From: Trypethelium eluteriae
Lineage: Eukaryota
Reading direction: 5' to 3'
NCBI GenBank assembly: GCA_051942245.1
Contig: JAVECL010000029.1
Coordinates: 1-64,000 of the forward strand
Length of the DNA: 64,000 nucleotides
Part shown: positions 1 to 64,000 of the stretch, one piece after another
How the letters are laid out: each line of letters starts with the position of its first letter
How positions within the stretch are numbered: position 1 is the stretch's first letter
The notes under the pieces: model-generated
What the model saw: the letters and a program-made list of their open reading frames with translations, nothing else
Told to the model about the DNA's origin: nothing
Databases searched by the model: none
Program-made: the position numbers and the translations under genes

Positions 1-2251
1 TCCTCCTCCTCCTCCTCCCCCAGCTACAGTAGGCGTCCCGTTCGCAAGGTGCAGCACATCACCACCAGCGGGACCAGCAGGAGCGGTAGCAGCAAATGGA
101 TTATTGGTCGCTTGGAGCGGCATCGTCACCGCTCTTTTGACTCCACTGGCACCTGTATTCGAGAATCCAGGGCCCATGCCCATGCCCATGCCCACGTGCA
201 TGTCTCCATTCGTGGGTGGCATGGACATCGGCATGGGTGTCGCAGAGCCACCGGAAGGAGCCTGCCAGGCTGCTGCATGGGATGGAAGCGGCTCGTGCTC
301 CGCGATCGTGGCAGGGCGCGACACACCGGGTTGCGGATAGTTGTAGAGGGCTAGGATGCTTTGCTTGTCGTGGCGGACGGTGCCAGTGGGCTGGGAGAGA
401 AGGGATTGAGCTTGTGCGTATGGCTGTGGTGGCTGCGAAGGCGGTTGAGTAAAATATGGGTTGTGAAGGGGCGAGGCTTGCTGCGGCGCTTGCTGCGAGA
501 AGGGTGATGGTTGAGAAGAGATCTGCATCTGTGGATATTGTTGTGGTGGTTGCTGGTAGGACTGGGGCTGCTGTTGAGGCATCTGCTGATTGTTTTGCGG
601 CTGGTACGCGAATTGTTGAGACTGCGTGAACGGTGCTTGTGTAGCTGATGGCTGACCAAATGGGTTCGAAGGACTAAAAATCTGAGATCTTGAGGTACGT
701 AGGAATGGATTGCTGGCCTGAGTATGACTAGTCGCTTGAGCGTTTTGTTGTTGTTGCGGATATTGCTGGGAGGGAGTTTGGTCGTATTGCGGGGGTATCT
801 GAGGAATTGGAGGTGGAGTAAAAGTCTTAAGAAATGGATTCGTCTGTTGTTGGAAACCCGGAGCCGCAAATCCTCCGGTATTGTTTGGAAAAAGTTGTTG
901 CTGCGACGAGATACTCATATTTTGCAGGGATTGCTCAAATGACTGTCCCTGAGTCGCCTGCTGCTGATGCATATTGAAAGGGTTGTACGGATTGTTGGGT
1001 GACGCTGGTTGCGAGTAAGAATTGCCGTTCACCTGGGACTGCTGCAACTGCTGAACAGGAGCAGGCTGCTGTTGCTGTTGCTGCTGATCCAGTCGCTCGA
1101 ATGGATTGGAGTGATTCGAAGCACTCGGCGTCTGCCTCGTCTTTTCGACGCTGATGCCATTAATAGCCCCACCAGGTGTCTCTGACCTTGATGCTGGTTT
1201 ACTGGCTCCCTCAATTCTGATAAGCGATTCCACAGCCTTATCCAGGTTGCCGTTATGTCCTTTCAGCACCGTCGAGTTTCGTCTTTCATCAGTAAATCCC
1301 ATTTCCCGCAGATTAGCCAGCTTTTGCTCGAAGCTATCCCCGGAAGTCCGATCTATACTTGTTCCGAATATCCTCGATGGTTTGTTAGTCCGAGCTTGAG
1401 GTTCACTCTCTTCAAACCCACTCAATCCCGCAGTCGCCGGCGGACTATCCATTTCCGCTCTTGCATTTTTCCTCGTCATTGGGAATGTGGAAGAGGCGGA
1501 ACGCAAGCTGAAGCCAAAACGCTTGCCCGGCTTTGGAGGTAGAGGAGGAGGTTGGTCTTCCACTGAACTTGTGCTGCCTGTGTTGTGTCTTGTTTCCGGC
1601 CGAGAAGCGCCTCCGGAGAAGACAGCCGTTTCATACTTTTGTCGTATAAATCGTTCCATTGCTCCGTCCACTTCATCAACATCGATCGGTATGGATGGTT
1701 TCGCGTTTTGAGGATTATACATGCGATTTGAATTAACGTTTCCCATTTTCTTCATATTCTGCAAGCAGTCAGCGTATTGTCATTTGGGGTGTTGCGGCGG
1801 ACCCAAATCCAAACCTACATCAACCTGCTCATTGCTCCAGCTATCCATGCTCAGCGATTTGACTTTGGAGATGTGTGTACCCAGCTTCCTGTGCAAGGCT
1901 GCGCATCGCATACAAAGGAACACACCAACCTATGTTCTCACGCTGCGTCAGCAATTATTCCGAGGATGCAAGGTGAATAATTTAAATGTAGCATCATGTC
2001 CTGCGAAAGTTGTCTTGGGTTTGGTTCGACGACGGGGAAAAGGGGAGACAACTTACACTCCAGCTTGCCCATCCTGTCAAGCTCAGTCAGTAGGTCGTAC
2101 GGAAGGATAGGGTGTTTTAGTTGAATAAATTCTTACCTGGATTGCGCGCTCCGCAGTCAGCGCATCTGTCATTTCCTGGCACCGTCCTGATCAACTCTTG
2201 CAATGCGCGTTCGTTTCGCGCCTGCTGGCGCTTGCTCAGAGCTGCCGTCAT
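1..2251 (-). CDS. GTS1: ArfGAP + UBA domain protein with Q/P-rich, NPF-repeat C-terminus (Gts1-like); 3' end lies outside the window
   Basis: Spliced exons 2251-2137, 2073-2057, 1929-1819 and 1758-<1 give [75 protein letters not shown] (ArfGAP CxxC-16-CxxC-R). A UBA-like LANLREMGF...LDKAVESL follows, then at least six NPF motifs. Missing from the ORF track because the frame is open to position 1. Confidence 0.9.
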
Positions 2252-2813
2252 TATGGGTTATTACTATCACGAGTGGGAGCGTGCAGGCTCAATGGCTTGC
2301 AGTCAGGATTATAAAGAATGGCTCGGAAAACTTCCGTCTAGACCCGGGCTTGCATAGTGTATAGGTAAGTTAAGATTAGAGGAGGACTGTAGGAATCATA
2401 ATCTCGTTCGAGGTCGTAACAAAACAGGATGGATTATACTGATGCAGTGTTGACGGTGTTGCGTACACAAAGCGCTGGTGGTAGAGTGAGACGGGCGGAA
2501 AGGCGACAGATCTGGCTCTGGCCATGTGCTCGGGTGCACGACTTGTGCAGCGGCACAGGGGCTCCTCTTCCGCTTGGGTCGATGCGTAACAAAACATGAC
2601 GATGTGATGAGTACCTGATTAGGAGGTACGCAGTCACTTGGCTTCTCGATACAGTAGACTGGAGGGAGGAAGAGCATCTCCAGGCATCTATCATCTGGCA
2701 TTCACACGTTCTACGAGCTACAGATCTGCGCCGCCAACAAAGTGCGAGGTTTTTGTTTTAACTTTTCCGACAGGAAGCTTGCAGCCCACACGAATCCCGA
2801 ACTCCACAGTGAC

Positions 2814-2848
2814 ACATGATGACATGATTACATGATTACATGATTACA
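2814..2848. repeat. 8-bp tandem repeat (ACATGATT), about 4.4 copies
   Basis: acatgatg acatgatt acatgatt acatgatt aca read directly, in the GTS1 upstream region. Confidence 0.9.
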
Positions 2849-5425
2849 GCTGATTGCACTCTTCACCGCCTGGCGTCAGTAAAAACTGAAGCTCACCAAG
2901 CTCATCCTGTCGATCAATCGTGTCGGGCGCGCAGGTGACTGCCCAAACCATCTCAACATCCACTCGAATGCCTTGGCTGGGAGCCTTTTTTGCGTCCTCT
3001 TGGTCTGGAACGCCAATATGACCATCCAGCCTATAGACGGACCTTTCCGAAGATCAGTCCAGAATTGGAGGTTGATTATGCGTTCGTAGAAATTGTATGA
3101 GGAAAAGAAGAAGAAGAGAAAAGGCGCGTCAGAAATTAGTTATGTATGTAACTAGAACTCGTCGGTGGGGGTGGCACAGGCGTAGGCACAGGTATGGATA
3201 CGGTACGTTAAGGTACGCACCGCACGGCCGGACAACTCGCCTCCGGAGCTCGGCCGAGCACTTTCATTATCAACTACTAAGGTGCGGTGCTGGTGCTCAC
3301 CTCTACCTCTCTGCCTGCCTTAGGTACCTCTACCTACCTATGCATCTTCTCCTCCTTCTCCTGTCATTGGCTTGCTCGTAAACTTCCGCCCAATCAGCGC
3401 TCCCTTCCGCCATGCCCACGAGACTTACTCTGTACTTGCAATGACTTCAAGCTAGTCCACCATCCTGAAAACCTCGTCCTTGATGGAATCGAGCTTCATT
3501 TAGCTCGACAATAGGCCAAGCCCGAAGCTGAATATCGTTCCCGGTCTGACACGATGCTCTCACATCCGGGTAGCAATCCTCAGGACGGATCACGAAACAG
3601 TCGTCGTCTTGCTAGAATTAGCAAATGACGCTTTGAAAGTCTTGTCCATCCAGAACCCACGATTTGCCTGCGTTTCGATCTCGTTCTTCCATGATCCCAG
3701 CGCTACTTCATCAGTCAGTGGAAGAGCAAAGGAGGAAACTCCAGGTCTGTCGCAAGGACCGCGTCTGCATCTTTACTCCACCCTGCCGTTCTCTTCTCTT
3801 GATAGAATTGTGCAGGACTATAGCAGACGTACATCTGCCTTTTTTCGTGCTTTTTTATGCTTCTGTTTATCAGAAATACGAGTCCCTTCATTTCCTCCAC
3901 CCTTTGACCGGTCAACGCTGGGCTACCCCAATAGGGGGATGGAACAGGAGATGGCGATTTGGAGCTTGCCAGCAACTTTCCGACCTGACAAATCCTCAGC
4001 AAGACCACTTCCTGCTGCTATACTTAGGCTGTCGTCTTTACTTCTCTTGTCTATTTCGTCTCTGTTTTTCCTTTCCTGCTCAGTGCCCCCGTTCGCGCAG
4101 TCAGTCCATCATTGCTCACGTTGGTTTCACCATCCATGGTTCTGGGGAAGCGCCACTAATATTCCTTGTATGATTACTTGTCTTAGTTGCAGTTTCCATC
4201 TACTGAGCGTAGGAACTTGGGTAAGCCATGCAAGGCACCCAATAGCCACCGGACTGTTTAATTCCTGTCTGTGAAGTTTTAGCTTTAGGGTTCGGATGGA
4301 CCAGCCCGAAAAAAGCGCTTGCATGCCCATCAAGCCTGCAAGTATCAATCCAAGTAGATGCCACGGTGTGAAGATTCACTAGACCCATGATCACATGTAT
4401 TTGTAGTCGCCGTGATAGCAGCAGCGATGGTTTTAAGCTCTCCTGATTGGGAACTTTGATGCCGGTGAAGCTACAATCTTCGGCAACGTGACGAGCATAA
4501 TGAAGGCTGCCACCGCAGTAGTCCGATCCCTCCCCTTCCCTCTAGTTTCCCATCCGCTTTGTTACCCCCTGTCGCCGCCACGTGTGTATCAAGCTACGAA
4601 TCTATCTACGGAGTAAGCCATCCCAAAGAAGGCCACCTGCAAGGATCTAACGTATGCCATGTGCTGGTCCTAGATCATAGTACCCACTCTATCTGGACCA
4701 CCCCACAATCAGCCGTACGGCATCTTCATATTCTCGTTGACCGTTCAGCCGCAATTTCAGGGTTCACACCGGTGCCCCGATTTTGTAGGATTTAGGGATG
4801 TGCAAATCTGATCGGGCCGGCATCTGCCACGTGAGGTTAGTTAGGGTCTTGGGTGCTTTGGCGGCAATACAAAGTCTAAAGTACCTTTACTGAATTCCGT
4901 GCGAAAGGTCGACACCGAAATTAGATCAGCCACAATCACGCGTAGATGATAGGCGACATTGAGTCCCTTGTAACCCAAAAGATTGATCACCAGTTGGATG
5001 GAGCAATTTTTGCGTCCAATGTAGCTGTGACGTAGGGAGCTTTAGGATCACCTACAGCATACGGAATTTCCTCGCATAGTCACTCTTGCCTGCTAGCCGA
5101 GAATGATTATCTAAGATATATAATCATCTCAATCGATAGGTTCGTGCGCGCATGTAGCCGCTAAAAGTGGTATAGTGCTAATGATCATGATACACATGTC
5201 TCAGTTCTGCGTTCCAATGCTTGTAAATGCGACAAAGCGTGACGAAAAGCGCCAAATTTCTTTGCTTTCCCGTCTCCAGCGGCTCACGAGCTGCAGTAGA
5301 ACGCCTGAGGGCCTATTGGTCGCCGCTTATGGAAATTATAGCGAGTATCCCTGCTTGCAAATGCCAATGAGATGCTAGTAAATGAGTGGATACACAAATA
5401 GCCGACCCCGTTGATTCTGAGACAT

Positions 5426-8354
5426 TCACTGTTGCGTACTTTTCAGCCCCAGTAGAAAACGAGCCAGGAGTCGTGACGTGCTTAGTGTCTGCGTTTCCAA
5501 CGAGATTGGCATCGCTTGCCGCTCTTGCAGATATGACTCTGTGACCAACGAGGTTAGCGTAAACATTCTTCCACGTGCAGAGAACCGACCACTGTACAGA
5601 CAGGCGCTGTCGTAGAGAGCAGTGTAGAATGCGAGAGTTAATGTAGGGGAAATATTCACGTACTCTTTTCGTCCACCAAATCTGACACGTCCCTCACAAA
5701 TCGCATTTCCCTGTCTCCAATCCATTTGGTCATGTGCTCGTATCCATTGTCTTTGAGCGGGTTCAGACTCTTGTTGAACTTGGAGGAGAATAGACTGCAC
5801 AAGAAGTGAAACCTCTCATCAATCGCTTCAGCAGCTCCATCCGCCTCGTTGGCTGCATGTGCTCCCACGATTTCTCTGCGTTGCCACCGATCGTCCATAA
5901 TGATATAAACAGTTCTTTGCATATCCTCTTGTGCCATTGCGAGACCCAGAAGGCATAAAAATGCAGGAACCCAGTTTCCCCGCACGTTGGAGGAGTGGAG
6001 AATTTGCTGAAGCTTGTTGAGAAGGTTCGTGAGAAGCTCCCGGTGGAGTAGAGAGAAGAGGTACTTTAGTTGACGGTTCGCCATGCGCGGAGAAGTATAA
6101 GGATCATGGGGAAGCGGAAAGTGATGCCTGTGACTAAGCCAATGGAGAAGTGATTCCTGGGTTTCCGGGGTAAAGGTTAGTGTGCGGCCCATCATATAGG
6201 TCACCAGGATAAGACGCATAATTTGTCCAAGGAGAGGTTGATGCTATTTCGTGTCAGAACGACTGTCTACCTGACAGTACTGGTCGTCATGTGAGCTCAC
6301 CTTGCTATCGGGATCCTCGTAGAAAAGGTCGACCATGAGCTTGAGGAGACGCTTCGCAAAGTCATCGTCCTCCTCTTGATAGAACTTCCTCGGTAAATCG
6401 GACAGGTGACGCCGGACAACGTCGTCAATATATCTTTCATAGATTCGTGCATCAGCGTCTTGCACGTGATATAGGGCCAAGGGAGGCGATCGTTTGATAA
6501 TACGCTCGCTATGACCAGTATTGGGATTTCTGATATATTGTGCTTGCTTTGCCAACTCTGGAGTAGTTGGAGCAAATTCGTGTACGGTACAAACGATTGG
6601 ATGCGCTAAACCTATGCTGAGCTTGATCGTGATTGGAGTCTCATCGAGGTGGCCAATTTGTGTCTGACAGAAGCTCCGTAAAGCTTGACGTTCGTGGATC
6701 ATTCCCATCACTCCTGTTCATTCTAGTCAGTTGTGAACTTTCTAGTCGTTCGGTACTCGACCGCACCTGGCAGGAATTGTAGTTGGAGATCCATTAACCT
6801 GGTCCGATCGCAACCAAGAGCACCGTTTGGCCGTGCTCGATTGATACGCTTCAAACATCTGTGACATATTTGGCCAGGACCACACTCGTGGGAATTAGTC
6901 TCAAATCTCGAAGTGGCAGGTCCGGATTTCCATACCTTGTCTCTTTGGAAGACACATCTCCAACACGAGACAACGTCTCGCATCTCTCGTGCGCTAGCTT
7001 TCGTGTTATCAGCCAAGTGAGAGCCGCGCTTTCGTCCACCAGCCTTCATGGAATCTTCCCTTCTTCGCCGCTTTATCTGGGAATTTGACGAAGCTGACGC
7101 CTTTGCGCTTGTCACTGAGGCACTTCGGGTGGACTGATGAGAAGCGCTGGATAAAGCTTGGCCACTTTCGGCATCCAGAAACCGTGAGGATTGATCGAGA
7201 GAGAATTGGCCGTCGTCTTCCATGGATGGGACGATGGGCGGAGTTGGATTAGACTCATAGTGACCTAAAGAACGGTGGGAGAAGGGATCTGAATGATAGA
7301 TACCAGAGGAGCTTCCCACCACAGAGCTATGAAAACTGTTTCGATTCGAGCTAGTTGGCCGCAGAGGTGGTGTGTAATGGTGAGGTTCATCTTCGAAGGC
7401 CAGTTGCGGTGGTGCGCTGAGTCTCTGGTGATGATGCGTAGAGTCTGAGTCTGCTGGATGTAGATATGCTTTTCTGTGAATTAGCCACTACGAACATCAA
7501 GACGAAGGGCCGTGGTCCTTACCGGGGTGATTGTTTGCCAGATCTTCGATACGCTCTGACAGAGCTCTGTGAGAATTGAAAGGTGAATGGACGTGTGGAT
7601 GGATTGTAAGGTCTTCATAATGATGGAAATTGTTGGGGGAGTTGTGAGGTACGGTCAAGCCTCTTGGTCCCAGCCTGCTGGAAAATATCGAATGAATTGA
7701 AGGTTGCGCCAGGGAGGCCTGCAAAGCGGGACCTCCGGCCGGTATCCCATGGAAATCATCAGAGATGCCGAGTCCGAAGTCCGCTACATTGGCTCCGAAA
7801 GGTGGAACTTCTGATTGATAGCCGGCGAGTTCTGCAGTTCGACCTCCTGGGAAGGGGTCAAAAGACGATAAGGTGGGTTGACTTGGATAGCTGGATATGT
7901 CGGGTGGCGGCAATGAATAGCGATGATCATTCTCATTCTTTTGGTGGGTGTCCGAAACGGGGAATTCCCAAGAAGTATCAGAAAGGTTGTTAGAACTCCC
8001 ATTCAAGTCCTGCATGTGCAAGAAATGGTCCATATCTCTGGAGTGATCGGGAATGCTACTAGTTTCCAAAAGATGGGGGCGATCCTGGTCTAAAGTGACG
8101 GACGTGCTGACCGACGCAGACAGACTTTCGGGGTAGGTGTTTTCATTAGAATTGGACATTTCGCCGGGGGATGAATCAGGGGAGAAAGAAAGAGGGTGCG
8201 TAATCGAAAATCCCAGCCCACCAAGCCAGTCCCAGTCATCGCTATTCGCAGGTCCAACACCGGTAGAAGCAGCACTGGCGGCGTACACCTGTTCAAGATC
8301 ATCCAGTCCGTCCAACGGGGAATCGTACGGTTCGGCCAAAACTTCGATACTCAT
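5426..8354 (-). CDS. Fungal transcription factor with a central, atypical Zn(II)2Cys6 cluster
   Basis: Six exons: 8354-7523, 7468-6936, 6884-6767, 6713-6301, 6243-5664, 5538-5426. They join five ORF-track fragments in frame. Spliced motif CWRCVFQRDK/CGPGQICHRC-x14-C is preceded by basic KRRRR...GGRKRG; the N-terminus is long, acidic and Ser-rich. Confidence 0.85.
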
Positions 8355-10190
8355 CTGGTCGGTGGTTCTAAGTCAAGAGATAGGCAGCGAGATTATTGCG
8401 GGCGGCTATGTCCTTCTTTCCCAGCGTGAATAGAAAACCTAACGTCGTCCAACGGTTTATGAGCTCGACGCAGGGGCATCAAAGGGAGATAAAGGTCGCA
8501 GGTCGTCCGGAGCTCACGAACCACTCAGCCCTACCATGCTCACTATGGTTTGGCAGCCCTGACATCCCAGGCACCGTCACGCAGTGTTCAAGTCAAGCGT
8601 TGCTCTCGTGCTCGAGAGCTGCACCTATTTTCAGGCTGCAGGAAATGGTTGCGCCCATGCGCCCTCACTAATCCTAAAAGTCCCCGCAAAGCTCACCGGT
8701 GAAAAAACGTCGGATCTGCGCTATAAGAAACACTAATCTAACTTAGCAAAACCCAAACCAGTGGAATCTCGTCCAATCCAGTGCAATCTCCTAGAAACCG
8801 ACCCGAAGAGCTGAGCTGTCGTCGCTTGACCCTGTTGCGACATGGGATGGGTAGGCCGGCACGATGCGATGGCATGTGCGATGGGCGTTGATTAGGTTTG
8901 GATATTGCTGATCGGAAGATCTAGCGAGCATGCTTTTCTGACTGCATCCTCCCCAGTAGTACTCCGTACCAGCATCACCGCATCAAAGACGTTCGCCCAT
9001 GTAGTACAAAGCCCAGATGCTGGCTAAATTGTAGAAACCCCTGCAATCAGCGCCGACTGCCGTGGCTAGCTCCAGTTTAGACAAGGTGGTGGGGGAGGCA
9101 GTCAGCGGAGCTGAGGTAATCGCGCGGAGGAATAACTGGTGGTGGTTAGTTGCGACGTACGGGGCGTCTCGAAAGTGCCACAATTCCTCGAAGCGTTTTA
9201 TCGACCTGCCTTGCAGCTTAAGCATCAGATCTAGAGTCACGATCTTGGCCAGGCATTCTAGGTAACCAACTGCCTGAAATGAAGGGAGAGAAAGAACAGT
9301 TGGAAAGTTGCTGCAGACTGTAGAAGATGCAAAGGTGCAAAATTGCCGTGCGAACCGCATCGACTGGGCTACATACCTGGTCGCGTTCGCGTCCCGATTC
9401 CAAATTGCTGGGTCGGTTGGATTGACGTGGTGGCTTAAAGGGCGGTGGACCCTCGATGTTAGAGTAGTCGTGGCTGTCTGGGCCAGTGCGGGAACCTGCA
9501 ATATGGTCATGTTCATGTTCATGTATGTCCAGTATAGAGCATTCTCTCGGCGAATCTCAACGCGAGAAACGCGGGAGCCTAATCGTCTCTCCTTGCGTTA
9601 CTCGGTTACTGTGAAACTTTTATTGCGACATCCCATCGTTGCATGCACCAACCATTGGGGCTGAAGAGCCTCACCGGCGTGGCTTGCCTAGCTATCCAAC
9701 GTTGGAGGAACACTGTGCGCTTGTGGCGGAGATAATTTAGGTGGGTTTGAGATGTGGCTTTCTGTTTGCTGGCATTTTCACCGCAAGGAGGTAATGGGGA
9801 TGGAAGCACCGTAGCATCTGCTACACCCAACCTGAGCTATCAGGCATTCCATTTGCTCAGGCAAACAGGCAACCGCGAAGCACGTGTGAAGCTGCCGACG
9901 TCATTGCTCCACGTCCCTGCAAGCGCGTCTCCGCGTGTCGAAACTTGTTGTCTACCATGTCCAGGAACTGCCTTCCGAACCAATGATTGTGATCATTCAC
10001 CAATTGGCGCTCGTTTCCGTGAATTGCGTATGAGGCCAGTCTCATGTTGTTCTGCATGAAAGCCTTTCTGCACGCCAATGGCGACTACCACGTAGTAATT
10101 CAGCAGCTTGTCACGAAATTATGGCTGCCATCGACTACCTAACTATTGTCTGCTAACTCACGGTCGGACACCCTCGACGCACTGCACAAG

Positions 10191-13100
10191 ATGTCCGACG
10201 ACGATGACACTAAAGGACGCAAGCGCCGCCCCAGAGATCCTTACACTTCCCGACATCCAATCCCAACCGTACAAGACTATCGTGAGGAAAAGGAACACCG
10301 GCGAGCAAGAGCACAGGCAGGAGCCACTGATCATGGCATTGTCCAATCCAATGAAAGGAACGACAAAGGCCCTGAGTGGCAGCAGGGGGACGGTCAGGCT
10401 GGAGCAATGGCTCATGAAAAGAGTGAGCAAGGCGAAGCCGGCATGGCTGGCTTATCACAAGAGGACCAGGTAAAAGCTCAGGATGTGACTGAGGATACTT
10501 CCGAGGCTGTCACCGGCGCTCAAGACCCAAGAGAGTCACGGAAGACCATGCAGAAGCGCAAGGATGAACGTGCTGAGCGTGAAGTTACGGACCCCGTAAC
10601 TCATCTCCCAGTAATAGTACATGACATGACGGCGGGTGATTTCAAGAACATCCCCAAGAATGAACAACCGGTAGGCGCAGATCACAGAACCGCGACTGGA
10701 GTGGACGCTGCTTCGAAGAGCACTGGCTCTTTGGAAGATGAGGCTCGTGAAGCGCAGCAAAACCACATTGGCATGGAGAGAGCCTTTCCCCCTCCAAACT
10801 TTGATGCTACTCGTGCTGAGCTCATTAGACTGTACTATCTCGCATTCAATATCGGGATTGGTCTGATCGTTGTAGCTCTACTTTCCTTGTTTGTACTTGA
10901 CAAAGTCGTTGGCTTCAGTGAACTAGTCCAAAGCTCTATCATTGGACGGCCTTCTTCTGGCAACATCGCTTCTAGTATAATCATTCTAGGCCTCGGGATA
11001 GGCCTCGGCTCTGTGATCGTGCTTGGAATGCACCAATGGATTGAAACCAAAGTCAGCGCAATTTGGGAGACTGAGTTATGGGAAGCAGAGCGTCAAGAGG
11101 GTAAGCGTTTGCAAGGAACCAAAGCCTCCGAATCTCCTCAATGGCTTAACGGTTTGCTCGCTTCGGTCTGGCCATTGATCAATCCAGACCTGTTCACAAG
11201 TTTAGCAGACACGCTCGAGGTGGGTTGCGAATTTTTATAGGCAGTCAAGCTGGCACCCTTTCTATCTCCAAGAACCATCGCGCAAGCCCCTTGATTTTGA
11301 ATTTGACACTCCTAGTCCGGTGACCTGCTTACAGTGATGCTGCTTACACTTGACAGGACGTCATGCAAGCATCTCTCCCTCGCCTTATCCGCATGGTCAG
11401 TGTGGACGATATCGGTCAGGGCAGCGAATCGATTCGCATTTTAGGAATTCGGTGGCTGCCAACTGGTGCAGCTGCTCATTCTGTATCCGAGGATGGGCAC
11501 ATCAAGACTGGCTCCGAAAATCACGAGAACAGTGATAGAACAGTGCCTGGCCAAGGCGAGGTCGAACAAGATGTCGATCCATCTGACAATAATAACCGAA
11601 ACTCAAATGACACAGAGGACCATAAACAACGAGAGCAAGAAGAGCAAGAAGGAGAAAACGTCGCAGAAGGCATGGAAGCCGAGGAAGGCGATTTCGTGAA
11701 CCTCGAGGTTGCTTTTGCCTATCGTTCGAGGTCAGCCAGTAAACGATTCCGCGATAAAGTTAAGAATGCGCACATTTATATGGCCCTCTATCTCCCTGCT
11801 GGAATTAAATTGCCAGTCTGGGCAGAGCTTCGTGGTATCGTCGGAACTATGCGTATGCGCTTGCAACTTACTCCCGATCCACCATTCTTCGCTCTTTGCA
11901 CAATGACTTTTCTTGGCCAGCCGAAAGTCGATGTCTCCTGTATGCCACTTACTCGGAAAGGTGTTAATGTTCTTGACTTACCTATCATCTCCAATTTCGT
12001 CCAGAGCTCCATCGACGCCGCCATTGCTGAATATGTCGCCCCAAAGAGCAAGACTCTCAATCTGAAAGACATGATTGTGGGTGATGACTTCAAGAAGGAC
12101 ACCAACGCGCGCGGGGTTCTTGTCGTGAGGATCATTCGGGGGTACGACTTCAAAGAAGGCGATAGTAGTTGGGGTCCACTGAAGGATGGATCTGCAGATC
12201 CTTACGTTTCTGTCGGCTGGGCGAAATTTGGGAAACCTGTTTGGTCTACGCGTGTCATTCAAAGCGACATGGAGCCTTGCTGGGAAGAGACTGCATTCGT
12301 TCTTGTAACGCAGGAGGAGCTGAACGTTGATGAGCGCCTACGCGTCCAGCTCTGGGACTCAGACCGAACAACCGCGGATGATGATCTTGGACGTATTGAA
12401 GTGGACCTCAAGCAAATCATGCAGGACCCAGCCACGAACGGCAGAATGCAAGAAAATCGAGTCGACGGCTTCAAGGCCCTCTCAAAGGATGAGAAAATGC
12501 CTGGCAAGCTTGAATGGAGTGTCGGATACTTCTCTAAAGTTCCCATCCGTGACAGCCAACTCTCCAAGCAGACGCTGGATACCTCGATCCGCACCGTCTC
12601 GCAACTCAAGGAGAAGGTCGACGTGGAGAGCAGCCGCAAGCTACGTGAAGCCAAACACGACGAATCCCGCGAACTCTCTCAGCAACAGGCTCAAGACTTC
12701 AAAGTGCGCCAAGACGAGCTCATTTGCGCTGCTCCTCCCCCTGAAGACTATCCTTCAGGCATTCTTTCCATCCAAATCCACCAGATCACCGGTCTCGAAT
12801 ACGAGCAAATCAACAAGCGACAAGCGAGTAAGGCAACTGCTGACGTCGACGACGGGGACGAAGCGGAGCAGGATGACGACCTGCCGAGCTCGTACTGCAC
12901 CGTGATCCTCAATCATCAGAAGATTTTCAAGACACGCACGAAGCCGAAGAATGCGAAGCCCTTCTTCAATGCGGGCACGGAGCGCTTCATCCGAGATTGG
13001 CGGAACAGCGAAGTACTAATTGCAGTACGAGATGCGCGTATCCACGAGATGGACGCGCTACTTGGCGTCGTGACTCTGCCTCTGCAACACCTCTTTGAGG

Positions 13101-14145
13101 AGAGAAGCCAATGCGTCGGAGTATATCCGATTGCTGGCGGGATCGGATATGGGAGGATCAGGATCTCGACTGTGTTTCGTGCGGTCAAGACGCAGCTTCC
13201 ACGAGAGTTAAAAGGCTGGGAATACGGGACTTTGGTCCTGTCACCGGATGTCTATGTCGCAGATGGGAGTGAGCTTCCGAGGGAGCTAAGGGATATGCGA
13301 TTGAAGATAAGATGCTCGCTGGCGAGTGGAAAGATGCATGCAACGCCTGGGGCTGAGGGAAAGTGGATGAGTAAACGAGGGCAGAGCCTGCATTTGGCCG
13401 TGCGGAAGCGATACGCGGAGAACCTGGTGGTGGAATTTAGAAGTCACAGGCATGTATCTGACAAAAAGAAGACGCAGGCGTTTGGAATCCTGTGGCTGAA
13501 GGATGTGCCGGACGATGAGGAAAGGGAAATTACGTTGCCGGTGTGGAAGGGGGACCTGGAGAGGGCGGAGAAGTGTTGCATGCAAGAGTACGGGGACAAG
13601 GTTGGGACAATCAGGATGAAGGTTAAATTCCACAATGGACTCAGCGGATACCACCTTCAGTACACTCGTAAGGACCCCTCACTTGAAGATGTGATGGAGG
13701 CGCTGGATGCGAGTCATGAGACGGGCGAGGTAGAGGACGCCTCTGAGGAGGTTGTGCGAGAGGTTAGTGATAGTAGTGAAGATGACCAAATTGAGGAAAA
13801 AACGGGAGAAGCGGAGGAGCAGAAAGAGGGGAAGAAAGATAAAGAAAATGAAAAGTTGGAGAACTCCGGTGAGAGAGGGCCAATCAGCCAGATTGAGGAT
13901 TACAAGAAGCACAGACAGCAGTTGCACAGGAGGAATCGAGGGCTGATGCAGTGGAAGGTATGCTGCTTTCCGTCCCTGAGCCATTAACCCAGAAATCTGT
14001 GTTACTCAACGGCACCACTAACTAATGTGGGCAGGGTCCTCGTACTGTGCAATGGGTGCTACGTAAAGGCGAACGCACGGTGAATCGTGCGGCTGGGCTC
14101 TTTGATCATCGAGGGAGAGATGCGGGTGTTGAGAGGGAGGTATAA
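10191..14145 (+). CDS. mug190: Mug190-like tricalbin/extended-synaptotagmin protein (2 TM, SMP domain, C2 domains)
   Basis: Exons 10191-11219, 11357-13957, 14035-14145. Motifs: REVTDPVTHLPV, a hydrophobic hairpin, ESPQWLNGLLASVWPLINPDLF (SMP start), and C2 motifs SADPYVSVGW and LWDSDRTTADDDLG. Confidence 0.88.
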
Positions 14146-14464
14146 TCATAACCCTGTCGAAGTTTGGCTTCGGGTTTCGACTCTTAATCACGGTATTTGG
14201 TAGGGATGAATGAAAAGCAATGATACCAGGAAGTTTAGCAAAGACTGCATGCATTATAGAGCATACGAGCATACAAGGCACACGTAGTACGGCTGCGACA
14301 TACTCAGGTGTTCAGGCTGACAGTCGAGGGCAGAAATGCATTTTGAGCACAAGCATAGACAGAAAATGGAGATACTTGAACTTGGGAGCAGGCCTACGCT
14401 GGATAGTGGTATCACTTGATTGTGAGATATAGTACATTAAGCCGTACCCCTCAGTCAACTACAA

Positions 14465-15299
14465 TCAGTCCTTCTTCAACGGGCTATACACCTCCTCTAT
14501 CCCATCCTTTGTAATGGTCATCATCTGCAGCCCATCACCAACCTCAATCTGCCGCTCAGTCGCACTCGTAAACGCATCCTTGACCAATTGTTCCACATCC
14601 TTTCTAGGCAAGGGCTCCGGCACCCGTTGCTCTAACGCATGGCCAACTCCGCTCCCTGGAACATATTGATTTTTGAAGTTGACTTGATTGTCCAGGAATG
14701 GCATAATGAGACTCGACGCTGATCCCGCCGCTCGACATTGCTCTCGCTCATAGCTGCCTACAGGATCATAGCTGTACAACGCACCTTTGCCATCCTCGTC
14801 TAGACCTCCCAGGATCGCGTGTACGTAGTAAGGGAAAAATCGCTTCGAGTATAGGATGTGACTTAGCCGTTGGGCGCACGCGGCGACGGTCATGGGCTTC
14901 CCGTGCTGGTACTTGTACATCTTGACGACGGTATCGAGGCGCTCCTTGAGGGCGTTACCGTCGGCAGCGAAGCCGACCACCGACAGCACAATCCGTGCAT
15001 TTTCGTTGGATGGGCCCTCACCGCCGATCTTGAAGAGTTTCGGGGCGTAGCGGGTGTTGATGTTGTAGCCTGAGGTAGACCTGGTGTCACCGGCGAAGAT
15101 GGTAAAGTCTGCACCCGAGATACCCAAGGTGGAGCCGCCGTTGTCGGTGTAGCTAGGTTGAAGGTCAGTCTGCGAGGAGCTCTAAGCGGTAGACAGTCAC
15201 CTACGGGTTGAAGGCGTGTTCTCTCGTGCCTGAAGATAGGTGGTTGAAAGAGTAGCCTGGTGCTTCTTGTGGTATTGATGCTGAGAACACAGAGGCCAT
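14465..15299 (-). CDS. PRE7: 20S proteasome subunit beta-6
   Basis: Exons 15299-15205 and 15152-14465. FNPYTDNGGSTLGISG, LYSKRFFPYYV, YSYDPVGSYERE, ERQIEVGDG, ending LKKD. Confidence 0.97.
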
Positions 15300-15406
15300 A
15301 TTGGGGGATTTAGATTGATGAGGAGGCCGGAAGAGGAGGGATCGAGCTACTGAGGTATTTGGTGAAAGGTAACGGAGAAAATGGGGTGATTGTGGAAGCT
15401 GATGAA

Positions 15407-15417
15407 TTGAAGCTGCT
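15407..15417 (-). promoter_or_regulatory. Shared proteasome-promoter motif AGCAGCTTCAA, 108 nt upstream of the PRE7 ATG
   Basis: Plus-strand TTGAAGCTGCT; same motif and gene-relative orientation upstream of PRE4 and PUP3. Confidence 0.6.
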
Positions 15418-15826
15418 CTTGTAGATGACGCGCGCTCCGACTGCCTACTCTTCGTGCAGTAGCGCGCTAGCTATGGAGTAGCGCGAATAATTGCCGCTGC
15501 GTGCAATGGACACTACAACCCTTGCCCTTTGGTCTAACGTGTATTTTGCTGCTTTAAAAAGTAGTATAACAAGAATGAGCCATGTCAGAAACGAAGACCA
15601 GAATCTGGAGGAGTTATGGAGCTGCGCCTCTTCCGACGAGTACTATTGTCAATGATCCAAGCAGAATCTAAGCACTTGGCAGAACTGGCAAAAACGAGAC
15701 TAGGAGGTCTTAGTAGATTAAGAAAAATAGTTACCCGCGCGTTTAGGCGCTGTATTCCTGTACGCCTCTACACGCGCACATCACCTCATCCTCTTGCGAA
15801 AGCTATATGCTCGAGCGTGGTCAACC

Positions 15827-16952
15827 ATGTCCGCTGCGCTCGGCTTAGTCGACTATGGAAGTAGCGACGAAGAGGGGCAAATTGCGCCCAGGCCAGATCG
15901 GGAGGTAAGATTGAACTCTGCTCATTTTTCTCGAACGATTTTGAAAGGATGGATGGCTACTAATGACCAAGACAATAACAGGACCGCGATATTCCACATG
16001 AACCAGACTTGCAACCGAGAGGCTCTAGTATGCGATTCTCATGGTTCCAAGTCCAATCGCTGACAATGGAGCCATGCTAGCCAAGGAGGCTCCCCAGTCG
16101 ACCGACGTTCGAGGGACATCTATCCCTCAGAGAGAAAATCCCTCGAAGATTCCCACGAAGCCTTCTATAGAATCAAAGAGACAACCTGAGGATGCAGCAC
16201 CTGCTACAGCCGTGGAAGACACTACCATTCAGGGATCTTCAGCATCATCCCATTTACCAGCTTCCGAGCATTCGCCTTTACCAGGACCGTCACTTGGACC
16301 TGCCAGGCCCCCTGGCGCGGAAACGGCAGATGAATCAATCTCACACCCTCAATCGCCCTATTCCATTATTCGATCGCAACTTCGAAGTGTCACCATGCCT
16401 CCTGTACCCAACTTCAGCGTACCTCCATCACCTCCAGGATCGCCGCCAGCCCAGGTCACCAAAAAGTTTGAACAGTTCCTGGAACTCAAGCAAAAAGGTA
16501 GACACTTCAACGAGACTCTAGCTAACTCTTCAGCTCTGCGAAACCCAACGCTGTTGCAGAAGCTGATTGGTTTCGCGGGAATTAGTGAGGAAGATCAGTA
16601 TGCAACGACACTCCCAGCTGAGGCAGCCATACCTACCAAATTTCCGGAGTGGGCATACGGAGATCAATTAGACAAGGCGCAGAAGGCCATCGCTAAGAAG
16701 AGGGAAGAGGAGGCATCAAAGAAGCAACGAGAATCGCTAAATTTTGTTAAGGCGTCTGGATCCGGCACGTCAAGCAGGAGTACGACCCCAGGTACGGCGC
16801 CAAGAGCAGGGCATAGTGCAGCAGAACGAATCCTGGCAGAGCTTGATGGAAAAGGACCACAGTCACAACTGAGGGCTACAGATCGGAAGAGTGGACGGTC
16901 AAGTGGATCAAGAAGTCGTTTTGACCAGCGATCACGATCGCCTGCGCAATGA
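15827..16952 (+). CDS. HCNGP / SAP30-binding protein-like nuclear protein
   Basis: Exons 15827-15904, 15982-16027, 16081-16952. N-terminal LGLVDYGSSDEE; core PPSPPGSPP...KFEQFLELKQKGRHFNETLANSSALRNPTLLQKLIGFAGI. Confidence 0.88.
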
Positions 16953-18231
16953 GACTCATATAAAGTTTGAGACTTGCCCTGGCACTCTTCATTAGAGTAT
17001 ATGGCCTTCTGGAAATTCTGAAGTAACTTGAAAGACTCGAAGGACTTGCAAGGCAATACTGTCAAAGGATAAAGAGAGGTCGCCAGCAGGGGGCCAGCAA
17101 GTGGACTGGTGCTGCGCTCTCTGAGGAGTCGCATGAGGGAGGTGGCATGAGGGTGAGAAGCAGGAAAGGACGCGAATACGCGCAGCCACTTGCGCTGACG
17201 CGATTGGCGGCCACGGGATTCACGGATTTCTGAGACTAGGTACTTTAATGGTTTATCCCTCCCCGTCATATCGCCCATTTCCAGGACCGTAGCCTCTGCT
17301 GGCTTGGTAGTCCTTTCGATTCTGTTGAGTTATAACTAGAACATGGCCATTCCTCTGGCTATTCTTTATTTATGACTTAGTAGTGCTCGTACCTTGGCTT
17401 ATCATGGAAGAGGAAGAATTCGTTAAAAGGATTAAGCATACCAGAGGTGATCCTCTCATCCTACATTCGTCTATGTTCTGTTTGAGGGAGTGCCCCGTCC
17501 TGTATCTTGTCGCGCATAAACATAACTATTATCCATACCTATGGTCCTTGATAACATGGGCGAGCAAGGTCAAGGCGACTACCTGACCAAATCCCCACGT
17601 TCTGGGATCCTCAGTCTAGGATCGTTTGGATCGGTCGGTTCGATAGCCTGATGACAGCAGCCATGTAGGTACATACCTTATCCAGCGGAAACTGCGCCAG
17701 TACAGAGACAGTGAATACAAATGACATACAACATTGTCCGAGCACGTTGCGCTACGACATGCAAATGAGAGGGTCCCAGAAACGGGAGGCTGAGTAAGGC
17801 TGAGTATTAAATTCACCTACAAGTGAACAGAGAGCGAGCTGAGCTGAGCCGAGGTTGAGCCGCGCGTAATGTTGCTGGGTCATCGCGCGAAGCCGACTAT
17901 GGAACCTAGCTGGGCGCGCGGCGAGATTAATTAGAAGTGATGCGAAAACAGCGAAGTGTAGTTGGTCTCAAAGGCAAAGAAGATGTTCAGATGCTTCAGT
18001 GACAAAATTCAGAGTTGGAATCCCTGCTGGTCGCTCAACATAGAAGCTAATCCTAGCTATGAAGCATGAGCAAAGTTCCCGTTGTCTGTTGTCGGAGCTT
18101 TCCAGCCGAGGCACATGAAAGCTCGAATGCATCGACACTGAGCTTTGGCTACCTGGTGATTACACAACCTCACGACTCCCCTACATCAATGACTCACTCA
18201 CACGGTCGCGCCCTTGTATAGGTAGGTAGGT

Positions 18232-19371
18232 ATGTCCACCTACCAGTACTCCTTCGCCGCCTCCCCAGATATTATTCGTTCCCACCAAAAAGACGCCTAC
18301 TTCACCGCCCACCTCTCGGATCACCTCTCTGCCCTCCTGCGAAGCCTTCTTGGTGCACGCGCTGCGCATACCTACACCTCTGAGCTCCACGTCCTTGGCG
18401 AGCTGCTCTATCTGGGTCTGACAACCCTGATTGGGAACCGTACGCTAGGCGAGGAATACTGCGACATTGTACAGGTGGAAGATGCGACGCTCGCGTTGCC
18501 CGGCGTGCAGAGGCGGGCCGGCTACATTGTGAGCAGTGTGCTAGTGCCATATGGGCTGGGAAGAATACTACCGGCATTTAGGAGGAAGGTAAGGGCGAAG
18601 CTGGAAGCTACGCTGAGAAAATCGGCAGCGGGACAACCGGGCGATGCACTCGCGAAGCCGAGTCCTAGCCTGCGAAAGCTACAGCAATATGTCCTGGAGA
18701 ATTTGGACACGATTACGTCGCCTTCACCCGTATACGCGCTTAGTCTAGCGGTATTCTACTTCTCAGGGGCGTACTACCAGCTTGGAAAGAGAATATGGGG
18801 GCTACGATACATCTTCACCCGGAGGGTGGAAGAGGGGGAGCAGCGCGTAGGGTATGAGGTATTGGGTGTGCTGCTGGTGCTACAACTGACGGTACAGTCT
18901 TGGCTGCATCTGCGCAAGACACTTGATTCGAGTGCCACATCAATGTCGCATACCGCAAATATACCGGTTGGTGCTGGAGTCCCCGCCGGTCGTGCGGTGA
19001 TCGATGGAGGTGTGGAAGTCTCGTTGGATCCCAACATGTACTCCTCGAATAATGCACTCTTGTTCGAGTCATCGGGAGTACCCACGCCAGAAACGAGTCC
19101 GGAAGGGCTCGAGAAGATCACACACACGCCCGCGTTGGCCAAGGCAAGGTACAGCTTGAAGGATAAAGAGACGTTGAGGTGGCTGGGCACTCGGCAGCAA
19201 AGAAAATGCACGTTATGTCTTGAAGAGATGGAAAATCCGAGCGTGACGACGTGCGGGCATGTCTTCTGTTGGACCTGCATAAGTGATTGGTGTAGGGAAA
19301 AGCCTGAGTGTCCGTTATGTAGGCAGATGAGTCTGGTACAGCACATCCTGCCGCTGAGATGCGGACAATAG
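18232..19371 (+). CDS. PEX10: Peroxisomal RING-finger E3 ligase Pex10
   Basis: Single exon. FAASPDIIRSHQKD, TLGEEY signature, C-terminal C3HC4 RING (CTLC...CGHVFCWTC...CPLC). Confidence 0.97.
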   Translation: MSTYQYSFAASPDIIRSHQKDAYFTAHLSDHLSALLRSLLGARAAHTYTSELHVLGELLYLGLTTLIGNRTLGEEYCDIVQVEDATLALPGVQRRAGYIVSSVLVPYGLGRILPAFRRKVRAKLEATLRKSAAGQPGDALAKPSPSLRKLQQYVLENLDTITSPSPVYALSLAVFYFSGAYYQLGKRIWGLRYIFTRRVEEGEQRVGYEVLGVLLVLQLTVQSWLHLRKTLDSSATSMSHTANIPVGAGVPAGRAVIDGGVEVSLDPNMYSSNNALLFESSGVPTPETSPEGLEKITHTPALAKARYSLKDKETLRWLGTRQQRKCTLCLEEMENPSVTTCGHVFCWTCISDWCREKPECPLCRQMSLVQHILPLRCGQ

Positions 19372-19463
19372 TATACAGATTCGATATAAGAGGCTCGGCT
19401 AAGGACTATCCGAGACCAAGCGATATTCTATCTCGAGTCTTCTCATTAGAGATGGCCTCTGGA

Positions 19464-20401
19464 CTACACCGTCTGCGTTCCATATCCCTTTATGCCCTCC
19501 GCAAACGCCCAGCTCTGCTGCTCCAATTGCTCATCTTCCACCAACTCTACCTCCTTCTCCTTCTCAACCACTGCCATACTGTATTTATCTATACTCCTCG
19601 CATCCCGATAGAACAACACCTTCATACATTCCCTCACCACTCCCACCGCCTTCTCTCTCGTCATCTCCGCCACCGCCGCCTCATCCGGCACCGCCCTCCT
19701 CAAAATGGGCTGCGCCAGATGCGCGCCGAACCCGGTCGCCAACGTCGGCGCCGAGAATGTCGTCCCCAAAAGATCCACGGTCGCCAAGAACGGCTGGCTC
19801 TCGCCGTCCAAGCCGACCACCAAGATCGCGTTCCACAGCGGGTTGAACTCGCTCCGGCGCTTATACATGACCTTCGCGAGGTAGGTGTGCAGGTTCCGGG
19901 CGTTCAGCTCGCGCGCGGCATTGTCCGACTCTGAAGCGGTGCTGCTGTAGTCCTCGCGGATGGAGAGGGTGGAAAGGAGGCGGTCGAGGTGCTGCATGTC
20001 TGAGACGTCACCGCCGAAGCCGAGGACGACGCGAGAGTTGAAACGGCGGAGGCGTTTGACGTCAGTGAAGCGGGCGAGAGAGCCATAGGAAGCTGAGAAA
20101 AGGCCGTGGGTTAGCGAATGCCGAGAGGGGAGGTCGATAGAGACATTGATATTGGAGTGCACGCACCTAGGTTGTCGGCGGCAATGACGACGCCGTCTTT
20201 GAATTTCACTGCTATAACAGAGGTGCCAGTGACGATGGGTGACTGCGTATGTTGTTTTGAACCGTCAGGTTGGAGGTAGGCATGGTTGTATGCGCCATAG
20301 ACATCATCTCGTGGCTACAGGAAGAGTTTCTTAGCAGTGACTTCGGCTTTTGGGGTCGCTGGGAAGCTTACCCTGCCCCAGCCATGGGGAAAGTGGTTCA
20401 T
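19464..20401 (-). CDS. PRE4: 20S proteasome subunit beta-7
   Basis: Exons 20401-20372, 20314-20167, 20092-19464. [64 protein letters not shown], ending GYGTQTV. Confidence 0.97.
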
Positions 20402-20514
20402 GTTTTCCTGCAGACGATGACAAAAGCAAAGAGGGCGACTTGTCAGTAATTAGGAATTTGGGCCGCAGGGACTCGATTGTCTGGAGGATATGGAAGCGGC
20501 GTTGAGTGATGCAG

Positions 20515-20525
20515 TTGGAGCTGCT
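20515..20525 (-). promoter_or_regulatory. Shared proteasome-promoter motif AGCAGCTCCAA, 114 nt upstream of the PRE4 ATG
   Basis: Plus-strand TTGGAGCTGCT, containing GGAGCT; followed by AGGCAGAGCTCCGACGCG. Confidence 0.6.
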
Positions 20526-20837
20526 AGGCAGAGCTCCGACGCGAAGCATGATGTCCTATTTACGCGCGCGGGTAACTACAAGACCTCAGCTAATACTCCG
20601 TACTCCGTACTTCGTGTTGTGCAGCCATCCTGCTCGGACTCTTTAGGTCAATGAGTTCCAATGACGCTGGCTAGTGTGGCGCTGCTACTTTGCCAGAAAT
20701 CGAAGTGATATCTACACGCTCATCGTCTTATGCAAAACATCCACTTGTGGGCCCGAGCCAATCACGCTTAAGATCTACAGAAGATGAACAGTTGGATCAG
20801 TAAGACATCAATCCAAAAAGCGATCTCTTTCTTCTGA

Positions 20838-22661
20838 TCATGCTTCATTGACGACTTCTCGATCTGAAGAGTCCTCAAAAATTTCGTGGGCACGATGATC
20901 TTCTGCAAAATTTACGAAGTCAAACTTTCTCCAGCTTACATCCTGGCTTCTCTCACCCCTTCGTCGCCTCTCAAGTCCTCCAAACCCACCCCAGTACGAA
21001 TCATTCTGAATGGGCGGTATGCTGCGCTGACAGGCTGGGTGCTCATAGTCCTGCTTCCTCCCCAACGGCCAGATGGGAATAAAGCACACCTCATCCAACT
21101 CGCAGTTTCCGCATTTCTTCCAGGGGGTCCAGCGTAGGTACTCAACCAAATTCTGAACTGAAGTTTGTGCTGCTTTGAGAGAGGATGCATGAGTCGTGTC
21201 GACGAGTGTGCTGCAAAGGGTTTCTGTGACAGTGTAGATGGCATTTGCGGCCATCGAGCGAGGTGAGGTGGACCAGGAAGGGGGAAGATATTGTACCGCG
21301 CAGCGCTCGATTTCCAACCTGTCATTCCGGTTGCTGTAATCAATGTATGGCGCGAGCAGAGCTTTGACCTCGGCTTGCAGCTGGTCGAGGGAATCTACCA
21401 AACGAGAGGAGAGGTGCGCCAGGCGATCAGAATAGCGGGCGACGATCATATCCGCAACGCTTTGCCAGTTTCTCTCGGTAACTTCCTTTTCTCTCTTATC
21501 AGCTATTGGCGCATTTGATATGATCATTTTAGAAATATCGTCTCGAATTCCAGTGCGAGTGATATTTGAAACGTTCGCGATTCGAGGATGCTCCGAGTTG
21601 TCCTCAAATAGGTTGATGCCATACCCGAAGCACGTCACAAAATGATCATAGTCGAGCCGTACGCGATCACCGCCAATTCCGTCAAATCGGGACGCGACTG
21701 CTCGGTAGTAAGCCATCTCTGTACCAAATCCTCCTTTCAGGCCTTCCCGCACAGAAGTCCGTGAAATGAAGTCGATTTCGAGATGTTTCTCAAAGTCACA
21801 AAGGATGATCTCGAAGCCCATTTCCATGCGAAGGAAGCCGTCAATACGACCTCCCCAATCAGTGATGGATAAATTGCATAAGCCATATGCACGAGCCCAC
21901 TCTCCCATCATAGGATGATGTGTGCTGGTGTTGGAGGGTTGTAAAATGTAATCGGTCGAGTCGAGAGTTCCATTGAAGGTCTTGCCGGCAGACATGCCAT
22001 CAATGTAGAGAAGTGATAGTGGATGCTTGGTACGATATGTAAACAAAAAGCCTCCTCTATCTTCCTTGCCCCCTTCTACTTGCATTGGCTTTTGCTGACG
22101 CCCTTGTGGTGCAGCCATCGATAGAACTGCCTCTGAATGGCTTTGTATGCGTGGCCCTTGCTCGACATCGAAATATTTAGGTCGTCTTTTGTAGCGAACA
22201 GCTTCCCAAAGCAGTGGCAAGAGTTTCCACGGCTTAGGCTGGGTGGATGCCGGTGCGTGCCTGTACTCTTCCGTCGAATGAAACACGTCTTCTGGTGCTT
22301 GCGACAGCTCTGTCCTAGTACTATCATCCGCAGGGTGTTTGCGCCTCGGCAGAGGTCGAGCAAACATCATTGCATGCTCTGGTTCAAAAGCAAGCCACTC
22401 CGGGCCTGGTACAGACTCGTTCGAGCCCCTTCCATGATATAGCTGCGTTCCCTCTGCTACGGAGGCGAGGAAGAATGACATACCGTTATGGTTTAAGGAC
22501 GAACCCCACTGACGCATGGATGAATGAATTGCATTGAATATATGGTTAGCATTTTGCAATGGTGCGGATGGCTCTCTGTTTGGCTCAAATGAAGGCAAGA
22601 CAATGCCTACAGTGGAGCGAGCAGCCAGCAAGAAACAGTATGTTGAAAAAAGAAAAGACAT
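20838..22661 (-). CDS. Secreted, uncharacterised fungal protein (probably YOR389W-like family); possible ADP-ribosyltransferase-like fold
   Basis: Intronless 607-aa ORF with a hydrophobic signal-like N-terminus. Conserved-looking blocks NANHIFNAIHSSMRQWGSSLNHNGMS, LYHG, EWLAFEPEHA, LLYIDGMSAGK, IDGFLRMEMGFEIILCDF, and a Cys-rich end WKKCGNC...CFIPIWP. Family name is from memory. Confidence 0.8.
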   Translation of the reverse strand: MSFLFSTYCFLLAARSTVGIVLPSFEPNREPSAPLQNANHIFNAIHSSMRQWGSSLNHNGMSFFLASVAEGTQLYHGRGSNESVPGPEWLAFEPEHAMMFARPLPRRKHPADDSTRTELSQAPEDVFHSTEEYRHAPASTQPKPWKLLPLLWEAVRYKRRPKYFDVEQGPRIQSHSEAVLSMAAPQGRQQKPMQVEGGKEDRGGFLFTYRTKHPLSLLYIDGMSAGKTFNGTLDSTDYILQPSNTSTHHPMMGEWARAYGLCNLSITDWGGRIDGFLRMEMGFEIILCDFEKHLEIDFISRTSVREGLKGGFGTEMAYYRAVASRFDGIGGDRVRLDYDHFVTCFGYGINLFEDNSEHPRIANVSNITRTGIRDDISKMIISNAPIADKREKEVTERNWQSVADMIVARYSDRLAHLSSRLVDSLDQLQAEVKALLAPYIDYSNRNDRLEIERCAVQYLPPSWSTSPRSMAANAIYTVTETLCSTLVDTTHASSLKAAQTSVQNLVEYLRWTPWKKCGNCELDEVCFIPIWPLGRKQDYEHPACQRSIPPIQNDSYWGGFGGLERRRRGERSQDVSWRKFDFVNFAEDHRAHEIFEDSSDREVVNEA

Positions 22662-23207
22662 AGTACAGTGGCAGGCTGAATGATCCCATGTAGAGATTGT
22701 TCAGGCAGCTAAAAATGAGAGATTTCCACAATCCATGAGAGATGCAGATTATCTGGGGTTTGGTCTATTTGAAGTAGTTTTGAACCTTTTTTTCTTTTTT
22801 CGGTGGCACTCCGGATGCAATCAATTCATGTCCCAGTTTGGAACGCAGTGTAGTCGTAAGTCTGCCGCGTAAGCAGATCTTTTGATTCGACGCGAGGAGA
22901 TTGACGCCAGTCACCGACTACATCGGTTGACACTGTTGAGACAAATCATCTTGATGCGCAGAATAAAGAGGGGAGGTCTTCGGTATGGCTATTTGGTAGT
23001 CACCGCAGGAGCTGCGTGGATTGCCCTGGCTTGTACTTCGTATGGTAATAGAAAGATGTCGGGCGGCAGTTGGTGCGTCTCCTAGGCAAGTGCAAGGTTG
23101 CGTTTAAGAATAGGCCCGCGAGCACAGAGCAGGTAGAATCAAATTACCAGAGCTACATCACCAAACAATTTGCTGGAGCTTTTGATGATTATTGCTTCAT
23201 AGTATGT

Positions 23208-24751
23208 CTATTTGATATGGACATCCAACCCGTCCAAATCGCTGATTTCTGTATCTTGTATCATGTCGATCTCCTTGAGCCTCTCACCGTCAAATTCGAT
23301 GAATACTATCTGTGCCGCTGCGGTCTTAAAAGCCTTTCGGGCGACATTAACTATCTGCATTATCTTAGTTGTCTGCTTATAAGTCAGCAATTAATATCGG
23401 TGGCAGGACAATAACACCTACCGGTTTCACAATGATCTTGTAGTCCGCCATCCCCTTCGCTTTCAAGATGATTCTTACTTGTGCATCCGCCTCTCGAGAC
23501 TGGTCTACTCTTGAACTAGGATCGATAGCCTCATCCCCAGAGTAGCTGGAATGCGTAGCAGGTCCAGCTTGAGTTTTCTTACCTGCCTTTTCCTTTTTCG
23601 ACAGCTCGAGGATCTCTTCAGTCACAGCTTCGAGGTGCACTTTCACTGCACCATCTTCATCATCATCTTTGAATCCCTCTCTATCACTGAATCCTTTCTT
23701 TTGTCCAGGAATGAAAGTGGTTCCCAAAGCGTCCACTGCGATCCCTAAACTCTTGCAGCTCGTCACATCGAATATTCTTCTCCCTCTCCAGGTCAGAAAT
23801 ACGTCGACCTCGGTTATCGGTGGTGGAAATTGCTGTCTTGAACACCAAGCAGCTCTTACCTCCTGTAACCGTTGAGATAATTTCCTTTTGACGATGAGGG
23901 GACAGGACCCTTCAATAGGGGATGTGATCAGTAGTTGCACGACAGGATCTGGGGCCTCAGTTGATGGTGACTTCTTTGCTCCAGCCGAGGAAGTCATGTA
24001 CTCTCTCGACAAATAATTTCTACCCATTCCTTGTGCAAGACTTGCGTTCTCAAGTTCACGCTGACGGGCTCTCGCACGGGCCGCGGCAGCAAGTTCAGGG
24101 AATTCCTCCACGGACTCATTATCTTCATCTTCGTTGTCCTGAGACTTCTCAATTAGCCCAGGACAGGGTTTTGAGGCCTGGGTAATCTCAATGTCCGGCT
24201 CCGAATCTGATCCACTACCAAGGTCTATGATCTCCGAAGTAGATTGGGCAGGGGACTTTGGAACCTCTGCTGGTACATAACCTGCCTTGCTGATTTCTTC
24301 TTGTGGCACCAGTGATTTTTGTGAAGGTCCAGGAGACGCGATTCGAGCATCCTTGGGTGATTGTCTACTTCTTGATTAGTACTGTCTGTCCTGTCACTTC
24401 CCCGACTTCTCTTGCAGCACACCTCTTTCTGCCTGCCCGGGAGTCGCTAGCACCTCCATAATCCTTATCCATATCATTGCTGACCCGCCTCTTCTTTCTC
24501 GATCCGACGCCATCAAGTTCTAGCTGTCTTGCTGCTTCCTGTCGCTCTTTCTCCCGCACTTCCTTTGCCTGATGTTTTCGCTGTCGCTCAGCAAGTATTG
24601 CGTCGAAGGATTCCTTCGATCTTTCAAATAGATTTTCAGGTGTGGAGGTAACTTGTGGGAGTGCCTTGCGACCCGCGGGGCGATTGAATAGGGACTTTTT
24701 GGCTGGTTTGGTAGGCGGCCCGTCGACTGAGGCAGAGGCTTCCATGAGCAT
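23208..24751 (-). CDS. Esc2/Rad60-like protein with tandem SUMO-like domains
   Basis: Exons 24751 (or 24745)-24423, 24364-23422, 23372-23208. SLD1: VVQLLITSPIEGSCPLIVKRKLSQRL...VFLTWRGRRIFDVTSC. SLD2: VRIILKAKG...IEFDGERL...TEISDLDGLDVHIK. Confidence 0.82.
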
Positions 24752-24983
24752 ATATTTCGATCTATGAATGCACCCAGTACGCCAAAAAAGGAACGAGTAG
24801 CGGTCTCGAGGCTTTGCGCCTAGGAGAAAGGTGTAGAGAGCGAAGATTAATTCACGATTCCTCATGCGCTGCCCCACGGCGCGCGGTCACATGATCGCGC
24901 AACCTAAAGGTTTGTAGGTCAACTTTCGAGTCCCCCGCCAAACTCTAAGAACGCAACATCAGATACCAAAATTGAACACAGCA

Positions 24984-27434
24984 ATGGAGACTATACCTCC
25001 TCCGCCACCTACAGATCCGATTGATCGTCCCTCGTCCCCACCTCCTCCACCACCCGAGCTCCAGGCTCCACCTCCACCCCCACAAACATTTGCTCCATCT
25101 CCTCCAGCAAACAAGGCAGGAGACGCAGCTCAAGCACCAAGTAAGAAGAAAGAATGGGGAGCTCCGAAAGCACAACCTTTGAGTATAGAGGACATCTTGA
25201 AGAAGAAAAAAGAAGCCGATGAAGCAGCCGCAAAGGTAAGCAAACGACCTGCGAATCAAGCGTATTCGAAAGACATTATTCGCTGCATTTCTTCGGCGGA
25301 ATTAGGTTTGACTAACTCTACCACTCTTCTACAGCCTAAGTTCTTGAGTAAGGCACAAAGGGAGAAGCTGGCGCTCGCAAAGAGGCAGAAAGAGGCAGAA
25401 GAGCAAAAGCGGAAGATTGAAGCAGAGCGCTTGGCAACCAAATCTGCAACGAACGGTGCTCTAACAAACGGCATTAATGGCCACACAAAGATGAAAGACC
25501 AGGTAAATGGTAGCAACCGACCTGCCATACCGACTGGACCAAAAGCTCTACGGCAAGGAGAAATCCCGACAGGACCTGCGGCCATGAGGAATTCCGGGCC
25601 TAATAAAGGTTATGACATGGCCCCGCCCCTAGCACCTAAAGCAGTCGCGATTGCTGCCCCTACAGGTTCGAAAGCAGAAAAGCGCTCGACTCCGGAAGAA
25701 GCTGAGGCTGCGCTGATTCGGCAGCGATATATGGGAGCAGATACAAATACTTCGACATTCTCTGCTAAGAAAAAGCGGAAGCGAACAACTGAAAAGAAGT
25801 TCAATTTCGAGTGGAATGCCGAAGAGGACACAAGTCCAGATTATAACCCATTGTATCAGGCCCGCGCCGAAGCTAATTTCTTTGGTAGAGGTCATCTTGG
25901 GGGCTTCGCAAATGACATGGATGCAGGAGCCCGAAAATACGCCAGAGCGCTCGAGGCTCGCGATGGTGAGGCTGGTGCTGCTCGAGCACGTGAAATTTTG
26001 GAGATGGAGCGGAGAAGGCGGGAGGAAGGTGGAAGGAACGCTCTCGACAAGCACTGGAGCGAGAAGAGAATCGATCAAATGCGAGAGAGAGATTGGCGGA
26101 TCTTCAAAGAAGACTTCAACATCAGCACGAAGGGAGGTTCGATACCAAATCCCATGCGAGACTGGTCCGAATCTGGGTTACCAAGGCGGCTTCTGGACGT
26201 TGTGGATTCGGTGGGTTACGTTGAGCCCTCGCCCGTTCAAAGAGCCGCGATACCTATTGCTCTGCAATCTCGTGATTTGATTGGTGTCGCTGTTACCGGT
26301 TCCGGTAAAACAGCAGCATTTCTTCTCCCTCTGTTGGTCTACATCTCCGAACTACCCACTCTCAATGAGGTTAGCAAAAGTGATGGACCTTACGCCATCA
26401 TTCTCGCACCCACTCGTGAGCTTGCGCAACAGATTGAAATTGAAGCGAGGAAGTTTGCCACGCCATTGGGCTTTACTTGCGTAAGTATCGTGGGTGGTCA
26501 TAGTATCGAAGAGCAATCCTACGCGCTTCGAGATGGCGCTGAAATCATCATCGCCACTCCTGGTCGTCTCGTCGATTGCATTGAACGACGCGTGCTTGTG
26601 CTTGGCCAATGCTGCTACATTATTATGGACGAAGCAGATCGAATGATAGACCTTGGATTTGAAGAACCTGTCAACAAGATCCTCGATGCGCTCCCAGTCC
26701 AGAACGAAAAGCCTGATACTGAAGATGCTGAAGACGCGATTGTAATGAGTCAACATTTAGGCGGCAAGGATCGATACAGACAGACTATGATGTACACGGC
26801 TACGATGCCTCCCGCTGTTGAGCGTATTGCTAAGAAATACCTTCGCCGGCCAGCTATCGTCACCATTGGCAACGTGGGCGAAGCCGTCGAAACTGTTGAA
26901 CAGCGCGTTGAGTTTGTGGCGGGTGAAGACAAGCGCAAGAAGCGGCTCGAGCAAATCCTTAGGAGCGGCGAGTTCACTCCTCCGATCATCGTCTTTGTCA
27001 ATATCAAGCGCAACTGCGATGCTGTCGCCAAGGATATCAAGCACATGGGTTTCAACTCGGTCACTTTGCATGGGAGCAAATCACAGGAGCAGCGTGAAGC
27101 AGCGCTCGCGAGCTTGCGCAACGGAAACACGGATGTACTCGTGGCGACGGATCTTGCGGGTCGTGGTATAGATGTGCAGGATGTCAGCCTAGTGATCAAC
27201 TTCAACATGGCGACGAATATTGAGAGCTACACGCATCGCGTCGGACGGACGGGTCGTGCAGGGAAGAGCGGTGTCGCACTCACATTCTTGGGGAATGAGG
27301 ATACGGATGTTATGTATGACCTTAAGCAAATGCTGCAGAAGAGTAGTATTAGTCGGGTGCCTGAGGAGTTACGGAAGCACGAGGCAGCGCAGCAAAAGCC
27401 AACTAAAGGAGCCGCAAAGAAGCCTTTGGAATAG
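24984..27434 (+). CDS. PRP28: U5 snRNP DEAD-box RNA helicase Prp28
   Basis: Exons 24984-25235 and 25335-27434 (99-nt in-frame intron GTAAGC...CTAAC...ACAG). AVTGSGKT, PTRELA, DEAD, HRVGRTGR motifs, plus Prp28-typical KFNFEW and ERDWRIFKEDFNI. Confidence 0.97.
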   Translation: METIPPPPPTDPIDRPSSPPPPPPELQAPPPPPQTFAPSPPANKAGDAAQAPSKKKEWGAPKAQPLSIEDILKKKKEADEAAAKVSKRPANQAYSKDIIRCISSAELGLTNSTTLLQPKFLSKAQREKLALAKRQKEAEEQKRKIEAERLATKSATNGALTNGINGHTKMKDQVNGSNRPAIPTGPKALRQGEIPTGPAAMRNSGPNKGYDMAPPLAPKAVAIAAPTGSKAEKRSTPEEAEAALIRQRYMGADTNTSTFSAKKKRKRTTEKKFNFEWNAEEDTSPDYNPLYQARAEANFFGRGHLGGFANDMDAGARKYARALEARDGEAGAARAREILEMERRRREEGGRNALDKHWSEKRIDQMRERDWRIFKEDFNISTKGGSIPNPMRDWSESGLPRRLLDVVDSVGYVEPSPVQRAAIPIALQSRDLIGVAVTGSGKTAAFLLPLLVYISELPTLNEVSKSDGPYAIILAPTRELAQQIEIEARKFATPLGFTCVSIVGGHSIEEQSYALRDGAEIIIATPGRLVDCIERRVLVLGQCCYIIMDEADRMIDLGFEEPVNKILDALPVQNEKPDTEDAEDAIVMSQHLGGKDRYRQTMMYTATMPPAVERIAKKYLRRPAIVTIGNVGEAVETVEQRVEFVAGEDKRKKRLEQILRSGEFTPPIIVFVNIKRNCDAVAKDIKHMGFNSVTLHGSKSQEQREAALASLRNGNTDVLVATDLAGRGIDVQDVSLVINFNMATNIESYTHRVGRTGRAGKSGVALTFLGNEDTDVMYDLKQMLQKSSISRVPEELRKHEAAQQKPTKGAAKKPLE

Positions 27435-27626
27435 CGATGGGGAGAGTGGGTGCTTAAGATCGGATAATATGTTGTAGTCCTAGATTGAACTATACCAGAG
27501 CCCAAATCAGTCAATCCGTTTGAGAACGGACTCTGCTTCTGACAATATTGAGGCTATCATTGTAGTGAAAGAGGTCCGTGTAGGTGTCGTCCTTGTGTTT
27601 GGCGCTTTAGATATCTTGCCCCTTCT

Positions 27627-29576
27627 TCACCTCTCCTCCTGCTGTTTCACCTGCTCCTCTTTCTCCCCTGCTGCGTCCTCCATGTGCCGCTGAGCCGCCA
27701 TCTCCGAAGTCTCACCGTTATTCTTTCTTTGTCTTCGTGACGAACCTCTTGCGCGCCGTTTCACCCTTCGCTCTGCTTTTTTCGAAATTATCTTAAAAAC
27801 CCGGGCCGGAATTTCTGCTCTCTGCCCATCCCGTGGACAAGCGGGTTGTACAAATACAGAAGTGAACCACTCACCTTGGGTTTTCTTTATGACTTGATCG
27901 ATTTCCCGCAGCAGTACCCTGTCCTCTCCCTTTTCGTGGTCTGTGCAAGGAGAGTCAGAATTGAATACCCACTGTACCAGCTGCAGGTCGTCTTTCAGCG
28001 TCCGCGCCAAAGCATCGAACGCGCAGTCCTCCACCAAATCCTCAATCCACGTCGGTCCCATCATAGTGTCTTCGTTGTCCGAGGCCCTATCCTCTTCTCC
28101 CTCATGAAGGCCGCCATCGTCATCCTCGTTCTCATGATCATCCACGTGGCAATCATCTTCGCAGCAGGCGTCCTTGGAATCTTTTTGCCGTTCGTGTTTC
28201 TCTCTACGCGCCTTCTCCACCCTTACGTATGCCTGGATCCATGCACACACTGGCTTCGTCCGCAAACCCTCAAACCCACCTCTCTCATTCGCCAATCTCA
28301 ACCCCTCTTCCACCCCGTCCAGCCACGACGTCTTCGGCCTTGGGCCCACCACGTTGCTGCCCTTCCTCCCTCTCCTGCCAAACACACTCTTCGAGTCCCA
28401 CTTAGCACAGTCCTGTTCCCATCGGTCGAGTGCGGCGCTCTCCGCCTCGAGCTCGCGCGGAACAAGAGCCCAGTTCGCATCCCACGATGGCGAGGGGGTG
28501 CGAAGCAGGTGCAGACTTGAACGCTTTCCCATCCGGCAGGGGAGGCACGCGGCGTAACGTTCGAGGAGGTGGGCACGGTAATGTGCGCGGGTTGCAGCGA
28601 AGAGGGAGGATAGCAGAGACGGGTCGTACGTGAGTGGGCGCGCAAGAGAGCTTAGAGAGGACGAATCTGAAGGCCGCGCAAGAGCGCAGCGGGACTTTGG
28701 CGTGAGAGATTGCAGAGGTGAGACTGGCTGGGGGAGGGAAAGAGGGGAGCCGGATGCATCAGGAGGGAAGTGCTGATCGAACCAGTTGCTGGGCCCAGGT
28801 GCCTTCAGAAAGGGGGTTTGGGCAGCAGAGAATGAAGGAAGTGGTTGGCGGGGTGAGAAGGGTTGTCCTTGGGAAGAAGTTGCAGAAGCCGATGTCTGAG
28901 TGCAATCGGCTTTCCCTTTTCTGATCTTCCACCAGATTTTCTGTCTTTTCTCACTGGTAGGAGTTTGATTGGTGATCGTTTCTGTCTGTCCACCAGCCAA
29001 TCCCAGGGTAGGCTGCCCAATCTGCGCTGCCGCCAACGGATCTCCCCTCTCTTCTACCGGCGTCCTATTACCTGGTGTGTTGCTGCACGAAAATGCGAGC
29101 CATTCCTTACGGGCGGCCTCCACCTCTTCCACAGACAAAAAGTCCACTGGCGTGTTCAATCCTTCTCCATCTCGGCTGCGACTTTTGTCCAGATACGCGT
29201 TCACGCCACGAGCCTCGCTGATGTCTGCCTGGCACACTTCCTTGACAAAGGCCCTTGTACGAGAGAGGGCCTTGCGGAGGCCAAGGATGCTATGACGGCC
29301 GGAGTCTGGGGGATCTACGTTTCCCCCTCCGGCTTTATTGGTCTGACTTTGGGTAGATGCGTCAACCGGCATGGGTTCCTGGACCGGCTTGGCGCTTTTG
29401 TATCTCTTGTTGCTCTTTCCGTCATCGGTCGCAGCCGTAGAACAAATAGTATTTTTAGAGCTCGGATTGACGGATGTCACAATGGTGGACTGTGCGCGCT
29501 TCCACGCAACGCTCCAAGCGCTATCCTCGCGGCTGGCATTTTGGGGCCGGCATTCTGTTCTATGCGTTCCTGCCAT
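27627..29576 (-). CDS. Hypothetical 649-aa protein (no recognisable domain)
   Basis: Intronless 1950-nt ORF filling the gap between two genes; S/P-rich middle, acidic patch, basic C-terminal cluster. Confidence 0.7.
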   Translation of the reverse strand: MAGTHRTECRPQNASREDSAWSVAWKRAQSTIVTSVNPSSKNTICSTAATDDGKSNKRYKSAKPVQEPMPVDASTQSQTNKAGGGNVDPPDSGRHSILGLRKALSRTRAFVKEVCQADISEARGVNAYLDKSRSRDGEGLNTPVDFLSVEEVEAARKEWLAFSCSNTPGNRTPVEERGDPLAAAQIGQPTLGLAGGQTETITNQTPTSEKRQKIWWKIRKGKADCTQTSASATSSQGQPFSPRQPLPSFSAAQTPFLKAPGPSNWFDQHFPPDASGSPLSLPQPVSPLQSLTPKSRCALARPSDSSSLSSLARPLTYDPSLLSSLFAATRAHYRAHLLERYAACLPCRMGKRSSLHLLRTPSPSWDANWALVPRELEAESAALDRWEQDCAKWDSKSVFGRRGRKGSNVVGPRPKTSWLDGVEEGLRLANERGGFEGLRTKPVCAWIQAYVRVEKARREKHERQKDSKDACCEDDCHVDDHENEDDDGGLHEGEEDRASDNEDTMMGPTWIEDLVEDCAFDALARTLKDDLQLVQWVFNSDSPCTDHEKGEDRVLLREIDQVIKKTQGEWFTSVFVQPACPRDGQRAEIPARVFKIISKKAERRVKRRARGSSRRQRKNNGETSEMAAQRHMEDAAGEKEEQVKQQEER

Positions 29577-30340
29577 AGTGGAGTTGTGATGGTCTGTAGG
29601 ACGTCCTGGTTATTGTTTGCGTACTCTGGAAGATGTGAGTGGTGGTGATGGCTTGGAGAACTCTTAAAACTACCTAATCATTCTGACTGCCGGTCCATTT
29701 GGTGACACTAGGCGGATATTGAACATACAAATAGGGCAAAAGCAGAATGTGCGTGGAATAGGCGTGCAATAGGCGGGGCCACAAACCTAAGTGAAGGTTA
29801 ATGGTCGCCACTAAAAGGGTGCTGATATATCAACCGTACGTACCTCGTGAGCAATGCCACGGCTGTGATACGACCGTCCCATTTGGTAGGCAAACTCTAA
29901 ATTGTCGAGCCAGGGACGAACGAGTGGATGAGGCCGATGGGGCAATAAAAATAAGAAAAGGGAAAAAGCGCCAAGTCTGGAAGAAGTCGGACACTTGACA
30001 TTATTATATACATGCACACAGGGCCTATTGCTCCGAGAAAGTCCAACACTAGATCCATCCGTATGCAGTCCAAAAAAAATCTTCCCAACCCGTTTTTGCC
30101 AACACGGTAGCCCTCCCAAGTCCGAATGCAAGAATGAATAAGAGCTTGAACGTGACGGGCACGTAAGTTGGGGAGGAGGGGACAGAAAAGCCACCGGCTG
30201 ACCTCAATGAGAACCACTTGATTAAAGCCGCCACGTCTGTTTTCACCAAAAAGAGGACCGTTTCTCAGAAGTAGAATTTTCCCTTGAGAAGACCGTGTAT
30301 GCGCTTGCCTTTGTATGCTCAAATAATCGCAGTCATCGTC

Positions 30341-33300
30341 TCACACGTCACCGTAGTACAACCCCTCGAACCCCTCGTTTTGTTTCGGCTCGGGGAGCTC
30401 GCTCTTACTTTTACCCTTCCTCTTCCACCCCATCTTCATCCTCTCCTTCATCTTCTTCATCTCGGCCCACCCTGCCTCATCATCTTCATCATCTCCATCC
30501 GCGGTCATATTCTGTTGATTCAACCGACTCACTCTTGTTGGAGATCCTCTCCGCTTCTCCACTGCCGTAACTGTAGCACGCTTGTTCTCGGGATCGGCAA
30601 GAAGCCCTCCCGCCGATAGCGGTCGTTGTGGACCGGACATCGTCGAGGAGCGAGCAGTTGCATTGCCGCTGGTGGCGTGCAGCGGTTGCACTGTGTTCTC
30701 GGAGGCCACGCTACCGTTGCCTGCATCTGCGGTTACTGGTCTGTAGCGTGAGGGTTGCCCGATCGTGCTGCGCTCGGAAGGGGCAATGGAGGGTGCATAT
30801 CCACCTTGTTGGGTTCCCGAGAGCCCCAGTCCATGTACTGAGCTGGCATAGCCTCCGGATGGTGGGTTCATCATGCTCATTGTGCGAGGGCTAGATTGGT
30901 TCTGCATGGATATCTGAGCTCCCAGTGACGGAGAGCCGGTCCCAATAGTGTGTCTGGCGTTATTTGAGGTAGGTGGGGTTGTCATGCTCATAGTCCTGCC
31001 ATTTGCGCCAAGTGACGGAGGGGCAAGGAAGCCGTTTTGACTTTGCATCTGAGGTTGTTGTCCTGGCACGTTTAGCATGCTGGGCATCTGGCCAAGGCCA
31101 GGCATCTGAGGCATCGGCGGTAGCTGTGGCGTCCCAGCATTTGGCTGTTGACCTTGTTGCATAGCCATCATCTGTTGCATCCACTGCATTTGCATGGCCA
31201 TGTATTGCGTCATTTGCTGGTTCATCTGCATTTGTGACATTTGCGCGGGGTCCATCATTGGAGGCATTCCCGGCAGGCCCATTCCTGGTCCCATGCCCAT
31301 GCCCATTCCAGGTTGCATGCCCGTCGTACCAGCTTGAGACATTCGCCCAGGCATGTTGTTGGGCAGGGGCAAGCTAGACCCAAAGCCCGAGGCTCCATTA
31401 GGACTGCCTCGTCGTGCAGCTCGAGCTCGTTCTTCGCCTGCAATAACTCCCACCAGACCACCAGGAGGGAGGCTGGGCCCAGAATTTGACCCTCCGTACG
31501 TTGAGCCTGGCCCTCCATTGTTGAAGGGGAGTGTCTCGCGCATGGGTTGTTGGACTAAACCAGCACCAAAATACGGATCCATGGGAAGGTTCTTTGCAAA
31601 CGGTGGAAGAATTCCGCCTGCTGTAGGACCACCCATGATAGAGCCTGGAGCACCAGGAAAAGCAGATTGAGTTGGAATGGAATGTGTGGACTGACTAAGT
31701 CGGGTTGGTGGCCGACTCTTGCTAGGGAAGCCATGTGCGGCAAGGATTCCCAGCGGAACGTCTTCATCCTCGTCTTCATCACTCGTCTTTGAACTGTGAG
31801 CTGGAGAACTATCAAAGTTAATGGAAGACTCGAATCCAGTGGTGAGATTTGATCCAACAGTACTTGAGCGATCTACCCCAGGGCGGGTTTGAGTGCTTGG
31901 TAATTCCGAAGGTTGCTCTCCAGTCACTTTCATCATTTTTTGACGATATACTGCTAGATGGGCTTCCTGCTTCCGCCTTTGCTTTGCCAATTGCCGATTG
32001 TGTTCAGCTTCGTCTTCCTCGTCATATGCGTCCGAGTCGTCCGAGTTCTCGCTCTTGGCTTCTTCATTGAGCTGTGTGGCTTCTTGGTGACGTTTGTAGA
32101 TTTCGTATTGAGCGGGAGTCATGACTTTCCCTGATTGTTGACCTGCTCGCGTGGGTGAAATTTCCTTTGCTTTTGGTCTTACGGCCATACTTGCTGGACC
32201 GAGCGGTGACGAGTCAAACAAATTGTCATTCCCTTGCTGATATGGCTGTAATCGCGTCGCACGTGGCGTTGCGTCTTGGGATTCTGCCCTCCATGTTGAC
32301 TCGGACGATTCTTCATCAAAAAGACTAGTGGCGGTGGTATCTCTCAGGGGTGTGAGGCTGGACGCTGCGGTTGCATTAGATGAAGCTTTGTAGGAGTCGG
32401 TTGAGGACGGCTTGGAGGAGCCCGGTCGGTCGCTGTACTTTGAGCTGGCCAAGGACTCTTGTGGACTCGTAACTTCGATGGTTGCCTGTCTGCCTAAGGA
32501 TTCACCAGCGCGCACAGAATCCAGCACAGCTTGTGAATCCTCATCCTGCAAAAGGCCGCTGTACACTCTGGAGTCCCGATTTCGAGGAGCAGTTGCCCTT
32601 GGCGACCCGTATTCATTAAACTTTGCACGACTTACACTTGGATGTTTCAGCGAGACATCGTCAAAAGTGGAATCTGTCGATTGCATTCGACTGTGTCTCA
32701 ATATGTCTCCTCTTCGCTCCGGACTAGGCGATGCCCGTGTTCGTGATGGGGAAGATATCAGCCCATCATGGGAAGTCTGACTTCCCCATGAATAGGGGGA
32801 TTCCTCTACTTCGCGGCCTCGATCTAGTCTCAATGGTGAGGGCGTATGACTTGATCGAGAGATTGCTTTTGGTGGGAATAGAGGCTCGGAGTCCTGCAGG
32901 CTTTTGATCAGTGTCGAAAGGCCCTTCCTCGAAATATTAACTTACTGATCGCGGCAAGGGTGCCGTCGGAGAGGGGGTCTTTCTGGGTAACTGGTCCAGA
33001 GTCACACTGGATCTCTTCCCAAGGCCATCGAACATGTTTGTTCCGAAGTCGGCCCCAAAGTCCGAGTCGACGAGGCTGGGACTAGGATCGAGGTTTGGTG
33101 GTGGAGGGACAACTGTGCTAGCGTAGCTACTTTCAGTCGCGTAGCTGCTCGTTGTTTGCGCCCGTTCCCGTGTTGTTGGAGGGTTGATATCTTGACTCTG
33201 TTTCAGGTCGACGCCTGTCTTTGGCCTCGGTGGAGAAGATGCTCTCTTTCCAATCCTGCCAAAAGAAAATGTCCTCTCTTTGTGTTTGGGAGGAGGTGGA

Positions 33301-33776
33301 AGATCTTTGAATGTATTAACTTCGGGGTGGAACGTTTTCGATCTTCGTACAGGGAAGAGCTCTTCATCCGGGTCTGCCTGAGGAAGGGTTGAATGGGAGC
33401 TAAATCGTGCTGATGCCGCCGATGAAGAATCATAATACCCTGTGGAGGCCGAATTTGTCGTATTACCGCTGCCGCCGCTTCCCCTGTCCCAAGTCAGCCG
33501 CCAGGTGAGACGTCTAGAGTCACGCTTGTTATTTGACCTATTGCTGCCAAGGCCATCGTCTTCACCGCTGGATCTCGTTTGGGGTGAGCCGAAATGCCTG
33601 CCTCCACTGTTCCGACTTGTCACCGCTGGAGAAGAGTCGAAAGACATTGTAGCATTTGACTGAGGTCGTTCAAGGACTCGGAAGGAGGATGGTGCATTTT
33701 CGGAAGGTAATTCATAATCGAGAGCATTTCCAGATGATTTCCTCCTCCCAAAGCCTTTGGCAAATTTCATAGGCAT
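30341..33776 (-). CDS. Conserved-looking, low-complexity fungal hypothetical protein
   Basis: Exons 33776-33538, 33483-32946, 32893-30341. Short motif islands GFGRRKSSGNAL, KVMTPAQYE, QRRKQEAHLAVYRQKMMKVTG, DEDVPLGILAAHGFP, GGLVGVIAGEERARAARRGSP, YAPSIAPSERS, DDEAGWAEMKK inside S/P/Q/M-rich sequence. Confidence 0.85.
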
Positions 33777-35548
33777 AGGGAAAATATATGGAACAGAGGA
33801 GGATAAAGTTCAAATGGTGAACGGGCTAGTTCGTTGGGCGCTCGTATGCAGCTTACGGGGGAAAGCTGACGGAAATGGAAGGCGTCGATGAGCCGCAGCG
33901 CTACTGATCGTGCCCAGCTTGATTTTTTCTCCCCAAAAAATTTGACGAATCCACACTGATTAAGTATGCTAGCAACCGTCCGGCTGGAGAACGAGGGGTA
34001 TCAACGTGCTGAAAGGTCAAAGGGTGGAATCCAAAGGCCTGGGTTGTACAACTGCACGAACGAAAGCGCCACCGATCCGAGGACGGGAATGAAAAAGGCT
34101 ACCTGCAGAACCAGAAGACAGTCAGCCAACGTGACTTAACGTGTAGAAGTGTCGGGCAACCAGACAGCGTCATTCGTCGTCAATCGTAACCATGCAGATG
34201 GGGTTTAGTAAAGCGATGGACGTTCGGAAGCGAGTAAACAGGCAATGCTTGGCAGGGGTAGAATGCCGACAACTGTACTTCGTAGTGGACCAAGCACGTG
34301 GAAGAGAGGCACAGAAACTGTTCTTCTTCGCGCGAGCGGAGCTGGAGATTGTGAAGGAGGAGCAATGGTGTCTTGAAGCAGCAGCGAGGGTTGTTGGGCA
34401 AGGGAGGTCGGTTGTTGACTGCACCCGAGAAAATCTCGACCAGAGCCCGAGGATGGCTGGTGTTGAGGGGGCAGGAGAATGCAAGACGGCAGAGAGCTCA
34501 CCTTAGGAAAGCACAATTAGCTATTAGCTGCTCCCACACAGCAGCTTCAAAACGAGTGGATGAGGAGATGAAAGAGAATGACACAGAATGAAGGCTGAAA
34601 GGATCGGATTTCGCAATGGTTGGCTCGTCCGACGTCTTCAGGGGAGCGGCCGAGTCGGGTTACGGTGGCATACGTACACCATCGCACTATGTAGGCTCAC
34701 ACTCCGTACCTTAGCACCTTAGGGCCCATCGTATCCACAATAATGCCACTTCCACGACTGGGATCGCGCTCAATTCCACGGTCGATCCCGCTAAAAATAT
34801 CATGATTGTTTCTGACGTCTCTACTCATGGTGTCATGATCGTGCCATGCTACCAAGCACTGTGCCCTGCTGAGCCTGGGCAACCTACCTAAGTACGGTGG
34901 CGACTCCTTCAACCCAGCCAGAGGCAACATCTGCGCCTCAGCAGCCTCCCACGACTCCCAAGACGCCAAATTTCACGCGTCCAAGTCCGCGTCTGCCATT
35001 GGGTGAGCAGCGTTGAAACAGGCCGAACCCCAATCCTCTTCGCCGCTTCCACACCCCACAACGGTTTCATGTGCCCGCGGGCGCACGCCGAGAAGGGAAC
35101 CACCTTCATCCTACTATGCTTATTTTGCACCGCCAACACTTTTTGAAACGGACCTTCCCCGTCGCCCGTCTATACACGGCGAGGTCTTGTACTCACGGCC
35201 AACTACCTTCTGAGCTTAATTCGTTCTTGCTTCCGTGCGTTTAGCTGAAGACACACTTTAGACCTGCAATGTACCGCTTGATGTGCTACATACCCGCTAG
35301 GCGATTCCGGGGAGCTGCATACAGACGCTGCAGCAACCGCACCACGATTGCGGTGATTGGGAGAAGTTGCGGCTTAAAAGGGTCTGGCCGAATTCATTGC
35401 CGATCGTCAGCATGGTGAGCGGTCTGTACTCCGTAGGGAGCACATGTAATTAGCTGGATCAATTTGTGTTGAGCGCCTCCCCCGCCACGCCGTGCTTCGC
35501 CCGCTGCATACCTCCATACACGCTGGAGCTCCTCCATTGATGACCGAC

Positions 35549-36749
35549 ATGAGTACCACTGCATACTCAAATCACGCCCGCTCTGGATTTGCGGATGGCA
35601 CCAACTATGATCAGTATCGACCTTCATTTCCGGAAGGGAGTGTCAATATATTACTCGAAGCTGTCAGAGTCGCTGATCTGCCTGGCGCCGCAATTGTTGA
35701 CCTTGGCGCCGGAACTGGGAAGTTTACGGAAATCCTGGCTCGACGCCATGAAGAATTTCGGATAACCGCAGTAGAGCCGCACGAAGGCATGCGCCAGGTC
35801 TTGCAAGCTAAGCATCTGAAAAACGTTGAAGTGAAGGAGGGTATGGCCAATCAAATCCCGGTTGACGATCACACGGTAGATGCCGTAATTGTCGCTCAGG
35901 TAAGACGCTCTTGGCATCCGTGCTTACGAGAATCATGGAAGCAATCAAACCACAAAATTTAACCACGGCCCGATTCATTTACATCGTGGTCGTCGATCTT
36001 TTCAGATAAAGATTGCACTTTCGTTTCCGAAGATACCCAATATCGAGACCCACCCTTTCGTCGTTTCAATTCGCCGAACTCATGAATTCCCAAACTGATC
36101 CCTCGTAGGCCTTTCACTGGTTCGCTAATGTCGAATCTCTTCGTGAATTTCATCGCGTCCTTAAGCCGCACGGTGCCCTGGGACTTGTGTGGAACATCGA
36201 AGATTGTGAGATGGACTGAAATTTCCGAGGCGTACGGAGTACGGTTGCACTGACTTTCGTTGTGCAGACAATGCAGCAAGATCCCATGTGGCCGCTACGT
36301 CCTGGGAAGCTGAATTGCAGGACTTGACCTGGTCCTTTGACGATGGCGCTCCACGTTATCGACATGAGAAATGGAAGGAAGTCTTTGACAAGCAGCTGAA
36401 ATCCAATCCATTGAGCATTATCGCAACTGCAGATCCACTCTTCTCGCTTCCACTTGCTGCACACGAATGCAAATGGACGGTCTGGCTCACCAAAGATGAT
36501 TTGATGAAGCGTTACTGGACGCTGTCACAGGTTGCAGTACTGGAGGGTGACGAAAAAGAGGTAAAGATCCAAAAGAAGCGACTTTGCATTTGATGCTAAT
36601 GCAAGGGACAGAAAACACGTCAGGCTTTCTTGAAAGCACTTGAAAGTCCTGACGTTGAGGTCAACCAAAAAGGCGAGATAGCAGTGCATGGGTCCACGTA
36701 CAGCTTTTGGACAACCAAGATACCATCGGAGCCGCAACCAATGGATTGA
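35549..36749 (+). CDS. Class I SAM-dependent methyltransferase (Methyltransf_11 type)
   Basis: Exons 35549 (or 35540)-35899, 36109-36205, 36268-36560, 36612-36749. YDQYRPSFP, VDLGAGTGKFT (motif I), AVEP, VAQAFHWF, RVLKPHGALGLVWN. Confidence 0.92.
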
Positions 36750-37043
36750 TGGGGCCAATCCACACATCACTCTAATAGATTCAAGCATTTTCAATAGATG
36801 AAAAACTCTAAACTGAATCAAATTGGTGTCGATGAACATAAGACCTCTACACAAACAAGGAAGAGGCTTTTTTTAGTGCTGGCGGCGTTGTCATGCAGTG
36901 AATCAATCCAACCTCTGCCCTTTCCGACCCTTCAATGTGGAACTGCTTAAAGCAATCTCAAGCTTGCTTTGTACCTCGAGATCTCCTCTTCATTCACGCG
37001 CGTCCGGCAAGCCAGCCCTAGGCATTCTCTGCATGTCAAACTG

Positions 37044-37465
37044 TTATGTATCCGCCGAAATGTACATGACTGTTACGCATGCAGGTCAGCTAAATATGCT
37101 CAAGCCGCAACCACTGACTGCTGTAACTAAAGTGAACTCGAAATGGGAATGTTACCATTGTTTCCCCGCACAAATGCATCCCCATAATTTCTCCGCAATT
37201 TTCCGTCGACATATTCTTTAGTATCTTCCAGCGCAATGTTCATATAGCCATCCACAGACTGGAGCTCCCCTGGAAATACCATCAGTAGCTAGTCCTAGAG
37301 AGTGACTCCTCCAAGCCGTATTCCTGGTCGATTGAACGCTAAGAGCGTGGATGGCTATTTACCTTTGTAGACAACGCCTGAGTTCAATTTGACAGTGACA
37401 GGTGCCCCTAGAATTTCAGAGAGAAATCCTGACGGATCTTTGGCATCGGCGGCGCCGTTCTCCAT
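37044..37465 (-). CDS. LSM6: U6 snRNA-associated Sm-like protein Lsm6
   Basis: Exons 37465-37363, 37269-37156, 37069-37044. DPSGFLSEILGAPVTVKLNSGVVYKGELQSVDGYMNIALE...YGDAFVRGNNVMYISA. Confidence 0.95.
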
Positions 37466-38391
37466 GGCTATAAATTCCCACGGTCGAGAACGTCTTGGTG
37501 CGCAACCTTTTATGTGAGCTTTGGTATGCAAACACGATTGATGACTCGACAGGCCAGTCCAAACGTCCGTAGTTTGCGGACCAAGTTTCAACCTCCGAAG
37601 TTCCAATCTGGCGGGGCTGGACAATTTATTGGCGGTGATGATGCCATGGAAGAGCCTTGTGGTGAGCAACAATGGTCACATGACCTTAGCGATTGCTTCC
37701 ACTAAAGAGGGTTTTCCTTTGCTCTTCGCCCCATTGCTACATCCAACTCGAGCACGGCTTTTCTCTACCAAAGTTCCTGTCATCTTTGCAGCGACTGTGA
37801 TTGCTCCGTCCTATGTAGATCCTCATGAGAGTCATGATCTCCACAAGCGAGAGGAAATAACCTTGGGCAAGCCATTATAATATTCTTGACTATTCATTCT
37901 ACCCGAATATTTTCTTGATCCTTTTTTGCTAGATGTAATTTCGCATATACTATGGGCTCTTATCTTCACGCGCCTCATCCCCTCACTCTTAGAAGAATTA
38001 TTCTGACGCTCCTTTCAAATTTATCTTTGGATCGCTCGGGTTACCCTAGAAGGGTTCAGAGAGAGGCGCTGTCGAAAGCGACTTATCGTACACGTTGTAG
38101 ACAGCGTCTTGCCACAGCAAACTTCCGCTGCATGCAATGCTGGGTGTACGGTGGCTCTGTATCAGCTTCTCCTCTAACTGTTATTGCCTCTGCTGGCACT
38201 CCCGCCCAGTCTAGGAACGCTTACTCTGAAATTCAAGCATGGGATATTGCGGGTAAGCCTGTCGCGTAGTCCGCGCCCCGAGACAGATGCTTTTAATAGA
38301 AACCATTTGCGCAGGGTGTAGCGTCAGGCAACCTTAATAGCAAGGCCGGTTTCCACTCATTATTATGTACAAATTGTGCTATCGTCGATTT

Positions 38392-39939
38392 TCATTCAAT
38401 AGCCATCATCTTTTCGCCTTCATTGATCCACTTCATCACCTTCATCGGCCCTTCCAGTGCCCAATCCCAATCCCGACTCACCATACCCCTCAAACCGTCA
38501 AAGTTGTACTTCGCAATGCCCCGCATCCACCACACGTCGTCCACAAGCTTCAACAGTGCATAATGATGCATCATCATTACGAGCGCCCTCTCGTCCCTTC
38601 CCTCGACTAGCTCGACGAATTCTGGGGGTGTCTTCCCGGGCATCGTGGAGCTGCGGATGCGGAGGAGATGCAGCGGCTCACCGGCATGCATAGCTTCAAG
38701 GGTAGATTCGAGGTGCGCAAGATAGGCGGTGAAGGTGTCGTGACTGGGATGTGTAGGTGATATTCCGTGGAGCAAGTACGAGAATGTTGGGCTGGATGGA
38801 GGTGCAATAGTTTGGAGAAGATCTTGCGACACCGTGATGTTGCTGCTAGAAAGTCTCGGATCCTGCTGCTCTGGTTCAAGAGGTGCTATTCGATTGGAAG
38901 ATCCCCGAGAAGGTAACTGCGACACGAGCTTGCGTTTGCTGCGCCGGTACTCAACCATAACGCGTGACCTAACAGTCCTCACGGCTTTGTGGTCGAGCGC
39001 AGGGCCATTTTGCTGGATGAAAAGGAGGTTTCGGTTTGGCTCGGTTGGAGTTTCCTTTGGTGCTTCTATAGCTAGGGAACGATTGGCATCATGGGAAGGA
39101 GATCGAGGACCTATGCTGGTCGAATATGTTGACCTTGATTCTAGATATCCCTTCAATGCACTGTCCTTGGTCCACTTGGCCGTTGCTCTAAGGAGCGCAG
39201 CGTTGCCCTTGGCTACACGAAAGTAGTCTATCGCTGGTGTGAAGTTCAGACTTTTGGAGAAAGTCCGAGTGAACTGGCTCGAGAGCATGCTGATCAGCAA
39301 TGATGCCATGACCAGTGGCTCAGCGTTGGTACGGCTAGGCTCTGCTAAATCCCTGCTAAGAGCTCGCAGAGACCTTCCATAGAAATGAGAGGCTCTGTTG
39401 AGCATGGACTCATCATCAGGTTTGAGATGATAGTAGTGCAGAGCAGCTGTTGCAATCATGGCAGACCGTAGATATCCATGCTCAGATGCGATCTGGGGGA
39501 TGGCATACGTCCAAAGGTTCAAGGCTGCAGGCTCGGGGCAAAGCGGAAGGGTTCTACAAGTGATGGCAGTGAAATGATGGAATAACTGGTTTTCCTCCGT
39601 GGATATGGTGCCAACGATATGACCATGGAGCCTCAAGTTCGGAGACAAGTTAGACTGAGCACGACTGTGTTGATAAGCTTCAAAATGCCTCCCATCCGGT
39701 CGACTTGACTTCTCCACGGAAATTTCCCGCGGGGCCCACTGGCAAGCGCCGGCATGTTGGAAATATCTATTGCAATTGCCACAGGTCGGGCGAGTCTCGT
39801 CACACTATCGCACGGATTAGCCAGCCGCATATCAGTTACAGTGCATATGCGCCGCAGCAGGCTTGCATACTTTCACTTTCCTCAATTTACAGGTTAGGCA
39901 ACCTGCCCTCGATTTCTTCGAAGCTCGACCATCGACCAT
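38392..39939 (-). CDS. Zn(II)2Cys6 transcription factor of the Upc2-like (Fungal_trans_2) class, with an internal insertion
   Basis: Exons 39939-39871 and 39804-38392. KKSRAGCLTCKLRKVK/CDETRPTCGNC...C, then LFHHF, LWTYAIPQIASEHGYLRSAMIATAALH, and C-terminal FVELVEGRDERALVMMMHHY...WWMRG...WALEGP. Confidence 0.9.
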
Positions 39940-40640
39940 ACTTTCTCCCAGGCGCCTTCAAGGCTGACATTGTGGAGCAGGTCGGAGAAGGAGGAAAATG
40001 ACATATTCGGGTTCTGGAGTCTTCCCATCCGGGAATTTGCTGCTCGGAAACCGGAGTAGCAGGGATGGGCATGTTTCAGGGACTGATTGGCCAGTTGAAT
40101 GAACCTCGTCTCGTCTCGTCTCGACGCAAGAACCTCACCCCATTACATGATCGAGCAACATCGTTGACCGGTTGGCACCAGCTGAAAAGCTCAGCTTCGA
40201 CAGAGGTCTGCAAATTCGGCCTGCTTTCGATACTACCCATTCAGAGCATCTACCTCGATGCAAGTCGCTTTCGATCAGAATTCACGGCTCTACGTAACGA
40301 GCCACCCTACAGGACCCCCGTTAAAGCGTAACCCACTGCTTGATTGGCAGAGACTAGACCAGCACAGGTTAAAAATGTCAGCTCTTACAATTAGTAGTTC
40401 TTGCTCTTGGGGCGAATTCTGCAAACCCACCCATGACTTCGTAAGCCGTCTCAAACATCTCCATGTACCGGCGGGTCTTCTGCCCGAGTATCTTTAACCT
40501 GAATTGGCTTGGCAAGTAAATGGGTCCTCTGACAAAACAATCTACTAGCTTTTGATGCCTTGGTTTAAGATGCGCTTCCTCCGAATTTCATTTTTAACTC
40601 TCGGCTCACTTCAAAGTCTTGCATTTCTGAAGTTGTGATG

Positions 40641-42651
40641 ATGTATGGCGTCTTCGTGCTTTTCCATTTCCTCATCGCTTCCTCTGCCCAGTTCATCCAC
40701 CAGCAGGGAAAACTGCTCGGATCGTCCTTTGGAGTCCTAGCAATCAACGCAACCTTCGATTATGTGGTATGGGTATTTCCTCTTGTGATGTTCGATTGCA
40801 TCCTCCTGATTACTTCCCAAGGTCATTGGAGGCGGGACTGCTGGCCTCACGCTGGCCAATCGGCTCACACAAGACCCTTCGATTACCGTAGCTGTCATCG
40901 AAGCCGGCAGCTTCTATGAATTCGATAACGGAAATGTTAGTCAGATTCCTGCAGATGCACCTCGATATTCATCACCGATGGTCGTTGATGGCCAACCTGC
41001 CACACCGCAACCTCTTGTGGACTGGTCGCTTGTCACCCAGCCCCAACCCGGATTAGATGGCAGGCTCATTCACTACACTCAAGGTAAAACATTTGGCGGA
41101 GGTTCTTCTAGAAATTACATGGCATATCATAGAGGAACAGTCGGAACTTTTGACCAATGGGCTGATCTCCTTGGTGACTCAACCTATGCATGGAAGAACA
41201 TACTGCCCTATTTTGAGAAAAGCGTGCGCTTCACGCCTCCCAATCCGGATAAGCTGGGCTCGGAGACTGCTGCATTCATTGAGCATGATCCAGATGCTTT
41301 CAGCTCCTCTGGTGGGCCTCTCCAGGTTTCGTACTCGAGTTACTATCAGCCGCAGTCACCATTCGTTAAGAAAGCCTTTCAGCAACTTGGCATGGCGCCA
41401 ATTGATGGACTGAACAGTGGTAAATTGATGGGTTATGCGGACGCGACGCTCACGATTGACCCAAAGGATGGAACGCGCAGCTCCTCGCATACATCTTTTC
41501 TTGCGGAGGTTCTAAATAGCCCTCGCATCAACTTGCAAGTATATCACAACACGTTTGCGACGAAAATTCTCTTTGATAACGACAAAAAAGCTACCAATGT
41601 GAAAGTATCAACGGCAGGGAGTGAATACGTGCTCTCTGCGCGAAAAGAAGTCATACTTTCTGCAGGCGCTTTCAAGTCCCCTCAACTTCTAATGCTTTCC
41701 GGCATCGGTCCTGCTGCGACGCTTCACGAGTTTGGGATTCCCGTAATCTCTGACCTTCCCGGTGTCGGGCAGAATATGTGGGATCAGCCTCTTTTCGGTG
41801 TTGTGAGCAAAGTCAATGTCACCACAGGTACTGCTCTTCAGACGAAACCTAAGTACATGGATCGCGCTCTTCGAGAGTTCCTTAGAGATGGTTCTGGGCC
41901 ATTATCTAGTCCATACTACGATGCGCTTGGCTGGGAGAAGATTCCTGAACCATTGCGCTCAGAACTCTCAGACTTGTCTTTGACAACTCTCTCAAACTTT
42001 CCGGAGGATTGGCCAGAACTCGAATTTCTGCCAATGGCGGCTCAACTCGCTCCCATCTCTCCCGATGACCCCAATATGTATTCATCGATGTTCATTGTAA
42101 ATGTTGCTCCTCTGTCACGGGGCAATGTCACACTCGCGTCTGCCGATCCCTTCCAGAATCCCCTCGTCTCACCCAACTGGCTAGTAGACAAGACCGACCA
42201 AGAAGTCTGCATCGCAGGTATCAAGCGTGCGCGTCAGGCCCTTGCCGCAACGGGGATTACCGTCGGTGAAGAAGTGGCTCCGGGCCCAGATGTGCAAAGT
42301 AATGAAGAGGTACTTGCTTATTTGAGGCAGACTACGATTCCGATTCACCATGCGAGTGCAACGAATCGGATGGGAAAGGAAGGAGACAAGATGAGGGTGC
42401 TTAACAGTCAGGCAAAGGTTCTCGGAGTAAAAGGACTAAGAGTTGTAGACGCGAGCTCGTTCCCGAATAGTCCGCCGGGACACATTCAGAGTACTGTATA
42501 CATGCTTGCTGAGAAGATTGCGGACAATATCAAGGAGGAACGCAGAAATACGGAAAGCGAGTCGATGGGGTTTTACCAAGGCTCCAAGCAGGGTGTAAGC
42601 CGCGACAGCGGAGAGGTTATGGACCATTTCACACATCATGAAGAGCTCTGA
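40641..42651 (+). CDS. GMC oxidoreductase (AA3-like) with signal peptide and C-terminal HEEL
   Basis: Exons 40641-40766 and 40822-42651. FDYVVIGGGTAG (FAD-binding), GKTFGGGSSRN, EVILSAGAFKSPQLLMLSGIG, catalytic His pair PIHHAS and PPGHIQ, GLRVVDASSFP. Confidence 0.95.
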
Positions 42652-43091
42652 GCGCCGAGGATTTGAATAGCAGCGGAGACTGAGGGTCTGCAAAGATCGC
42701 CCACTGTTGTGCGGTTAGTGGAAGTCGAGATCAAAGTACGGCATGATTGTTGGTTTACCGAGCCGAGAGAAGAATATTAAGGAACAAAGTGGTATGGAGG
42801 ACTGGAAAGCGTATGCTTAGAAACGAGGGAGTTCCGAGAGCAATGCAGCGCGATCTTCAGACCAGGCACGTTTGACATCGAAAAGGACGCAGTGATTGTA
42901 TCTCAGTGAAACGAGGTTGAGCATACTCCGTTGAGGTGATTCAGAATTGTCTCCTCTTCCCATGGCCATACAAGGACAACACACCAATGATCCCTTCCTC
43001 ATTCTAATTGGGTAACGCTTGGGATGCATTTGCATGCAGCAGCGGTATCATAGTATTACTTTGGCATCATCCAAAATTTATAGGACGAATA

Positions 43092-43301
43092 TACCTACCT
43101 TAGGTACCTTAGGTTAGGTAGGTCAAACGTTTGGAGTCGGGCTTAGTGAGACGGCCACTACCTAACCTACCTAGTAAGGTACGGTACCTAACCTACGAAC
43201 TTCTTGGCCAATGACATCACAGGAAGCCCAGGGATTCGGTCCTTCTTGCGGCAACGTGACCATCACCATCTTTACGTCCCGCGCATTACCTACCTAAGGT
43301 A
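43092..43301. repeat. Dense cluster of TAGGTA/TACCTA motifs including a 12-bp inverted repeat
   Basis: Blocks at 43092-43123, 43159-43196, 43287-43301. TAGGTTAGGTAG (43110-43121) is the reverse complement of CTACCTAACCTA (43158-43169). Confidence 0.85.
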
Positions 43302-43496
43302 TCCATAAACGCCATCTCTCTTCTGGGACAGTTAACCTATTCTTTATCGTTCTTTTACTTGTGCCTGTGTTGGTCACTTAACGCGTCCATATCAGTATTG
43401 GCGATCCAGTAGCCTTTGAAAAGCTTTCTCACTTATTTAATCTCCTTTTTTGGCGAGACTCGGTTCTTTCATATCGTCTTTGCAAGATTAGCGTTT

Positions 43497-44471
43497 ATGG
43501 CACCTACCTTAATATTAATCCGTCATGCTCAAGCACTCCACAATGTGGACCGCGACTACTCTCTACACGATCCACCATTATCAAAGCTCGGCCATGAGCA
43601 GTGCCAGAGATTGCAAGAGCACCTCCGGACGCATCAGCCCTTAGCAGCTCAGATCGAGTATATTGTAGCGAGCCCGATGAGGCGGACTCTCCAAACGATG
43701 CAGGAGAGCCTCGAGTGGCTTATGCAGAAAGGAATCAAGGCTGAGACCGATGCCCGTTGGCAAGGTAAGCCATGGAAATTTCCTTAGGAACGGCTTCAAC
43801 AATGCCCCGCCCATTTTGGAGTTAAGAAGAAAAGAAAAAGCTAGGTAACATTTACGGGAAGTCTTTCCTATCTCTTTCCATAGAAGACGTCGGTCATGAA
43901 ACTCGGCCAGTCCCATCCCAAAGACCCAAATGGACCTACCGTACTAGTAGAAAATCTCGCGTCCGGTTACTGAAAACTTTGTACAGAAAATTCCGATAAG
44001 CCCTGCGATACCGGTAGCTCAGTATCAACAATGAAGCAGGAATTCGCCGAGCTCGCCTCATCTGGTTCTCTCGACACCATTGATCCGGACTATCCATCAA
44101 AAGATGGTCAATATGCCTTCACACAACCAGCCGTGATTGGGCGAGGCATGTCCGCCCTCGCAGACCTCCGCAAGCGACCGGAGAAAGTGATTGCGGTCGT
44201 GAGCCATTCTGGCTTTCTCCGAACCGCCATCGGTCAGGCACAATGGAACAACGCTGATTACCGCGTCTATGAATTCACCGGCTCGAACGAGTACGGGCTG
44301 GTCTTGAAGGAATGGAAAGAGACCGAGGAGAAGGGAGGGGGGTTGAGTATATCTGAGAAAGGGAAGGCGCCAATTGTGAAGGGGGATTTTCCGGAGGAGC
44401 GAGTAGAAAAGGTAAGAGAGTCTCTGGGGGAGCAGGCGCAAGGTGAGACGACAAAGGAACTGCCCAACTAG
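43497..44471 (+). CDS. Histidine phosphatase / phosphoglycerate mutase-family protein
   Basis: Exons 43497-43764 and 43987-44471. LIRHAQALHN, DPPLSKLG, ASPMRRTLQT, WQENSDKPCDTG, AVVSHSGFL. Confidence 0.92.
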
Positions 44472-46163
44472 AAGGGATGAAGAGAGAGCTATTGGTCCAC
44501 GCAACATAGAACCAACATATAAATGTAGGGTATGGTACGTTCTGATAGAGTGCATGCTAGACTTTTTCTCATTTTATACAATAATATACACGGAGGTTAT
44601 GCCGAAGCTGCTCTTTTCCGTCGCGTACGGTGTCTTTGACCCCCGGATCGCGATCCTCCTATTGCACTCCTCATCCTAGTATCCGATGTAACAGAGGGGA
44701 GAGGAATGGCTGCTGCAATAGAAGTTGTGGTGTTCAGACAGAAATATGTCCTAGCAAAAACGTCCGTATTCGGTAGGCAATTCGACTAATCATGAATCCA
44801 GACGATTTTGTTTTGGCCGTTACGTCGTACCTGAAGGGATTCTGTCCCTGAATCAAATACTTCGTTCAAGAAGAAGGAATTCTCTTTACAGGATATATAT
44901 ATATCTGACTAGAGAAGAAAAGAACGCGGGATTGTCGATAATGTTGGTTGCTAGCTGCGTCTGATAGGACTGTGCGAAGCACGTTATCCGTCTCTGAAGA
45001 TTAAGCCATCCTTCTCATGTTATGGGCTTTTCCTCGGATCAAAAGACGTCATTCTAGAAAATCATTTGGTGTGTCCGTAGAGTAGAACTCCAAATTTGGC
45101 CAATGCACTGACTCAAATGCCGCATTGCTGGCATATACTTGCTCTTGAGGATCAATAGACGCTTCAATATTGTGGTAAGACCTGCTGGACTTCGGCGATA
45201 CCCAGGCGGAAGACGGCGACAAAAATCACCGGGTTGGACATTGTCTGAGACACATGGACGATGACATGGGCAGAATACTCCGTACTGGAAGCAATATATT
45301 GCCCCTATTCACATAAGGACTGAACCTGGCAACGACGACGTAATCGTATCCAGATGTATCGAGCGCAGAGAAGGCCAGGAGACTTCTAGCCCTATTCTTA
45401 GCTGCAGGCGATCTAGCTGCGCCTCTCCGCCACCCCGGTCGCTCTCCAGGGACGGAGACGTTGACGCTGTACGCCACAGGCACTAAAAGGAAAGCAGCAG
45501 GGCGCTAGGCGAGGTGTTCAGCCGATGTAGGGAATCTGTTGCCGAGCAGATCGACTGGCCGCGTGCATGCAGCTGGGAACAGCATGCGTCGTATCGAGCT
45601 TACGGTGACGGGAGTGACGGTGGTGACGGTTCAGAAAAGGGGTTCATGGCGGTCTGAGATGGGCGAGCTGGTTGATATGTGGCTTGACGAATGGAGCTGA
45701 TAGGGGTCTCGGATGATTACAGGAGCTGGGCATGCAAGCAGGCTGGGCGAACGAGTCACCGAGTTGTTGCGATCGGAGAGGCTGAAACTCGTCAGTAGTG
45801 GTGGGAGGAGTGGAGTGGCCGAACGAAAGCTGTCCGCGCCTGCTTCGGGCATAGCGCTGCACAAGCTCAGGGCCCCATGGACCCCTTCGGTGCCTTCCCT
45901 TCATGTTAGCACCCAAGCTAATTAGTGCCTTCCCGGGCAACAAAAAGGTTTGCAACTGTGAGCTCATTCATAAAAGCTTCCACCACTTCCTCCTCGCTCC
46001 ATCCCCATTGACTCCCCACACTTCACCAACCGCTTTCATTGCAATTCCATCACTACCCGAAAGCGAGGTCCCTGGCAACGACAAGCTCACGATACCTTTG
46101 ACGACCTCCACGATTCCCGTATAGCAGCTCTACGCCTTTCATTGATCTCGACTTTCTTTCACA

Positions 46164-48626
<2,463 letters not shown>

Positions 48627-49201
48627 AGCTTGACGGATTGTCACTGCGTGTTGGATTACTTGGAAATAGAAAACAAAAGGGGAGGCTTCTGAGAGTCGGC
48701 CCTTTTTGCCGTGATTCCTCATCTCCCCCAGACGGGAGATTGTCCTTCGAGTACCCGACCTGTTTTAGTAATATGGTGATCAGCTGTTGTTGGCACTGGA
48801 ATGCGAGAACTGGGATAAGACATTGCCCATGCACTTAAATAGACCACTAAGCTATCAATGCAGGCGTTTTACTTATCACAGTCTGATCACATCTTAGTCC
48901 AGCCCTCTGCTCTCTACCCTATGACCCAATGCCGGCTACTTTGTCTTTGCTTTCCTGAATGACCGGAAGAGCATTTTCGCTCTTTGCTGGAAAGCCGTAC
49001 AGTATGCAAGATCGGTTTCAGCTTACCAGATCCATCTTTAGCCAGCCTAGGTTATCGCAATGGCTTTGTGCAGTTGCTCGCTTCCAGCCATGTACCTTGG
49101 AACCGACCCCATTCCAATTTTTCCAGTCTGCCAACTTCCATTCCAAACTTTGTCCATCTAGTCGCAGGAGATTCCACTATCACCCAGTCTCAGAACTTAA
49201 C

Positions 49202-49774
49202 TCACACCATATGGCTCGGGAGCAAAAAATTTGCAATCCCCTCCTTGACAGCATATTCGTGTCCGCACGCTCCACACACCAATTTTCCGTTCGCGATCGT
49301 TGTCTCGAGCAGCACACGGTGCAAGTCTTGCGCCGTTTGACTAGGCTTCTGCAACGCGTCTTCTTCTTCGCTTCCTCCCTCTCCTTCTGCTTCCCCTTCT
49401 TGCGATTCGGATTCCCGGCCAGGTAGTGAAGGTGGTTGAAGTAAGTCTTGTTGCACGGGCATGATGTCTGGGAGAGTAGGGAGGCCGAGCTATACATTGT
49501 CAGGAAACTTAGCCCATATGGATTGCGTTGCCAATCGAGTTGTTACTAAGATTATAGGAGCAATTAAGAGATTTTTGGATGAACGAACCTCCTGACATAC
49601 AGTTCTGAGCGCCTGCCACTCGACACGTGGTAGAATATTGACCAAGAATTTGGGATTAAGTTCCATCTCAACGATTTCGAGCTCAGCATCGCGCGGATGC
49701 AAGGGGAAGGCGGCGGGGAGAGTCTTGCAAGATTTGCGGGCGCAGGTGACGAAATTGAGAGTGAGGAGCTTCAT
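49202..49774 (-). CDS. TRM112: Methyltransferase activator Trm112
   Basis: Exons 49774-49589 and 49489-49202. MKLLTLNFVTCA...FPL, GKLVCGACGHEYAVKEGIANFLLP. Confidence 0.95.
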
Positions 49775-49950
49775 AGCCGCGATCTGACTTATGAGGAAAT
49801 ACTTGTTTTGCGTGTCTTCCTGTTCTGAACAAATTCTGGTTCGATACCCACCATAGTTTAGGGCGGTATCGCATCTTCTTGTAATCAGCCCCGCCAACGG
49901 ATTCTGGGGAACTTTTTCTGCCACAGGGACGTCAGGCGGTAAACACAGGG

Positions 49951-49976
49951 TACAGTACTATTTACGGAGTACTGTA
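49951..49976. repeat. Perfect 9-bp inverted repeat in the TRM112 / M20 divergent intergenic region
   Basis: TACAGTACT-atttacgg-AGTACTGTA; overlaps a TACGGAGTA motif at 49963-49971. Confidence 0.8.
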
Positions 49977-50544
49977 ATTGCGCTTCGTTACGGAGCGCTG
50001 GGAGGTTACCACGCTACGTCAACCTGGGTAAACATCAATTGGTTTTCCAAGTTGCTTAGGTAGCTTAGGTAGGTATATGCTTGCGACAAAATCATTTGGA
50101 CTCTCATAAGAAACATCAGTCTTTCAATCATGACAGAGGCACTACGGTATGAGCCGGCCTATTACATGGCGCATCCTCTCAGTTGAAACTATCCCTAACA
50201 CAGTATCATGTATACGCTGACGTCATTCCAATGTCTTCATCTTGATTACCCAAATGAAAATCTGGTGGCGATTGTGTCTGATCAGGCGTTTTGGCCATTT
50301 ATTCAATTGAATTTCAATACTTTCATATGACGCCGAAAGCGTTAGCTTGAAGTTGTGCTTGAAGTTGTGTTTGACATACAAGTTGGATGGTGCGATCGGT
50401 GGGAAAACTTCCACGTCAGGTAATTTATAGCAGGACTTGCGCCCCCGCAAACATTCTCCCATCAAACCTTCCTCCCCACAAGACGCACCAAGGTTGTTCT
50501 AGTCGCTCCATAAGAACAGGTTATCGAGCTCCGGGGAAAACATT

Positions 50545-51907
50545 ATGAGGCTTCTGTGGATTCCCGCACTTGCGATATGTCTGGATGCTGGCGCAATCAG
50601 CGCTCCCAATTACCTCCGGAACCAGCCTCCAGACTATGATCCCTCGGAAGCTTTCGTCGCCGATGACCAATCTCCCCTTAAACATGCCACTTCACACAGT
50701 GCCTTCAGTACTCAGACCCGTGAGCTGCTTGCCTTTCATCGTCTCTTGGTTGAAGCAGAATCGGTGACTGGAAATGAATTTGCTGTCGGCACGGCGCTGG
50801 CGACGTACTTGAGCTCTCCTCATCATGGAGTCAAGTATTCACTTGAGACGCAAAGGGTTGGAGAAAAGAGGTTCAATATTCTGGCCCATACTGGAGAAGA
50901 AAGAGATGCGGACGTGTTGGTGACGAGTCACATCGATACGGTACATATGCTCATTTTAGTCTACCTCATGAGAGCTAGTACTAGTCAAGCTGTTCAATAA
51001 CTAATTTCTATCCACTCAGGTCCCACCGTTCATCCCGTATTCCTTCCATCACAATCGCACTGACCCCCTTTCTTCCCTCATTGCTGGCCGCGGTACGGTC
51101 GACGCCAAAGCGAGCGTCGCCGCCCAAGTCTTCGCCGTCACCAATCTCCTCCGCCAAGTTTCCTCGTCCACCCCGTCGCTCTCTCTCCTCTTCGTTGTCG
51201 GCGAAGAAACTGGCGGCGACGGCATGCGCGCCGCCAACGCCCTCTCTCTGCATCCCTCCGCCATCATCTTCGGCGAACCCACCTCCGGCCTCCTCGCCTC
51301 TGGCCACAAAGGCAGACTCGCTTTTACCCTTCACGTCACGGGGAAGGCGGCGCACAGTGGGTATCCCTGGCTCGGAGTCTCTGCCAACGACGTCCTGCTC
51401 GAAGCGGTTGCAGTAATCAAACAGCTCGAGAGCGTGTTGCCGCGGAGCGAGAAATTTGGCAACACAACGATCAATGTTGGGAGGATGGCCGGAGGGGTGG
51501 CGGCGAACGTGGTTGCAGAACGGGCGAGCGCGCTATTTGCAGTGCGAATTGCCGAGGGCACGCCGCAGGAGCTCAGGAGCGCGGTGTTGGAGGCGATGGA
51601 GGCAGTCGCCGAGACGTATCCGGCGGCGGAAATCGAGGTGGACTTCAGCAGCAGGGGCTACGGACCAATTGATATCGATCATGATGTGGAGGGGTTTGAG
51701 AGCGGGGTTGTGAATTATGGGACAGATATACCGAACCTGGAGAAGACCAGTGAAGGGCAGAAGAGGTACTTGTACGGACCAGGGAGCATTTTAGTGGCGC
51801 ATGGGAGGGATGAGGGATTGACAGTAAGAGAGCTGGTCGGTGCCGTAGACAGTTACGAGAGATTGATATTGGAGGTGGGAAAGACGGCAAGGAAGGAAAG
51901 AGGTTGA
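50545..51907 (+). CDS. Secreted M20A-family metallopeptidase (probable carboxypeptidase / deacylase-like)
   Basis: Exons 50545-50940 and 51020-51907. Signal peptide; metal-ligand motifs SHIDTVPP, GRGTVDAK, VGEETGGDG, IFGEPT, GKAAHSGYP, AHGRDE. Confidence 0.92.
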
Positions 51908-52410
51908 ATATGGAGGATGAACACGTGCAGCAGACGATCTGTGCTAAGTTTATGGAAATCTTTTAGCGTAGAAAAAAGTATGCCCTGACACTTCCGATCA
52001 TGTACCCAATTTTACTGAATTGACTCAATTGCGACTGCGATCAATTACACTCAAACGGATAGAAACTCTCTTTCTTTCCTTTGAATCGTCTTTGTGGAGG
52101 CTGGTGTAGGATCGGCAATATTTCCAGCTTTCGATTGGCATTCGAAAACTGAATACGAAAGCTTTGGGTCCCAAAAGCCACTTGTCGATTTTATCGTAAC
52201 CGAACCCTCTCTACACCAGTATGAGACCATTCTATGCTAGAAACCGCATGTGCCGTGCTTGCAGATATATATTCCCGGATCGCGGATCGATCGCGCCAAA
52301 TTCAGATCCAAGTCAAAAGTTATTTCCATTCAAAAATCAAACCGGCAAGCGTCAGGCGAAAGCATTCAGAAGCTAATATGCAGCGCAAGGGTACACATGC
52401 CCTGGATCTT

Positions 52411-53048
52411 TCATTTTGGCCATTTCGTCCAGCCTCTTCCGTGGCCCAACTGCGGTTATGTGAATATTTCCTCTTCCTCGTAGCAAGGCAGCGAATAGCG
52501 TGACTTACCTGCTTCCACTTCTCAATCATCCTTGGCATGTCCAACATAGCCTGCCTTCTCCGCTCTAGGCGTCCCTTTATTGTCCTCTCCCATAACTTGC
52601 CCTTGACTTTCTGCCCTGCTCCGGTACCTTTGACACGCAGCCCCTGCTCTACAGTTCTGCGTTCTCTTTCTGTTGTACTCTTCATTCCGGGTGGCAGCAG
52701 GTCCTCTAGGCCTCGTTGCCGGGCCATTTTTACCAGATCCGCTTGCTTACGCAATGAGTACACAGGCTCATGCCAGCGGCCAGTTTCGGGATTCTTCCAT
52801 GGACGAAAAGGGTTGAATACCGCCCACGGATCTGAGCTTACAGAGCGAGTTGCATGAATCGTGGTCATAGAGGCATTAGGATCAGAAAGGGAAGTCGTTT
52901 CGGCCGTCTCCACTGCTTCGGATTGAGATGATGAAGGTGCTGGTTGTGCGACAATCGTAGGGTGAGGGTTATGACGGAGGAAGTTAAGCAGTCTTCGCGG
53001 CAGCGCCCTGGCTTGCGCAATGTGCTGCTCTCGTATTGCCACGGCCAT
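52411..53048 (-). CDS. MRPL25: Mitochondrial large ribosomal subunit protein mL59
   Basis: Exons 53048-52509 and 52449-52411. NPFRPWKNPETGRWHEPVYSLRKQADLVKMA, GLRVKGTGAGQKVKG, WKQLGHGRGWTKWPK. Confidence 0.9.
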
Positions 53049-53155
53049 GGTAGATGGAAGTAAGTTGGGACGGCATCGTACCTAGACATCGCAGAAAAGC
53101 ATTGGGTGCACGGACGTTGGATGAGCTTGCCGCGTCGTGAGCTTCTGCCTCGCTG

Positions 53156-53166
53156 AGCAGCTTCAA
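53156..53166 (+). promoter_or_regulatory. Shared proteasome-promoter motif AGCAGCTTCAA, 140 nt upstream of the PUP3 ATG
   Basis: Identical to the PRE7 copy; lies in the 257-nt MRPL25/PUP3 divergent spacer. Confidence 0.6.
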
Positions 53167-53305
53167 CTTCGCGATCCATCCCACCTGCCTACACTTCACC
53201 TTTCTTTTTGACACTTCTTGGTCGTTGAGGAATACTTCTTCGACCTATATCGCTTGCATTCAAGGCGAAAACCCTCTGCCGCATGCTAATGTAAAAGACG
53301 GAAAT

Positions 53306-54093
53306 ATGGTACGTGAACCTTGATGCTATGAATTGACAGCAGAAATACTAACAGCTTGTACTAGTCAAATCCTTTCTCAATCAGTATGTATCCTTTCACC
53401 GTCTGGTCCAGCTTCAGGACTGATCACACTGCGCAGATGGCGGCGCCTGTGTCGCTATGGTCGGCAAAGACTGTGTCGCCATTGCCTGCGACCTCCGTCT
53501 CGGCATGCAAGCCCTCACCGTCTCCAACACCTTCCCCAAAATCTTCTCTTACGGCTCGGTCTACCTTGGTCTCACCGGTCTTGCCACAGATGTCACAACC
53601 GTCTCTGACCTCTTCCGCTACAAGGTGAATCTATATCGGCTCCGAGAGGAACGCCCCATTTCCCCCGAGACCATGGCGAATCTCGTGAGCTCAACATTAT
53701 ACGAAAAGCGGTTTGGACCATACTTTGTCAGTCCGGTCATTGCAGGGATCAACCATACAACAGGAAAACCATTTATCTGCGGGTTTGATAGTATCGGTTG
53801 CATCGATTTCGCAAAGGATTTCATTGTAAGCGGAACAGCAAGTGATCAGCTGTTCGGAACGTGCGAAGGATTATGGGAACCGGACTTGGTATGATCACGA
53901 TTACCACAATATCACACCTTCGTAGCCTTCCATGCTAATGGGAACACAGGAGCCGGACGATCTTTTCGAGACAATCTCACAAGCACTACTGAATGGAGTG
54001 GATAGGGATGCGCTGTCTGGCTGGGGGGCACACGTTTATATAATAGAGAAGGATAAGGTAACTAAGAGATTACTGAAAGGCAGACAAGACTAG
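53306..54093 (+). CDS. PUP3: 20S proteasome subunit beta-3
   Basis: Exons 53306-53308 (ATG only), 53365-53383, 53437-53888, 53950-54093. [42 protein letters not shown], ending LKGRQD. Confidence 0.97.
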
Positions 54094-54372
54094 AAAACGG
54101 CAGCAAAGGGAAGGCGGGGAAGTAGTTCGATGGTTGACCGTTTTCCAGCACCATGTATCATCATACTCGGATTACTAGCGCAAGCTATCATAATAGATTC
54201 TTTGCCATGGACGATTACGATAGAAGATATGCTAATACTAATTCAATCGCCTGCTATTGACATGCCAGGGTATCATACGACAAGGTAGAAGGAAGCCCAT
54301 AGAATCACGATCTCATTGTATCCTCTCCTGTCCTCACCGCTCTCTATCCACAGCCTTGAGGTGTTGTTGCTC

Positions 54373-57300
54373 TCATTGATACGGAATTCCATTCGTCATG
54401 TATTGGAACTGATCGTAAACTCGAGTACTGTAATCCCCGTAGCTCTTTTTGCAAAGTTCTTTCATATGATCAGCTGCCTCTCTTTCCGTCTTCTCCAGCA
54501 CAAACCGTTCCCTGAACCGATCGATTGTCTCGGGCTTGAAGCACGGTAACCCACTATCGAGCATCACAACAACCACCTGAACGAGTTTCTCTGCGTGCTG
54601 TCGACTTGCCAGAAATGATTTGATGCACAGCTCTTCAAACCATTTGTAGCTCTGCGAGTTGGTCGACCGATCCGGCCCGGACATGACGGCCACCATCTCG
54701 CTTGTGAGTTTGAACGGGGCCCGCTCGAACTTGACCCCACCTGGCGCAATGTCAAAGCAGAATCCGAAATCGATGTGCAGGATATGTCCCGCATCGTCGA
54801 GCATGATATTCCCGTTATGCCGATCCTTGAACTGCAACAAATAGCTAATGACGCTATACGCCGCCATACTCTTGACGAAATTTGTACGCGCGGCCTGGAA
54901 GCGGACGCTGTCTTCGCCGCCGTATTTGGTGACGAAGTACTCGTACAGTCCGTTGACCGCCTCACGGCCTAGCATGTCGCGCGAGATCGAGTTGGGTAGG
55001 AAGTCGATGACGCCGCATCCCGGTGCTGTCGCTGTGACACGGTACGGATGCACATACACGTCCAGTCCGATGCTGGCAAAGATCCCACGGAAGCACGAGA
55101 TCATTTGCAGCGCCAGTACGTCTTGACGGCAGTCGTCGCCAACTTTGAAGATGGCGGATTGCCAGACTTCGTACGTGTGCTCAGGCTTGGAAGACAAGGC
55201 ATTTGGGTTTCCGGCTTGGTCGTTAGATTCGAGGTCGTCAATGTCGGATCGTTCTTTACGGATGCGAAATGTTGCCATATACGGGGCTTTGGCGTGAGAT
55301 TGCAAGGGTTTGCCGGATTTGCGATCGATTCCTACAACGACACCGTCGGGGTTGCTAGGGAGGTAAACGCCGACATCGACTTTAATTTTGCGGAGTTCTT
55401 CCTCGATTTTCTGTTTCTTGACAGGCTTGGGTTCTTTGATGAATGGCTTGAGCTTGCCAGAGATACTGGTAACTTCGTTGAAGAAGGAGAATTCGCGTTC
55501 GTAGAAGTCGCGGTCTGGGTCGGAGAAACTGTCGATTAAGCTGTTCATAACATTGTCGAGGGCTGGCTTGATTCCGTCAGGCTGATGAAATGTTAGAGCG
55601 ACCGGCGGATGAGCTGAGTTACAGTACTTACAATCGTAGCGTCTTCATCTTTGTAGGCGTTTGCTTTCATATTCCAGATTATCTGGTGGGCAAACAATTG
55701 AGAAAATTTGGCAGTCTCGATGATATATCGTTCGACGTAGCCCAGAACATCATATCGGAGAGTTTGCACGATTTGTGGAACAAAGAAGAAGGTGACATCA
55801 ACAGAGTGCGAGTCCAGCGCGCGCATCGCGTATTGTATAATGAAGGGATGATTGCCGTACGCAGGAAGAAAATACGTGACTGCGGTGATAGGGTTTACCG
55901 GTGTCCAGTAGAGTAGATACTGTGGGTGATCAATGGGAGATTGAGGCCAAACAGGGGACGAAACCAACCTTGAGCTGCCAAGAGAGATCTCTAGGCAAGG
56001 CAGAACCGAGCAGGAGGGGGAGCGCCTCTGCTACGTCTCCGAACTTTTCCGGGTAGTGGACGATTAGTCCCCGAAGCTCATTTTGTAGCCTCTGTGAAGT
56101 GAATCTCGTGGCGAGTTGTACAGCAATAGCAGGGCTTTCTGACCATGCAGAACTCAGTAGAGACGTCAGAGTGGCCTTGTGCTTTGTTAATTTACAGCAT
56201 AAGAATATGACCAATCTACTCACGTCTGTAGGAGGCCGGGCGTGGTTGCTCGATGTCAAATAATGCTTTCGCTCTTGATCGAGAGGGAAGAGCCAAACTG
56301 TCAGTCGAGACTCTTCACTGTTGATGAGTTTGAGAAGTAGTTCCTGTCTGGCTTCCAATGACTTCATATGCGTCGCTGGCTTCGCTCCAATCGCGGAGAC
56401 GGCGTCCAGAGCCTTCACAACATCGCTGAGGAGGTGAACTTCTGCCTTGACTTGAAGCCTGTTGTTCCCAAAGGACCATCTATAGGTGTCAGCATAAATG
56501 AGGCACAATGTTGAAAGTTGGGGAATGGTAATGCTCACCTCGGAGGCAGAGCAAACCAAGCTAGAGCAGCTGAGAGAATCCTATCCTTAAGTCGCCAACG
56601 CAGAGCGATGGTGGCGTTCGTACTATATTGAAGGACTCTCAGACCCAGTAGGACGACATGAAAATGGGTTTCTCGTCCAAGAGGGGATTGCATAGTAGTT
56701 TGCATATGATCTAGTACTATATGCATCAGTCGGTCATAAGTCCTCTCCACGTAGACGCTGTATAGTCTTGTGGCGTGAAAGTGACTTGAGAGAAATTGAA
56801 GCAGCCGGAAGTGGGGAGCGATGAGGTTTTGTGCAGCTTGCTGACGTTTTGTGACAGCTCCTCGATCGGACGGGGCGAACTCTTCTTTGATGTAGAATGG
56901 ATCAACATAGCTGCCTTTGATTAGCTTCGTATGATAAGGACTCAAGCGACACATACTTGAATTTATCGTGGAACATGCCCGTCCCTTTGCGAACAGTAGT
57001 TTCGAAATTGGAGGCAATCTCGACTAGAATCCTCGTTTCCATCCGCGGATTCTCTTTGATGACACCCATCCACAGAGATATCCCAAGCTTTATGGACTGC
57101 TTCGTAAAAACCGCGAACGGAATGCCGACGAGATGGTGCACAAGGGTGCATTGATCGCTGATTGTTCGGCAAAGCACAGCTGCTGCTCTTCTTAAGCCAT
57201 CTCGCATCTCACGAATTGGCACCGGCCTGTGACTGAGGGCACGCCCCTCGATCTCAGCGAGGATCGATGCAGCCTCATCCATGCGCCTGCCATTCCTTGT

Positions 57301-60300
57301 AAGAGTGTGATTGTAGGCTTCGCTATTACTAAAGCGCAGCCACTCGTGATCCGGATCTGCAACCGAATCATCGAAGCGATACTCTTGCCGTGTGGTGTAT
57401 TGAGCAATGAAGTCGGAACCTGTATTGATACTGAATTCCCCTTGTTTCTCGATAGCGGCCAGTCTTTGATCTGTCGATGGTATCACGGAACCCATCTCAA
57501 GTGCAAAAGACCTGCCAAGAGCAATGTGGCCATATGCGCCATCATCATCATGTTCGGAGAGATATGTCTGGAGAAGACCCTTCATGTCTAGCGGTGCGAA
57601 GTTCATCACGGCCAGTACCCAGCTCTTTGCTTTTCGATGGAAGTTGCTCAGGGTTGTTTGGCGGAAAGTGTAGTTGTCCGAAAGCTCCACGGAGACATTC
57701 TCCTTTCTAGACGTGTGTTTCGACTTCCAATCGTACTCCTCGACATCGGCTTCAAGACAACTGTAGTACATGATCGACAACAGCTCGAGCAATGTAAACA
57801 TTGAACGCTTCTGGCAGAGCGCCGAAGGGATTTGAGCGACAATTCTGTCTGCGCAGAGAACGGCTGCTTGCTGAACTCGCTCAATACGGTGGCAGCAGCT
57901 CACAAAGAGGGTCGATAACTGCTGCGCCACGTAGGGAGCTGAGAAGGCGTGGAAACTTCCCTTAAGTGCTTTACCGAGATATGCGTTGATAGCTGTGCCT
58001 GTTATGGCAAGCATACAATTGCTCATTGCATTGGACTTTAATTTTGGGTCGAGGAAAGAATAGAGATTCTGACCAAAATCTCCAGTGATGGCTCGAAGAA
58101 ATGAGATGACGTAGGTTGTATGGAGAAAGATGACTTCTGGATAGCTGAGTGATTTGATGTCCGACTCGCACCCAGGAAGGAGACGAATCAATTCCTGTTT
58201 TTGCTCAGTGGTATGCTGGGGGCTCATTGCTCTGCGTAATACTGTGTTCAGCTCCACATCACTCTCCACCTGATCATGAGGACTCTCAGGAATGGTGGGC
58301 CGCGTGTACTTGGCGATCACCTCCATCTCCTTACGATGTCGTTGACCAAACTTAGATATTATACTAAACCCATGAACGATCATGTTGAACCAGGCATCGC
58401 GCTGAAGGAGGCTTATTTTATCCTGCTGATGAGTCTTGTCTGATCCTGTTTCGTGGACAATATAGAGTATCGCGAGCGGCTCTAGAAGTTGTTCGATTTC
58501 TTGAGAAGCGAGCTCGGCATCCGCAGCACGGCTATTGTCGCTTGTATGTGCATCTCCCTTACTGATGATAGTTTCAAGGAGGTGAGTGAGATAGATCTCA
58601 TACTTGTCAGAATCTTGTGATATTTGTCGAGAGATTCGGAGTAATGCTGCGTTGACCTTCGTAGATGATATCAGCGCACTATCCCTGTCATTTGCTATTC
58701 TAGTACTTACTGAACTCAAGAGTAGCTGATCACGCTGGATAAGAGCATCATGTGACAGTTTGGAGTATAATTTGAGGAGAGACTTGAACTCCAAAAGTCC
58801 TCCGTAAATGCTCAAAGTGGCGACCTCGGTGATGATTTTCGCGTCGACCGCGGTATTCACTCGACTGATCTTTTGTACGAGCATTGACTGCGCAAGGGCA
58901 ATCATTTTTTGGTCTTGGCTCTGACTAGCAACACCCACAATCGTGTGAATGACCGTTCCATAAACAAGAGAAGAGTCATCTAGCTCGCTGAATTCAAGGG
59001 AGATAGAACTGCCTGCCGGTTGTTGCTTGATGCCGTTGACAACCTGATGACCTTTAAAGGTTGGAGTATTGACCGAGGTCGGATTGCCAGCCCGGTCAGC
59101 TCCTGAATTCGAGCTCAGCACATTTCCGAGGCTGTACAACGTCGTTATTGTCGTATCATCAGGTAGCAGACTAAGTATGCTTGATAAAGTGCTTGCGGCG
59201 ATGGGTGCAAGACGCGGATCGAAGCCACCTTGAACAATATATCGCGGCACTGATCTGCTGAGATTCGAGGCGATGGTTGAAGACGTGAGGCCAAGTACCG
59301 CTAAACTCCTAAGAACTATAGTAGCAAGACCTTCATCAGCCATCTGAATTGGGTCTCCAAGCGTAGATTCGAGCCATGCTAAGAGTAAATCGGGGTCGGC
59401 AGCATGCTCTTGCAAAATTGAACAGTGGAGAAAGCTCTCTAGTGCATGTCCTTTGACTTGGAATGCCAAACGGTGCTGCCAAGCCGAGCCAAGCTGCAAG
59501 TAGTCCGATCCGGCTTCTATTATTGCATATTCATCCGCAGCAATGTCTGCAAGGACCTCGACAACTTCGAAACTGCTTGCAGTGTTCTTAACATCTTGTA
59601 ACACTCTTTTCGACCGTAAATAACTGAGAACATCCTCACGCTCGATCGCTTCGGGGGGCGCGACTAGAATGGAGGTACACGAACAAACGAATGCCATGAA
59701 GCCTTGTTTAAGAAGCATCCCACCCAACGGTCGCCGGATCGCTGCATAATGTTTTACCCATCTCTTCCACTCTTTTACTTCATGTTGCGAACCTTTGGCG
59801 TTCCGAAGGGTAGATAGTGCAGTTTCGAGAGCAGTCATAAATCCAGTAGATAAGATGTCCTTGATAGTCATAACGAGTCGCACTCTTCCTTTAGTATTGA
59901 AGAAACTTGCATCTTTCGCCACGGCCTCCAGGAACCCGAGTAATGAAATTGCGAGCCGGATGACCAGAGCTAGTTCAGGTGGGAGAGAGTCCTCATAGCC
60001 CTCATACTCTCTACCCATATCCCCATTGACGTTGAGATTCGTACTGTTCCTTGCAAGGTTGGTGCATACCTCGATGTAATCGTTGATGGCAGATATGACC
60101 TCGTCGCGTAGATATACGGCTTTTTTACCCGCGGCGAGTAGCCCAGCGGTCACGTTAAAGGTGAAGGCCTCCCACGGCGAGGGCTCGAAGTCTCGGAGAA
60201 ACGGGGACTCAGAGAAGGTCTGTTGTGGAGCAGTTGGAAGGTATTGTTTAAGATAGGGGATTAATTGTTCGCCATCTTGAGCATTCGACAGATGGGTAGC

Positions 60301-60600
60301 AGCTCGACTCAAGGCAATGATGGTCTCTAGCTCGCGTAGACTCTGGGGACTTTCGTGTCAATTCGGGTGGAGTACTATTCTGAGTTTAAGATGACATACC
60401 GTGGGAGCTTTCGCACCCAATACGCCATGTTTGCCACCGGAGCAAGCTGATCCATTGGATTGTAGGGGTTTGCGAGAGTACAGCCGGCACAGCCTCTTCA
60501 GATCCGCGCTTTGCGATTGAGTGTTTGACCGTTCTGCCGAGAGGACGGCGAGTTTCTCTAGGGCGTTGCGTCGTAGACGGTGAGGTGGTGGGGGAGTCAT
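54373..60600 (-). CDS. STT4: Phosphatidylinositol 4-kinase III alpha
   Basis: Exons 60600-60400, 60342-58711, 58656-56957, 56910-56539, 56479-56224, 56175-55969, 55919-55632, 55581-54373. PLQSHAKAP, FKVGDDCRQD, KDRHNGN, HIDFGF, ending TNGIPY. Confidence 0.96.
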
Positions 60601-61081
60601 ATTGACTGTACAATCGGCAAGAAGGGCTTCGCAAAGCCTACGACCTCAGCATCGCTCCGAGTTGGAGTCATCCATGGCAAGATTGCTTGGACGGTGAATG
60701 GACGAGATCAAATGGTGAAATAGTGAAATGTTGCCAACGCGCCGACAACTTCGAGCTCGACGTCGGCGCTCTAGCGCTGGGCCGGGCCTCAGCAAGCGTG
60801 ACGTCGCCGTATCACCACATTAAATGTACCGAGTATGCGGTAAATCAAGCAATGTCTATACATTTCCATTCGTTGCTTTCTGTCCACGACGTGCTGACGA
60901 AGTGTATGAAGATTGCAGCTCGCTCATAATGCGGAACTGTAATGTATCTACTCAATGGAGAGAACGGAAAGTGGCTACGCACGCTATGGTCCCAATACTG
61001 ACAGCGCCGACCTCCACCCAATGCCAAAAACTCCGAGTCATGCCAATCATTTCCAACCTCGAGTTACTATTCACGAATCTT

Positions 61082-63739
61082 TCACCCCTCAGCAGCTGAT
61101 GCGCTGTCAAATGTCAAATCTCTTCTGATTCCTAAGTCTGTGAATCCTTCTTCATTATTCAGCACCAAACCTTTCTCATTGGCCAGATGTAGTAAGCAAA
61201 TGAAGCAGTAAGAAGTCGAGATATCTGCCATGGCTTGCTTAGGATACACTTCTTGCAGGCTGTTCATTATGTCGGTGAACCTGAGACATTCATCCTCAGA
61301 TTGCTTGTCGGCAGCAGCGACTGACTCCGAAGAAGTTGGTGGGGCTGGTGGTAACGACTGTGCAATGATTAGCGTTTTGAAAGGATAGAAGTTGAAGCGT
61401 TTCGTACCTCATCGTACCCAATTCCTCGCCATAGCTCCTCTTTCAGTCGTCTCACATCGACTTTCTTTGCAACTCTGGCATATTGGACATATTCGGGCCT
61501 TACTCGTCTGCTCTGCGCCACAACCTGCGCGCCAAAAGCTGCCTCTTGACTACCATCCAGTGCATCCCTCATCGGTTCTAGAACACCCTCGGCACCATCG
61601 ACCGGCGGTGAAAACATTTCTCTTGCATCTGCGAAGATATCGTCGTCATCCTCCATGCCTCCTGCTGGCTGATCAAGACCATCATCCTGGAAAAAATTGG
61701 CGTCGTAGTCTCCACGAGGCGCTTGGTCTTCTCCCTGTATAGGACCATTGTCGTGGGTCCAGTAGGCATCGTCCACGTCTGCTTCGCCATTCCTCTCAGG
61801 AGGTCCTCTTGACTGATTAGCTACTCCATTTCTACGAGCGCCGAGGCGGGCCTTTGGCTTTAGAAACAGTCGGAGCAATTGACGTGAATTAAAGTGTTTA
61901 TCGTCCGGAAGCAGATTCCTGGTCCTGGATTTCCACTGAGTTTTGGGTAAAGATATTGCGGAGCTCGAGCTGGCCGGAGTATACAACATGTCTGCCATAG
62001 CTTGGGTCATCGGTGCCGGAAAATCGATTTCGAAAGGTTCCCTTTCCTTTCTTTTTTGCTTGGGGGTGTCCTCCTTCGTATTCTCCTTAATTCTCTTGAT
62101 TTTCCAATGTTCAGGACCTGCCCATTGCTTTTTCAGTGCTTCGTCAAAGTAACTTAGTATATTCTCTTGGTCCTCTTTGCCTTTGCCTAGGGTAACGCCA
62201 TACTGCGTACTGTCCGGATCGAAGCCACCAATCTCTACCTTCACCGCATCTTCATCCCCAACCGCGTCCATGCCTGGTAGGGTCTGAACATGTTTCTGTG
62301 GCTCAAGAGCAGCTTCTTTGGCCCACGCTTCACCGCCCTCGCCGAATCCGATGTCCAGCGGAAGATCAAACCCACCCATATGGCTATCATCATCGTCGAA
62401 GCCGGCCGCATTGTCTTGGTCCATGAAGATGCCAGAACCTGCGTCATGGTTCTGCTGACCTCCCTTTTTCGGACTCTTCCAATCTTCTGGAGGTGTCTTC
62501 AGGAAAGGAAGATCCAGTGTACCATTAGCATTACCGAGCTCAAATGACTCTAGTGAGGGGCATATCTTTTGCTCTTCCACGACGGCCAGATTAGGGAAGA
62601 ATTTGGCGCCAAGAGCAGCAATGTCGATCTCTCCATCCTTTTCTTCTGGCTGTACTGACGATGATTCTATTGTGTGTTCCTCGTTCTTGTCACCCTCTGC
62701 ATCGGTCAACCCGCCTTCCCGGCTCTTCTGACTTTCGTCTTGTGCGTCGTCGCTGCTGTCGAAGACGATCCTACCCTCTCCGTCTATTGCAAGATGGTTA
62801 AGCAGAAGCCCCTTTGCGCCTCCCTCGTCAAAGTCCGCAGATGCTTTCTTGAATAAAGGATCGACCGAGAATTCCAATTCCATCTTTTTCAATTGCAGTT
62901 GGGCAAATGATGTTGCCAGGGTCGCTTCCGCAGTTTTTTGTGTCTACATTATAATCAGCGCTCATGTCCTTCTCTATGGCGCTTTCTGATGACAGTCCAT
63001 ACCCTTTTCTTTGCTCGTTTCTTGACACCATCTTCGCCCTCCTCGCCCTCTTCCTCCCCCTCTTCACCTTCTGCGTCACCATCTTTCCTTTTTTTATTCC
63101 CACTGTCCGCCAGACTGCTCAACATCCTTCCAGTCTCGGTAGCTACTCCGTCCACTCTGCTGGTGTAAATCTTCACACAGCCATCGAGTGTACAACTTGC
63201 TTTCTGGAAATTGACTCCATCGCCTTCCTTCAACAGTGACATGTCGTGAAAGTAGTCGATTAACGCAAAGTTCCAGGCATTTGTCGCGTTGATTTTCTTG
63301 GAGGCTATTAGCTTGGAGGCCAATGCTTGAAACCCTTCAGCTAACGTACATTATCTGTAGCCATCTTCATCCACTCTTCAAAATTTGCTAATATTGGTAC
63401 TCTTTTCATAGGCGTGACAGCATTTCCTCCAACAGAAATTCTTCGTAATGGATCTTGGCCTGGCGTATGTGGACTTGAAGTCCCGCCTACAAGCGACTTT
63501 CTGCGTCGCGCCGGGGTAGCTGCAGCTCGGATTTGATCCATTTGCGATTCATGCTGAGCTTGCCGCGACTGTAGCCGCTTGGCTTTCTCTTGCTTGTCAT
63601 CGTTGAGAGGAATCCTGGCATTTCTGTCAGAGGGATTCGTCCAAGGCGATTCATAGCCATACTTAATGGGACTGCCTTTGTACGGAGTTTGGGCGTGTTG
63701 CGCACTGCTAACACGCGATGCATTTGTGACGCGAGGCAT
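61082..63739 (-). CDS. BRN1: Condensin kleisin subunit Brn1/Cnd2 (barren)
   Basis: Exons 63739-63663, 63614-63350, 63296-63003, 62943-61408, 61357-61082. NFEEWMKMATDNKINATNAWNFALID, NFQKASCTLDGCVKIYTSRVD, VDPLFKKASADFDEGGA, WAGPEHW, FICLLHLANE. Confidence 0.96.
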
Positions 63740-63832
63740 GTCAGGTAGTTCAGAAGTCTCAGGATTGCTCGCGCTGCAGCAGGTGGGGGCTCTCGAGCGG
63801 CAAGATCTTGCGTGTTGTAGGACGGTGGGAGA

Positions 63833-63840
63833 GTAAACAA
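63833..63840 (+). promoter_or_regulatory. Forkhead-type site GTAAACAA upstream of BRN1
   Basis: Exact match to the fungal Fkh1/2 consensus, about 94 nt upstream of the ATG of a mitotic gene. Confidence 0.4.
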
Positions 63841-64000
63841 ACCTTACCCAGAACGGCGTACGCGGTTGATGAGGCTAGTGCAGTGGCGTGCCTACCTAGC
63901 GTAGCACTGGTATGTAGCTTCCTTCAGCCACGGAGTTTACGTGATTAGTCACGTACCTTACGGCAGTACATGCCCTGACTGTACTGGTGGGGCGCGCGTC

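What the first reader, a model, noticed from the sequence alone, without database searches (positions are those of the whole stretch)
20838..22661. Secreted uncharacterised protein with the motif order of an H-Y-E ADP-ribosyltransferase
Seen: signal-like N-terminus, then TQLYHG (H76), EWLAFEPEHAMMFA (W89), a ~100-aa variable-looking insert with dibasic sites (RRK, KRR), GGFLFTYRTKHPLSLLYID, and IDGFLRMEMGFEIILCDF (E284). Established: H-Y-E clade ARTs (diphtheria toxin, PARP relatives) show LYHG(T) on strand 1, an aromatic-F-[AST]-x4-A-x2-[YF]-A segment, a g-x-hhh-y-x5-l-x-l strand, and a late D-G-h-h...E-h-h-h strand carrying the catalytic Glu. Inference: all four elements occur in the right order (W replaces Y), so this may be a secreted fungal NAD-utilising enzyme, toxin or effector, possibly Kex2-processed in the insert. 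I know of no such function assigned to this family.
Basis: partly seen in the sequence, partly recalled or inferred. Interest (0 to 1): 0.75.

Follow-up and report, generated by a model that had tools for sequence, protein, structure and literature searches.

The report
Secreted fungal diphtheria-toxin-fold NAD enzyme
This gene belongs to a widespread family of secreted fungal proteins of unknown function, named after the baker's yeast gene YPL277C, and its predicted shape and conserved residues suggest an NAD-cutting enzyme built like the active part of diphtheria toxin, which could be tested directly in yeast.

Summary
The 607-aa ORF (22661-20838, minus strand) and the cited residues are real. 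It belongs to the uncharacterised fungal YPL277C/YOR389W family (Pfam PF27671; 1,202 representatives at 50% identity). A model of residues 35-345, aligned to 48,161 PDB chains, ranks diphtheria toxin (DT) and its homologues first (Z 8.5-9.3), then RES toxins, exotoxin A and PARPs; 47 of 50 listed rows are ADP-ribosyltransferase (ART)-fold proteins. In 258 homologues E284 is invariant (257/257) and H76, W89 and F100 are kept in 97-98%. The register fits DT His21/Glu148, and both tyrosines are replaced (H-W/F-E). Foldseek and profile searches gave nothing significant, and I could not inspect the pocket in 3D. There is no DT-like translocation or receptor domain, no long active-site loop and no conserved neighbouring gene. 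A secreted NAD-cleaving enzyme therefore fits better than an eEF2 toxin. Kex2 processing is weakly supported. This copy has Phe where the family has His (position 207). No paper in the searched library links the family to ADP-ribosylation. The yeast sequences were not retrieved. Verdict: new variant of a known fold, activity unshown.

The parts
20838..22661 (-). Uninterrupted ORF, 607 aa, YPL277C/YOR389W family (PF27671)
22605..22661 (-). Signal-peptide-like N-terminus (about residues 1-19; cleavage point is a guess)
   Evidence: hydrophobicity test on query and family
22464..22550 (-). Residues 38-66: two helices and a strand, the most conserved block of the family (mean top-residue frequency 0.80); role unexplained
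21687..22484 (-). ART-fold domain, about residues 60-325, interrupted by the insert
22434..22436 (-). His76 on strand 73-78; inferred equivalent of DT His21 / SAIP His24
22362..22397 (-). Trp89 to Phe100 (strand, helix, aromatic); inferred equivalents of the two NAD-binding tyrosines, spacing 11
22053..22358 (-). Residues 102-203: disordered insert of variable length (pLDDT below 50 over 120-197) with basic pairs
22041..22043 (-). Phe207, where 119/119 close homologues and 241/255 of all homologues have His
21810..21830 (-). Arg278 to Glu284; Glu284 starts strand 283-287 and is the inferred catalytic glutamate (DT Glu148 / SAIP Glu147)
21123..21473 (-). Residues 397-513: four-helix bundle, not hydrophobic enough for a membrane hairpin
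20991..21122 (-). Residues 514-557: conserved Cys/Trp-rich C-terminal segment. Eight family-conserved Cys lie at 262-544; disulfides are inferred

Best explanation
A soluble, secreted, disulfide-bonded and probably glycosylated fungal enzyme whose N-terminal domain is an ART fold of the diphtheria-toxin type with an H-W/F-E site. Shown computationally: the fold, the family, the conservation and a signal-like N-terminus. Inferred: NAD+ binds in the cleft lined by His76, Trp89 and Phe100, and Glu284 promotes loss of nicotinamide as in other ARTs. Inferred and least certain: it works outside the cell, at the wall or in the medium, and passes ADP-ribose to water, phosphate or a small or cell-wall acceptor rather than entering another cell. 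That would serve salvage of released NAD, removal of extracellular NAD signals, or inactivation of a small molecule. The many further conserved charged residues (R50, E93, E95, H96, D221, K227, D234, R257, R278, E280, R325) suggest a defined acceptor site.
For: Domain model versus 48,161 PDB chains: only 75 reach Z 2 and 4 reach Z 8. Those 4 are SAIP (Z 9.3, rmsd 3.8, 140 aligned), DT (9.1, 4.8, 147; 8.9, 4.2, 150) and Chelona toxin (8.5, 4.5, 144); 47 of 50 listed rows are ART-fold proteins, classed partly from recall. The full-length model gives the same N-terminal matches. End-anchored register puts the DT/SAIP His at query 75-78 and the Glu at 281-286. E284 257/257, H76 240/248, W89 240/245, F100 240/248; H-W-F-E together in 120/133 spanning representatives. 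Signal-like start in 106/117 versus 16/117 controls; hydrophobic C-terminal anchor in 0/150. Maximum 19-residue hydropathy of the mature chain is 0.93. No neighbour recurs across 37 loci beyond local synteny in at most 7. Yeast Yor389w is listed as extracellular and is more abundant in flor biofilm (PMC5412306); Ypl277c is in a glycoproteome table (PMC2758718). Fungi have secreted pure NADases of another ART family (PMC7955114).
Against: Foldseek found nothing at E<=0.001 (best MbcT, E 0.084 to 0.25). Sequence profiles detect no ART. The structural matches have 9-12% identity and 3.3-5 A rmsd, and the domain model has mean pLDDT 67. Residue equivalences rest on alignment end points and strand order, not on a superposition. 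Both tyrosines are substituted. The top matches are eEF2 toxins, not NADases. This copy lacks His207. A small divergent clade loses His76 and Phe100 but keeps Glu284. Free extracellular NAD is probably scarce (own knowledge).
Confidence: 0.5

Rival explanations
1. A secreted killer toxin or effector: a mono-ART that is taken up by competing microbes or host cells and modifies a macromolecule there (eEF2 diphthamide in the narrowest version), possibly after nicking of the insert.
For: The best structural matches are DT and its eEF2-modifying homologues. The catalytic Glu is retained, with a second conserved Glu four residues upstream (E280, 238/258). There are three divergent copies in this genome, one decayed. 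KR/RR pairs are slightly enriched in the insert (75/128 versus 64; 1 of 200 shuffles reached it).
Against: No hydrophobic hairpin and no beta-rich receptor domain in the model. His-to-aromatic spacing is 13 (131 of the representatives) against 31 in SAIP, so the DT CL2 loop (PMC8120803) has no room. No recurring immunity-like neighbour. The window copy sits among housekeeping genes. About 36-60% identity across distant fungi is unlike a fast-evolving effector.
Confidence: 0.2
2. An ART-fold protein with different chemistry: the cleft binds another nucleotide, nucleotide sugar or glycan, and E284/R278/D221 catalyse a non-NAD reaction in the cell wall.
For: The strictly invariant residues are D221, R278, E284, C262 and C288 rather than His76. 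Both canonical tyrosines are changed. A clade lacks His76 and Phe100. The ART fold also occurs in non-transferase domains among the hits, such as TASOR pseudo-PARP and CNFy.
Against: His, two aromatics at spacing 11 and Glu are all kept in 120/133 spanning representatives, which is the NAD-binding set of the DT clade.
Confidence: 0.18
3. The family is an NAD enzyme but this copy is impaired or repurposed, because His207 is replaced.
For: His at 207 in 119/119 close homologues, including the 73%-identical nearest one; Phe occurs in none of the four commonest residues there.
Against: Only 2 of 112 conserved columns differ in this copy, which is the family median (62/119 homologues differ at as many or more). 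Gln, Tyr and Arg are tolerated at 207 in distant members. The ORF is intact.
Confidence: 0.08
4. The ART likeness is a chance resemblance of a poorly modelled mixed alpha/beta domain.
For: No significant Foldseek or profile hit; rmsd about 4-5 A.
Against: 47 of 50 rows of an unbiased search belong to one superfamily, the top 4 exceed Z 8, and the conserved residues fall at the expected register. The Atlas's own model also returns RES clusters.
Confidence: 0.04

Closest known systems
YPL277C/YOR389W family (Pfam PF27671 YPL277C_N)
   Same: Same family: PF27671 is precomputed on the identical protein and on 120/120 listed homologues; Atlas feature score 0.96.
   Different: No function is assigned in the papers seen. 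The second yeast-type domain PF27673 was on none of the listed hits. The yeast sequences and the Pfam entry text were not available.
Diphtheria toxin catalytic domain and homologues (SAIP, Chelona, Peptono, Albireti toxins)
   Same: Best structural matches (Z 7.0-9.3); His, two aromatics 11 apart and Glu in the same order.
   Different: W/F instead of Y/Y; 13-residue instead of about 31-residue His-to-aromatic loop; large disordered insert; no translocation or receptor domain; fungal and entered into the secretory pathway.
RES-domain toxins (MbcT, ParT, Xre-RES, NatT)
   Same: Next structural tier (Z 5.1-7.3); MbcT is Foldseek's best row; RES clusters in the Atlas. They cleave NAD by phosphorolysis (PMC9503650).
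   Different: RES has R-Y-N (PMC8120803); here His (240/248) and Glu. No antitoxin; secreted.
PARPs and exotoxin A/Cholix
   Same: Same fold (Z 4.2-5.9), His and Glu.
   Different: Weaker match, no PARP profile hit, secreted.
Fungal surface TNT NADases (AfNADase)
   Same: Secreted fungal ART-related NAD-cleaving enzymes; the nearest functional analogy (PMC7955114).
   Different: R-F-Q motif; no TNT Pfam hit.
Predicted secreted ARTs of Magnaporthe and Beauveria
   Same: Secreted fungal ART folds found by structure prediction (PMC9447291, PMC12099005), including two DT-like Beauveria proteins.
   Different: The Magnaporthe set is Scabin/enterotoxin-like; the Beauveria set is described as limited to entomopathogens. 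Their sequences were not compared with this family here.

Membership tests
YPL277C/YOR389W family (PF27671) | Match to the family profile | tested here: met
   Precomputed PF27671 on the identical protein and 120/120 listed hits; Atlas 0.96. The local Pfam scan did not return this model.
YPL277C/YOR389W family (PF27671) | The yeast namesakes keep H/W/F/E | not tested
   No Saccharomycotina sequence appeared among named hits.
ART superfamily | Split beta-sheet ART core | tested here: met
   Z 9.3 (rmsd 3.8, 140 aligned) to SAIP; 47 of 50 rows ART-fold. Based on a predicted model; Foldseek not significant.
ART superfamily | Conserved N-terminal His/Arg and late catalytic Glu | tested here: met
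   H76 240/248, E284 257/257; register within 3 residues.
ART superfamily | His and Glu converge on one NAD pocket | tested here: inconclusive
   No coordinates or residue pairs were returned; only alignment ranges.
ART superfamily | NAD+ cleavage or ADP-ribose transfer | not testable with these tools
   Needs an assay.
H-Y-E (H-Y/Y-E) clade, strict | Tyr at both aromatic positions | tested here: not met
   W89 240/245 (Tyr in 1) and F100 240/248. Works-like only; not filed as a strict member.
Diphtheria toxin family | Hydrophobic translocation (T) domain | tested here: not met
   Maximum 19-residue hydropathy 0.93; 6/148 representatives exceed 1.6.
Diphtheria toxin family | Receptor-binding (R) domain | tested here: not met
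   The model's C-terminal half is helical with only two 3-residue strands; that R is beta-rich is recalled.
Diphtheria toxin family | Long CL2 active-site loop between His and first aromatic | tested here: not met
   Spacing 13 versus 31 in SAIP; CL2 is DT 34-52.
Diphtheria toxin family | ADP-ribosylation of eEF2 diphthamide | not testable with these tools
   Needs an assay.
RES domain | R-Y-N triad | tested here: not met
   His at the first position in 240/248 (Arg in 3) and Glu at the last; triad from PMC8120803.
Fungal TNT NADases | TNT domain with R-F-Q motif | tested here: not met
   His/Glu instead; no TNT profile hit for the query or among the 25 families shown for 90 members.
Kex2-processed proproteins | Conserved KR site in the insert | tested here: inconclusive
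   KR in 29/128; KR or RR in 75/128 versus 64 +/- 4.5 shuffled. Present in this copy.

The most novel reading that the evidence does not exclude
Ascomycetes and basidiomycetes, including baker's yeast (YPL277C/YOR389W), carry an unrecognised secreted diphtheria-toxin-type mono-ADP-ribosyltransferase with an H-W/F-E site that covalently modifies a macromolecule in the cell wall or in competing cells. It would be an active ARTD-type transferase in an organism generally thought to have none (recalled).
Probability: 0.22. Interest if true: 0.85.

Novelty: new variant of a known kind. Interest (0 to 1): 0.62.

Why it matters
It gives a fold, a candidate substrate and four named residues to a large fungal family with no assigned function, whose namesakes are two uncharacterised genes of S. 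cerevisiae. That makes the question testable with standard yeast genetics and a one-day NAD assay. It would add a conserved eukaryotic, secreted branch to the diphtheria-toxin side of the ART superfamily, with an active-site signature (H-W/F-E, short loop) not seen in the papers read. If it is an NADase, it is a second family of fungal surface NAD enzymes, found well beyond pathogens. If it is a transferase, it implies extracellular ADP-ribosylation in fungi.

Tried and rejected
Sequence-level detection of an ART failed: Pfam on the query and on 90 members, PDB by single sequence and two profiles, NCBIfam and PHROGs, and hhalign against a PARP-like protein of the same genome (probability 0.2). 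Foldseek gave no E<=0.001 in PDB or the viral library.

Prokaryotic or viral relatives: one weak 35-residue hit in GTDB genomes (E 1e-4), none in viral contigs or phage records. These scans are pattern-limited and do not prove absence.

Fusions: Ctr, HSP70, methyltransferase and carboxypeptidase partners occur in 1-2 proteins each and are treated as probable gene-calling merges. No conserved neighbourhood. The C-terminal bundle matched only generic four-helix bundles (Z<=7.7) and was not folded alone.

No RNA holder was listed. The one DNA run may be this window's source, so it is not independent. Earlier scan findings: none. Aravind et al. 2015 is not held. The family tree is a quick one with long branches.

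Full report
Observation. The window is fungal DNA. An uninterrupted ORF of 607 codons runs from 22661 to 20838 on the minus strand. Its neighbours are housekeeping genes: a proteasome subunit, a Pex2/Pex12-family RING protein and a DDX23-like helicase. The real spacing from W89 to F100 is 11.

Family. A search of 5.8 billion proteins gave 988 hits among the 8,000 candidates scored. All 120 listed carry PF27671, which the Atlas names YPL277C_N after the yeast gene. A profile search of 1.84 billion 50%-identity representatives gave 1,202 hits at E<=0.001, of which 150 were listed. Named hits are all fungi: Dothideomycetes, Eurotiomycetes, Sordariomycetes, Leotiomycetes, Saitoella and Agaricomycetes (class names from my own knowledge). 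In a quick tree of 32 rows the window protein groups with Trypethelium and Bathelium proteins, which are lichen-forming fungi (recalled). Pattern scans found one weak 35-residue prokaryotic hit and no viral hit. The genome holds two more copies: an intact one on C480, 38% identical, and one on C321 with two in-frame stops and lost C-terminal cysteines.

Fold. The full-length model, built from 116 sequences, has mean pLDDT 77 and pTM 0.77. Residues 120-197 and 569-607 are disordered. Its wide search was dominated by generic four-helix bundles matching 397-513, but the N-terminal matches were SAIP, DT, Chelona toxin and MbcT. Residues 35-345 were then folded alone (pLDDT 67) and aligned to 48,161 PDB chains. 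Only 75 reached Z 2, 25 reached Z 5 and 4 reached Z 8. The order was SAIP (Z 9.3, rmsd 3.8, 140 aligned), DT (9.1, 4.8, 147 and 8.9, 4.2, 150), Chelona (8.5), Peptono (7.7), MbcT (7.3), Albireti (7.0), ParT (6.8), then exotoxin A, Cholix and PARPs (5-6). I recognise 47 of the 50 listed rows as ART-fold proteins, partly from recall; 9k3a, 9ya0 and 8dwq I cannot class. A second look at Foldseek's 121 chains agreed. Against this: Foldseek gave no match at E<=0.001, identities are 9-12%, and no sequence profile detects an ART.

Active site. The tools returned alignment ranges, not residue pairs. Counting in from the ends of three top alignments places the DT/SAIP His at query 75-78 and the Glu at 281-286, bracketing H76 and E284. 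Reference residues come from PMC13171429 (SAIP His24, Tyr55, Tyr66, Glu147) and PMC8120803 (DT His21, Tyr65, Glu148); PMC7955114 calls the DT motif H-Y/Y-E. In the model H76 lies on strand 73-78, W89 on strand 88-91, F100 just after helix 94-98, and E284 at the start of strand 283-287. In 258 homologues, counting ungapped rows: H76 240/248, W89 240/245, F100 240/248, R278 258/258, E284 257/257, D221 257/257. H-W-F-E occur together in 120 of 133 representatives that span the domain; 17 of 150 were left out as fragments. W-to-F spacing is 11 in 138/138. His-to-W spacing is 13 in 131 of 138, against 31 in SAIP, so the long DT loop is missing. The signature is H-W/F-E, not H-Y/Y-E. A small clade loses His76 and Phe100 but keeps the Glu. 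This copy has Phe207 where 119/119 close homologues have His, yet it differs at only 2 of 112 conserved columns, the family median.

Secretion and processing. A crude hydrophobicity test scored 106 of 117 representatives as signal-like against 16 of 117 internal controls; 0 of 150 have a hydrophobic C-terminal anchor and none ends in HDEL or KDEL. Eight cysteines are conserved in at least 98% of ungapped rows, and the query has seven N-glycosylation sequons. Yeast Yor389w is listed as extracellular and is more abundant in flor biofilm (PMC5412306). Ypl277c appears in a glycoproteome table as a membrane-fraction protein (PMC2758718). Both genes are direct Rim101-repressed targets (PMC5864183). 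The insert is 5-421 residues in 128 representatives. KR occurs in 29 of 128, and KR or RR in 75 against 64 +/- 4.5 in shuffles. Nicking is therefore possible but not a conserved requirement. A cut there would split the catalytic domain between its His/aromatic half and its Glu half (inference).

Mechanism. Best reading (0.5): a secreted enzyme that binds NAD+ through His76, Trp89 and Phe100, cleaves off nicotinamide with Glu284, and passes ADP-ribose to water, phosphate or a small or wall-bound acceptor outside the cell. The general SN1 chemistry and the choice of nucleophile are described in PMC9503650. The reasons to prefer this to a toxin are as follows. There is no hydrophobic hairpin (maximum 0.93) and no beta-rich receptor domain. 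The DT loop is absent. No neighbour recurs among 36 of the 80 metagenome loci with long flanks plus the window, beyond synteny in at most 7. The family is well conserved across lifestyles. Rivals: a killer toxin or effector mono-ART (0.2), non-NAD chemistry on the same fold (0.18), an impaired copy (0.08) and chance likeness (0.04). Taken together, NAD cleavage by the family is about 0.75 likely.

Comparison and novelty. It is a member of PF27671 and, on a predicted model, of the ART superfamily. It is not filed as a strict H-Y-E, diphtheria-toxin, RES or TNT member, since defining features of each were tested and not met. Secreted fungal ART folds have been predicted before in Magnaporthe and Beauveria; I did not compare their sequences with this family. 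In the searched library 24 papers name YPL277C or YOR389W, of which 20 were listed. A search requiring two of six terms, including 'ADP-ribosyl', returned three works, none containing 'ADP-ribosyl'. Related searches listed nothing on this family by title or abstract. Limits: supplements and subscription journals were not searched, Aravind et al. 2015 was not held, and I could not read the Pfam 38 entry, which may already mention the fold. Two of the 120 listed hits carry the UniRef name 'Enterotoxin', so automatic naming may have glimpsed an ART likeness. The yeast proteins themselves were not retrieved, so their active site is untested.

What I saw of each paper. Passages plus one section: PMC13171429 (section 9), PMC8120803 (section 5, part 1 of 3). 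Passages only: PMC9447291, PMC12099005, PMC9503650, PMC7955114, PMC5412306, PMC2758718, PMC5864183, PMC5812507, PMC13333559, PMC10118281 and bioRxiv 10.1101/2025.03.07.642061. All others: search listing only.

Verdict. Observation confirmed; interpretation partly supported; new variant of a known kind; interest 0.62.

Noticed in passing
L089 about 6505-6937 (-) and L090 2550-3161 (+), contig C480 of the own genome: About 0.8 kb upstream of the intact paralogue lies a small gene with a signal-like start, an apparent intron and about eight near-identical Tyr-Tyr-Gly-containing repeats separated by basic residues, like a fungal repeat-peptide (RiPP) precursor. About 4 kb further is an ORF that looks like a UstYa/DUF3328 oxidase by recall but has no Pfam hit. 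That ORF recurs beside a homologue in 1 of 80 metagenome loci (L042, 65%), where the repeats were not found.
   Followed up: partly
L003 610-2340 (-), contig C321: Third family copy, of a divergent subfamily, with two in-frame stop codons and lost C-terminal cysteines; probably a pseudogene.
   Followed up: partly
window 22041-22043: Phe207 in place of a His found in 119/119 close homologues; the codon differs from a His codon at two positions. The only run that holds it may be the window's own source.
   Followed up: partly
P0200, P0237 (and in part P0208): A divergent clade, with a Cladosporium member, replaces His76 and Phe100 while keeping Arg278 and Glu284: possible pseudo-enzymes or changed substrate. 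Three other members have Arg at position 76.
   Followed up: no
L007 and L008 (own genome, contigs C411 and C40): Two PARP-like genes. By eye one has an N-terminal RWD-like region and the other a C-terminal ubiquitin-conjugating-like region (domain names recalled).
   Followed up: no
P0014, P0015 (Diplodia seriata): Family member annotated as fused to a Ctr copper transporter, probably a merge of adjacent genes. Yeast YOR389W/YPL277C are recalled as copper-regulated, which was not checked.
   Followed up: no
window 23377-24865 (-): Two ORF pieces without Pfam hits upstream of the gene; they look like exons of one gene with ubiquitin-like stretches (by eye).
   Followed up: no
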